Shown piece after piece: positions 1-64,000 of a stretch of 64,000 nucleotides of DNA (position 1 is its first letter; each line of letters begins with the position of its first letter). The stretch comes from Monocercomonoides exilis PA203 (Eukaryota; Protista; Preaxostyla). The stretch spans positions 248,001-312,000 of the forward strand of contig LSRY02000057.1 of the NCBI GenBank assembly GCA_001643675.2. The letters are read 5' to 3'. The notes under the pieces are model-generated. The model saw only the letters and a program-made list of their open reading frames with translations. It was not told the DNA's origin and made no database searches. A program made the translations under genes and the position numbers.

Positions 1-875
1 GAAACAGCATTTTGCAGAAGTCATTTGGAAATTAGGATCATAATACAAATTCTTTTATTTTTTCATATTGGAATACAAATTTATCAAACAAGTTTATAAA
101 CTAATGTGAGCAGGATATCTGTCAGTTATTATTATTCAATAGCTCGTGCAAGTTTAGCCTCGTATGCAGTGACAAAATTTCAAAAGCTTGGCGGTGAAGA
201 AACAATTGTGGAGATTGACGAAGCCATATTAAGGAAAAGAAAATATCACAATGGAAAGAAAAAAGCACAAATTTGGATATTTGGCATGATTGAAAGGAAA
301 ATTGAAGGAAAGAAAGGAAAGTATTTACTGCTACGAGTGCCAAATAGAAAAAAAACACTTTTATTCCTATCATCCAGGCAAATGTGATTGAATGAACGAT
401 GATATACTCCGATGAATGGAAAGCATATCAGTGTCTGGAGACGTTGGGATATAAGCATTTAACTGTATGTCACAAATACAACTTTCGTGATCCTCTCACT
501 GGAACTTGCACAAATATGATAGAAGGAACTTGGAGTTTGCTAAGAAAAAGTTTCCCTCGAACAGGAGTCAAAGCAAGATTCATTGATGATTTTTTGATGA
601 GTTACATTGGAAAAAGAGATGAAAATTTGACTATAAATGAATTTCTAACTCGTGTCTTTCAATACAAACCAACAAATGACATTAACGTTGAAGAATCAGA
701 AAGTGAGACCGAGGAAGATGTCACAATGGAGATCGATGATGATGAAAAAAGTGATCATAAAGAAACAAGTGATGATGATGTTCCAGTCATTGAATTTGAA
801 GATAACATGGATGATGATATCGATCCTTTTGGAGCTGGAGATGGAGGTGATGCATCATCGTTTGAGGATGATTAA
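1..875 (+). pseudogene. Merlin/IS1595-family (ISXO2-like) DDE transposase, disrupted, 5' end outside window
   Basis: Fragments VEIDEAILRKRKYHNGKK..WIFGMIER..VPNRK and IYSDEWKAY..L...GYKHLTVCH..NFRDPLTGTCTNMIEGTWSLLR carry the D-D-E pattern of Merlin/IS1595 transposases. There is a frameshift near 350-360, an in-frame TGA at 393 and an acidic C-terminal tail. Confidence 0.9.
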
Positions 876-2554
876 CAATTTTGATAATATCTTTTTCAAA
901 AGCAACTTTCTATATAAAATAGTTATTTCAAAATCAATTTTTTTTTCATTCAATTTGAAAATAGGTACTATTTTTTTTTATTTCTTATTAAAACATAATT
1001 ATAAAATTATAATGGGAATATAAAGTAAAATAATGTTCTTCTTGAAAACAAAAGATTTCTCAATATTTCGGGGTTGAATTCTTTTTATTTATCACATTAT
1101 TAACAACTATGCAAAAAAAATCTTAATAAAAACAAAATTTGAGCGACTTCGATAAGTTATCAATAGCCAAGAATTGTTGTATTTCGATTATTAAATTATT
1201 TTTTATTGTAATTAAGAATCGTGAAATCGTTAAAAATAACCCTTTATAACAAATCATAAATATCGTGTCAGTCATTTTGTTATTGTTTCAATTTTCTTTT
1301 ATCATGTCACAGATGTCTATAGAAATACAAAAATTATGGTTCCAAAAAAATACACACTTTATTTGAAGAGTCTGTAATTGTTATGTGAAAGTTTAACATC
1401 AATAATTTTTGAAAATAACAGTACACCAAAAATTATCCAAAATCGGAAAACTTTCAAACAGAATCGAAGAACTATTAAGCAAAGTCGAAAGGGAGATAAA
1501 CTTCATTTTTATTTTTAAAGTTGACAAAAATCAATAAAAGTAAAATATAAATTTTGTTGCGGATATATAATGATATGTGTTATTCCAATATATTTCATCT
1601 TTTTTTCGATATTTCTTGAATTTAATTTTAAACAATTGCGAAATAGGAATGAAAAACAAATTTTGAAGAATTAACATCTCATCTCAATTGAAGAACATTA
1701 ATTCTCAAAAAATTTTAAAAAAAATTTGAAGTTTTTTCTAATTTTTCGAAGAATGAATAATGCATTATTGACTTTCTTCTTTTAAACATCAAAGATGCAA
1801 AATCCTTATTTCTATTTAAATAATATCAAATTTTTCTTTTTTTTTTTCTTTTTCTTTTCCTTTCTTTTTGAGTGTATTATTGAGTTTATTTTGGTTTGTA
1901 ATTTTTAACATTTGAAGAAAACAACTGCACGAACATATCAAAAAATGTTTGCAATGATAATGGGAATATATTTATCTTTCCCAACATTTTCTTAATTGAA
2001 CATTTACTTTTTCAATAGAAATTTTTCGACTTCGATTGAATCTTTTCAACTTAGAATTATTTTTTGGTGTTCATCTTTTATTTTATCAAGAATTATCAAT
2101 CCAAATGATTGAAAGTTTATAATAATCCACATTTCTTTAAATATTCTGATTTTTTAAAAATATCACATGTGTATTTTTAAATAAAAAGCAAATAAAACTG
2201 TTTGTTTGAACAAATAGTGAAATATGATGAGAATGTTTCAATTTTCATCAAGAATTCAAAGAGAAACATCTGAATTCCATTTTCGACATTTGTGAGTTTT
2301 CGAAAAAAAATATGTGTGGACAAATAATTATTGTTGAATGTGTATTGAAAAATGAATCACAATATGAAAAATGAGAAAAGAAAAAGACAAAATAATTGAT
2401 TTATGTGTATCAAAGTATGAAAATTTGGTTTTCTCATTTCACAAAAATGAGTCATTCAAGTGTTCTTCAAAGACTTTTTCAAAAAAAGAAAGAAAGAAAG
2501 AAAAAGAAAGAAAGAAATATTCAGTTAAAAAACAATCAAATTACTGAAGTATGT

Positions 2555-2763
2555 GGCTGATCCTTTTTGAAATCACACATTCTTTCGAGTTTTGATCAAA
2601 ATATTAATCTTAATAGGATTTTGAAAAAATGAACGATATTGGAATAGACATGCATCATATGAAGATATTTGTGAGGAGATATATTTTTTTTTCGAATATC
2701 CTGTTTAAATTAATATTTTGATCAAAACTCGAACGAAAGCATGATTTCAAAAAGGATTCAGCC
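2555..2763. mobile_element. MITE family A (GGCTGATCCTTTTTGAAA termini), 4-bp TSD ATGT
   Basis: Imperfect ~70-bp TIR: ggctgatcctttttgaaatca...tcgagttttgatcaaaatattaat versus attaatattttgatcaaaactcga...tgatttcaaaaaggattcagcc. ATGT flanks both sides (2551-2554, 2764-2767). Confidence 0.8.
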
Positions 2764-3230
2764 ATGTTCTGTTTTGTTTGAAATATGAATTTTTGAAAAA
2801 AAAATTTTCAATCAAATGAAAAGTGAATCATATTTATTATATTTTTAAAAAGAAAATTCTGAGAATTAACAATATTTTTATTCACTAAAAATTGAAATCT
2901 TTTAAGGAAGTTTCTTTCTCAAAAAATAAAAAATAAAATTCACAAAAAAATAAATGCTTTGCTTTTAAAAGACAAGCGTTTCAAAATCATATTTTTCAAA
3001 AAAAAACATGGTCTTATTGTTTTTCAAATGCGTAAATGGAAAATAAAAAAACAATGTGTTGAAACAACATTATTATTTTGAAATGAGAATTGATAGATTA
3101 TTTGGCATTATTTTTTATGCTTTTATTGAATAAAATAAAACCAGATAAAATGTGAAAGTTATAAAAAAACGCTTTTAACATATTCCTAAAAATCTTCATT
3201 GTCCCAAGCATAAACATAAAAGTTGTTTCA

Positions 3231-4893
3231 ATGAAACGCATCACATTCCTAACTTCTTTTCATTTATTCGACTTCTTTCCCTATCCATTCAACCCTTCCA
3301 TCCCTTCCTTCTCACTCACTCAACCCATTCACTTCAACCACCTCTTCCTCTTCTTCCTCTTCCACCAACACCAACATCAATTCAACCCCCTCCTTCTCCC
3401 TTCACTCATCCCTCTCCATCCACTCATCCCTCTCCATCCACTCATCCCTCTCCATCCACTCATCCATCTTCAAACACACACACAACCCCATTGATGGCGC
3501 CATCCTCCGTGACCTCAACAGCCCTTCTGCTTCTCTCTCTGCCTTCAACTCCTCTTTCCTGCACCAAACACGCCCTTCACCAAATGCTGCTGTGGTTCAT
3601 GATGGAACTGAAACACAAAGAGCGAAACCTGGAAGATTGGACTCATTCGATCAAAACAGCCATCGCTTCGAATGGTGCTAATGGAACGATTCAAACAGCG
3701 GAGACAATTGGGGTGGAGCACTTTATGTTGTTTGTGTAAATGCAAATCTCGGAATCACTTCTTGTTCATTCAACAAATGCTCAACTTACGGGGAAGGAGC
3801 AGCGTTGTTTTGAAATGCTTTGTTGAAAATTGACATTATAAAATCTAATTTCACAAGTTGCTCAGCTGCTAATGGTGGAGCTGCGAGATTAGATAATCCG
3901 CAATCATTTTCTGTTTGGACATTTTCAGAAAACAAAGTTGAATGTTGCTCAATATCTGGTTGGTGCGGAACTGGTTGGTATTTTTTTATTGGTGACTTTT
4001 CTTCAAACGGTCAATTCCTGTTCACCAAATGCAAGTGCATTTCAAACACTGGTGGTGATTCAGCTGGTTCTCTCACATTTTCTTATCCTCCACAAAACAA
4101 ACCAAATCAATTTTTAGTCAATGATTGTCAGTTTATAAACAACAAATTGACAAGTTCATCAACTTCCTATGGTGTCGCTGCGCTGTGTTGCACAGCAACT
4201 TATTCCTGGTTGAGCGGAAATAAATGGGTGATCATTTTCGAAATCATAACTTTTTTCGGAGTGTTGAATTCATTGATTTCTTTTGAACATGGCAAGAAAA
4301 TTATATTTTGCACACTTTTAGAATTGCAATTGTGACAAAATCAAACGTTTGCAATGCATTCATGTGAATTTTTTTGTAAATGGTGCGATAATTATTTTTT
4401 GTTCACTGACAAAAATGCTAAACAAATTTTCATAAAGAATATTTTGGCATTATAAATATGATATCAAAAATAATTACCCAAATTCATCACATTCTGCTTC
4501 TTCGATGGCAACACCGCAACTAATGGCAGAGGGAATGATGCGTTCTTCAGTGGCAATGCAATCACTCAATCTCAGTTTGAGAATTGTGGTTCAACAACCC
4601 CAACACAAAGAGTCTGGAATGCAGGAACAGCTGACAATGCAGTGTATAATGGCTGGCTCCCTCTCATCGCCCAGAATAAAATCGTTGCCAGCAATGGAAC
4701 TGATGCTGATGCCTGTGGCAGACCCCAACAGACCCCATGCGCCACCATCGGGTATGCCATCACTGGCTTCATTTCAATCCTCCAAGACTCCTCTCTCATC
4801 CTCCTTTCCTCAATATTTGTTCCAACTCAAACACTCACCTTCAGCGCGGTTGACACTAAAATCACTGGAAATGAATTACTTTATCTTATTTAA
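3231..4893 (+). pseudogene. Fragmented Cys/Gly-rich surface-protein family gene (GGA-repeat, right-handed beta-helix-like)
   Basis: Fragments with SNFTSCSAANGGA, NDCQFINN and KIVASNGTDADACG..PCATIGYAI, in the same style as the 28-35 kb and 62-64 kb genes. Broken by stops and frameshifts. Confidence 0.6.
3403..3465. repeat. 18-bp tandem repeat CACTCATCCCTCTCCATC x3.5
   Basis: Exact copies at 3403, 3421 and 3439, with a partial copy at 3457. Confidence 0.9.
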
Positions 4894-7800
4894 ATATGAT
4901 TTTTTGACCATTTTCCATATCATATAAATATCCAATACCTATCATCTTTTTTTCATCAGATGTTTATTTTTTTCAATCAATCTTTAATCTCCGCTCAGAT
5001 AAAAATATTTCTTCTTCATTTCTTCATCAAATTTCTCCTTTTCATCAAATACAAATTCCGCTTGTTGCTTTTAGGAATCATCTGTTTCTTCTCTTCAAAA
5101 ATGATTTCTTCAAGCACATTCGAAGGTTTTCCACAATTTATAATTTCCTCACCTTTCTGATTCAGATGTCAACCTGATATTCGTTCCACGTTTTTATTAG
5201 ATTTGTCCTTCAATTATTTGTTTTCATATAAATTATGTTCTCCTCATTTAATCATCCTCTCATTCCATTGAAGGCGCATGACGTTGTGAAATTTGTCGAA
5301 GGTCATCCTCATAATCATTCATCCCAAACATCCTATCCTGTCCTGTTCTTTATGTTTTCTGTGCCTCTTTCAACTTCCAAACCAAAAAGTCAGAGGCAAT
5401 CTCCTTCTTTTAATGAATGTCTTCTGATCTGCTATTCTGGATCAAAATGTCCCATTTCATTGCCGTGTTAGGTCCGGTTGAAATTCTGTGAAAGTGTGAA
5501 TATTTCTTTTGCGCTTCCTATTTCAGCAGATTTAAATGCTTCTCGATGAATTTAATGGAAGTTGAATGAAATGGAAATAGGAATTTTTTAAATTCGTTCA
5601 TCGAAGAAGGCGTTGAAAAAGAACATGATGAACACAAATTTAGAAATGAAGGTAGATGCTGTGTGAATGTTCGAATTATTGAGGAAGAAGGAGACGAAAG
5701 AGAAGAAGAAGAAGCAATATTTGACTGAAGAAGATTTAGTGTGTTTTTGGCTCTGCGGTTCATGACAGGGGTGCTTGTCGCTGAATAAGCAAATGAATTG
5801 TGAGAAGGCGGATTTTGTGTTTGTCAATCGAAAAATGAGGAAGATGATTGATTGAATGAAGGAGGATTATCTGAAGAAGAAGAAGATGAAAAAGAAGGAA
5901 ATAATGTGGAAGAAGAAGAAATTATTGAGAAGTGTGCAATCAGTCAACTAACATTCCTGAAATAGATGATGAGAACGCTTTGCGTGAAGTCGTTGATTGG
6001 CCAAAATGTCTCGCTTGCTGTATAAACTTCTGATTGGTTAGAAAAACTCGATCACTAAATTATTGACGAACAGATTGTGAAAATCAATCTTGCTGTATTT
6101 CTTCAAAGTCAATTCACTTTCTTTTCGAATTTTCCTTTCCTTTCCCCTCAAAAATATAAAATGAAGATATCTTTCAATTTCCATTCCTTTCCATTTTTCC
6201 TCTTCCGTTCAGCTCACAAACTTCTCAGAAAATTTCAATCCTCTCATTTTCTTCATCTTTCCAGTTGTCTTCCAAATAATCTTCTTCTCTCAAAGAATAC
6301 CCCTCTTCCAATCGAACACTTCATAATATTCATTTTCTTTCCCGCTTTTACACTCTTTTATTTCTTTTCAAAATCCATTTCTCCAATCAACAATAATCAC
6401 CTTCTTCATCATCACCAGTCACTTCTCTGCATATTAACTTCATTATCTTCTCAAAATCTCCACTTGCTCTTCCCCACCCCTTTGCCTCAGAATTTCTTCC
6501 TTTCAAAAACCCCTCTTGAAATATTAACATTCCAAAAAACTCTCAACTCCCACCCCCTGCCACAAAAATTAAACTCCATCTCTTTTCTGCCTCATATCTC
6601 TCCCGTGCGATGTGTTGATGAGATAGACATCAAATACTTCTTTGGATGGTTGAGAATATTATTAAAAAAGATGATCATGACAAAAACAGAAAAAACACCT
6701 CTGGACAACCACCACAATGTGTACGGGCTGAGAAGACCCTTCAGTGAAATGTTCAATGCTTTTTGTGGATATGCATTCCATGCTGCAATTCAGCCATTCT
6801 GAGACTGAAATAAAGAGATTGAATTTTTGAATGATGATGGCTGTGGAAATGAGTGTGTTTGGCAAAAAACAGTCTAAGCGCAGTTTGTTCTTTATTTATT
6901 TTATTTATATGAATGTTTATCTGTTGAATGTTTTTTGTGTTTCTTTCATGGCAGGAAATGGAAATGAATGAAAATGAATGAAAGCGGGATATCTCGTTGT
7001 GCAGGGTGACTATCGCGCTGAGCCAGCAAATTCGTATGGAAAGTGCCCAGGGTGAAGGGATTGGGAAGGGTATTGGAGATGATATTTTCTGACGAAAAAA
7101 TAATGATATTTTTCAATGAGAAAGATGAATTTAAGCAGAAAACATAAATTTCACATTTTTCAGAAAAACAAGAAATAGATGCATTTGATTGAGAAACAAC
7201 TGCTGGAAAGGAAGATTGGAGAATAAGATGATGAAAAACTTGAAAAAGGAAGGAATAATGAAATTGAATTGAAGAAAGCAGTTGCCAACGGAATAAAATA
7301 TAGACATTGGCTTAAAAATAGGTTCTGAAGGTTTGTTGTCGTAATATTTTTGAAGTGATTATTATTTTGTTTTAAGAATGCTGAAAGAGCTCGGGATTTC
7401 CTGGCTTTGAAGAAGAAGAAGAAGAAAAGCAGGGAAGGAAAAAAAAAGAGAGAGATGAAATGCGAGATATTTCGAAGATGCCTGGCATTGGGCTTTGGAG
7501 AAGAATTATTTTTGAGGAAAGATGATTTTTTTGTGAAATAAGGGAAAAAGAAGAAGAGATGAAATGAAAAAGAGATTGACGCGTGCTTTGTATTTTTCTT
7601 TGGAGAGAGAGAAAGAATCAAATTGAAATTGTTATGAATTCAAAGGATATTATTTGCCAGAAGAAGACAAAATCCTGAAGAAGAAAATTCGATTGAATTC
7701 AGCTGTTGATATTTATTGGCTCCCATCTTCTCAATTTTCAACAATTAATCGTCTCATCCAATTCATTCATCATCATCTTCTTCTTTAAATATATCATCGA

Positions 7801-9332
7801 CATTTCACACAGCTTCTTCTTCATTATCATCATTCACTTCATCTAATTGGATTTCTTCATTATCTGTTTCATCATCAGAGATTAAGAGAGAAATGAAGAA
7901 AAAGAAATTACGCGTCCGAAGGAAAGAATTAGAAAAAAGAATTAAAAGGCGAAAGAGAAAGAGAAAGAGAATGAAGACAGTTTAGAGAGAAAAGAGAGCA
8001 CCATGAATGGAAATAGGATTGAGAGAATTGAAGAGATTTTTTAGAATGAAAGGATGATGATGAATGAATTTTAAATTTGAGTTGGAAGTTGATTTGAGAA
8101 GAGAAGGAAAGAGAAAGTGCACAAAAGAGATTATTTGTATGAGAAAAGAACGATATTTGAAAAGAGAGACAACGAAAAAAAAAGACAAAAATCCATAATG
8201 AATCGAATGAAAACGAAAACGATTAGAGAATGAATTGGTTGATAAAAGAAAACGCGCGCACCCACATTAAAAAAGAATTGAAAAGAGAAGGAAGAGCGAA
8301 GGGTATATCATTGGTTGAATGAAAAGAGAAGTGATGAGGATGAGCTAACCTTTGGCAGTTAGGTTGTCCGCTATTCCACAATCCCATGCTCTTATTTTGA
8401 AAGTTGATAATTCACATTAATGGAATGAGGATTTGGAAAAGCTGTTTGAAACAATAAAAGAGGAAATAAATGATGTATTTGATGAACTGAAAATGCAAAA
8501 GATAGATTCCACTTGTTGATTGATGCATATGTTTGTTGAATCTGCGAAAAAACGAAAGTTAAAAGAGATGGGGGAAAATACGGGCTTTCAAGCTTCTTTT
8601 GCACAAAGTGCAAAAAAATTGCTTCATTCTTAACTTTGTTTCGCTTTCTTAGATTTCAAAACAAATTTGATTTTCAGATCCGTGAACAGGCATTGTTGAA
8701 ATCAAAACAAAATGTTTTGCGACATTTCACGTATGTCAAAAAATGGACAAATTTTTTTTGTGTTTTTTGATCTTAAAAAGTTCATCGAAGGTGCGTAATT
8801 TTACAGTGAAAGTGCCCGAAGTGAAATATTTTGCAACATATCTTCAACAAAGTTGTTTCTTAGCTAAAACGTTTCACATGTTCCAGAACCTTCAAATATC
8901 CAACATACTTTAGTAACAGAATGGAATTTTCCAATGGAAATTTATTTTCTTCATCATTTGGTAAAATTTCTCGCACAGTTCGGCTGAAAAACAGAGTTGA
9001 ATTCTTCCTTTCTCATTACATCTATCATTTAATTCAATTCTTTGTATTTTTGTTTCTGTTCTTCCTTATTGGAATGTTCCATCTCATTTAATAATAGGGT
9101 TATCTTTTTATTGGCACCTTTTTCTTTATTGGAACTTTTTTTTTTAAAAAAAAACATTAATCTGACCCACAAATGATATTTTAAAATATATTTTTTGCAT
9201 ATATGCAAATGTCAAGTATTCTAATATTTGAATTTTGAAAGAAATCTAATTTCTCATGGTGTGGAAATTGGGGGGTTCAAGTCCTTCCATTGAGCTTTCA
9301 TGAGAAATTGGACTGCATAAAGGTTTGTATAT

Positions 9333-9572
9333 GGGTGATTCTTTTTGAAAAGTCACAAATGTTTAATTATCAAATAAATCAAAAATTTCATATTTTGCTC
9401 AAATTTTATTTTTCTTAAACAAAACTTCACTAATTAGAAAGCTATTTTTAGAAAATGTTATTTCAAACATTCTTGAGGAGATTTGTGAGCTGAAACAGAA
9501 ATTTGAGCAAAATATGAAATTTTTGATATATTTGAAAATTAAACATTTGTGACTTTTCAAAAAGAATCACCC
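9333..9572. mobile_element. MITE (GGGTGATTCTTTTTGAAAAGTCAC termini), 4-bp TSD ATAT
   Basis: ~75-bp near-perfect TIR (gggtgattctttttgaaaagtcacaaatgtttaatt / aattaaacatttgtgacttttcaaaaagaatcaccc). ATAT on both flanks. Confidence 0.85.
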
Positions 9573-9676
9573 ATATATTTCTAATTCATTCAAAAATTAA
9601 AATATTAATTCAAAATTCTTAAATGAGAATTAATAAATTTAAAAATATATTAATGATCATTACCCATAATATATAA

Positions 9677-11146
9677 ATGAAATTACTAGTGAAAAAGAAA
9701 GCTGAAGCGGTGCAGAAGAGGCTGAAGGAAGCAATGTCCACATTACGATACAGAAAATATGAGACAAGATTGGAAAGGATTGCACTCATTGTGATTGATA
9801 ATGTTGTCAGGCTGGTCGACGGGGTTAAATACGGTGGAATAAGCAAAAAATCTTTGGAGCGCGCTGTTAAAGCTATAAAAAACGACAGGCCGATTGCAAA
9901 AGTTGGGCACCCACATATTATTAGCTGTGAAAAAGAAAAGCAATTTTTGAAGAAGTTGCAATTGAATCCCGATCTGGGACAAGCCTCTCGTTACGAAAAG
10001 CGCCCGATCTGGTTTGCAATCGATATTTGAATTGTATATTAATTGGTATTTAGATGGAAAAAATAATTGACGATAGTGAAGAAGAAGGAGAAAAAGAAGA
10101 GAAGATAAAAGAGAAAGTCACTCTGAAGACGGTTTACGCCTTCATAAAGCGCCATCCGGAATTGAAGTCCTCGCTGCCAAAGCAAGTTGACATTAACAGA
10201 CTTGCAGCATCTTGCCAGAAAGTCCTAAAGCCGTGGTTCACCAAATAACAAGCATTACACGATGCAAACAAATATCCAGAGGAATTAATCTATAACATCG
10301 ATAATTCTTCGCTTCGAATTCCAATAAAATCTCGTTGTGTTGTAGTTCATCCCGTAGATGAACAAGCTGGATTCAAAAAGACTGCCGAAAGGATGCCGAA
10401 TGCCACTCTCGTTGCAAGAGAAGCTGCTGATGGATTCTCGCTTCCGTCTCACGCGCTGTGGCCGAGCGCAACTCTTCCGAAAGAACTGACAACGCTGTTA
10501 ACATTGTCGCTTGACATTTGGCCAAACACAAACGGCTGGATGGACAAAACATCATTCAAAAAATACACCTTAACAGTTCTGCTGCCAGCTATCGTTGACA
10601 GAAGAAAACATATCTTGAAGGAATCTCATCATTGCCTTCTTCTCCTGGACTCGCACTCATCACGGGCAGATCCAACTGTATGGAGACAGTTCAAAGAAGC
10701 CGAAATAGACGTCGTCACCTTCGTTCCACATACAACACATATATCGCAACCGCTGGACAGAGGAGTATTTGCAGTGTTGAAGCAGCAGCTTTCAAACAAT
10801 TACATCTCTCCATCATCCACCTCCTCATCTCAAAAAAAGAACAGCAGTAGCAGATGTGTCACAGAAAGCCATCCGCTCTGCTTTCACTCCATCAGTCATC
10901 AAAAAAACATTCGTCAAAAAAGGATTCCTCAGCAAATGTTCAAAATATGTGCTTATGAAGCTTCTTCAGTCTTCTCTATACAACATTCCATCTCATTCAC
11001 ATTGTTTCGACTTCTTCGGAAAAGAAATTACAAAAGAAAATGTTCTTGATGAATGGAATAAATATATTGAAAAACACAAGATGAAAATTAAAGAAATTGA
11101 AAAAAAGGAAAAGGAAAATGAAAAAGAAGAATTGTCTTTGGAGTAA
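9677..11146 (+). pseudogene. pogo-type DDE_1 transposase, frameshifted, probable intron ~10011-10053
   Basis: GHP..E HTH region, FIKRHPELK, IYNIDNSS, NGWMDK, LLLLDSHSSR and VPHTTHISQPLDRGVFAVLK (DDE_1 motifs). Several stops and frameshifts. Confidence 0.85.
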
Positions 11147-11302
11147 AAAGTGAAAAGGATATTCAGAAAAAATAAAAAATGATGATGATGAAACAAGTGA
11201 TGAATTTGCCCTTTTTGAACGTGAAAATGGAAAAAGAAAAGTTAGAAGAGTAAATGATTCGAGTTTTGTATTTTTTTGATGAATTTTTGACTGTTTTTTT
11301 TA

Positions 11303-11551
11303 GAGATATGGTATATCAGCTATAGATCCATCTCAATTAGGTCAATCAATATTATCGATTTATGAATATCTGGTAGTAGTTATCATTTTGAATAATAAGT
11401 TGGAATAGGCAATGATATTAAGATAGAGATCGATGATTATTGCTGATACGCTTAGGGGTTTATCATGATTAGATATTCAGTGATGTTCTATAAAGAAGGA
11501 GTCATTGATTGGTGTAATCGATATGTATCTATAGCTGATATACCATATCTC
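11303..11551. repeat. Terminal fold-back module: 25-bp perfect inverted repeat enclosing 199 bp (mirror copy at 16249-16497)
   Basis: gagatatggtatatcagctatagat (11303-11327) versus atctatagctgatataccatatctc (11527-11551). Confidence 0.9.
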
Positions 11552-11823
11552 CAGGGAGGAGAATTAGCTAAAACATTAATTGAAAGTGTTCAAGTTGGTA
11601 AATTAATGGTGAAATTGTGTGAAAATTGGTGTTTTCGTTGATGAAATACATGTGTTGAACATGTGTTGAATGTGTTGATGTTACCGTTGGTGAAATACAT
11701 GAGTTATATGTTGAACGTGTTATGTGTCGAAGGTGTTTGTTGAACGTTGATGAAATCGTTGATGTGATCGTTGATGAAAATCGCAAATAAAAATAATTGA
11801 TTTTGTTTTTTGTTTTATAGTAA

Positions 11824-12036
11824 ATTGGTCGGAAGAAGATTTACGCAACTGTGAAAGAAGCTAAAGCGGCTCAACAGAAACAAATTAAACAGTTTCAGGA
11901 AAAACGTAAGGAAGAAACTAAGTATTACAACGAACATGTATCTGAAAAACAGAAGAAGTTGATAAAGATATTGAGGAGAAAGCTTATCGAAAGTGATGAG
12001 TTGTTAGATGAATTGATGGAAAAAGTTAATGATTAA
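11824..12036 (+). CDS. Small basic coiled-coil protein within the left TIR (start uncertain)
   Basis: Open frame IGRKKIYATVKEAKAAQQKQIKQFQEKRKEETKYYNEH...MEKVND with protein-like composition. No in-frame ATG near the 5' end. Confidence 0.4.
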   Translation: MGRKKIYATVKEAKAAQQKQIKQFQEKRKEETKYYNEHVSEKQKKLIKILRRKLIESDELLDELMEKVND

Positions 12037-12501
12037 GGTGAATGTGTTTATTTTTGGTTGATTTGGCAGTTAATGTGCAAATTGATGAAATATAACTGGT
12101 GAAACACGTTATTAGTATTGTCAATTGTTTCAAACAGTGTCCACGATGGTGTTGTGGTTGATTGCCAACATCTATATTTTTTTTTAAACAAATGGCATTA
12201 TGACGGACTGCCACATTGATGTTTTTCACTTGATTTGGTGTTTATTTTGGTGTATTTAGCTTGAAAAAGTGTCAATCGGTAAACCGGACACCAAATTGTG
12301 GCAACATCGAGACGCTGGGGGAAGGGAAAAATTGGCCAAAATCTCCGTGCTGGAAGCGTAGTCCGGTAGTCCGGTAGTCCGGGTCTTATAATTTCATCTG
12401 AAAATAGCTGCCAACATGAGCATTTTCCCCCTAATTTGGTATGATTTTGAGGGTTTTTATTTAATTCCGATTGTTTCATCATTTTGCCACATTGCCACAT
12501 G

Positions 12502-12576
12502 ATATCGTCAGTTGCACACATTATTTATATCGTTGGTGGTACACATCAGTTATATCGCCAGTGGTACATATCAGTC
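12502..12576. repeat. Three 25-bp degenerate direct repeats (ATATCGyyrGTkGyACAyAT...) at the inner edge of the left TIR
   Basis: atatcgtcagttgcacacattattt / atatcgttggtggtacacatcagtt / atatcgccagtggtacatatcagtc. Confidence 0.75.
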
Positions 12577-12880
12577 TTCACACTGCACAGGCTTAGCTGG
12601 TTAGGTGATGTGAGTGATGCTGCGACGTGGAAATATTGAGTTTAATCTCCGACCTTTTCACCTGAAAAGTGTGCATAAAATGCACAGGATAAATTCCATT
12701 TTCCAAAATATATGGGCAAACGGGCAAACTGAGTAAAGTGGGCAAAATACATTTAATGTGAAAATTAACTGTTTCCCGTCAAAGTTCGACATCAACCTCG
12801 ACGTCATCTTCCCCGTAAATGCACGTTTCAAAAATAAATCTGTTTCAAAAAATCTTTGTTTTTTTTTTAATTTTTATAAA

Positions 12881-15234
12881 ATGACAAACCCCCAAACAGA
12901 CACTGGCAACGTGATCCAACAACTAATTGATTCAATTTCAACAGAACAGCAAACGCTGGGAGAACGAATGAAAGATCACCTTGTTGACTTGTTCGACTAC
13001 AAGAAATACTCTGACAAGAAGCAGGGCCAACGACACACTGGAAAAGCTGTCGATATCAGCAAATGTGAGGATTTTTGTGTCGTTGATGTTGATTTTAACA
13101 AATCCCTTCAAGCTGAACAAACGAAAACCATCAGGAATTCCATTCTCGAGTAACCCCCCCCCCCCCCCCCGAAACGTCGGACTTGTACAAACAGATCATG
13201 GTGGTTTTCACATTTATTGTGAGCTGTGTGGTTATCCCCTTAAATGTTTGTCACAAACCAAAGTGTTCACGAGTCCAGAGTACGATATCGACATTTTTGC
13301 AGGCATTGGAGATCGAAAACAGAGGCTTGAAGTTCAAGCTGACTTTTCATACAGAGAGATGAAAGATGGCAAGAGAATCATCACCAAATACATTCCCCTC
13401 AACAATTACAGACAGCTAACAGATCTTTCATCACTCGAGAGTGTTCTTGACGTTTTCGGTATTGATCTCAAAACAGAGAATACATCAGTGGCAATGACAC
13501 CTGAGCCACACAATCTTCTCACAAAAGATGGTGTCGTCGATATATCTCCGACTGTCACTCTTGCTCTTGTCAATGGAGTCAAAGATGTTGAAATACATAA
13601 CGACACAGGTTCTCTGTCACTTGATTGTGAGTTAACTCTTTCACCGTTATATGCAGCTCTCAACCCTCTCGTCAACATTAACGGTTTCGACAACCAATCA
13701 ATAGATTTTCTTTGCAATCAAATCAGAAAGACAGCTGCTCTAACAGCAAATGCTATCACTCTCTATGAAGAGAAACGAAACAGGTACAGAGATAACAAGT
13801 CACATCTATTTGTTCTACAAAAGATTGTCAAGAGATGGAATCCATCATTTTACAACGATGTGATCATTCCACTCCTCAGAAAAGAGAATGAGCAAAAGGA
13901 AGAACCTCCACGAGAGATAACTGTTCATGAAATTGATCTCAACTCATCGTTCTCGTTCTCTGAAATCAGGGATAAAGCTTGTCGAAAACAATACTCCTCA
14001 CTGTCGAAAGTCGCTGAAGATCTCACAAAAGTTCTGAGGTTTGTTGAAGCAAGGATGGAATTCATTGTGAAAGAGTTTGACATTCACACCTCTTGTTATT
14101 CAATTACAATAAAGACATAATCAGCAATGAACGAACTCTGAAAAAACAATAAAACTACGGCATGATGATAAAAAAACTCTCACAGTTGAGACAACTTTCG
14201 AACAATACACTCATGTTCTATTGATTGATAGGGTGAAGTTCTTCTCAGATAACACTCGGATATTCTCTCTGTTCCATGGGTTCAAATACCAAATGGCAAA
14301 CGAACAAAATGACGAAATCATTAAACCATTCCTCGATTTCACACGAGAAGTTATCGCCAACGACAACGAAGAACTCTATCAATACATCCTTTGTTGGATT
14401 TCGTCAATTGTTCAAAATCCTGGTAAAAAAGCAGAAACATCACTTGTTCTTAAAGGTTTGCAAGGTATTTGAAAGAATGTCTGGATTAATGTTCTTGCTG
14501 AACTGTTGGCAGGACATTCATGTTCAAATGTCACAGAGATTGCAGAACTGTCAGGACAGTTCAACTTCATCGTCGAAGGGAAAATGCTCATTGTTCTTAA
14601 CGAATTGAAGAATGTTGGAGATGATCGAACAGCTAACTTTGACGCATTGAAGAGTATAATCACAGATTCAACAATAAGAATTAACGAGAAGAATCAACCA
14701 TGTAGAACAGCTGAGAACGTTTCCAATTTCAAATTTGTGACAAATCACACATACCCGGTAAAGATTGAGATTGGTGACAGAAGATATGTTGTTTGTGATT
14801 GTAACACAAAATATAAAAACAATCTCACATTCTTCAAGGATTTCACTGACTCTTTCGATAATGAATTCTATGAACAACTTCTCTGTTATTTCATCAGTAA
14901 AAATCTCTCCGAATTCAACACAAGGGCAATTCCAACAATGGAGGCAAAGGAAGATATCATTGCAGCATCACTCTCTGTCATCGATGTATTCTGTCAGGAG
15001 CATTACAACAAACTCAAAGAAGTGTGGGGATGTTCTGAAGCACTATGTTTCAGACCAGTTGAATACAAGAACGATCGCTCATTCCAACTAGCAATTAAAG
15101 ACAGATGTGAGAGAACACGAGTAGGTGGAAGAGGAAATCAAGTGTGGTGTTATAAACTCAAGCCAGAGTATGAACAACTCCTCAAACGACGTGAAGATGA
15201 AGATGACATTGATTGTTCTGCGGAAATTAACTAA
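12881..15234 (+). pseudogene. Prim-Pol (AEP-like) primase fused to an SF3/D5-type (DUF5906-like) helicase, disrupted (~780 codons)
   Basis: N-terminal CVVDVDFN (DxD) and VQTDHGGFHIYC. C-terminal YILCWISSIVQNPGKK..LVLKGLQGI*K (Walker A with a stop), LIVLNE (Walker B), FVTN (motif C) and GDRRY. Stops at 13151, 14118 and 14470; frameshifts at the C17 run (13154-13170) and ~14140. Confidence 0.85.
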
Positions 15235-15300
15235 ACACATTCGTTTATTTGGAATCATAAACACACAAACGATACAACTTGTGTGCCACTGACGATTCCG

Positions 15301-16498
15301 TGTGGCAATGTGGCAAAATGATGAAACAATCGGAATTAAATAAAAACCCTCAAAATCATACCAAATTAGGGGGAAAATGCTCATGTTGGCAGCTATTTTC
15401 AGATGAAATTATAAGACCCGGACTACCGGACTACCGGACTACGCTTCCAGCACGGAGATTTTGGCCAATTTTTCCCTTCCCCCAGCGTCTCGATGTTGCC
15501 ACAATTTGGTGTCCGGTTTACCGATTGACACTTTTTCAAGCTAAATACACCAAAATAAACACCAAATCAAGTGAAAAACATCAATGTGGCAGTCCGTCAT
15601 AATGCCATTTGTTTAAAAAAAAATATAGATGTTGGCAATCAACCACAACACCATCGTGGACACTGTTTGAAACAATTGACAATACTAATAACGTGTTTCA
15701 CCAGTTATATTTCATCAATTTGCACATTAACTGCCAAATCAACCAAAAATAAACACATTCACCTTAATCATTAACTTTTTCCATCAATTCATCTAACAAC
15801 TCATCACTTTCGATAAGCTTTCTCCTCAATATCTTTATCAACTTCTTCTGTTTTTCAGATACATGTTCGTTGTAATACTTAGTTTCTTCCTTACGTTTTT
15901 CCTGAAACTGTTTAATTTGTTTCTGTTGAGCCGCTTTAGCTTCTTTCACAGTTGCGTAAATCTTCTTCCGACCAATTTACTATAAAACAAAAAACAAAAT
16001 CAATTATTTTTATTTGCGATTTTCATCAACGATCACATCAACGATTTCATCAACGTTCAACAAACACCTTCGACACATAACACGTTCAACATATAACTCA
16101 TGTATTTCACCAACGGTAACATCAACACATTCAACACATGTTCAACACATGTATTTCATCAACGAAAACACCAATTTTCACACAATTTCACCATTAATTT
16201 ACCAACTTGAACACTTTCAATTAATGTTTTAGCTAATTCTCCTCCCTGGAGATATGGTATATCAGCTATAGATACATATCGATTACACCAATCAATGACT
16301 CCTTCTTTATAGAACATCACTGAATATCTAATCATGATAAACCCCTAAGCGTATCAGCAATAATCATCGATCTCTATCTTAATATCATTGCCTATTCCAA
16401 CTTATTATTCAAAATGATAACTACTACCAGATATTCATAAATCGATAATATTGATTGACCTAATTGAGATGGATCTATAGCTGATATACCATATCTCT
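15301..16498 (-). repeat. Right terminal inverted repeat (~1,198 bp)
   Basis: Reverse complement of 11302-12499. Confidence 0.95.
15764..15976 (-). CDS. Mirror copy of the small TIR protein
   Basis: Identical translation in the right TIR. Confidence 0.4.
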   Translation of the reverse strand: MGRKKIYATVKEAKAAQQKQIKQFQEKRKEETKYYNEHVSEKQKKLIKILRRKLIESDELLDELMEKVND

Positions 16499-17816
16499 TT
16501 TTTTCATTTCAAAAAATTTTGGTGCCAATAAAGAACAAAGTGCCAAAAAAATGATGACCCTGTAGAAAAATTAATGTAGAAAAAACCGTCACAATCAAGA
16601 AAAAAACATCAACGATTGCGCACCAGTGAATGCTTCGGTTAACAATAGCCCCTGTATTTTTGAAAAAATGTGTCATTCAAAATGCAACGCTGTTAATTAT
16701 AAGTTTTGAATTCGCATATATTTGGATAGAAGAAACAGATAAAAAGATAAACTAAATACGGTCATGGAAATATGTGCATTCATATTGTTGTTTCTTTTGC
16801 TGACATTTTTGACAAGGTATTGCAAAGAAATGAAAAAACGTTTTGTCTTTTTCTGTTTGTTGTTATGGATTCAATGATCGAATATCATTTTAAAATAAGG
16901 AATAAACATTGACAAAATGAGAGATCGGGAATGAACATTTTCTGCAGAATAAGATAAATTGTTTTGCATGGTCACAGCAGACAATGATGGAGATGCTATA
17001 TTTTTGAAATTCTTTCTGAAAAGATTTGGAGATTGGATGGCCTACGAAATGCAACAATTTTATTAATAACATAAAAAATGCAATGTATGCATTTTATATT
17101 GTTCTATTGATTGTGAAGATATTTCCATCTGTATCCTCTCCAAAGTGCAGGAATATGAGTTATTGTTGAAATGGCCAATCTCCGCTTTGGAGAGCAATAC
17201 GATGAGAACGGAGCAAATTATTATATAGACATTGGGAAATAAATGGAGTTACGCAAGATACATGATTTTCAAGATTTTTATTTGGTGCAAGAGATGAAAA
17301 CAAATTCAACTGTCATATTATAAATGAAGATAATAAGAAGGAATTCCATGAAAAAGGAAAAACAGACAAATATTGATGGTATTTTGAAAAATGATGAGGA
17401 AAACAGTTTTTGAATGTATGAGCAAAGAAAGTTACCGACAATACCGAAAATTTGTTATTTTCCTCAAAAAAATGCAAGGAAACAATGTTAATCATAGAAG
17501 TCAGAAATTTACAAATAGACTTGATAGTCCAGATATTTCAACTTTTGGAAAGAATTAGCCTGTTTTTTATGGAATTTTTCACAAGCAAAGCAAACTTGTT
17601 ACTCACAAAACCGTTGAAACGAATGTTATGAAGAGCTACAGCTTCTTTTTGGGAATATGATATTAAGAAAATATGAAAACAAATGAAACCTGCTCCAGTA
17701 ATTTTAGTCTCGTATATTTGCCAAAAGAAAATTCAGAAAACCTGTTGCTTCGTATCAATTGTTTGGGCATTTCAGTCAGCATAAGGCTTTTTTGAATGGC
17801 TTAACTCTTCTGTGCT

Positions 17817-17817
<1 letters not shown>

Positions 17818-17852
<35 letters not shown>

Positions 17853-17964
17853 TTCTTCTTCTTCTTCTTCTTCTTCTTCTTCTTCTTCTTCTTCTTCTTC
17901 TTCTTCTTCTTCTTCTTCTTCTTCTTCTTCTTCTTCTTCTTCTTCTTCTTCTTCTTCTTCTTCT
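17818..17964. repeat. Compound microsatellite (TCA)11(TCT)38
   Basis: Read directly from the sequence. Confidence 0.95.
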
Positions 17965-18699
17965 TGTGGTTCAGCTAATTTATTGCTAATATCACACGAA
18001 TCTCATTCGTTAATGAGGGTATTTGAAGCAATGAACAAAAAGAGGATTTTTGTTGGTATTTGAATTTTCAAACTCTTCTTCTTCAATGAACAACAAATAG
18101 ATTGCCATTTTCATTTCATTTAACTTCCCTCCAATTCATAAGCAGGTCTCGTCTTTCATTTCTATTCATTAAGGCAAAAGGAACATTCACACTTTCATAG
18201 AATTAAAGCCATGCTTAACACAGCAATGAAATGGGATATTTTGAGCTGGAATAGCAGATCATCAGGTATTCAACAGAAAACGGAGATTGAATCCGAGTGT
18301 TTTCATTGAAAACTGAAAGAGGCACAGATAAAGAAGAAAGAACGTTGAAGCAATCCATTGATGAAATTGATGAATTCTAAAATAACCTCTGATTAATATC
18401 ACAGCTCGAAAACAATAGCGAATTGAGAAAATAAAATGAGAAAGGAAAGCAATTAAGAGTGAAGTGCTTGTTTGAAGGAAAATTCTATGAAACAAGAGAA
18501 TAAATGTCCGACAAGCAATGTTGATTTCATCAAATGTACATAAGAGAAGATTTCTTCTGTTTTGTGTGCCATCTCCCCAACATTTTTCGATTTGATCATC
18601 ACTTGCACCAATCCACAGACAAGTCAGCTTATGAAATGATTTCTGCCTTATGATCGACACCTTCTTCAGAAAACCCATCGCATTGCGTATGCTCTTGAA

Positions 18700-20100
18700 G
18701 GGCATCTTTGATAGCCAGCAATACATTGCTTTGATACCAAGATGACTATCCACGTATTCATTGTCAGCTGTATGCCCGTTGATAAAGATTTATAAATCGA
18801 AATTCCAATTGCTTCTGTTCTGTCATGTCCAACAACAGAGTTGTCTTTCTGTGTGATGCTTGCCATAAAGGGGAAGAAAGAGAGAAAGAAAGAACAAAAG
18901 GACAGTCGCGGAAGAAGCGTTTGCAGAGATGAAGAATTAGCTGGAGAAGAAGAAAAATGCGATTGTGATGAGAAGCAAACTGCAAATCGTGTGACGCGTT
19001 ATCGAACTCTCCAACAGCTTTGTACCATCCAACAGAACGCTCATCGTTTCCATCATCAGCATATCCGTCTTTAGCAAGCTCTTCATAATCCTCACCAGCT
19101 GCGTGATGAATGTTTGGAAAGCGGCAGAATGGAAAGAGAGTTTCATAAATCCTTCCAGTATTTGATTTTCCATTCCGTGTGTGTGCCAACCAGAGCGAGA
19201 GAAGAATCGTCAGCGATGGGATGATGGCTATCACGAACAACAACAACAACACAGAGGATGTCTTTTGAGACGTGAATTCCAAGTTGCACCAAGCATCAGA
19301 GGAGGATGGAAGTGCGAACGAGATCATCCTTTCGATGATGAGGCTGATCTTTGCAATCGGAAGGAAGAGCAAAGCGCATTCAAGCAAAGACCTGCAGCTA
19401 TTACTCGAATCGAGCATTGAGTCGAATATTGAAATGCCAATTAATTCAACGAAGGTATTTGCTTCATTCACAGACATCATTATGGAATCGGTGTTTTCAC
19501 AGCAAAGCTCGAAAGAGGAGACAAACTGAGCATAGAGGCAAGTCAGAAAGCTTCTGTTGTACAAGCAAAAGGTGAAAGAGAGGAAGGGCTTCAGCTCCTT
19601 TTGGGAAGAGCAGAACGCAGTTGAGCATTGATAGCTTGCATTTCCTTTTTCTTCTTCTCAACAGTCTCAGCTGTCTTTGAATATGTCCTCGTTCAGTCAG
19701 AGTCACAAAGATTCACTTTCTGTTCACTAATTCCCAATGGTAGACATTTTTAGATGCATCATAAGCGATTCATTGAAGTCATCTCTTCTGTCAGGCACAA
19801 ACATATCTTCTCTTGTGACAAATGCAAGCCAAACAATAATTATTTTGCCATCTTCTCGTTTTGTTGGAGACGAAGATTCAGTTCTCCAAGCAGTAAAAGC
19901 TTTGCTCCTATTGTTAGGCCGATAGAGTTTTATAGAATTTGTTTTATTGCGTATTCTTTCTTTTCGGAGATTATTGTTATGTTTTGAGGAAGAAAATTTC
20001 AGCGAATGAAAATGACATTGATCTTGTTTTAACAATTCCACAAAAGAATAGAATTATGCAGCGTATTGTCAAGCATTCGAGCGATTCTTTTTCTTTGGTT
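18700..20100 (+). pseudogene. Probable decayed hypothetical protein gene
   Basis: Higher-GC, coding-like fragments in several + frames (for example ANEIILSMMRLIFAIG.., MVDIFRCIISDSLKSSLLSG..). No recognisable domain, and the strand is tentative. Confidence 0.3.
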
Positions 20101-20639
20101 CAAAAATTGAAACTTATTATTTTATCATCATTTATTTAGCTTTATTAAAGAATAAATCAAAAAAATTTGAATGATTTGAGTTCAGATATCTTCTTCTTGG
20201 TAGAATTTCGTTTATTAATTGCTTTTTTTATAAAAAAAGTTGGAGAAGGAGTGTGAATTTCAAATCACATAAAAAAAACCTTTATAACCATAATTACTTT
20301 ATTTCAAAAATTATTTATCAAAAACCAACTGAAATACAACTGCTAAAGAATATCAAAAAAATTAAAGAGAAATAAAATACAATTTACAGCCACTTAAGCA
20401 CATTGTAACTTCATCATTCAATTCTGAACCAGATTCAAAAATAAGTTTGTTGCAAAATTGAGAGAGATAATAAAAAATGCAAGAAAACAATACTTTCAAA
20501 AAATCACTCAAAAACACAGCTCCAACTCACAAATAAAATCAATAAATTACGCAATTTCTGAATCTTGTATCGTCAAAAACGCAAAGCAATATCGAACGTT
20601 TCAGCTTTATTGCTTTCCTTTTCGATTGTTTGCACATAA

Positions 20640-22560
20640 ATAGAAATTCAAAGCAGATGAGGCAACTTCTTTTGCATGAATTCAAACACTCTCTTTTGCT
20701 TATCATCTTTTTCTTCCCCGACTGATAACTTTTCTCTTTGTCTTCACTCTCTTCCTCCTTTTCAGAACACTCCCATTCTCCATCCAGATATTCATCATCA
20801 GAAAGCTCATGAAGTGCACATTCAAACATTTCCGTTCTCAGCTCAAACTTTACATCGTCCCTTCTCTGCTTTCCTTTTTTCCCAATTATTTCTTTAAATC
20901 CTTCCTCCTTCTTCATCAGCATCAGCACTTTTCCTTTATTTCTCTTTCTCCTTCTGTTCGTCTGCACCCTCCTCCACTTGTGCTTCGGCTGGTATTTTCG
21001 TTTGCGTCTGAAAAATCTTCTCGTGTAATTGAATTCAAACAATGGGACCACTTCATCTTTTTTCCCCTTCCACAATCCATGCTGTGTCTGCACCCATCTG
21101 ATCTCTTCTCTCTCGTTGCCTGCCTCTGATGAATCAGAGGTTGCATGCCATGTTCATCCCAATAAGAATCAGGGGAGGTGTCGCTCTCAACATTTCCGCC
21201 TTCCAACTCGAAGAATGACGATGAATAGCTGAGTGTTGAAGCATCAAAAGGACTCTTATGATATATCGCTCTTCCAAGATAGAAGCACAGCCAAACTAAT
21301 TGGCCATCGAATTCATCATTAGAACTCGCTATTCTCAAAATATTGCGATTGAACAATTCTCAACTCGAACAACAACGGCTGAGTGAAACAATTCCGCGAA
21401 TTAGCTCATACCACAAAAGCATGACTTCTGAAAGCCGCTCATATGATTCGCACATTAGAATAGTTATAGCCACCAGCAGATCTCCAAGCCTTTCCTCTTC
21501 CAACATCCCCAAATGCTTCTTCATCCTCAATACATGGCGATCGCGAGAAATACAGTCCGTTAAGGTAACTCATGCTTTTCTTTTCATCATATTCCTCTAT
21601 AAGAATCCGCCTGTATTCTTCGAATCCTTTCTCAAGCAGTTCTTTCTTGTCTTTCGCCCGAATCGCATTGTCCAAGTGCCACACCAACCTCAATAGCATC
21701 CCTTTTGCAAACCCCGACAAGCTCAGTCTTTCGCTTTCGCATTTGCTATGCTGCTTAAGAATGTGAAATATTCGCTTTTTCACTAATTTTTTGTTGCTCA
21801 GCAAAACTCCACCTGAACATACACATAAACAGCGAAAAAATATTAATTACCAAAAACAATCTGTAATCATTGAACAAACTAATATTTGTTCAATTAATGC
21901 TCTTTTCCGAAATTATGACAAATAAAGAGAACAGCCATCCTTCTGCCGATATCTGCTTTTCGATGCTCTGCATTTCCAGAAACGCTCTGTCCAAATAATA
22001 GAAAGCAATCTGTGACTGAGTTCCTTTACACATTTCGCTGAAAATCCTTCCATATGTCACAACACGAAACAGCAGCTCAACAACAGGAACCACTTTGTTA
22101 AACGAACGCCATGGAGCACTGAAAAAAAATGTTGTCATATCTTCAACCAACTTGGGAAAGTCAAGGTTTAAAAGCATTCTGAATGCAGGATCATCACGAC
22201 TGGAATTATTCAAACAGTAGCAGTGCTTCAATATGCACGTCAGTCCATTGACAAGCAATAGAAGCCCTTTTACTCATGTGACATTTCATTTTTGCACCTT
22301 GCAGCTGTTCAAACGGATATTCCACACAATTTGGAGATTGGGAAGAGAGAAGACTTGACAATTGTTCAATAAGCTTCACTGACAAAGCTCTTTGAGAGCT
22401 CGCATAAAAGAGAAGCGCATAATCCAAAAATTGCTCAACATCTGCAAGACAAAATAACAATTCAAAAAAACCAATAATTACCAGAAATTCATCTCTGCAC
22501 CAAACCTGTTCTAAAAGCTTTATTCCATTCAAGCATGCAACAAAATTTCCACGTTTAGGT
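20640..22560 (-). pseudogene. Fragmented hypothetical protein gene (helical), probable intron ~21812-21938
   Basis: Consecutive minus-strand protein-like ORF pieces (22532-22206, 22258-21890, 21804-21439, 21356-20922, 21093-20539) in shifting frames. Confidence 0.4.
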
Positions 22561-23226
22561 CTCAGTCCTAAGCAAGACAGAGAATCTTTTATTATTGTTA
22601 AAAACTTTATTATGCAGCACTTTTAATAAAAAGTGGGCATTATTTTTATTTTATTTTCGAGAAGCTGTAATTCTTAAAAGCCGCTGAGCATCATATGAAT
22701 TAAAAAAATTGAGTAAAAGTCAACAATAAAGCTCATCAAAAAGAAAAAGAAAAAATATACCAAACATCGAACTCAAATACAAAACATGAAAGGAAATATC
22801 ACAGCCAAAATAAAAGAAAATAAACTCAAAACGTTAAAAGGAAAGCACAAATAAGTTTCAATAATAAAAAACATTTTTGGCTTAAATATTGCTGAGTATT
22901 GTCAAAGCATATTCCGTTCTTTTTCCAATAAGCTTAATTCAAAAAAAAAAAAAAAAAAAAAAAAAATTGTCTCTGAAAAAGAAAGTAGTTACCTTTAAAT
23001 ATTTAAATATCTTCCAATGCAATCCTTCTTTGGGGTATTTGGCATGGTTTTTCTTTTTTTCAGTTTTTTCTCTTTGCTAGCAAGCAATCATCATTTGCAA
23101 TTTATTTCTTTTTCATCATCAACGTAGAATTCACCAATCCTTTCCTTCTCAAGCACTTGTTCTCCTCTTCCTCAAATTGTTCCTCAAATTATTCATTAAT
23201 TCTTAACCACAACCATTCCTCTTTCA

Positions 23227-24507
23227 TTATTTCTTAAACAATTCTCCGATATTTGCCGGAAGCTCTTCAATTTTGATTTTATAGTATTCCTGTATTTCCT
23301 TCATCATTTTCTCATCTGCCTCAGTAACCATGTTAATCACATTGCTTTTTCTGCGGTGATAGTCTGATCTACCAATTCTGTGAATGTATGACTCCACATC
23401 AAGTGGCATGTCATAATTCACAACAATCGAAACATGCTGCACATCAATGCTACGCTCCAATAAATCGGTTGTCACAAGCACTTTGCTTTTTCCTTCTCTG
23501 AAGTTTTTCATTATGCGATCTCTGTCTTCTTTTTCTAGTCCACCATGAATCGAGCTCACTTTAAACTTTTTGCTCTGAAGAGCCTCTGTAACAAGATCAA
23601 CTTTGCCTTTGGAATTGCAGAAGATGACATATCCAGCGATGGGAATTGTCTCAAAAAGATCGAACAGAACTTCTTTCTTGTATTCTTCTTTTAAAACATC
23701 CACATAGAATTGACGAATACCATCAAATGAAAGGTTATCATAAGGAGTTAGAATCTGAATGGGATCATGTTGAATCTGGCTGGTAATTTCATTGACTTCA
23801 GCAATGCGTGCCGAAGTCATCACAACCGTTTGAACATTCTTTGGAAAATATGAGTTTATTTCCATTATTTTATCCTGATATTCTTTTGATAGCAACTCAT
23901 CTGCTTCGTCGAGAACAAAGATCCGCACATGAGAAGCATCAATAACTTCAGAAGCAATAAGATGTAATAATCTATGAGGCGTTCCAACAATTATGTGTTG
24001 AGGCGCCTCTGCAACTTTTTGTGCAGCTTCACTCACAGCTTCTCCACCTACAATTCTCAGAATGTTTATTTCCTTCAGGAACTTTGCAAGTCCCTCCATT
24101 GCCTGAAAAAAGAAATATCAAAAATCATTGTGTATAACATAAAATTGCATACATAAAACGTGTTTAAAGCAAGTTCGCGAGTTGGAGAAATAATTACAGC
24201 TTGTGTGAAGTGTTGAGATGGATCCACAATCTGCAAGCAACCTATCAAGAAGGAAAATGTTTTCCCGAGTCCAGACTGAGCCTGTGCGAAAACATCTCTC
24301 CCACAAACAATAGGCTTGATTGCTTTCTGCTGAAAAAGTGACGGTGCTTTGAAACCATATGAAAATATTCCTCGAAGCAATTTATCTTTCAAAGACATTT
24401 CCTCAAAGGTTTTGCACATTTCAATCGGAGTTTCATCAATATCCCCGTCCCCGACAGAAAGGTCATCACTCAGAACTGGTTGAGAATGTAAAGGTTCGAA
24501 AGTTGGC
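23227..24507 (-). CDS. EIF4A: eIF4A-like DEAD-box RNA helicase, divergent paralog (intron 24103-24152; true start probably in a further upstream exon)
   Basis: TFEEMSLKDKLLRGIFSYGFKAPSLFQQKAI (Q motif), AQSGLGKT, PTRELA, LDEADE, DGIRQFYV, VIFCNSK, IDVQHVSIVVNYDMP, YIHRIGRS. A phase-0 GTATGC...TTTCAG intron joins the two ORFs in frame. Confidence 0.9.
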
Positions 24508-25177
24508 CTTCAAAAAAATAGAAACAAACGCAATTGCAATTGTGCAATAGGTTTTTGGAGGTTTGCGAATAAAAAAAGGTCCCAAATGAAATTTACAATA
24601 CAAAGAAAAAGTCATGAAAATTCATACGCTGTTGCCATTCGAAAAAATAAAAAGATTTTTTTATTAGTTAAAAAATATATGGATATGGGTCTATGTGTTG
24701 ATCAATTTTTGGTTTTGTTTTTTCCATAAATCTTTGCAAAACAGCCTAGAATCGCAATATTCAGTAATAAAATTAAAAAGAGATACAAAAATGCAAAGCA
24801 GTTGTCACAGTCTGTTCCTTTTGTTCATTTATTCATTGAAGAACAAAAAAAATACATCAACAACTTCCATATTGCATTTTCATGAGTGCAAAATACGAAC
24901 AACTATTTTCACTGTAACATCTTCTTTTGTGTATTGGATTTCAATAAATTATTCTTATTTTATCTTTTGTTCAATCAAATATTGTTCATTCAGATACAGT
25001 CATTTCAAGTTCATTGGACTGAAAATTTGGACCTTGCATCTTTTCAGAAAGAAATCACTAAGTGGTAAAAATATCTGATATTTGGTAGGTGATTCCTTGA
25101 TTTTTGCTAATTCTTTTTGCTGAAGCAATTTTTGTGTTCTTTTTGAAAATCAATTCTTTGAGTTAGGTGAAATTATA

Positions 25178-27380
25178 TAATCATGGACAAAACCCGGGAA
25201 AGTGGCAAAACCCTGAAATTTCTAACAAAAGACGAAAAAAAGAAAAAGCAAATTATCAAATCATATATAAGTGATAACATGCATATTTCAATTGTTTAGC
25301 AATAATTCAATAATAATATGAATAAAAAACTGAACTTGAATTATAAATTTCTCTTTTATGTAAGGATCGATTAACCATAACGTATGCATTTTCGTTCAAT
25401 ATGTCTTCTTTTCCTTCTTCAACAGCTCATTCCAAAATTTTTGCAACAGCCGAGTATATAAGACTGGATTCAAAAGTTGAAAAAATAAACTTTCTTCTTA
25501 CAAAAAAAGAAATTTCACACAAAAACATAGTTTCTTCAGAGTTGGTTTCTTCTTCGGCTCTGTATCGACATATCTCTTCTTTTAAGCAGGGAGGAGATCC
25601 TTTACACAATGGTAGACCGAATATGCTCAACAAAGAAGAACAAGAGGAAATTGAAGATTGTGCGAAAACACTATTAATTTCGACGAACAAAATAACAATA
25701 AAAGATGTCATCAGAATTGTATGGTTTATTTAACGATATGTTTTTTTACTCTTTTTTATTTATATTTTTAGGCCGAGAATGTTTTGAAGAGAAGAAAACG
25801 AAATGAAGATGACGAATGCGAAATGAAAGAAATTAATGAAAAATGGGCTCGAAGATTTATAAGTTAAAACAACGCTTTGAAAATGGTAAAGCCAAAATAT
25901 ATGGATGTAAACCGGCTCCTAGCATCCTCTTCTGCTAACATTTCTTCATGGTTTTTATTATTGAATGAAACATTAAAAACAAAAAAAATCAGTCAGTGTC
26001 TGATTTTTAATATTGACGAAACTGGAATCAGTTTATGCAAATCAGATAATAACAACATCATAACAAATTCAGATCAAAAACAGCCAGTATTGCATTCACA
26101 ACAGCATGAGCCCAACGCGACATAAACTTTTGGAGTTTATGCGGACGGATCTTCTTTGAATCCTTTGATGTTGTGGCCTTCAAAAACAGTTCCAAAAGAT
26201 CTTCTTCCTTTGAAGTTTCGAAATGAAGAAATTATTGCCAATGGAAGTGGATGGATTACAAAAAGTGACTACGAAGAAATTATGATGCAACACATATTAC
26301 CTGCAATAGACAAAAAAAGAATTGAACTGAATGGATCGGAAGCGTCGGCTCTTTTTATCATGGACGGGCATTCACCGAGGCTTTGCTTGTTTGTTTGTAC
26401 ATGGTGTCACAAACATTCTATTGAAATTGTTATTCTTCCATCTCACACCACTCATTTAACACACCCACTTGATAGATACGAGTTTGCCCTGTTCAAAAAA
26501 AGGTTACATTCTACTTTCGAACCTCCCACCGAAAGTGGAGTATCTGCCTACAGAAAAGCTCTTGTTACAGCTTTGGAAGATGCAGTGTGTACTGCACTGG
26601 ATCCCAGAACTATTAGAAAATCATTCTACACATGCGGAATTGAGCCCTTCGATCTTTCCGTTGTTTTGGATCGATTGCCCAATCAGTTGTCAATCGCAAA
26701 AATTTCTTCGCTAACTTCTTCATACACTTTTTCCGTTATCATGAACAAAAAGGTTATCACAAGTGATGAATTTGTTGAGGAGAACGCCACACGTGAGGAA
26801 GGTTTGAATTATTTAAATCAATTTTATTGGGTTTATTTTTAAGAAAATTGTATTATTTTTACATAAAAATGTGAACTAAACAAATTTAGCGTCATCACAT
26901 CCAAGTTGGCATCAGTGTGTCAACATGATGAGCAACAGAATAAAAGTTGTGATAAAACAATTTCTGGGCAAAACATAGAAGAAGAAATTGAGGAGAATGA
27001 ATTGTTTGCGGCTGAAAAACGAAAAAGAAAGAAGGTTTCGGAATCAGCTTGGGGAAGACAGTTTGACTATAACTAAATAACATAACTTTTTTCGAGGAAC
27101 AAAAACTTTGAATGCCCGATTTTTAAATTTTCGTTATTGTTCCATAAATAACGAAAGCCAAATGCTTCGGTTAATGTTTTTTTTCGCACCAAAGTTAATA
27201 AAATAGAAAAGAATTCAATCAAAAAACAACTTAAATAGAAACTGTTTTTAAATTTTTTGTTTTTTTCCAGATGAACATGACCCACAAATTCAACAAACAA
27301 AAAATCAAATCTGAAGAAATCGAAAACTTCGGGGGTATGCCTCCGGGTTTTGTCCTTTTCCAGGGTTTTGTCCATGATTA
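25178..27380 (+). mobile_element. pogo/Tigger-like DNA transposon 2 (2.2 kb), TA TSD
   Basis: TIR taatcatggacaaaacccgggaaagtggcaaaaccc versus gggttttgtccttttccagggttttgtccatgatta, each with a duplicated g.caaaaccc motif. TA on both flanks. Confidence 0.88.
25401..26842 (+). pseudogene. pogo-type CENP-B-HTH + DDE_1 transposase with intron 25719-25771 and two in-frame TAA stops
   Basis: GRPNMLNKEEQEEI, KWARRFI*, IFNIDETG, ADG, SGWITK, FIMDGH and LPSHTTHLTHPLD. After splicing all pieces are in one frame, with stops at 25865 and 26123. Confidence 0.88.
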
Positions 27381-27797
27381 TATCTTCCACTTCAATAAAG
27401 TGAAATGTACAATTTTCAATGGAAAGAAGATAACAGCGTCATAGAGAATTATCTTAAAGAGAGAAGTGGAAGAATGAATATTAAATGATGAGAATTGAAT
27501 TTCATAATATAAATACTTTGAGAGTCGCTTCAAAGAATTTCTAAGTTGTAAAATGTAAACAAAAAATATGTGAAATGCATATTTCGATATTTACAAGATT
27601 TCTGAAACAATAATGAAGGAATAAGAAAAGTTACCAACATGCCAAATTTATTTTCTTCATTACAATTACGAAAGGTATGAAATGAAGCGCGAAGCAATTA
27701 TCAACATCAAAATTAAATATATTGCAAATGATCAAAATGACCCATTATTATAATTTTTCTCAATAAATAAAATAGAAAATCGATTTAGCTCATCAAA

Positions 27798-30700
27798 ATG
27801 AATTTATTAATATCTATCGCTGTTATTTTGGATAATGTCATTTACGAACATTGTTTGTGAAAAGATGCCACAAACGACAAAATGAGAATAATTCAAGAAG
27901 ATAATGTTTTGCAAATGATTCCTTCACAGGCTTTGAAAACTTCAACAGAAGCTGAAAATAAATTTAATATATCGAAAATTAATATTCAAGCATGTCATTG
28001 TGAAAAGAGTTCTGAACCTGATGAATCTGATGGTTGGAAAGGAAAATGGAGAAAGAATCAAAGCAACAGAATCGAATCGGCAAACACAAACACAAACAGG
28101 AATATCATCACAACTGATGGGGAAGCATCAAATTTCAATACCCACAACGAAAAGAAGTTTAAAGAAAAATTGAAGAAAGCAAAATGATGAGTCATTTTAT
28201 TCTGGATAATTCATCAGTCCATTGCATGAATTTAGGGATGATTTCAAATAGAAATATTAGTTCAATAATCTTAAAAGCAAAAAGTGTTGCAATGATAATT
28301 GGATACCGTTTTGAGATCAGAGGCGAAATAAGTCCGTTTGATTTATGTTTCAGTCAAATTCAACTTACAAACTTGACACTTCGTTTTTGGAATGCACAGC
28401 AAACTATAATGCCTCCTCTATTCTCCACAAAAATGAGTGATTCAAAAAGCCAGTCTGCTAATTACGTTTCTCTTTATTCGTCATGTTTTACCTCATACCA
28501 GATATCTTCACCTCCATTTCTGTCTTCTTTATATGTTGAGAGTGCTTCACTCACAAATTTGTTTTTCTCCAATGTTTCAACAGTTCCAACACATAGATTT
28601 ATTCCTTCTTCTTTGCGATGCAGACACACAACTTTGATGTTTGACTGTAATTTTTCATCAGTCTGTGATGTGTTTGATGGGGGAATAGTTCCTTCACTCA
28701 ACAATCCCTTGGCCTCTCTGACAGTTTCAAACATCTCGTTTCTTGAATGTCGAATAACAAGAAATGCAAATATTATTGGAACTGCAGAGATGCCATTAAA
28801 GCCAGGGAGACAGAATATTGCAAACAATGGATCGAATGCATTCACTTGGTGCGAGTGGAACGGATCGAGTACAATAGGAACAGACATATCTTTATCAGAT
28901 GGTATTTCTAGTGGAGGAGCAATATGTGTGTGCCATCAGACGAAAGGAGAACTTTCTGTTTTTCACTGTTTATTTAATAATTGCTTTGCATACAGTCGTG
29001 GAGGTGGAATAATGTTTCATGATGTGAAATCTGTTCATATAGAATACAACACATTCAACTCATGCACGGCTCTAAACCATATTGGAGGAGCAATGAATGT
29101 ATTTGGAATAAGATCATGTACCCGAATCAGTGGATGTGAATTCAAGAGATGCAAAGCAAAAAGCTTTGGAGGAGAGATCAATCTTGATGATTTTCAGGTT
29201 TCAGCAACAAACTGCATTGAATCAGAAAAAGGAGGAGGGGAGAGTGCGTGTGTGTTTGACTGCAGTTTCACTTCATGCTTTGTTGAAAATGCTAATGGTG
29301 GAGGCATGCGTTGTTATAATATTCCTGTTCAAGTCAAGATAAGGAGCATTCAGTTTATTTCATGCAATGCATCGTCAAATGGTGGAGGATTGAGTGCGGA
29401 TCCACGTATGACAACAGCACCAAAAGATGGATATTATTTTTATTTCTTATTTTTCCATAAATGTGAATGCAAGACTGTGTCCAATCCATATGGTCACGAT
29501 ATGGTATATGGAGATCATTTTAATCTCTATTTGAATTCTGGAAATCCATTTTATGTATGCTATACAACAAACACAGATGAAACGAGAGTGTGTTATGCAC
29601 ATGAATATTTGATTGCCAATGATAAATGGTTATATCAGCACACAGAAAAGAAGGATTGGCTGAAAAAGGGGGTTCTCAATCGACTTGTGGCTGCTGAGGG
29701 AGGAGTTGAAGACGAGCTGTGTGGGATAGATGAGTCAAGTGCACGCAAAACCATTGGCATTGCAGCCAGTTGGAGTACAACACATACATTATTAGTGGTC
29801 ACTCTGATGGAAGGGAATCACAGAAACGAAGAGGTGACAATTGAAACAAATATGAATAAGATGTGAGTTAAAGTGAAAGGAAGAGGAACAAGCATTATTG
29901 GAACACATTCGCTTTCTTCTCCTTAAACAACGCTGTTCAGCGTGAGGAGTGGGCAGCTGGAGATTCTTCATGTGGGAATTGATCACAATTCTGAAAGAGA
30001 TTCTTCTCCAAATGTGTTTGTTGTTTCTGATGGGAGCTGGTTACTTTCATTGGAGGATTTGCTGATTTCGTCAAGTATAGTTGGAACGAATGTTATATCA
30101 TCATCTGTATTTGTGGTGGCGCTGTCACAGCTGAGGATGATTGACGTGGAGATCATAAATTTTAATGTCTCAAAACCATTGTTCTCTGAACCGAATCTCT
30201 CTTCTTCTTCTTCATTGTCGTCATTGTCGTCATCTGCACTGTATCTGACAGCCACAGCATCAGGAGATAGGGTGCTTGCGAATGTGAAGTTGACTGAAGG
30301 AGATGGGGTGGTTGTGGCAAAGAGTGTGAATGGAGATGAGACATTTGTGGTGTGCAACACAACAATAGAGCAATGTGTATGTGAGAATGGGAATGGTGGA
30401 GGAATATATGTTGTGTTGAAGGGAAGTGGGAAAGTTATTGCGAATGGAACGAGTGTGATTGATTGATGCAAGGCAGAGAATAATGGAGGGAGAGGATGGA
30501 GAGGAGGAGGGATGTTTGTGTTGATGGAGAGTGGGGGATGTGGATTGTTAATTGGAGAGAATGTAGAGGTTTCGAAAGTGAATGTGAATGTTGCAGAATA
30601 TGGGAAGGATGTGTTTGTGAGTTGTGGGAGTGGTGTGTCGTTGGAGTCAAAAGAAAATACCAGTTCATTTGCATTTTTCACTCCACTGTCGATTCCATCA

Positions 30701-33700
30701 GATGTATTGAAACTGAGTGGGAGTGAAAATGGGGAAGAAAGTGGAGTGATTCCACTGTTTGTGTTTTTGTACACAATGGGGACAAATGTGATTGTTGATG
30801 GGAGTGGAGGAAATGGGATGGACCACAATTATTGTGGATTTGATGTATTCAGGTGTTTGACAGTTGACTATTGTGTGAACTCAAGACTGAGTGAAAATTC
30901 AAAGGAAATAGAGGTTGTTTCATCTTCGTCAATAAATGATGAAATAACAGGACCATCATTTGGTGTGATAATTTCAGGCAGAATAACATCATCATCATCA
31001 GAGGGAGAGAGGATGGGAGTGAATGTGAGTGATGGAGGATCAGACACACAAGATTGGCTTGTTGGATGTTCGACTTCACTGACAATGAGCAGACTTTCAT
31101 TTGTTGTGAAAGGGCAGTTGAATTCAAGGAGAAGTGCATTCTTCCATTCAACATCAACACTCGATCTGACGAACTGTTCAGTTTCATTTGAAAGTGGGGC
31201 ATTGACCAATGGAAAGATAGGATACAGCATCATTGAGATGACAGGAGGGAATCTGATTGTTGATGGATTTGTGATGGAAAGCGGAGTGACACTGAAGATG
31301 AATGGGAAATCTCCAATCACAATGAGAAATGGAGTGAAATTGGAATTGAAGAACAGCAGAGTGAGTGGAATGGAAGTGAATGTGGCAGGTGGAAATGGAG
31401 GAGGGGGATGTTTGAATGTTGGGATGGGCGTTAATGGGAATGTGAAAATTGAAGAAAGCAACTTTTCCTCGGTCTGCTCAGGTGGAAATGGAATGAAAGG
31501 GGGAGGGGTGATGATATCAGCGGGGAAAGGAGGGAGTTTGGAAATGAAAGGAGTGAAATATTCAGGATGTGAAGTGCCATCAGAGGATGTTGAGGACGGA
31601 GGGAGAGGAATGGGAGGAGGGATGTTTGTGAAGCTGGCAGATGAGATGGGAACATTTGTGATGGGAGGGATGGAATTTGAGGGATGTGATGGGTGGAAAG
31701 GGAAGAATGTGTTTGTTTCTGGATGGAATCTGAGAGAAATTGTGAACAAGGAGCACCTGAAATGGGAAATGAATGATGAGGAGTTGGGATCATTGGATGA
31801 GTTGTGTGGATGGGAGAGGAAGACGACAGGAGAGGAGGGATATGTGATTCCACTTGTTGTGTATTTGTGGAGAAACTGGAGCAGGAATGGATTTGTTTCG
31901 AAGGAGAAAGGAGGAGACTTCAGTGGGTGTGGAGATTCAGAAGCACCATGTTCATCGATTGACCACTTATTTTCTCTGAGATATGGTTCACTTGGAGAAG
32001 GCGAATCACGCATCAACATTGTTGGAACAGGAGCATTCAACAGAGTAATATCATTTCAAACACCTCCTTCACTTATAGAAACACCAGTTGTGACAATTGA
32101 AGGATAAAAGAAAGGGACATTTTTGAAAGTGAGAGAAATGGATGCAAATGGAGAAGGTGAATCGATGGTTGTTTCGAATGTTCATTTTTCGTTCACGAAT
32201 TTGTCATTTTCTCTACCAAATGAACTTGTTTCTCAATCATCGCTCATTCACTCTGCACTATCCTCAGCAACATCCCTTTCAATCATGAGGTGCTCATTTG
32301 ATTGCGAGGATTCAACAAAAGATACGAAATATTGCTTGATGAAAACAGATGGAGGGAGTTTGACGATTGAGGATGTCACTCTTTCTTAGTTCAATCTTGC
32401 AAAAGGTTTTGTGGAATTCACAGCAGATGTGATGATGGTCGATGTGGTGAATGTGTCTGTTTCGAACACAACCATATCTGGAAACAGTCTGATATCGCTG
32501 AGTCAGCCATCCCCAACAAATATGTTGATCAGCAATGAAAGAGTGAACACAAGGCAAACAGTGAGGGTGAACAGCTCCTCATTTGTGAACATCACATGTT
32601 TGGAGAACAGGGCAAGTGTGATGAGTGTGGTAATGTTCTCATCTGGGATGGAATGTGTGATTGGGGATGTGAGGATGGTGTCAATGAGGAGGGAGAAGGC
32701 GATGGTGCATTTTGAAGGGAAGATGGAGGAAAGAGGAAAGGAGAGGAGTATGTTGGTGCTTGTGAATGAGAGTGTGGTGGAGAGGTGCTTGTTCGTGTTT
32801 GGAGAGATGTTTGAGAGCACATACAAATATGTTGCGAAAGTGAAGGATGGGAGAACAGTGATGAATGAATATTCGTTTGATGGTTCGTCCACTGAGATGG
32901 GAAAGAGGTTGAAGAACACACTTGTTGGGGAAGAGGGAGGAGAGATGGATATGGTGAGATGCACAATCAGGCACATCCATCATTGTGGCAGATTGGTTGT
33001 GATCTGTGGGGAATCGAGAGTGATAATGAGTGAGACAAGGATTGGGGATGTGGAATCAGAAGGAGATGTGGTTGTTGTGGAGGAGGAGGCGAGAGTGAGT
33101 GTGAAATAAGAGAAAATGGAGAATATCACAACTATGGTGGAGTGGAGTGTGATGGTGATGAGAGAGTGTGGAGATGGAAATCTTTCTAACTGCACATTCA
33201 GTGGGTGTGAGAGTGGAAGAGAGAAGGGAGGGATTGTTTTGGTGAAGAATTGTGAAGATGTGAGGATTGAGATGTGTGATGTGTGTGGAGGAGTGGACAG
33301 GGCAGATAAAGAAAATTTATGGAGATGAATGAAAAGGAGGAAAAGGAGGGAAGAGAAAGGATCTGCAAGTGGAATGGATCGATGGTTGGGGTTGAGAAGA
33401 GCAGGGTTGTGATGAAGGATACGAGGATTCGGGAGAGTGGGAAAGGTGGATTGTCTGTGAGTGGAGGTGGTGTGACAATTGAGAAAGGAGAGTTTGAGAA
33501 CAACAATCCATTCATTGAAAAATATCCGTCAGTGAGAAGAAACATTATTTGCTCGGATTCTGGATCATTGACCATTTCCAGCTTGAAAGGGGGAGATGGA
33601 CAAGAGAGGAATTCATCTTTTTGGATTTTGAATGATGGATGTGATTTGAGAGGGATAGCAGGAGAAAGGGCATCTCCTTTCTTCATTCCCAGACTGGAAG

Positions 33701-35376
33701 AAGTTTCAGTGAATGAAAATGGAAGCAATATTGTTGTGAAATTCAAGGGATCACTTTTTGTGCCTTGTGACTTGTCATTCAGACCTGAGTATAAAACAGG
33801 AGATGAGGAGTTGGTTGAGACATATCAGTTTGAGGAAGACAGTTTTGTTTCAGAAACTGAAGTGATTGGAAAAATCCAATCAGAAAATCTTTCAAAGGTT
33901 GCAGATGAAACAGAGGTTTCTGTGACGATTCTGTTTGGAAAGCAATCGTCTTCCACTTCTCCACAGATACTGAAGAACAAGACAGAATCAAAGTCAGAAA
34001 ATGAAAGAGTTGTTGAAGGAGGAAAAGAAAGGAAATCTTATTGGTTGTTGATAGTTATTGTGCTTGTTGTTATTCTTTTGATTGTTCTCATTGTTTCAAT
34101 AATATTGGCTGTTCGATGGAGAAAACAAAAGAGAAGGACGGAAGAATTGGAAATGATTGTGAACGACAACATCAGAAAGGATCCGAAGGCATTTGAGATG
34201 GTATCGATGGAGATGTCAACTGAGGAGCAGTGGAGGAGAGCAGAAAGAGAAGCCGAGAAGAAAAATGATGAGAGGATGAAGAAGAGGGTGTATGATACGA
34301 ATATGCAACATTCTGAGTCATCTGAGCATCTTCTTTCTGAGAGTGGATCAACTGAATATATCTTGGGGAGAGACTCAGACAAGATCCCTCAATGGATGTT
34401 GGAGAAAGATGAAGAAGAAGAGATAAGGAAGAGAACACCTTCGCCATCCATTTCATCCACTTCAACCACTTCAACCACATCAACAACTGATTCAGATTCC
34501 ACATTTGTTCGAGGGGAGGATTTGTGTCCAACCACTTCATCCATGTCGAACTTGGTGGATGCAATGGCCTGCTCATCCCCTCATGAGAAGCTGATTGTGG
34601 ATCTGAGGGATTCGCTGTTCATGTTGTTGCATGGAAGGAATAAGACAAAGGAGATGGCAATTGGAAGTCTTCAAGAGAGAGAACAAACAGCTGCCCAGAT
34701 CCTGTTCTGGGTGGCGAATGGATCTCTTCATTCATTTGATGAGATGGAAAATCCTCTTCAGTCACTTGTCAATTTGAGTCCGCACATTATTCTTTTCTCA
34801 GAGCATATGGTCATATGCATTGTGATGCATTCAGACTTATTGTCAGATGATGATTCTGACTCATCATCCATATCTTCATCAACTGTTGTCACATCTGCCA
34901 GTGATGATGATGAAGACTCCCTTCCTTCTTCAGCCTTTGAGGATGAGGATGACTTCAAAAAAGAGTGTCTGAGGTGGAAGGCGCCAGAGCTGCTGATGAA
35001 CAAGAATATGGGAGCAACAAAGGAATCTGTGGCATTCTCGATTGGGATGATGTTGTGGGAGTGCTTGACCCTTCAAATCCCATTTGGAGATTATGAGGCA
35101 GAAGTGGCAGGGCAGAAGATTGTGAATGGGGAGAGACCGAATTTCGAAAGCATCAGCACATCCTCGATGGAGAATATTGCCAAGTGTTGTTTGTCTGGAT
35201 GTGCCTCACAGAGGCTGACTTTGGCTTTGTTGAAGCGTGAGTTCATTCAGCGCTTCCCACCAGGTGCTGCTGTGCTCACAATGACAGATGCTGTTGAATG
35301 CTACAGTGGGTGTGATGGGGAGAGTGAGCGACGCAGAGACTCAGGAAACAGAGGGGAACAGGAAAGCATGTGCTAG
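27798..35376 (+). pseudogene. Large type-I membrane receptor-like gene: Cys/Gly-rich repeat ectodomain, single TM, C-terminal pseudokinase; ectodomain disrupted
   Basis: GGA/GGG..FxxC repeats; TM YWLLIVIVLVVILLIVLIVSIILAV followed by RWRKQKRR; kinase C-lobe-like LRWKAPELL..FSIGMMLWECLTLQIPF..GERP with no HRD/DFG. In-frame stops at 29864, 30464, 32105, 32387 and 33107, and a frameshift near 33310. Confidence 0.8.
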
Positions 35377-36672
35377 TGGTGAAAATGGTGGTGATCATTA
35401 GCTTTGTCTTTTCTTCACCCTTTTCCCAATGCATTTGAGAAGAAAGATAATGATATCAATATACTTCTCTACACTCTTGTGTTCTTCAAACAAACTGTTC
35501 AGCTGTTCAGATGTTAATGCAATTGTCTCTTTGAAGGAGCATCTGGTCAAAAACTCACTTAATCACCTACAGGAGAAAATCTAAATTTTGATGTATTGCG
35601 TTCAAAGAGCGATGTTTGATTGTTATTGATGAATAAATAAACATTTTTGGAGACTGATGAAGAAAATGAAGTTCAACGGACATCATGAACACAACTAATA
35701 TGAAGAGAACAGAAGAATTGCTTTTGTTTGTTTTTTGTGTGGCAGATGATTGAATTTTTGAGTTGTCAGCTGGCTCCATCATTTGCATTTGGTTTTCAAT
35801 GCAGGTGATTGGATCTTTGCTGTTTTTTTGGAAAATATTTCCTTGAAGAATCTACCATCTGAAGATTTATTTACAAGCTGCCACATTTTTGCTTTTCTTT
35901 CAAACAAAAGAATTCTATTGATGATAAAGATATTTTGTATTTGTTTGACCAATATCGATTTTGAAGTGGAGTATTTTCAGTTGTTTTCTTTGAACTTGTT
36001 TTTCATTTTTGTATTTGTAACTCTGACTTTTTTTTAATTCAGTTGCTTTATTCAGTGACAAATTTTGTTCTTATCTTTTTCTCTTAATTTTTTCCAATTC
36101 TTTCACCATTTGCTTTTGTTCTATTCTGTTCAAAGAATAATCTTCAAAATGGCTTTCACCTTCTTTTGTTTTCGTTCTTTGTATTTTGAAATAGCAAACA
36201 TTTTTCATTATTTATTATTCATCACATGTGTATACATTCATGTTACTCCTTCAATAATTGTAACTCAATTCTTTTATATTTCACACTCATTTCATTTTTG
36301 CATTCATTCATTTTGCTTTTAGAAAAAGAATTATCATTTTTTCGCATTTCACAACAAATGATGAAACATATCGTTTAATTTATGAAACAAGAATATTTCC
36401 TCAGCAAACGAACAGATTCTGATAATCTTCAAAAGATCCGAGAAACAAATGATTATCATTTTATCCTCAGACATCTGTAAAGTGACAATCAAAAAAGAAA
36501 GTTAGAAAGAAAAGGAAAAGGAAAAGGAGAATGAAAAGGTAAAAGTGAATAAGGGAAAAAAGAAAACAGTTTTTAAAAAATATTTGTGTTATTCTTTTTG
36601 ATAAGTCGCGAATGTTTTATTTCTGGGTTAGAAAAAAATGAACCTTATTTGATCACATTTGGTTATATATAT

Positions 36673-36851
36673 GGGGCATTATTTTTGCGTTTATGAAAAA
36701 AACAAAGATTTGTTCCAAACTTTTTCTGCCATCTTATCATTGTTAATCTAACATTCTCATGTCAAATGATTCTAGTAAAATTCAAAAATTGAGAGAAAAA
36801 TATTTGATAGAGAAGAATGGAACTTAATTCATAAAGTGAAAATTTTGTTCC
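36673..36851. mobile_element. MITE family B copy 1, TSD ATAT
   Basis: Homologous along its length to 58124-58303 (gaaaaaaaca.gatttgttccaa ... aagaatggaac..aattca). GG...CC ends and ATAT flanks. Confidence 0.65.
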
Positions 36852-36855
36852 ATAT

Positions 36856-37058
36856 GGCTGATCCTTTTAGAAATCATTTCATTAAAGTTTCGATCAAAAT
36901 TTTGTTCTCAATGAGATTTTGGAAAAAATGAGTCGAAATAGTGAATATTTATTGTTAATGATATTGCCATTGCAAAAACAAATATTGACTCAAATTCCAT
37001 TGAGATTAAAATAATGATCAAAACTCGAACGAAAGTTTGATATCAAAAAGGATCAGCC
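36856..37058. mobile_element. MITE family A copy 2
   Basis: ggctgatccttttagaaatca ... gatcaaaactcgaacgaaag...tcaaaaaggatcagcc, sharing termini and subterminal sequence with 2555-2763. Confidence 0.75.
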
Positions 37059-39155
37059 AATTTTTTTTTTTTGTTTAATCATTTTGAAAATGAGAATGGA
37101 AAAAACCATTTAACAAAGAATAAATGCATTGTGGGAAAATTTTATGGATTAATAGAAATATGATCGAATATGGTTCAATTTCACAAAATCCAGATTTTTA
37201 ACATCGTGACTTCTCAAAAAGAATAACCCATATTCCAATCATTTTTAGCGAAAAATGTGACTATGAACTTTGAGAAATAGAATAGGAAAGAGCTAAAAAA
37301 AGATAACAAAAGCTCTATCATAAATGTTGAATAAGGTTGATTTACAAGAAAAAATCGTCATTTATGAAAAAAGAAAGATGAATTTCAAAAAACAGAAATA
37401 ATCAAAACACAAAGACAAGCTGTCCTATTATCGACTTGAACATAAAAATAGGACAGAAGATGTGAAGAAAGAAAAGTGAGAGAAAGCATATCTGCTGGGA
37501 TAATACTTGTCTTCAAGAAGAATTAAAAACCTTGAAAAACCTAATTAACGGATGAAAAAATTCACTTAAATGGGAAATATTAATTTAAAAACAGAAATTT
37601 TTTTAGTGGTCAAAATGCAATTTTTATCCTTAATCTGTGATTAAACCACTCAGATAAATAAGATAGATATTATCCAAAAGACTTTTATTTTGAAAAAAAG
37701 ATTTATCCCTTGTCGATGTGTTTTTTTGGGTTATGTTTAACTAAAACTTTTTATTTATTCAACTAATTAGGGTTTCGAAATTAAAAAGTGTAAGTTTGCT
37801 AAATAAATAATACTGTTGGATTAAAAGATAGGTTTATTCAGTTTTGAATCACCGTAATTCGAAAACTTCTTTCGAAATATCACAATTGCATTCATTAATA
37901 ATAATGTTTATAAATAAAAACATGGAAATCCTATTTTCGAACCGGTATTTACATTCCCACTCACCAAAAGAAATCATTATCACGAAATTATTCGTCTGAG
38001 AAATCGCAAAAAATCAAAATAATGAAAACATCCCATATTAGATTTGAGAAAAATTAAATTAGGTTAATGTTCAAGAAACGATCAGTCACAATATTGTCAT
38101 ACGTTACAACTTTGATGATACCATATTGTGCACATAAGTTTTTTTCTGCCGATTGTGTGCGGAAACTGTGAAATATGTTATTTTCAATTTTCAAGAAAAT
38201 TCAAAATCCTGTTCAATTTTAAATGAAATCATTGAGTTTTAAGGGTTTTTATATGTTCACTTTTTTTAATCACAGTTTTCATGTTAGCGTTTTATACAAA
38301 ATCAACTTGGAAGGGTTTAATTCTGTTGGATAAATTGCTCAATTTTATTAAATATAAAAATTATTAAACATTGATCAAAAAAATGCTCTATTTAAATTGG
38401 AGTCTTGTTAAATTGAATATGTTCAAAGCATGTTTGAGTGCATGCTAGTGAAATTTCAATTATTAATCTGTTTATTTTGATTATTGTTGAATATTATTGA
38501 TGTCAAAATTTTTGTGCGGAATAACATATTTGGAGCGGAATAATAAGTTGATTCATTCAAGAATAAAAGTTATTACACGAAAGAAAGACAGAATAACTTC
38601 TTGAAACTATTGACAATTAAGTTATAATCATCCTGACAAATTATTATTCACTGTCGTATATTGTGCAATTACCTCGAATTTGTTCATTAATTATTTACCC
38701 ATGTGAACTGTTACACTTTCGTTTCAATATCAATGCAACTTGAAGACGATCTCATTTTCTGAACTGAGAATTATTACCCCAAAATATTAAAGAAATATCT
38801 CCAGTTTCAATGAAATTTACATTTTATTTCCTCGTGATTGATAAAGTTGAATGCTCATTTTATAATTTTTTGTTTTATGCTTGTCTGAGAAGTGATGCTA
38901 AAAAGAGAGGAAATCTCCAAAAACAAAAACAATAATGATCGTACAACGACATGAATGCAGATAAATGAAATGTGTAATACTATCAAATAACTCTAACATA
39001 AAATATACAACAAACGCTTGAACTACCTCTATTCTAAATTCAAAAGAAAAAGTGCATAAAACAGTATTATAGATAGCTTTTGATAAAATAAAGAAATGTA
39101 ATATGAATAAAACAAAAGCACATTTTTAGTCTTTACAGAATATTCGAATTTCACA

Positions 39156-42100
39156 TTATAGAGAAGGCATTACGGAAGGTACTGGTATGCATTGGATCGG
39201 ATCAAAAGAGCCATAAGAAATATACTGAGTTGATAGAATTGGAGAAGAAGCAAACCGAGGCGGTAGTGAAGACAATGGTGAATTCTGTGGAAGCTTCACA
39301 GTAGTATAATTATTAGTATTGTTTTGAATGACAGAAGGTGCCGGAGAAACAATTGTCGATTTTGATAATGGAGCAGAGGAGAGATATGCACAAAGTTGAT
39401 TATTTAACTGCGAAGGATGTGTAACAATCACTGTAACAGAGTGTAGTAAAGGTAGTTGAACAGATAAATTAAAGGGGAAAGGAAGAGGTATAGGTTCAAA
39501 TTGAAGTGTGCTCGCTGTGTTCATAGGGATAGGTGGAATTGGAGCATTGCTCTGAGATGTCTGCGGCTGCGTAAGAGTCTTCGCGCTTGGATTGGATGAA
39601 CTTTGATTCGATGAAGCAGGAGCAGACAAGGAAGTGAATCCGACTGTTGGAAAGGCTGCTGGAGGAGAAGGCGCAAATTTCGAATCCTGAGCATTTGGTG
39701 GTGGTTGAGAGAACGTGTTTATGGTGCCATGGCTGTTAAGCCAGTCTTCCATTTTCTGTATCCATTCTTTTTCTCCTCCATCAACTTCTTTTTCCATCAT
39801 GCAGCTTGCCAAATCCACTTGCTTCAGCACTTCCCAAACATCCACACACTCTCCATTCATCAGCATCATTCTTCGTCTTCTGACTCGATCACATAATTCT
39901 TCTGCGTCTTTCTGTCTCTTTTTCGCCATTTTTTGTGTTATAAGTTCTTCTGTATTTGAACAGCTGATAATGTCTGATCGCTCTGCAATAACTGCCTTTT
40001 GTGCTTCAATATCTCCCAAGGTACTCAAAAGAAGCTCCATTGCCATTGCTGATCTGCTCAACGACGATCCAATTGAACAACCACACTTGCGAGAAGAGAG
40101 GGTTAATTCTTCATTGGATGCTTTTTCTTCTCTTTTACCAAAAAGCTCCTTCCATATTTTGATTCGTTCTTCTTCCCATTCTTCATCCCATGATCTTCCA
40201 CTCCATTTCCAGTCATCAAGTGCATTCCCATACGAAGCATCAAACACACGTCTATCTCCAAGTCCAGTTGTGTAATCTACTCCCATACCTATTGGCGGCC
40301 TCAAAGAAAACAGTGCAACTCTTCCCTGTGACTCACCTCCGTAATAGTTATGAGATGAAAATATGGTCATAATGCGACTATCATGCGAAAATGCTGATCC
40401 AAATGGAGTTGCTTCATGTCCTCTGACAATCAGATCCAGTCTGTTTGCTCTAACAAACCGTTCAGTCGCAGTTATTCCGAATGGAGGGCGCCCTTCTGTA
40501 AGTTTGTGCAAACCTCTTGGATCGCCCCACAGTGTTGCAAGTGCGAGCTCAAAGACGCGATTCCTTCTGCGCGCATTCAAAATGACTGACTCTGCTGCAA
40601 AATCTTCAGTCATTGGTGTGCCATACATTCTGTTCCAATCTAAACGTTGTGCTCTCATCTTAAAGTAATCCACCTGTTCGAATGTGATGTCAAATGGAGT
40701 AAGTGCAGAATACTCAGATAGAAGAGGCGTTGGAAGCATCGGCGTCAGTCCTCCGTGAACAATAAAGATACGCCGTGAAGAGACAAGTGCGGTAGGTGGT
40801 TGTGGGGCAGGATACTGCAGCACTTCTTCCTCGGAACTCGTTTCATCCATATTGGTTGAATTATAACTATCAGAGCTTGAATGAGAAAACGGTACAGAAA
40901 TTTGATGGAATACAAGTGATGGATTTGTTGACTTTATTTCATACAGATCTGATGATGGAAGATGCTGAAGAGAACAATGTGAAACCAAACTAAGTTCAGG
41001 ATTTTCCTCAGTACTTTGAACACAATTTGAAGTTGTGCCAGTTGAACTGTTTCTGGAAAGCGATTGAGCATTAAAGTCAATTGAAGACGAATTTTGTTCG
41101 TCAACATTTTCAACAAACATTCCATTTATTTCGTCTCTCTCGCATTCCACAACGCAAACTCCACCTTCGTTATTCACTGCAAGATGAAGAGGTGGAGAAG
41201 TCAGCGTAAAGCAGCTAGAGTGATCGCGCGGTGCTTTTGATTCGTTAAATGATTCAGAGGTAGTTAATCCACTTGTAACATTTTTTGACTGTTCAAGTGG
41301 TTCTGGTTTGTCATTTCCAGATGCTGCTTTTTTAAATAGATCGTATTTGACTTCATCATAAACACCTTTGTGGCATCTGCATAAGCAAACAGGAAGAGAT
41401 GATGTGCTTTGAGTGCTGCCTGAAGATGATGACGAGAGTGGCAATGGATGCACTGAGCATTCACCACACCAATGGCATTTGTGGCACATATTAAGAGAGA
41501 CATGATCCGATGATGATGATTTAGTAATGCTTGATTCATTTTCTGAAGGGCTTTCTTTGGATTTCTCGCTCATCTCTTTCTTTTTGAGCAGCTCTGCCAG
41601 TCTTTTTCCCTCTGGACACAGATAGTGCAGAGGAGACTCGAACATGTGCAAGGCATCGTCTGTCTTCTCAACCAATATGAATCCAGTGTTGTCTCTCACT
41701 TGTGCATATTCCATATCAATAGCTTCATGATCAGACTCAGATGTGGCAGTTCCTTTGCTATTCTGCTCTTTATCTGCAGATGTAGACGATGCAATAGAAT
41801 TAACTGAGTGAGATTTGTGTTTGCAGCATGGAAAGATCTGAGCATAGACAGATCGTTGGGTGTTTGCCAATGTTGACTGGTTCTGTTGCTGCGGTTTTGA
41901 TTGAGTTGCTATTGAATGGCTGGTTGTTTGATTCACTGAAGAAGGAACTGACAAGAGCTGAGATGTGAATGAAGAGGCGTTTCTGAAGAGGCGAAGAGAA
42001 CTTGGAGAAACTGACAGAAGTGTTGGTGTCATTCCGTTGAGTGTACAAGTCATTTCTTCATCTTTTCCTTCCTGCGAACTTCCAGTCTTATCTGTTTGTT

Positions 42101-45100
42101 TCATCAAAGCCTCTTTGCTCACTCTTTTGAACATTTCCTGATTGAACGATCCAATCTTCACTCTTTTCTCGTCTTCTCTGCTGAGATGGTGGTAATTTAA
42201 CGTAACAATCGCAGAAATAGGCAAATACTTCCACAAGTCCAGGCACAGCCAGTACAATGGATGAACAGGCTCTTCAATCCACTGTCCATCTGCCTGCCTT
42301 GTAAGTGTTGCCGGGAAGCCAGCAGCAGGAGAGTACAACTGCGCAGTCACCGGACAGGACTCAGGGAATGTGTCGACAGGCCATATTTCGTGCATCTTGT
42401 GATTGAAGCCGTCGTCAATGGAAGTGACAGATTCGTGGTTCCCTTTCAGCATATACACCATATCTGGTCGATGGAGCCTGTAGAGCAAGATCAGCAGAAA
42501 CACCTCAAATGACCACAACCCTCGATCCACGTAATCTCCCAAGAACACAACAGCTGCGGTACCTTTCGGAGCATTCAGCATTTTGTCAACAACTTTCAGG
42601 GCATTCAGAAGAGCAGTGAAATTCCCGTGTAGATCACCCACAACAAGAAGGCCCTGAACAGAAGACGAGAGGGAGATGTCTGTTGAAAAGGCATCATACG
42701 TCAGAGTTGTGGTTGGAGGCATGTCAGACAGAGAAGAAGGATACAGAGGACACTTTTTGCTGCTTGCGCTATCATTTTGTGCAGTTGAGACAGAATGTGT
42801 TTCAGAATTAACTTTTACAGAAAGATTGGCTTGACTTGGTGCAGAATAATCCTCATAAGTCGACGGGCTAGGCGGCGCAACCACGAGGCGGATGGCTCTT
42901 CCGTTTTGATCCACAAACAGACCTTCGCCCATCATCGCCTCGATGCTCCCGCTGCCTGCGCCGTCCTCAGGCCAGAAGTGCACCTCCACCTCCATCATCG
43001 CCTTATACAGATTCACTCCTCCGTTGAAGCGCGGCATCCCAAAGTGCTTCCCCGCACAGTTCAGCAGGTTCTCCACATCAACCACGAAGAACTTGCGTGC
43101 TGTCCAGAAGGCCTGCTCCAGGCAGTGCAACGTTATCTGCTCTTTGAAGGCCATCAGCTGCTCAAACGAAAGGGCAGAATATGGATGAGGTTGTCTTCGG
43201 ATTTCGGTTTTGTTCAAATTGGTTGCGTTTGCTTCTTCGCTCGTGCAATTCTCCTGTTGTGTGGCAAGTGCCTCTTCTTTCTTCTTCTCTTCCTCTGCCA
43301 TTTCCATCATTTCTTCTGCCTCTTCGAAGTTCATCAGTGCAAGCGGCACAACATCAGCAAGTGTCATTGGAGGGAAGTCGATGAATATCTCCTCTGGACG
43401 TGACGAATAGTACATTCTCTTGTCTTTTCTTGTGGTGAAGACGCTGCAGACGGGGAGTGTTGGGTCAAAGAAGGGCGAGCAGCTGTTCATCGATGTGACA
43501 AATGAAGATGATCCGAAGGGAGTTGATGAGAGCGGATGGAATAAACGGACTGCTGCTTCTTTTGAGGCTTCATTCTGTTTGCTGAGTGTGAGCGCTGTGT
43601 AATCAATGGGGGAAAAAAAGATATTGATAAATAAATAATAAATAAAATAAAATAAAATCATCAAATAAAGATAAATAAATAAAGTTCAAGAAACTGATTT
43701 TTCAAAAAAAGGAAAAATTGAATAAACCTGTTGAAGCTGAAGGCATTGCGAGCAGCTCCTGCTGATCCGACAGCATCGGTGGTGGCAGCTGAACATCGAG
43801 GCAGGATGCAAAGAAGCGTGAGTGAGCGTTGTGCCACACTGCCTGTATTCTGCACTCGCCAATCACAATCATCGCTGTTGGGAGGCAGCCGTGGTTGCAG
43901 GGCACAAGTGGAGCGTGGTGCTGAGGGTAGCGCCGGATGATACGTGGTGGCAAGCACGCCCTCTTCTCTCTGAAGGGCTTTCTCTGCAGAGAAGGAATGC
44001 AGACATCAATCAGCGTTTGGAAGCGCCGCCGCAGCTGTTCAACGTCTGCCTGTGTCATGAAGCGGCGGGTGGGTGTCATTGAAGAGCGGATAGAGACACT
44101 TGAGGCAGAGGTGTTGTGCGATGGGTAGAAGGAAGAGGAATATGGATGTGTGTTGGAGAATGGAGGTGGTTGTGAGGCTCCGATGCTTTGCTCAGATGAC
44201 ATTGTTGAAGAGCGGGTGTTGGTGGGGACTGTAGATAATGAAGAAGAAGATGATGATGATGAGCTGGTGTTAGTTCTGGATGATGCTGAATAGCTGTGCA
44301 ACTTTAACTTATTCGTCTGTCTGTAAAGCGTGTCATTTGCTCCTTTGTGGTTGAGCTCCAATTCAGAAGCACTGAAAGAAGCACCTTCTCTGCTCTTGCA
44401 GTTGTATGTGGGGGCATCAAAATCGTGTGTCTTCTTCGGATTGAGCATATCCACATACAACTTCGTCTGGTCTCTGCTTCGCTCCTTCGCCGGCCACAGC
44501 AGCCGCAGCGTGGCCTGGAAATCGTCCCATCTGTCTTCGTATTTTTCGATCCAGTTGTAAAGAGACAGCTTCTGCCCAAGTGAAGTTAGGAACCAGCGGT
44601 GCACCCTCACTTTGCGAAGAAGCTGTCTCTTGATGTTCTTGTTCATTCCTTTGTGATGTCTCTTGTGATGACAATTGTGATGATGGTGATCGTTATGATG
44701 ATGATGATGATGATGATGCATACGGCTGGGTATTTGTGATGTGCCTGTTTTGTTCAGAACAGAACTCGATTTCTGCCTCTTTGACTCAGAAAGAGAGGAG
44801 CTGCGGGTGGATTTGGCACTGTCTGCTATTGAAGTGGAACGTGCTTGGTTGCTTGGTGAAACAGATGAATGACGAGAAACTGAAGAGATGAATGAAGAAG
44901 ATGAAGAAGAGGAGGAGGAAGAGGAGGAAGAGGGCGAAGAAGAAGACAAAGGAACAATCGGAACAGCTGTGGAAGTGGAGAATGAGCCATAGTCAGTTCT
45001 GCTGGAAGGAGATTTTGGAGTGAGGAAGTGAGATGAGATGATCTGCATTTGAGGAGAATGAACAGTTGGAGTGGAGGGGGATACGATGGTTGTTGTCATT

Positions 45101-48100
45101 GGGGCTAAATGGATGGAAGACGGAGAGGCACGACGAGGTGGGGGTGTGGTGGCTTTGATGGGATAAGAAGAAGATGATGATGATGATGAAGAGGAAGAGG
45201 AAGATGAAAGAGAAGAAATAGAAGAAGCAGACATTTGTGCATTTGGTGTGGGTGTTGTGGTTAAAGAGGCATTTGCCAATGGAACAGGAGACAAAGATGA
45301 GCGGCGAGGGACAGCACTTTCTCCTTCTTGTTCTTTCGATTCTTTGTTTCCTTCCCCTTCTCCTTTTTCTCCTTCTCCTTCTTTTCCTTCTCCTTCTCCT
45401 TCTTTATTCTCAATGGTTTCTGCTTTGATCTTCAGAGATTCACTTGGTGTGCCTGTGAGTGCATTCACAACAGCTGCTGCTTTCTTCGCAGATGTTGAAA
45501 TGGCTGACAGAAATCCTTTCATTCGGAACTTAGGTCCAACACTAGGAACAGTAGAAGAAGAGGAAGAGGAAGAGGAAGAAGAAGAAGAAGAAGGTGCGGT
45601 TGTTGATGATGGTTGAGATGATGATGTTGTTGTTGTTGTGCTGTCTTTCTTCAAAAGTTCTGCTCCTCCGCTTTTTTGTGTGCTTTTGAGAGATGCCAAC
45701 ATGAGTGACGAGGGAAGCAATCCTTCCTTCAGCTTCAGTTTGGCTGTGCCTTGTGGAGAAACTGCAGAATTCTCAACAGAAGAAGAAGAAATTGAAGAAG
45801 AAGAAGATGATGATGATGAATCTTGTTCATTCCCTGTCTGTTTCGTGAGTGCAGCAGCGAGTGATGGCTGAGCAGTTGAAGGTGTTTGCTGAGGAGGAGC
45901 AGCTGTTGACTCGATCGTCATTGGATCAGACACCCCCAGCAGCATCAGAATCTTCCTCTGCTTCTCTTCCGCCACTTTCTTCGCAATCATCTGCACTTTC
46001 TGTCTTCTCCTTCTCTTCAAAATCGCCTTCTTCAGCGGCAGACGCTCGCACAGCCTGTAAATTCTCTGCTTCACTCGCTCTGCCTCTGCTGCTGCTTGCG
46101 GGAGTCCGAATTCGCTCATTGGATCTCCATCATATGGAGTCATTGCATCAGCCACAGACGCAGATGAGAATGGAAGAGAGGAACGAGTGGTGAGAGAGAG
46201 GAGAACGCTGTTTGTGGTGGACGTGGTGGCAGAGGCGGATGTTGTGATGGATGGAGAGGAGATGGTGGATGCTGAGACAATAGATGAAGAGGAAGAAGAA
46301 GTTGTTGTTGTTGAAGATGAAGAAGAAGATGATGATGATGGCAAAGGAACATTCAATGCAGAGTTCATACGTGATGTGGAAGGGATGGTTGAAAGAGGCT
46401 CAGGAATCGCCAGTGACATGTGGGTGAATGAAGAAGAGGCGCCTTCCATGTGCAGATGAGAGGCAGAAGAGAGAGAAGAACAAGAAGAAGAGCCACTCTC
46501 AGAATTGGTGTCTGTGTCTGAATCAGAAGAAGAGCTGTCATCAGAAGAGGAGGAAGAAGAGGAAGATGATGTGGAGCTGGTATCGTCAAACAAACATTGT
46601 TCACAGCATTTGTGTTCATCTGTCTCTTTGTTTCCTTTTGATCCTCCATTGCTTTGTCTATTGCCACTTCCATTTCTCGCTTCCTTCTCTTTCCTCTTTC
46701 TCTCTCTCCTCCTTCTCTCTCTTCGTCTCTCTGTCCCATCATCCACATCCACAATGTTTCCTTCTTCGTCTTGCACCAAATCAACAATTCTTCCTTTCTC
46801 GTTCATCACCCTCTCTTCACACCAGCCCCAGCCGTATCTGTTCAGCTTGCTCGGCTCCTTCAGCTTCCGCTTTATTATCTTCTTTGGATCGTTCTTTTCG
46901 CTTTCTTTCTTCTCCCTTTCTCTTTCTCCTTCCTCTTCACCTTCAACATCTTCCCTTCCTTCTCTATTTTCTTCTCCTTCTCCATTCAACGCCTCATCCT
47001 CGCTCTCATCTTCACTCTCCATCCCATCCTCAAAGCACCTGTCCATCAGCTTCGACGCCTCTTTGTCTATCATATCGACACAATTCAGGTCATTCTCGTT
47101 CAAATCAATCGGCAAAAGCGAGTCAAAACTGTACGCAATCTGAAGAGTCGCATTCTGCAGCAGCTCCCTCTTCAAATCCACTCCTCTCTCATTCGCTATC
47201 TTCTGCTTCAGTTTGTTTGCAGTTGCTCTTGTGAGTGATCCACTCCCACTCAGCCCCATCCCACTCAGCCCAGCAGCTGAATTCACCATCGCAAAGCCAT
47301 CTACATCTTCTCTGTCTCCGCCCACAAGCACAACCGACCCTTCATCGCCATTCATGCGCCTCTTCATCTCGTTCTTCCACTCCCTCAGCTTCGGATACAC
47401 CTCGTCCCACATCTTCTTCCACAGCTGCTGCGAACGAAATGGGCCAGTTTCTCCGATGTGCCTGCGGAAGAGCAAGAATTTCTCCAGTCCAGTGAGTGCA
47501 AAGTGGAGGATGGAGGTTGGCATGAGCAAAGCATCGCGGGAGAGGAGGATAGGGTCGAGGGTGAGCGCTGGCTGGCCCATCGGAAGCATTTTGCTGGGCC
47601 TTCGAGAGGACTGAGTGACGTGTGTGACGATGGTTGTGTGGGAGGAGGTGCGGGGGATGGGGAGATAGGGCAATTGAGAGGAAAGAGAAGAGGAGGTGGT
47701 GGAAGAGTTGGAGGAGGATGTTGAGGTGCGAGGTGGCATTTCTTGTGTTGAGTGGCGGGCAGACAAGAATCCATCGTATTGTTCTGAATGATATGCCTTT
47801 TGTGTCAGGACTTCAACCACAGCCAGCCCTTCCTTCACGTCCCTCTCAACCGCCTCTGCCTCAGCCTCTGCCCCTTCCTCCCCATTCACACTGCCATTTC
47901 CATTGATCGCATCAGCACTCCCAACAGACACCATTCCACCTGTAGATGCAATCAGCACACGAAGCGCCTCTTGGTCTTCGGGTGTCATTGCTTTCCTCTG
48001 TTCCTCTCTCTTCCTCAGCAGAGCAGCCAGGCTGTGTCCAAAGGAGTTTGCCATTCTCAGCCTCTCAGTCACCATCATGCCCTGGTTGATGGCCTGCTGC

Positions 48101-51100
48101 GCAGCAGATGAAAGAGCAATGTCACTCCACGTCAGTTCTCCATTCTTCTCTCTTTCTCTCTCTTTCTCTCTCTGCTGTGCTTGGAATCTCTCTCTGCGTG
48201 ACTGCGTTGTCAGGATGTTCCCAAACAGCCCACCTGCCTGTGTTGTGGTGGAGCGTGCCAGAGAAAAGGCATCTGACTGATAGGACATGCCTGAAGAGAC
48301 AGAGGTGAGTGATTGCATAGAGCTGTTGCGTGACATGATTGAGGTGTGTGATTGAGGAGATTGGGGTGAAAGAGGTGGGCGTTGGGGGGTGTGGGGGCGT
48401 TGTTGAGATGCTGGTGAAGAAGAAGAAGAAGAAGAAGGTGAAGATGTGGATGTTGATTCCTTAGCAATACGAGTGGGTGTCTGTGGAGAAAAGACAGACG
48501 GATGAGCAGCAGGGCCAAGCTGGTTGAACGAGATGGAAGGAAGCTTCGAGGGTGATCTGTTGAATGGCTGCATTTTGTATGAAGATCCTTCACTTTCACT
48601 GCCTCCACTTCCAGCTGAAGCAGATTTCTTTTCCTCTTCTCCTGTTTTCTCTCCTTCTCTTCCCTCATTCTTCAGCAAGTGATTGACTCTTGGTGACTCT
48701 AATGAATCGTCTTGGTTGCTTTCAAGCGGAGGCAGAACAGAAGAGCTCTGACTGCTGACGATGGGCGTGTCGTGTGAGGGCACAGGGAAAGGGGCAGGGC
48801 CAGCAGACTGACTGCGACGAGAGGAAGAGACAGGAGGGAAGACAGAGGGAGGAGAAGAGCCAGTAATTGAGGAAGACATGGAAGCATTCATCGAGGCAGA
48901 TAAAGAGAGAGAGGAAGAAAGAGAGGAAGAGCTGTTGTGTGTGTCAGAAGTGTCTTGGAGAGAAGGAGGAGGAGGATGAGGAGCAACAGAAGTGGATGAA
49001 GAATGATGTCTTTCGGGTGTCTTTGGTGTTTTTGGTGAGCTGACAGAGGCAGAAGACTTCACAGCAGAAAAGGGAGATGCGAAGGCGCTGCTGGAGGAGA
49101 CAGTGATGGATGAGTTGTGAGTGTCTGGTTGTTTTGTAGGAGAAGAAGATGGAGATGATGAAGATTGGGTGGAGTGTTGAGAAGCGAAAGGAAGAGGTGC
49201 AGGAGAAGTGTCTTCACGAGGATGAGAGAGAGATGAAGAAGAAGAAAAGGCAGAAGAAGAAGATGATGATGACGATGATGATGAGGTAGAAGCAAGGTTG
49301 TGCATTGGAGGAAGGGAAGAAGCAGAAGGCGGAGGAGACGAAGTGAATGAAGGTGAAGAAGGGGCAGGAGAGAGAGAGCGAGTGGAGTAGAGAAGAGAAG
49401 GAGGAGGCGGAGGAGGAGAAGTCGAATGGCCGTATGGAGAACTGGGAGCAGAGCGGGGGATGCTGGTGGAGACAAGAGGAGGAGTGAAGGAAGAGCTTGG
49501 TGGGTGAGAAGAGGAAGAGGAGGAGGAGGAAGAAGAAGAAGAAGAGATGATGGCTTGTGGAGGAGGAGTGATGGAGGTGATTGGACGAGGCGGGGCTTTG
49601 GGTTTGGGGGGTGGGCCTTTGAGCTTGTTGGATGAGGACGATGGTGGTTGGGCTGATGAATGTGGAATATGGAAAAATAAATTAATATTTTATAAAATAA
49701 GAAGGAAAGAAGGAAACAATAGAAAAGAAAGATCAATAAAAAATAATTTAATAATTTAATAATTTAATAATAATAATAATAATAAAATCACACAATCAGA
49801 AGCTCCAATCTTATCTGAAGGGATGCCAGGAGAGATGGATCCAACAAATGGCTCATCCACATGTTGATACGACGAAAAACTGCATGTTTCATCATCACCT
49901 GCACTGCCTTCTTTCGATTCTTCTTGTTTCTTTCCTCTTTCAGCTGCAGCTTCGCTTCTTTTTTTGTCTTCTTTCTCTTTGTTTGTCTGTTTAGTGTCTT
50001 CATTCTTTCCTTTCTCTCCGTCTTGCCTATCCACTCCAGCTGCAGCCTTCTTCCCTTTCCTCTCCTTCCCTGTTCTGTTCCCCTCTTTCTCCTCTCTCCT
50101 CTTCCTCCCGTCTCTTCTCTCTGTCTTATCCACCCTTTCCCCCCTCGCCTCCTTCACCCCTCTCTCCAGTGTCGCTATCCACGCCTTGAAGCACGTCAGA
50201 AACCTCTTCACTGCCCTCTCCCTCTCTCCTGTGTGTGCCACACTCGTATGGATCGATGACTGGGGCAGTCTCTTCAGCCGCATCGCCACACGAGACAGGC
50301 GAAGATAGCGTGCCAGCTCTTCCTTTCTCAAATACGTCAGCCCATGATGATACAGCATGTAGTCTCCAACATTCCCTTCTTTCTCTTTCTCTCCGTTTTT
50401 GTCCTGATCCATCCCTTCCCCTTCGCCTTCTCCTCGTTTGTCGTCTTTTGTCCGCTCAAGCGACGCCATCATGTCTTTCCCTGTCACTTTTCGTGTCCTC
50501 TTCAGCGTTCCTGACCCTCCTCCCCCGTCTCTTCTCTTCAGCGTGCCTGATTTTTTCCCTTCTTCTCCGCTTTTCTCTTTTCCTTCTCCTTTCTCCCCTT
50601 TCTCCCCCTTTTCCCCCTTTTCTCCAAGTGACATCTGCGCCATGATCGCCTTCCTCCTCAGCGTTGCCTCTTTCTCCTTCAATCTCTTCGCCTTCTTCTC
50701 ATTCATCACCACCTCTCCATGCGGCACCAGCATATCCCCCACCGTCATTGTGTACGGCCTCAGCCCAAAGTACTTCTCCCTCTCCTTCATCACCTGCCTC
50801 ACCACCCGTGGCTCCACACACACCCCCATCTCCTGGTGCTCTATCATCCGCGTCACTGCAAACGACGTCTGAGGCAGCGCTGCTGCGATTTCATCCAAAA
50901 GATCAGCAAGAGGCGTGTCGAGACGTGTCACAAACTGAAGCAGCGTACGGCGCCCGAACGTGAGGGAGACAGCGATGTGGGAGAAGAGGGGAGGAGAAGA
51001 GAGAGGAGAATTAGAGGCAGAGAGGAATGCTGATGAGGTGATTTGTGAGGGAAGGGAGACAACTGTTGGAGAATCTCTTTGAAGAAGAGAAGAAGATGAC

Positions 51101-53548
51101 GTGCGATTGACTGCAGTGTCTGTGTGTTCGTCTTCTGTTTTGGGTGATTTGGCAGTTGTTGATGATGAAGAAGCAGAGGGAGAAGAAGGAGAAGGAGAAG
51201 AAACAGAAGAAGAAACAGAAGAAGAAACAGAAGAAACAGCAGAGGTTGCATTCTGCACAGTGACAGGCGGAGGAACAATTCCTCTCTCGATGTTGATGAG
51301 CGGGTAGAGATGGAGTCTGCCAGGCACCACAAACAGCATCACAGGCATCCACAGCACGTGGTTGCCGACTTCTTCTGGCGGAATGTTGCTCATCCGGCTG
51401 TCGTGGGCGAGCTGTGCAGAGGTTGAAGTGGATGTGACTTGAGGCGCTTTGGCTGCTCGGTTGGCAGACGAGTTGGGCATCCGCTGTGTGTTGTGGGTGA
51501 GCACAGACACTTCAGACAGGGCAAGGGAGATGGCTGAGGTGCTGCGCTGGATGTTGGTCTGGGGAGAGGAAGGAGCTGCGCCAGAGAGAGAAGAAGAGGA
51601 AGAAGAAGAAGAGGATGATGACGAAGGTGATGCTGCTTCAAACAGAGCAGAAGAGGATGGGGCAAATGCTGACTCGACAGTCTGCAGTGTGCTCATTCCA
51701 TCGTTCAGCATTCCCTCTGGACTGACTCCATTGTCTGTCTCTCCTCCAGCAGAAGGCATAGAAAAATCATACGCAGCAGGCGAAGCAGAAGCACTGGCAT
51801 TTTGGCTGGCCAGCTTTCTTCTTCGCGACTCGTCCATCAGCTTTGTGAGCCTCCTTCTGTTGATCTTCTCAATCGACGGGACAACATCCACGCTCTGGAA
51901 GTCCACAGACATGTACTCATTCCTCAGCGATGACGGGGCCAGACGCGAATACAGCTGCACACACCGCTCGTCTCCCGAACACGGCTTCAGATGCGATAGC
52001 TCCTCCACCATCTGCCCGCCACCCACAAACAGCGAGCCCTTCATGCCTCCTTCGTCTCCCTCTTCTCCATCCATCATCCGTGTGTCCTCCCTCATTTCTC
52101 CACCCCGCCCTTCTCTGCTCCTTCCCATGCTTCGCATGCGCCCTGCACGCCTTCGAGAGTCCTCTCTGCTGCGCAGGTCGCCTGCTTCCTCGTCAATCAC
52201 ATCGTAAAACTGCGCTGCAGATGAAGGCGGTGGACGTGTGGTGAGGAAAGACGAAGGTTGGCTGGAGGGATTCATTTCTGAGTCTTCCTCAATCCCATCT
52301 TGCTCACCTTCACCATTTCTATTGCCTCTCAGTGCTTTTTCTTTCTCTTTCTGTTTCGCCAGCTCTTTCAAAGGGTCCAAAGGCATTGGTGTTGAGGAGT
52401 TCAGAAGTGGTAGTGAAAGCTGACAGTGTTGTGATGAAAGCGGAGAGAAGAGAGGAAACAGATCAGTCCCAACAGCATTCTGAACACGTACAATTCCATC
52501 AGAATTCTCTTGCAATATGTCGCCTCCACTGGCACAAGCATTTGCATCTGCTGCGTTCAAGTTTGGAAAGCGAAGTTTTTCCTTCGGTCGCAAAATTGGG
52601 AAGGTAAATACCTTGAAGTCATCTGAAAGAAGCGAAGCTGTATTTTTATGAAACCCAACATTTATTTCATTTTCTTCTGTCAATATCTGCCTGTGTGCGG
52701 TTATGTCTAAATCTTCTGAAGAAGAAGAAATACGTTGAATTGTGCATCCGTCCTCTCCATCTCCAAAGTCAGTGAGATTTGGTTCTTCAACCCTTGGAAG
52801 ATAAGCAAGAAGTTGCGAAGGTTCAACAGGGCATGGAGGAAGCGGTGTGGAGCTGGAGCATGAATTGTTTTGTGCTTGAGATTTTGGATGAAGAGGAGCA
52901 AGTGCTGGGAACACAGGAAGTTTAGGCGCCGCGGTGACAGATACAGGTATTGGAGTGTCTGTATGCCTGCGCCACCATCTACGACACTGCGAGCTCATGC
53001 GAATATGGTCTAAAACACGATCGCGAAATTGTTTCACTGATTCATTTCGGTAAATTCGAAAAAAACTCCTGTAAAACGCATTTGGCAGCACAGTAGGATA
53101 ACCGCGTTGTGGTTGCACTGGTGGGCAAACTATTCTCGCTCCCTCAAATCTTTGATTAAAAAAACTATCACAAATTGGAACAGTTGTTGAACGTTCAACG
53201 ATACGATGGATTTCTGTCCATTGATGAGATGTGTTTGAATAATCCGACTGCGTCAAAAAGACGTCTGGCTCATCAAACGCAAACAAAACATAAAATCCTG
53301 GTATTGTTGGATAAACAGGCCATGAAGCTTGGTCTGCTATTAAATCATTGGACGAAGATGATGTCTAAAATGATTATTGATCAACATAAACTTATAAAAT
53401 CATAAAATAAACATTTAAAACAATAAACCTGTGAATCTGTAATCACTACTTGTTGCAAGGGGATGCTTTCGGTTGGCCGTGAAGTGAGATCTCCTTCCCC
53501 AATCATTTTTTGATCGTTCAATGATAAGTTATGGTTGCGGCCGATCAT
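39156..53548 (-). CDS. Giant (~4,684 aa) Ser-rich protein with a C-terminal PPP-family Ser/Thr phosphatase domain; exons 53548-53429, 53364-49794, 49652-43728, 43594-39156
   Basis: PPP motifs GDLHG, GDYVDRG, LKGNHE, HGG, LWGDP, RGHE and FSSHNY. Three AT-rich GT-AG introns with compatible phases (0, 1, 1) join the large ORFs into one 14,055-nt frame. Confidence 0.8.
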
Positions 53549-53866
53549 TTACAAATTGAATATCAAAATAATCAGTTATCTTCATCAAACTCTTCCACTC
53601 AATTATTTGTTACCCTTCAATCATATTTTTCTTTAGTCAACATGATTTTTGGAAACTCTATGAATAGCAATTCTTAAAATGAAAACTACATATTTTTTTA
53701 ATTACAGTGGAAAGAATGATCCACCTCAAGGGAAAACCATTTAAAACAACTTTTTTAAAAAATAATTTCCCATCAAACTTTGTGAATACTAAATTAGATA
53801 AACAAAACTATTTGCTTTACCCAAATTTCAAAGAAAATCTAAAAATTGATATTTAAAAACAATCAC

Positions 53867-55223
53867 TTATGAATTAAACAGAAAATTAATTGCCAATTCA
53901 ACTGATCTATTGCAAGCACAATAAGCTTCTGCAGCCTGGCGAGTGCTAACTTCAGTCAGAGAAACAATCTTTTCAATGTCATCTTTGTCTCTTTGTGTAA
54001 GTTGTATCGTCAAGCCCGCAGCAGTCTCTCTGAAAACTGGCTCAGGCCCTCTATCTTCTTCATCTTCACCCTGTGTTGCCTCAGGAGTCGGGCCAGCTGA
54101 AGCAGAAGCAGATGGCGTTTGCTCTGCTTTTTCCTCCTCTTTCTTCTCTTCGTTCTTCTTCTTTCGATGCTCAAATGGGACAATCTCAAACAAGACATCT
54201 CCTCTGAGTCGATGTGTTCCACCAAGTCTGAAGCCACCGACACGCTGGGCAAGATCATTCACCTGATCTCCGCCATCCCTCCCGTTTGCCAAAAGTCGCT
54301 CAATTGCTGCTTCTCGGTTTCCATTCTCGATCCGCAATGCAGTCGCTGACTGTGTCCTATCAAAACCCAAAGTATTAACCATGTAGTCGACACGCCTGTT
54401 AAACTCCTCTTCTGATATCCTTCCTTCAGCCGCTGCTGGTTGCGCTGCTCCGTCATCCACAGTACGCGCCGGAACTGGAAAGTTCGGCAAATGAAAGTTT
54501 TGGGCAGGAACCTTTGGATTTGCTCGAGGAGGTACATAAATTGGCATTGGCTCAAATTGAGGTTGGGTTGCTGGGTTTGTTGCAGCTTCTGCATTCGCTT
54601 CATCTTCGCTCAAATCCTCATATTCATCATCTTCTTCTTCTTCATTCTCTTTTCCTTCTGATAAAGGTTGATAAAATAAACTGGCTTTCTTCTTCTTCTT
54701 CTTCTTCTTTTGGGAGTTATGAATGTCTGAACCTAGACTAAATTTGTCATCAGAAAAAATTTTTTTAAAAAATAATTATTTTAATTTCAATTTTTTAAAA
54801 TTTAGTAAAACAACTTTTCCAATGCGTTGGTAGTATCTCCAGTTCCTAAAGGATCAAGAATTATTCCTTCCTCTTCGGGAATGTAATCTGGCTGAATATT
54901 TTTGATAAAATTACATTTTAAATGAAAAATAGAAGGAAAAAATCTCAAAACGTACATCTCTAACTCTAACAACGAGAATGGATCTTTCAACCTTTTGAAA
55001 AAAGCAATCAATTTAGAAAAAATGAAAAAAAGAATCACACGATTCTGCAATCTGCAACAGTTGAATCATCTTCTAAAAGCTTTCCTTGGAATAATATAGT
55101 TTGATGTTCCACTTTGCAATCTTTTAAATGTTGTATGTGTTCTTTAATATGTCTGACCGTGTCTGAAGGTTGAATATCTATTTGAAAAGTCTCAATTCCA
55201 ATAATTTTTACAGTTACTCGCAT
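53867..55223 (-). CDS. RAD23: Rad23-like UBL-UBA-UBA ubiquitin shuttle protein (4 exons)
   Basis: N-terminal ubiquitin-like domain (MRVTVK..DTVRHIKEHI..FQGKLLED..|VERSILVVRVR), UBA1 (TLGFDRTQSATALRIENGNREAAIERLL) and UBA2 (LTQRDKDDIEKIVSL..AAEAYCACNRSVELAINFLF). Introns 54992-55040, 54892-54955 and ~54738-54814. Confidence 0.75.
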
Positions 55224-55442
55224 AAACAGCTATTTTAACATAAATTTTTAATAATAAATGTATAGAAATATGTTGTTTTAATTTCAAAAAACCATCCAAA
55301 CCAAAACAGGAAAGTATTGAAATAAATATGGGCGTTAATTCGTTTTGTTTTTTAATGCATTGATTATATATTCTAATAATGTTTTTTTGAATTTTTTGTT
55401 ATCCATTTTCTGGATATACCATTATTTCTTTTTTATTTGCTC

Positions 55443-57128
55443 ATGTCCACAAAAGTGATCCCTGGAACAGCTGAAAATGATGCAGTTAAACGATTAGAGG
55501 AAATAATTTTTGAAGATAATGATGATGGAGCTCTTGAAGCAGGAAAACAAAAACAAGTTGAGCGGCCTCCTGATGAGGTTCTTAACGAAGATATTGCAAG
55601 GATAACTGTCTTGTTTGATGACATTAAAACGGATTATGTCAAGGCTCTTTTAGAGGCTAATTGGGGTCAAGGAGATTATCTCAATAAATGCATTGATTTT
55701 ATCGTAGGGACTGAAGGAAAATATCCAAAGGAGCCAAACACCAAAAAAGCGTTGCGACCGGTCAAACAACATACAAATTTAGCAACATGCAACCTTCAAA
55801 GTCATTTGCGTTATATGGATGATAAATCAACGGTTACTGTTGGATATAGAAAGTTTGCAATGCATCACATGGTGGTCTCATTTCCTTTGGTTCATCAGTT
55901 GTTTATAACTGCAGCTCTGAGGCAGCATAATTTTCATCTCACTCCTTCTTGGTTACTTTTATGGAAACTTCAAAAACAACTTGAAGAAAAAGAAAAAGAA
56001 GAGGAAAAGATAGAATATGAATCAGGTGGGGGATCATCATCATCTACTCCAAGCAATAAAACAGTGTTTACTCCACTTACTTCGCTTCCAAAAGAACTTA
56101 ATGTCGACACATTGCGCAGAAGCATCCTTTCACTTCCAAACCAGCCTATGCAAATACAAGGATCGGATCCAGCATTTGAAGAAGAGATGATTCACCTAAA
56201 GTATGTTGAAGACAAAAAGCGAGAAGCAAGAGAACATCGATTAAAAGTGTGGAGAGTGCAAAAACAGCTAAATGAAGAAAAATTCAGTCCCGACGGGTAC
56301 TATGTTGATTGCCCATCCTGCTACGATGAGGTTGTGAGCGTTGACTGTGTTGAGTGCCCGAAAGGTCATCCGATCTGCCGGAGTTGCTTTAAAGGAATTG
56401 TCAAGAATGCGGTATCCAATATGCAGTCTATGATTCGTTGTGCTGCGAGATCTGACTGCAAAGCTTGTTACACAGAATCTGTCATCAGAAAGGCGTTGAT
56501 TAGAGGAAAGACTTACGAGAAATGGTCTCAGCTGAACGGTCTGATGACAATTAGAGAATCCGGGCTTGACTGCTTTCTCTGCCCATTTTGCGAGTATCCA
56601 GAAGTCAAAACGCCAGGCGTTCCACTTCCGCCAATATTTTACTGCAAAAACCCTTCATGTCGCAAGCTCATATGCACTATTTGCTGCAAGGAGGCACACA
56701 AAGAAGGAGAGAAATGTCCGAAGCTTGTTGATGAAGAAAACGAGGCGTCTCTTATTCGCTATGTGCAGATGGCAATAGATGAGCGATGGATTCGTTATTG
56801 TCCGAAGTGTCATGCACCTATTGTGAAACTGCAAGGCTGCAATCATATACGATGCCGTTGCGAGCACAACTTTTGCTGCATTTGCCGGCAATCAATTGAT
56901 CAGGATAACCCATCCACGCATTTTGGGCAGCCGCCTACGTATTGCAAGCAGTTTACAGATCAGGATGAGGACGATGAAAAGGAGCTGCAGGAAGCTGCTC
57001 GAAAAGCAGAGGTGGAGTGGAGGAACATGCATCCAGACTACAAAGGGCAGCCTGTCCGCCTGACTGAACTCACCAGATTAAGCATACAGCGAAGAAAGGA
57101 TCAGACCAATGATACTTCAAGCCATTGA
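55443..57128 (+). CDS. RBR (RING1-IBR-RING2) E3 ubiquitin ligase, RNF216/TRIAD3-like
   Basis: RING1 CPSC..CPKGHPICRSC..C..C; IBR CPFC..CKNPSC..CTIC..H..C; RING2 CPKC..GCNHIRCRCEHNFCCIC with the catalytic GCNH cysteine. Confidence 0.9.
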   Translation: MSTKVIPGTAENDAVKRLEEIIFEDNDDGALEAGKQKQVERPPDEVLNEDIARITVLFDDIKTDYVKALLEANWGQGDYLNKCIDFIVGTEGKYPKEPNTKKALRPVKQHTNLATCNLQSHLRYMDDKSTVTVGYRKFAMHHMVVSFPLVHQLFITAALRQHNFHLTPSWLLLWKLQKQLEEKEKEEEKIEYESGGGSSSSTPSNKTVFTPLTSLPKELNVDTLRRSILSLPNQPMQIQGSDPAFEEEMIHLKYVEDKKREAREHRLKVWRVQKQLNEEKFSPDGYYVDCPSCYDEVVSVDCVECPKGHPICRSCFKGIVKNAVSNMQSMIRCAARSDCKACYTESVIRKALIRGKTYEKWSQLNGLMTIRESGLDCFLCPFCEYPEVKTPGVPLPPIFYCKNPSCRKLICTICCKEAHKEGEKCPKLVDEENEASLIRYVQMAIDERWIRYCPKCHAPIVKLQGCNHIRCRCEHNFCCICRQSIDQDNPSTHFGQPPTYCKQFTDQDEDDEKELQEAARKAEVEWRNMHPDYKGQPVRLTELTRLSIQRRKDQTNDTSSH

Positions 57129-58010
57129 AATTGCAATATATCTTCTATTGTTTATTCTCAAGCTATGTCATTTTGCCTTTCATAATTAAATGCTTTTTTC
57201 TTATATTTTTCTCTCTTTTCCTTCTCTTTTTCCTTTCTCCTCTAATATTTAACTGAAATTTTTTTTAAGCTATTTGACACATACCAAATTTGCTTTTTCT
57301 TTTGACTTGAAAAAATTTGGTGGCATAACCTTTTTTTTATAATTATTATTATTTGTTTGGAAATTCTTGCTTGATTCGAACTGAGTATGCTCGATCTGTT
57401 TTTCAAATTATCATGTTGTGGAAGTTAATTCATTTGTTTAATTTATTTCTTCAAATTATCTTATTTTAACATTTGCGACATAGGGTCAATGAAACTTTCT
57501 ATTTTTCGATTTTAATTAAGCCAAGAGCAATGCACATTGTGTTTATAAATTAATGAACTACGATTCATTGGTAAGAGAAAATTGAATTGTATTCAATATA
57601 ATTTCACGGCTTCATTAACAATTGTTGAAATTGCAAACTAGAATCCTCCATTTTTTCAATAGCTTTTCTAGTGAAAACACAAATCAAAACGGGTTATGAT
57701 ATTGTTGGAATTGAAGAGCGATAAGAAGGCTTGAAAATGGAAAATGACAAAAAATTTGGAAAGTTGATAAATTCGTTATGGGAAGAAAGTATTTTCTTTA
57801 TGAGTTTTGTTTCATTCAATTATTTCAAGTATTTTGCTCGTTATTTTTTATTATTTTCTTTGTAATAATGAAAGGGGATGAAAGACTTAAAATGATTCAG
57901 TGAGGAAAAAGTTTGGAACAAAACACAGTTTTTTATCACAAATGAAAAAATTTATTTCCAGTTATTTTTCTTTTATCGAGTAGTGCATTTATTTATCAAA
58001 AACATTAATT

Positions 58011-58447
58011 GGGTGATTCTTTTTGAAAAAATATTTTCTATCTAAATATTCGAATTGACATTTTTCGTCAATAATGTATGATCAATCTTGTGCCTTAATA
58101 AAAATCATTAATGAACTTATATCGGGGATAATCCTTGCATTTGTGAAAAAAACAACGATTTGTTCCAATTTTTTTTCTCTAACTTTATTGTAATAAGTTT
58201 TTCATTCCCAATTCAAAAAAGAAAGTGGATAAAATTAAAATTTGAGAAAAAAATTTGTTGGAAAAGAATGGAACAAAATTCAGAAAGCTCAAAATTTCGT
58301 CCCATATGTATTTCGATGACAATAATCATGTGAAAGGCAATAATTAAAGAACATTGAACGCTTTTTTGAAAATTCTTTTGCAAATTACTATGAATAAGAA
58401 AATTTCACATACACACCAAAAAAAACATGATTTCAAAAATTATCGCC
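58011..58447. mobile_element. Degenerate MITE (GGGTGATTCTTTTTGAAA terminus), TSD AATT, containing a nested family B MITE
   Basis: The left end is identical for 19 bp to the 9333 MITE end. Right end tttcaaaaattatcgcc. AATT on both flanks. Confidence 0.5.
58124..58303. mobile_element. MITE family B copy 2, TSD ATAT
   Basis: Homology to 36673-36851. Ends gggg...gtccc with ATAT flanks. Confidence 0.6.
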
Positions 58448-59669
58448 AATTTTTTTCACATATTTTGTTGTCTGGAGCAAAAATGCTTTCATTTTTAAAA
58501 TTCAAACAGTTATTTAGGGAAAAATATTTCACCTCAGGTATTTCATTGAAAAATTTCGCACATAAGATGAATATTTTGTAATCAAATAATTTTTCATTAT
58601 TTTATATATGTGTGATTATTAAAAAAATCATATTATTTCTATCAAAGTTTTCGGTTTGAATATTTGTCATGAACATTTGTTGATGAACACTGAATAGTGA
58701 TTGATCTGTTATTTGACTTTTCCGATATTTTTTCATTCCAACTTTTGCTTTTGAAACGATTGATAAACATTAAATATTAGAAAGACAATTATTTTTCTAA
58801 CGACAATAAATTTTCAAAATATTAAACACCCCGAAAATAGTTATTATTACTAATATAATCGCCAATATGTGAGAGGTCACAAAAGATAATGTTATGATAT
58901 CATTTAGACTTGTTAACAGAAATGAAATCCTCTCTCTTTTTCAATCTGCGAGATTTTGAAGTTTTTTCGAAAAACAAAAATTTTATGATTTGTGAAAAAA
59001 ATTTCACAGTTTCTATTTTTAAACTTGTTTGTCAAAATAGAAAAGTGATAATACCAATAAAAAACATTTTTATCTTTCTTATTCATCAACAGTTGTCTTT
59101 TGATACAACCGAAATGAATTTCACATTTCATCATTAAATTATTTCAATAAACATACACAAATAAGCTATGATTTCATAAATAATCTCACATTTAAAAATT
59201 TCACAAAAAAATGAATTCATGAACGTTTTATGATACCGATTCAAAATGAAATATTTCATTCATTTTTATGGTCACTTTCCTTTTGAAGACGAAATAAGAA
59301 TAGAAGTTTGCTTATTATTATTTGAAATTGATAAAATAATGAATTCTGAGAAAGTTTTTATTTCGAGAGATGTTGAAAGTTTTAATTTCTCAAAATTTTT
59401 GAATTGACTGAATATATGATATATGAACAATGACATTGTCGAAAACATATTCATAAAATTGAATTTTTAAAATTCATAATGATAATTGCATGATAATTGA
59501 CATTCAAAAATTGAACCATAAAAAATGTTTCAACAGCTGTAAACTCCAAATAAAACCTTACTCTTACAACAACATCGAAAAAGAAGAGCAACAACTTTTT
59601 TAGCTTTTTCTTTGCAATGGATATGCACCATCAAAAGGATTTAAAGCAGGTCTTTTTTAAGATAGAAGC

Positions 59670-59870
59670 AATAAAAAATCCACATTCTTCAGGTGCAGCT
59701 CAACAACCTGTACAAACCAAATTCGGAAGAAAGGCAAATCATTCAAAATGTAATTCAACAACATGCTCCTTTTCATCGGCCAGAGCAAAATCGTTGCCAA
59801 TCGTGGAGCAGATATTGATTCCTTCGTCAAAGCACAACAAACACCATGCACGATAACCGGGATTCCATTG
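59670..59870 (+). pseudogene. Relic of the same surface-protein family as 4560-4790
   Basis: Translates to CSSTT..Q.KIVANRGADIDS..QQTPCTITG, matching CGSTT..QNKIVASNGTDADAC..QQTPCATIG at 4585-4755. Confidence 0.55.
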
Positions 59871-61939
59871 AAGACTCAGCTATTTTTTGGCCAAAATTAT
59901 CTTTTATAGTCTATGTGTGTTATTTGTCTTTCCAAGCGAAGGTTAAAGGATTTCAGTGATTTCGATGGTTTTCCAAATCCGCGTTCAATTCCATTCAGAT
60001 AGCATTCTTCATCGAACATGTCCCCATTTTTATTGAAACTTTATCTGATTTATCGAAAATTTACAAATTGCTTGAATTGAAAAAAAAATCCTTGGAATCG
60101 CAATTGGGCATCAATCACTCTGCGTTTGTTGTGAGGTTTGAATTATTTTTTCATTTGTTCTGTACCATTCGCTTTCATATTTCTTTTCACCCTTTTGGAA
60201 TTTTTGGAATATGAATTTGAAGATGTGGTTGATTTTTATTGAAATACACTCAATTTATCAGAAAAGCGCTGGCTTTTGGGTGGTTCTGTATTGGAAGGAT
60301 TTGCATGGGAAGAAAAGACATTATTATTGGAGCAATTGAAAGCGAGTCATGAGACAGAAGAATTCAAAGAAGATGGTGGAAAAGAAAGCGAAAGGATGGA
60401 GTTTATGAGAGGGAGAGGGAAGAGATGGAGGCTTAATCAATGCAGGAAGGAACACGAGGAGCAAGCGATTACAAAGGGAGAAGAGGCAGATTGAGTAATC
60501 AGTAATTCGCAATGAGAATGCTTGATTTGCAAAGAAGGGCGAATTGTGTTTGTGTTTGTTTGCTGATTAAAATTGTTTTTTTTTTTTGAATGAAGGAAAA
60601 TTTTCAGAATTGAAAAAAGAAAGAGATTAAATTTTTGTTTTTATTTTATTTTACAAAATGTATTTTTGAGTTTTAATACCAACACATTTGTTTTCTTTAT
60701 TTGCTTGATTGCAATCTTTTTTTAACTCTTTTTTTTTTTATACAAATACATATGCAGAGAAAGTTCACAAAACATTTCCTCTCAACAAGCACAAATGGCT
60801 TCTTAAAAGGATCTTTTCGCTGAAAAAAAGCAGATGGCTATTTTTGAAAAACTAACATTGGCTGTGTGCATAAAATGGATCAACATACAAAATGTGGAAG
60901 GAGCAAGAAAGCGAGAGATGAAGAAAGAGAAAGAACTTATTTGGGAAATTTTGGGCGAAGAAGCTGGTGAGATGGTTTTATAAGACAAAACAGATAAGAA
61001 TATGAAGAGCACAATGGAGAAGATAGGAAATGGAGAGGAAGAATAGGAGGAGTTGATGGCGATGACTTTCACAGAAAAGATTTTTTTGAAAGAAGAGCAA
61101 GTTTTGATATGTGAGGACTGAACAGGAAAAAATGATAACAGTTGAGAGAAAAGATGAATTAATATATGACATATTGTAAGGTGATAAGGAAAAGCGAAGA
61201 AGAAAAAAAGAGAAGGAAAAAATGAAAGAGAAGAGAAATTGAGAAACAGTTTTGAGGGAAAGAATTTTCATTGAAAGAGACAAAGAAAAGGGAATTGAGG
61301 AGCGGAAGAGAAGAAGAGAAGTGGAAAGAGAGAAGGGAAAAGAAAGACTCGCCATCTGATTGCGTTGGGAGAGAAGGCTTTTAATAATTTGGAACAACGC
61401 ATTCAAAGGGTAATTTTGAGGGTATGTATTTTGAAATGGTATTTGTTGCTTTTTGTGCTTTTGTCATTCAACAATTTTTGTTTGATAAGTTTCTTATTAT
61501 TTTCTGGTGAATGCACTGTTAAGAACATGGAAAAATCCAACTTTTTATGAAAAACAAAGCATTATCTGATTACAAATTGTTTTGTCATTCAGGTGATGCA
61601 AGATTGATTCCCATCATTTGTTGCATTGATTTGGACATATTTCATCTCTCTGTTTGACGTTTCTTTTTGTTTGTAATTTTTTTATTTTTATTCTTTTTAT
61701 TTTTCAATTCGAAAAATTATCATCTGTATCAGCAAATACAGATTCATTCCTGAAAAGAACTGAAGAAATGGCGTTGCCTTGGAACTGTCTCAGACGTTTT
61801 CCAAACACTCACAAAGTGATTGCTGAAAGAAGTTTTTTGATCTTACCAATTGCACAGAAAACCATAATTTATTTCAATTTGATCATCCGGAAAAAAATAA
61901 AAATTTTCAAATCAAAATTGATTTTAATTCCAAAAGAGA

Positions 61940-64000
61940 ATGCATATGTTCCTTTTTGCATATTTGATTCTTTGGAGGACACTTGAAGCACAAGATGTCT
62001 CTGGTGCTGCAACATTGGAAAACAAAGGTATTATTTGGCATTAACATTTTTTAATTAATTGTATTTATTTTGGTCAAGGAAACTTGAATGATGCACAATT
62101 TATCTCTAAGACATATGGTTATTATTTATCTAAGCAGGGAAATACATCAGGAGCTAAAAGATTGCAATCAGGAATATCTGCAGTTGTTAATACATTTTTG
62201 GCATTCCACAATTCTACAGTCTTACTCAAGAATTTGGCAATTGAACATTTATTTTCATCTTTCATGCATATTACAGATAAATCAACAATCACAATTGATT
62301 CCTGCATTTCCCACAAAAAATCTGAATCTCCTTTTCATTTGCAAAGTGGGTCAATCAGCATGGTTAATTTGAGTTTGATCCCTCAAAAGAATCTGAACCC
62401 TTCCAGTCTCATATTTTCATCTGATGATTCAAATATTGCTATTTTGAGAAATTCGATCATGATGGATCTGACTGTATCATCCTCAGACTATTTTCTGTTG
62501 TCCGGAAAGAGCAAAAATGAACAAATTAATAACTGTGCCTTCTGCAATATTTCTGTCAAACAAATAAAGAACAGTGATTATCACATTGACCATTCGTGTT
62601 TGTTGAGTTCAATGGAAAATAGTTTCATTTATTCGTGTGTGAATGCCTTTGAAGGAGGGATCTCAAGTGGATCTTATTCTTCACAGAAGTTTGTCTGCAG
62701 AAACACATCAACAAGCTTCGGGAAAAGAGAAGCGAATGATCTCCAAAGAAAAGAAAAATTGGACACAACTAGCAGCCAATCCTTTTCATTGTGTGAATGG
62801 GTTGATTGCACATCTCCACAAGGAGGTGCTCTTTATGTTCATGACAATGAAAATGCAATTCTCAGAGTTGAGAATTCATCATTCACAAGATGCAATGCTT
62901 CCTCAACAAGAGGTGGAGGAATATATGTATTGAAAATTGCAGAATGTATTGTTCAGCACACTTTATTTGTCCAATGCACAGCAGCAGCAACCGAGGGATA
63001 TGGGGGTGGAGGAATAATGATCGAAAACGGTTTTGTTCAACCTATGGTTGATAATTGTTTTTTTTATAACTGTTCGTCGGGCAATGACGGTGGAGCAATA
63101 AATCTTCGTCCGACAATTGCTCAAAGGCAAAAGCGCTGTATTATCAATTCATATTTTGATAGCTGCAGATGCAATTCTTCAGTTGATGGCACAGGTGGTG
63201 CTATCGAACATTGGAACGGTATTGATAAAGTTATCATTTCGAATTGTTTCTTTTGTCATTGCTATTCGATGTGTGGAGGTGGTGCTGTATCGGAACTGAT
63301 TAATGATGTTAACAATGGAATTTTATTTTATTTTTGCTTTTTCCACAATAACACATGTGTAAATGGTGGACATGATATTTCTCTGTACGATTCTACTGAG
63401 AGTAATATTGACTCAAGTTGCTATTCAACAAGGAATTCATCAAATAGAGTCAGCACAAATCATCATTTTATTGCTGATCAAAGCAGTTGGCTTAGAAACG
63501 ATTTTGGAAGAATCAGATTTGTTTCTTCGACTGAAACGCAATCAAATGCCAAAGATACATTTGCATGTGGATTGGATGAAAGTCACCCATGCAACTCCAT
63601 CAGCCATTGTTTGAGTCAACTTATTCCAGACTTTGTAACCGATATTGAGATAATAACAGGAACGATTACAGAGAGTAGGAGCGTGGACTGCAGTTCCAAC
63701 ACTCACGCAATATATGGCCAGAGTGATTTGAGTTCAACGATACAAACAGATTTTAAAGAAACAAGTTTATCTCTTTTTTCAGTCTCTACAGGCACATTGA
63801 CTGTCAGAGACTTTATTCTTGTGCACGACTCGGCACATGCAAATAATCGTGCATCAAGTTTATTTGAGATTACTGGAACGGGAGAGATGCATATCAGCAG
63901 GATGAACATTTCTGCTGGAAGTGGAGAATCATCAGAAACAGCATTTTCGACAGAACTGATAAATGTTCAGAGTGGTATGTTGCAGATGGAAAATGTGAAC
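61940..64000 (+). CDS. Secreted/surface Cys/Gly-rich repeat protein, apparently intact, 3' partial (intron 62028-62078); absent from the ORF track
   Basis: Signal-like MHMFLFAYLILWRTLEAQD and a phase-1 GT..AG intron, then an open frame to the window end with SFSLCEWVDCTSPQGGALYV, SFTRCNASSTRGGGIYV and FACGLDESHPCNSISHCL. Confidence 0.8.

What the first reader, a model, noticed from the sequence alone, without database searches (positions are those of the whole stretch)
11302..16498. Minimal long-TIR replicon carrying only a primase-polymerase/SF3 helicase: candidate Polinton-satellite or transpoviron-like element
Seen: 5,197 bp, ~1.2-kb TIRs (46% of its length), AG...CT termini, T6 on both flanks, and one large Prim-Pol+SF3 helicase gene. 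There is no integrase, transposase, pPolB, packaging ATPase, protease or capsid gene. Known: Polintons/Mavericks have long TIRs, AG..CT ends and 6-bp TSDs made by an rve integrase; transpovirons are ~7-kb linear TIR elements with a helicase that depend on giant viruses. Inference: this is a linear satellite that supplies its own priming and unwinding but borrows integration (and perhaps packaging) from a helper Polinton or virophage. I do not recognise this architecture as a named family.
Basis: partly seen in the sequence, partly recalled or inferred. Interest (0 to 1): 0.9.

Follow-up and report, generated by a model that had tools for sequence, protein, structure and literature searches.

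The report
Mini-Polinton family with fold-back ends
A 5.2-kb piece of DNA with long mirror-image ends that fold back on themselves and a single, now broken, DNA-copying gene sits inside an old transposon of a gut protist; it belongs to a many-copy family that likely shrank from a virus-like Polinton and likely borrows that virus's integrase to move.

Summary
The structure is real: 5,197 bp, arms identical over 1,198 bp, AG...CT ends, T8 and T6 flanks, inserted in a pogo-like transposon of Monocercomonoides exilis. It is not a one-off. Five other loci carry the gene, and 11 short-read contigs end exactly at the terminus with unrelated flanks. The protein is an AEP primase-polymerase fused to an SF3 helicase and belongs to the metamonad Polinton clade; one relative sits beside packaging-ATPase-like, PolB-like and Maverick DUF4108 genes.

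The gene here is dead (three stops, two frameshifts), and the copies decay neutrally. Each arm also carries a small gene with homologues elsewhere. Each arm begins with a 249-nt fold-back that could self-prime copying.

About 60-65 arm differences are expected from the decay and none is seen, so the arms were recently made identical. Best reading: an integrase-less, capsid-less Polinton derivative, hairpin-primed and moved in trans. The target-site duplication, a uniform 5.2-kb size class and the helper are not shown. It is not a transpoviron. Hairpin ends and AEP-only elements are each proposed in 2026 preprints. New variant of a known kind.

The parts
11302..16498 (.). Whole element, 5,197 bp, AG...CT ends
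   Evidence: 11 contigs with unrelated flanks end exactly at 11302
11302..12499 (+). Left arm, exact match to the right arm over 1,198 nt; imperfect continuation to about 12538
15301..16498 (-). Right arm; imperfect continuation inward to about 15264
11303..11551 (+). Left terminal fold-back unit: 48-nt inverted repeat (11303-11350 with 11504-11551), first 25 pairs perfect, 153 nt between
16249..16497 (+). Right terminal fold-back unit; the top-strand 3' end pairs back on 16249 onward with one unpaired terminal base, placed to prime copying toward the interior (priming is inferred)
   Evidence: -38 kcal/mol, z -8.2, 0 of 200 shuffles fold as well
11824..12036 (+). Small basic helical ORF in the left arm (70 codons; ATT where the annotated paralogue MONOS_17995 has Met); function unknown, candidate end-binding protein
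15764..15976 (-). Mirror copy of the small ORF in the right arm
12358..12381 (+). Three tandem copies of an 8-mer near the inner end of the arm (mirrored in the right arm); possible origin or binding site, untested
   Evidence: seen in the sequence
12881..15234 (+). Broken AEP primase-polymerase/SF3 helicase gene; lesions at 13151-13153, 13154-13170, 14118-14120, about 14140 and 14470-14472
11294..11301 (+). T8 left flank (candidate target-site duplication, ambiguous in a homopolymer)
16499..16504 (+). T6 right flank
9096..16561 (+). Host of the insertion: old pogo-like DDE_1 transposon, 40-nt terminal repeats at 9096-9135 and 16522-16561 (85% alike), transposase remnant 10249-11049
   Evidence: (DDE_1 E 3e-14); a contig joins 11281 to 16496 without the element

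Best explanation
The element is one dead copy of a many-copy family of long-armed elements in Monocercomonoides exilis that likely arose by shrinkage of a metamonad Polinton-like virus, is predicted to be copied as a linear molecule primed from its fold-back ends, and would be integrated by a helper's rve integrase acting in trans. Shown: the anatomy, the precise recurrent terminus, several dispersed loci, Polinton-clade descent of the gene, neutral decay of the copies, and identical arms despite that decay. Inferred: (1) the fold-back 3' end replaces the protein priming that a PolB would give; (2) the AEP-SF3 protein primes and unwinds, from the element itself in the ancestor and from an intact copy or the helper for dead copies such as this one; (3) pairing of the two arms during copying makes them identical; (4) a resident capsid-bearing Polinton-like virus supplies the integrase that makes the AG...CT junctions.
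For: Recurrent terminus: of 278 contigs laid on 11170-11640, 11 run on into unrelated sequence exactly before 11302 (agreement 0.48) and 3 before 11300. Dispersal: five other gene models on five other contigs; 8,287, 1,901, 1,223 and 1,185 contigs laid on 10000-17400 at 85% likeness or more, with depth in all 30 bins. The one full-length copy reads through into sequence like the window's stretch between gene end and right arm. Descent: 65 relatives at 47-56% including a 198-member T. vaginalis cluster; contig L056 has the fused gene next to DUF4108, an A32-like ATPase and an ORF with PolB-like motifs; helicase-only relatives lie by rve, A32 or DUF4108 genes; the M. exilis copies form one clade (99) inside a 98-supported metamonad clade (quick tree). 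Trans mobilisation: private changes hit conserved and variable columns alike (34/831 vs 87/2237, p 0.83), and about 60-65 arm differences are expected but 0 seen; letters in which the window differs from most other copies are mirrored in both arms. Helper candidates: 6 capsid genes listed for this species (PMC10120064 Tables S1, S4). Terminal palindromes go with non-PolB replicases and rve integrases in another protist (10.64898/2026.07.28.741278).
Against: No helper with this terminus was seen: the integrase search named no M. exilis protein among the best 120 of 306 hits. The target duplication is unproven; the one empty-site contig is too diverged to measure it. No second complete copy could be read, so a common size is not shown; some contigs carry the gene with unlike upstream (341 nt) or downstream (164 nt) sequence. 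Common variants at the fold-back are mixed, some restoring pairs (11335, 11522, 11503) and some breaking them (11510, 11525, 11530), and no flip-flop joint was listed. Only 1 of the 5 other gene models is full length, and it too carries private changes at conserved columns (4 of 165). Identical arms could also come from gene conversion in place.
Confidence: 0.55

Rival explanations
1. Deletion debris: a full-length Polinton-like virus with these arms invaded the genome, and this copy is one of many independent internal deletions; its arms were made identical later by arm-to-arm gene conversion in place, with no further movement.
For: The gene is a Polinton gene. Copies decay neutrally. Some copies have different sequence next to the gene. 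The termini counted could belong to larger elements.
Against: The full-length paralogue has the same gene-to-right-arm junction. The host transposon's own 40-nt repeats differ at 6 sites while these arms differ at 0 of 1,198. A Polinton with PolB would have less use for fold-back ends (inference).
Confidence: 0.2
2. An autonomous AEP-SF3 replicon that needs no integrase: it copies itself into DNA breaks in AT-rich sequence using its own primase-polymerase, as proposed for mobile AEP-SF3 genes.
For: No integrase in the element; flanks are AT-rich and unrelated; mobile AEP-SF3 genes without integration genes are proposed in 10.64898/2026.10.13.758929; the stem leading to the M. exilis copies was under purifying selection (26/165 conserved vs 280/432 variable columns changed).
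Against: Ends are precise to the base at 11 junctions, which fits integrase action better than break repair (inference). A copy with a dead gene shows freshly identical arms.
Confidence: 0.12
3. A composite transposon: the 250-nt terminal unit is a MITE of some cut-and-paste transposase, and two inverted copies captured a stranded viral gene.
For: The unit has its own inverted repeat and MITE size; summed depth over it is higher than over the core (not a copy number).
Against: The arms run on for about 950 nt beyond the unit and hold a gene; most depth continues past 11553 and no loose end at 11551-11553 is among the 6 rows shown (33 not shown); the unit's inner end reads CC, not CT.
Confidence: 0.08
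4. The inverted duplication is an assembly or polishing artefact.
For: The arms are perfectly identical around a decayed core; no listed contig spans the whole stretch.
Against: The two flanks are consecutive parts of one bounded transposon and a paralogous contig joins them; other contigs stop at the same base; the window's own letter at 11387 has depth about 210 in run X2, about twice the 99-110 of window-identical single pieces (weak).
Confidence: 0.04

Closest known systems
Metamonad Polintons/Mavericks (TvMav1-3 of Trichomonas vaginalis; 'Metamonada group' of PMC10120064)
   Same: Long terminal inverted repeats; the primase-helicase is 50% identical to a T. vaginalis protein over the helicase part and falls in the same clade; a relative lies among Polinton-type genes (L056).
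   Different: 5.2 kb against 10-28 kb; arms 1.2 kb against 100-900 bp; no PolB, integrase, ATPase or capsid gene; fold-back ends. In TvMav a 'Poxvirus D5 protein' is sporadic (0.3, 1.1, 8.6% of classes 1-3) and a 'DNA primase domain protein' is common in class 3 (91.8%); I could not tell which label the 198-member cluster carries.
Palindrome-ended endogenous virophages and PLVs of Halocafeteria seosinensis (bioRxiv 10.64898/2026.07.28.741278)
   Same: Palindromes inside the terminal repeats next to the target site, paired with non-PolB replication genes; hairpin priming proposed.
   Different: Those are complete viruses with capsid module and integrase, and the palindrome drawn is 52 nt; here it is a 249-nt stem-loop and both modules are missing.
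Stand-alone or mobile AEP-SF3 replicase modules (bioRxiv 10.64898/2026.10.13.758929: one AEP-only element in contig EVE_QPMI01_83; 11 extra AEP-SF3 genes in Bodo saltans virus)
   Same: An AEP(-SF3) gene with no integrase or capsid gene, proposed to be mobile.
   Different: There a single element in a tandem array, or genes without flanking repeats; here a dispersed family with 1.2-kb arms, a precise terminus and an arm-borne small gene.
Transpovirons of Mimiviridae
   Same: Linear layout with terminal inverted repeats, a helicase gene, no capsid module.
   Different: Their helicase is SF1 fused to an inactivated PolB; this one is AEP-SF3. No giant-virus link was tested.
pRN1 ORF904, NrS-1 polymerase, ASFV PrimPol, SaPI PriRep (solved primase-polymerase/SF3 helicases)
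   Same: Best structural matches of the predicted models.
   Different: 11-22% identity; activity of this family is untested.

Membership tests
Polinton/Maverick | Protein-primed PolB gene | tested here: not met
   No room or ORF for it; PolB-like query from L056 has no hit in the window; definition in PMC5499653 abstract
Polinton/Maverick | rve integrase gene | tested here: not met
Polinton/Maverick | Packaging ATPase, protease, capsid genes | tested here: not met
   (A32-like query); the element has no other large ORF
Polinton/Maverick | Long terminal inverted repeats | tested here: met
   1,198 nt exact
Polinton/Maverick | AG...CT termini (rule recalled, not from a call) | tested here: met
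   boundary confirmed by 11 junction contigs
Polinton/Maverick | 6-bp target-site duplication (PMC3014272) | tested here: inconclusive
   T8/T6 homopolymer; empty-site paralogue too diverged
Non-autonomous Polinton derivative | Gene of Polinton descent | tested here: met
Non-autonomous Polinton derivative | Multiple independent insertions with the same terminus | tested here: met
Non-autonomous Polinton derivative | Autonomous partner with the same termini in the genome | not testable with these tools
   no genome held; 6 capsid genes listed for the species; integrase search inconclusive
Non-autonomous Polinton derivative | Recurrent size class with shared arm-core junctions | tested here: inconclusive
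   right junction shared with the full-length copy; other contigs differ beside the gene
Transpoviron | SF1 helicase fused to inactivated PolB | tested here: not met
   AEP plus SF3 instead (definition)
Transpoviron | Free linear episome propagated with a giant virus | not testable with these tools
   only assembled contigs were available
Palindrome-ended virophage/PLV | Terminal palindrome inside the arm plus non-PolB replicase | tested here: met
Palindrome-ended virophage/PLV | Capsid module and integrase | tested here: not met
MITE-bounded composite transposon | Terminal 250-nt unit occurs alone with its own target duplications | tested here: inconclusive
   no loose end at its inner edge among 6 rows shown, 33 not shown

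The most novel reading that the evidence does not exclude
A distinct class of nuclear satellite replicon: a fixed 5-kb linear element with hairpin-primed ends, its own AEP-SF3 replicase and a small arm-borne end-binding protein, which parasitises the integrase (and perhaps the capsid) of a few resident Polinton-like viruses, outnumbers them, and still mobilises its own dead copies.
Probability: 0.3. Interest if true: 0.8.

Novelty: new variant of a known kind. Interest (0 to 1): 0.55.

Why it matters
How Polinton-like elements without PolB copy their ends is open; hairpin priming and independent mobility of AEP-SF3 modules are so far proposals in two 2026 preprints. This family joins both features in a minimal element with many copies in a sequenced protist, so both proposals become testable: by cataloguing copies, by looking for hairpin-ended linear DNA, and by assaying the full-length protein on the terminal fold-back. 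It would also be a case of a non-autonomous Polinton family, which one study noted as apparently absent in its genome (PMC3014272), and it names part of the 35% unclassified repeats reported for this species (PMC8767320).

Tried and rejected
No genome is held, so copies, duplications and helpers could not be catalogued. Short-contig argument: most fused relatives lie on 2.3-4 kb contigs, which looked like stand-alone elements, but Polinton-type integrases lie on equally short contigs and L056 shows the fused gene in a Polinton context; rejected. Integrase search: no M. exilis name in the best 120 of 306; inconclusive. Viral-contig scans gave only distant helicases (13 and 4 loci at 23-31%). 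The plasmid collection gave 12 records under 60% identity, none covering 80%. The terminal 18-mer matched once in viral contigs, mid-contig, with nothing else alike; chance. Rfam: 0 matches in 11000-17000. The arm DNA and the small ORF hit none of the fetched loci (best E 0.06), and the small ORF has no Pfam family above cut-off. The PolB-like ORF of L056 had no Pfam, PHROG or PDB sequence hit; the label rests on motifs read by eye and recalled. No RNA holder listed. Summed contig depths were not used as copy numbers. The careful tree did not finish; the quick tree is cited. The Atlas gave no answer and the wide structural search was busy. Earlier findings: nothing by place or sequence. Parvovirus-type flip-flop of the terminal loop: no such joint listed, weakly against terminal nicking.
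Full report
Observation. The stretch 11302-16498 is bounded by arms that are exact reverse complements over 1,198 nt and 99.3% alike over about 1,237 nt. It begins AG and ends CT, with T8 on the left and T6 on the right. It lies 23 bp inside the right end of an old pogo-like transposon: a DDE_1 remnant at 10249-11049 (E 3e-14) and 40-nt terminal repeats at 9096-9135 and 16522-16561, 85% alike. One short-read contig of a paralogous transposon copy joins 11281 to 16496 without the element. It is therefore an insertion, not a fold-back artefact. The homopolymer flanks fit a 6-bp duplication but also a shorter one or none, and the paralogue is too diverged to decide.

Host and family. The window's gene model is in the protein collection under the name Monocercomonoides exilis (P0001, 100% identical in three pieces). 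Its neighbour cluster has 6 members from five other loci on five other contigs; one locus is full length (804 aa) and four are truncated models. Only proteins of 644 aa or more were searched, so more may exist. Four runs of one sample laid 8,287, 1,901, 1,223 and 1,185 contigs on 10000-17400, mostly 85-99% alike, with depth in all 30 bins. Of 278 contigs laid on the left end, 11 run on into unrelated sequence exactly before 11302 (median 255 nt, agreement 0.48) and 3 before 11300; one of these may be this copy's own right end. The terminus is thus precise and recurrent. Whether the copies share one size is open. The full-length copy reads through into sequence like that between gene end and right arm, but other contigs carry the gene with 341 unlike letters upstream or 164 downstream.

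The large gene. The C-terminal part is an SF3 helicase. The model of the full-length paralogue (pLDDT 83) matches NrS-1, ASFV PrimPol and SaPI PriRep. The model of the N-terminal half (pLDDT 86) matches the pRN1 and NrS-1 primase-polymerases, the only 6 hits at E<=0.001. The full-length copy keeps DxD, GGLH, Walker A, Walker B and arginine-finger motifs (motif names recalled). In the window the gene has three stops and two frameshifts, one stop lying in Walker A. The extra base near 14140 is absent from most other copies' depth in runs X2 and X3.

Descent. The closest relatives outside the species are 65 proteins at 47-56%, nearly all from unnamed metagenome or run assemblies, plus a 198-member T. 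vaginalis cluster; a Streblomastix protein follows. L056, a 9.4-kb contig filed under a sheep-colon bacterial bin and probably misbinned, carries the fused gene (57% to the T. vaginalis protein). Beside it lie DUF4108 (E 6e-6), an A32-like ATPase (E 0.002) and an 837-aa ORF whose PolB label rests on motifs by eye only. Helicase-only relatives lie beside rve (weak, E 2e-4), A32 or DUF4108 genes. In a quick tree of 54 helicase rows the four M. exilis copies form one clade (99) inside a 98-supported group with T. vaginalis, Streblomastix, L056 and four helicase-only rows. The gene is of metamonad Polinton origin.

Decay and identical arms. Across six M. exilis copies, private amino-acid changes fall in conserved and variable columns at the same rate (34/831 and 87/2237, p 0.83). 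In the 12 closest outgroup pairs, conserved columns changed at 0-0.015 and variable ones at up to 0.144. The stem to the family was under selection (26/165 against 280/432). So a working gene spread in a burst and the copies then decayed. The window copy's 37 changes in 596 columns imply about 2.7% decay, which predicts 60-65 differences between the arms; there are none. Letters in which the window differs from most other copies occur at mirrored places in both arms (11387/16413, 11580/16220, 11841/15959, 12012/15788), and the small ORF's missing start codon is mirrored too. The arms were made identical after the decay, either by copying of a dead element in trans or by conversion in place.

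Each arm opens with a 249-nt fold-back (25 perfect pairs, 48 nt at 88%; z -8.2, 0 of 200 shuffles). The 3' end pairs back so that extension would run inward, which would replace protein priming. Variation at the stem among copies is mixed and no flip-flop joint was listed, so function is not shown. Each arm also has a 70-codon ORF, 90% identical to MONOS_17995. A search of 1.84 billion representatives gave 9 hits: itself, six short unnamed homologues that align with 30-36% identity, and two long, probably repetitive proteins that I dropped. It has no Pfam family above cut-off.

Mechanism. Best reading (0.55): a capsid-less, integrase-less Polinton derivative, copied as a hairpin-primed linear molecule by the AEP-SF3 protein, with arms corrected against each other, and integrated in trans. 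Six capsid genes in one cluster are listed for this species (PMC10120064 Tables S1 and S4), so candidate helpers exist. Their ends were not seen, and my integrase search was inconclusive. Rivals: deletion debris with conversion in place (0.2), integrase-free self-insertion (0.12), MITE-bounded composite (0.08), artefact (0.04).

Comparison with print. It works like a non-autonomous Polinton but fails Polinton membership (no PolB, no integrase) and transpoviron membership (SF3-AEP, not SF1-PolB). Terminal palindromes paired with non-PolB replicases and a hairpin-priming model are in 10.64898/2026.07.28.741278 (passages and section 7 read). An AEP-only element and mobile AEP-SF3 genes are in 10.64898/2026.10.13.758929 (passages and section 13 read). 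The supplements of both preprints were not seen and may hold closer cases. Other papers: PMC12289875 passages, supplement search and first part of supplement 1; PMC10120064 passages and supplement searches, its table file being cut and its gene maps held only as labels; PMC5499653 abstract and section 7; passages only of PMC8767320, PMC11296320, PMC6431247, PMC2836005, PMC3014272 and PMC4405056. Ten library searches (listings only, apart from the papers named) showed no description of this family; subscription journals and Repbase were not searched.

Verdict. Real, recurrent and of Polinton descent; this copy is dead; helper, duplication length and size class are untested. New variant of a known kind, interest 0.55. 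If it proves a fixed-size satellite class that still mobilises its dead copies (probability 0.3), interest 0.8.

Noticed in passing
window 9328-9577: A 250-bp MITE-like element with 79-nt arms (97% complementary) and TATA ends, also nested in the pogo-like transposon; no match to the element studied; ends resemble sequence near 36581 and 37197.
   Followed up: partly
window 2560-2757 and 36992-37078: Another hairpin/MITE-like family with two copies in the window.
   Followed up: no
window 26126-26842: A second DDE-type transposase remnant, read by eye from the ORF list.
   Followed up: no
window 16916-17400: A separate very high-depth repeat with sharp loose-end boundaries at 17082, 17146 and 17312.
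   Followed up: no
window 12881-15234: The public gene model P0001 ('putative Poxvirus D5 protein', 669 aa) skips each lesion with what look like spurious introns, so the database shows a pseudogene as a protein.
   Followed up: yes
L056 1-9384: A Polinton-like contig with eukaryotic relatives is filed inside a bacterial genome bin; it carries both a PolB-like ORF and the AEP-SF3 gene.
   Followed up: partly
L018, L021, L022 (gut metagenome contigs, 8.6-9.6 kb): Polinton-like contigs with an rve-like integrase, a helicase lacking the AEP half, and two unassigned 540-570-aa ORFs; the integrase family has 306 hits, the best 120 almost all unnamed.
   Followed up: partly
window 11584-11585: Some copies have a 33-nt insertion with its own short inverted repeat just inside the fold-back unit.
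   Followed up: no
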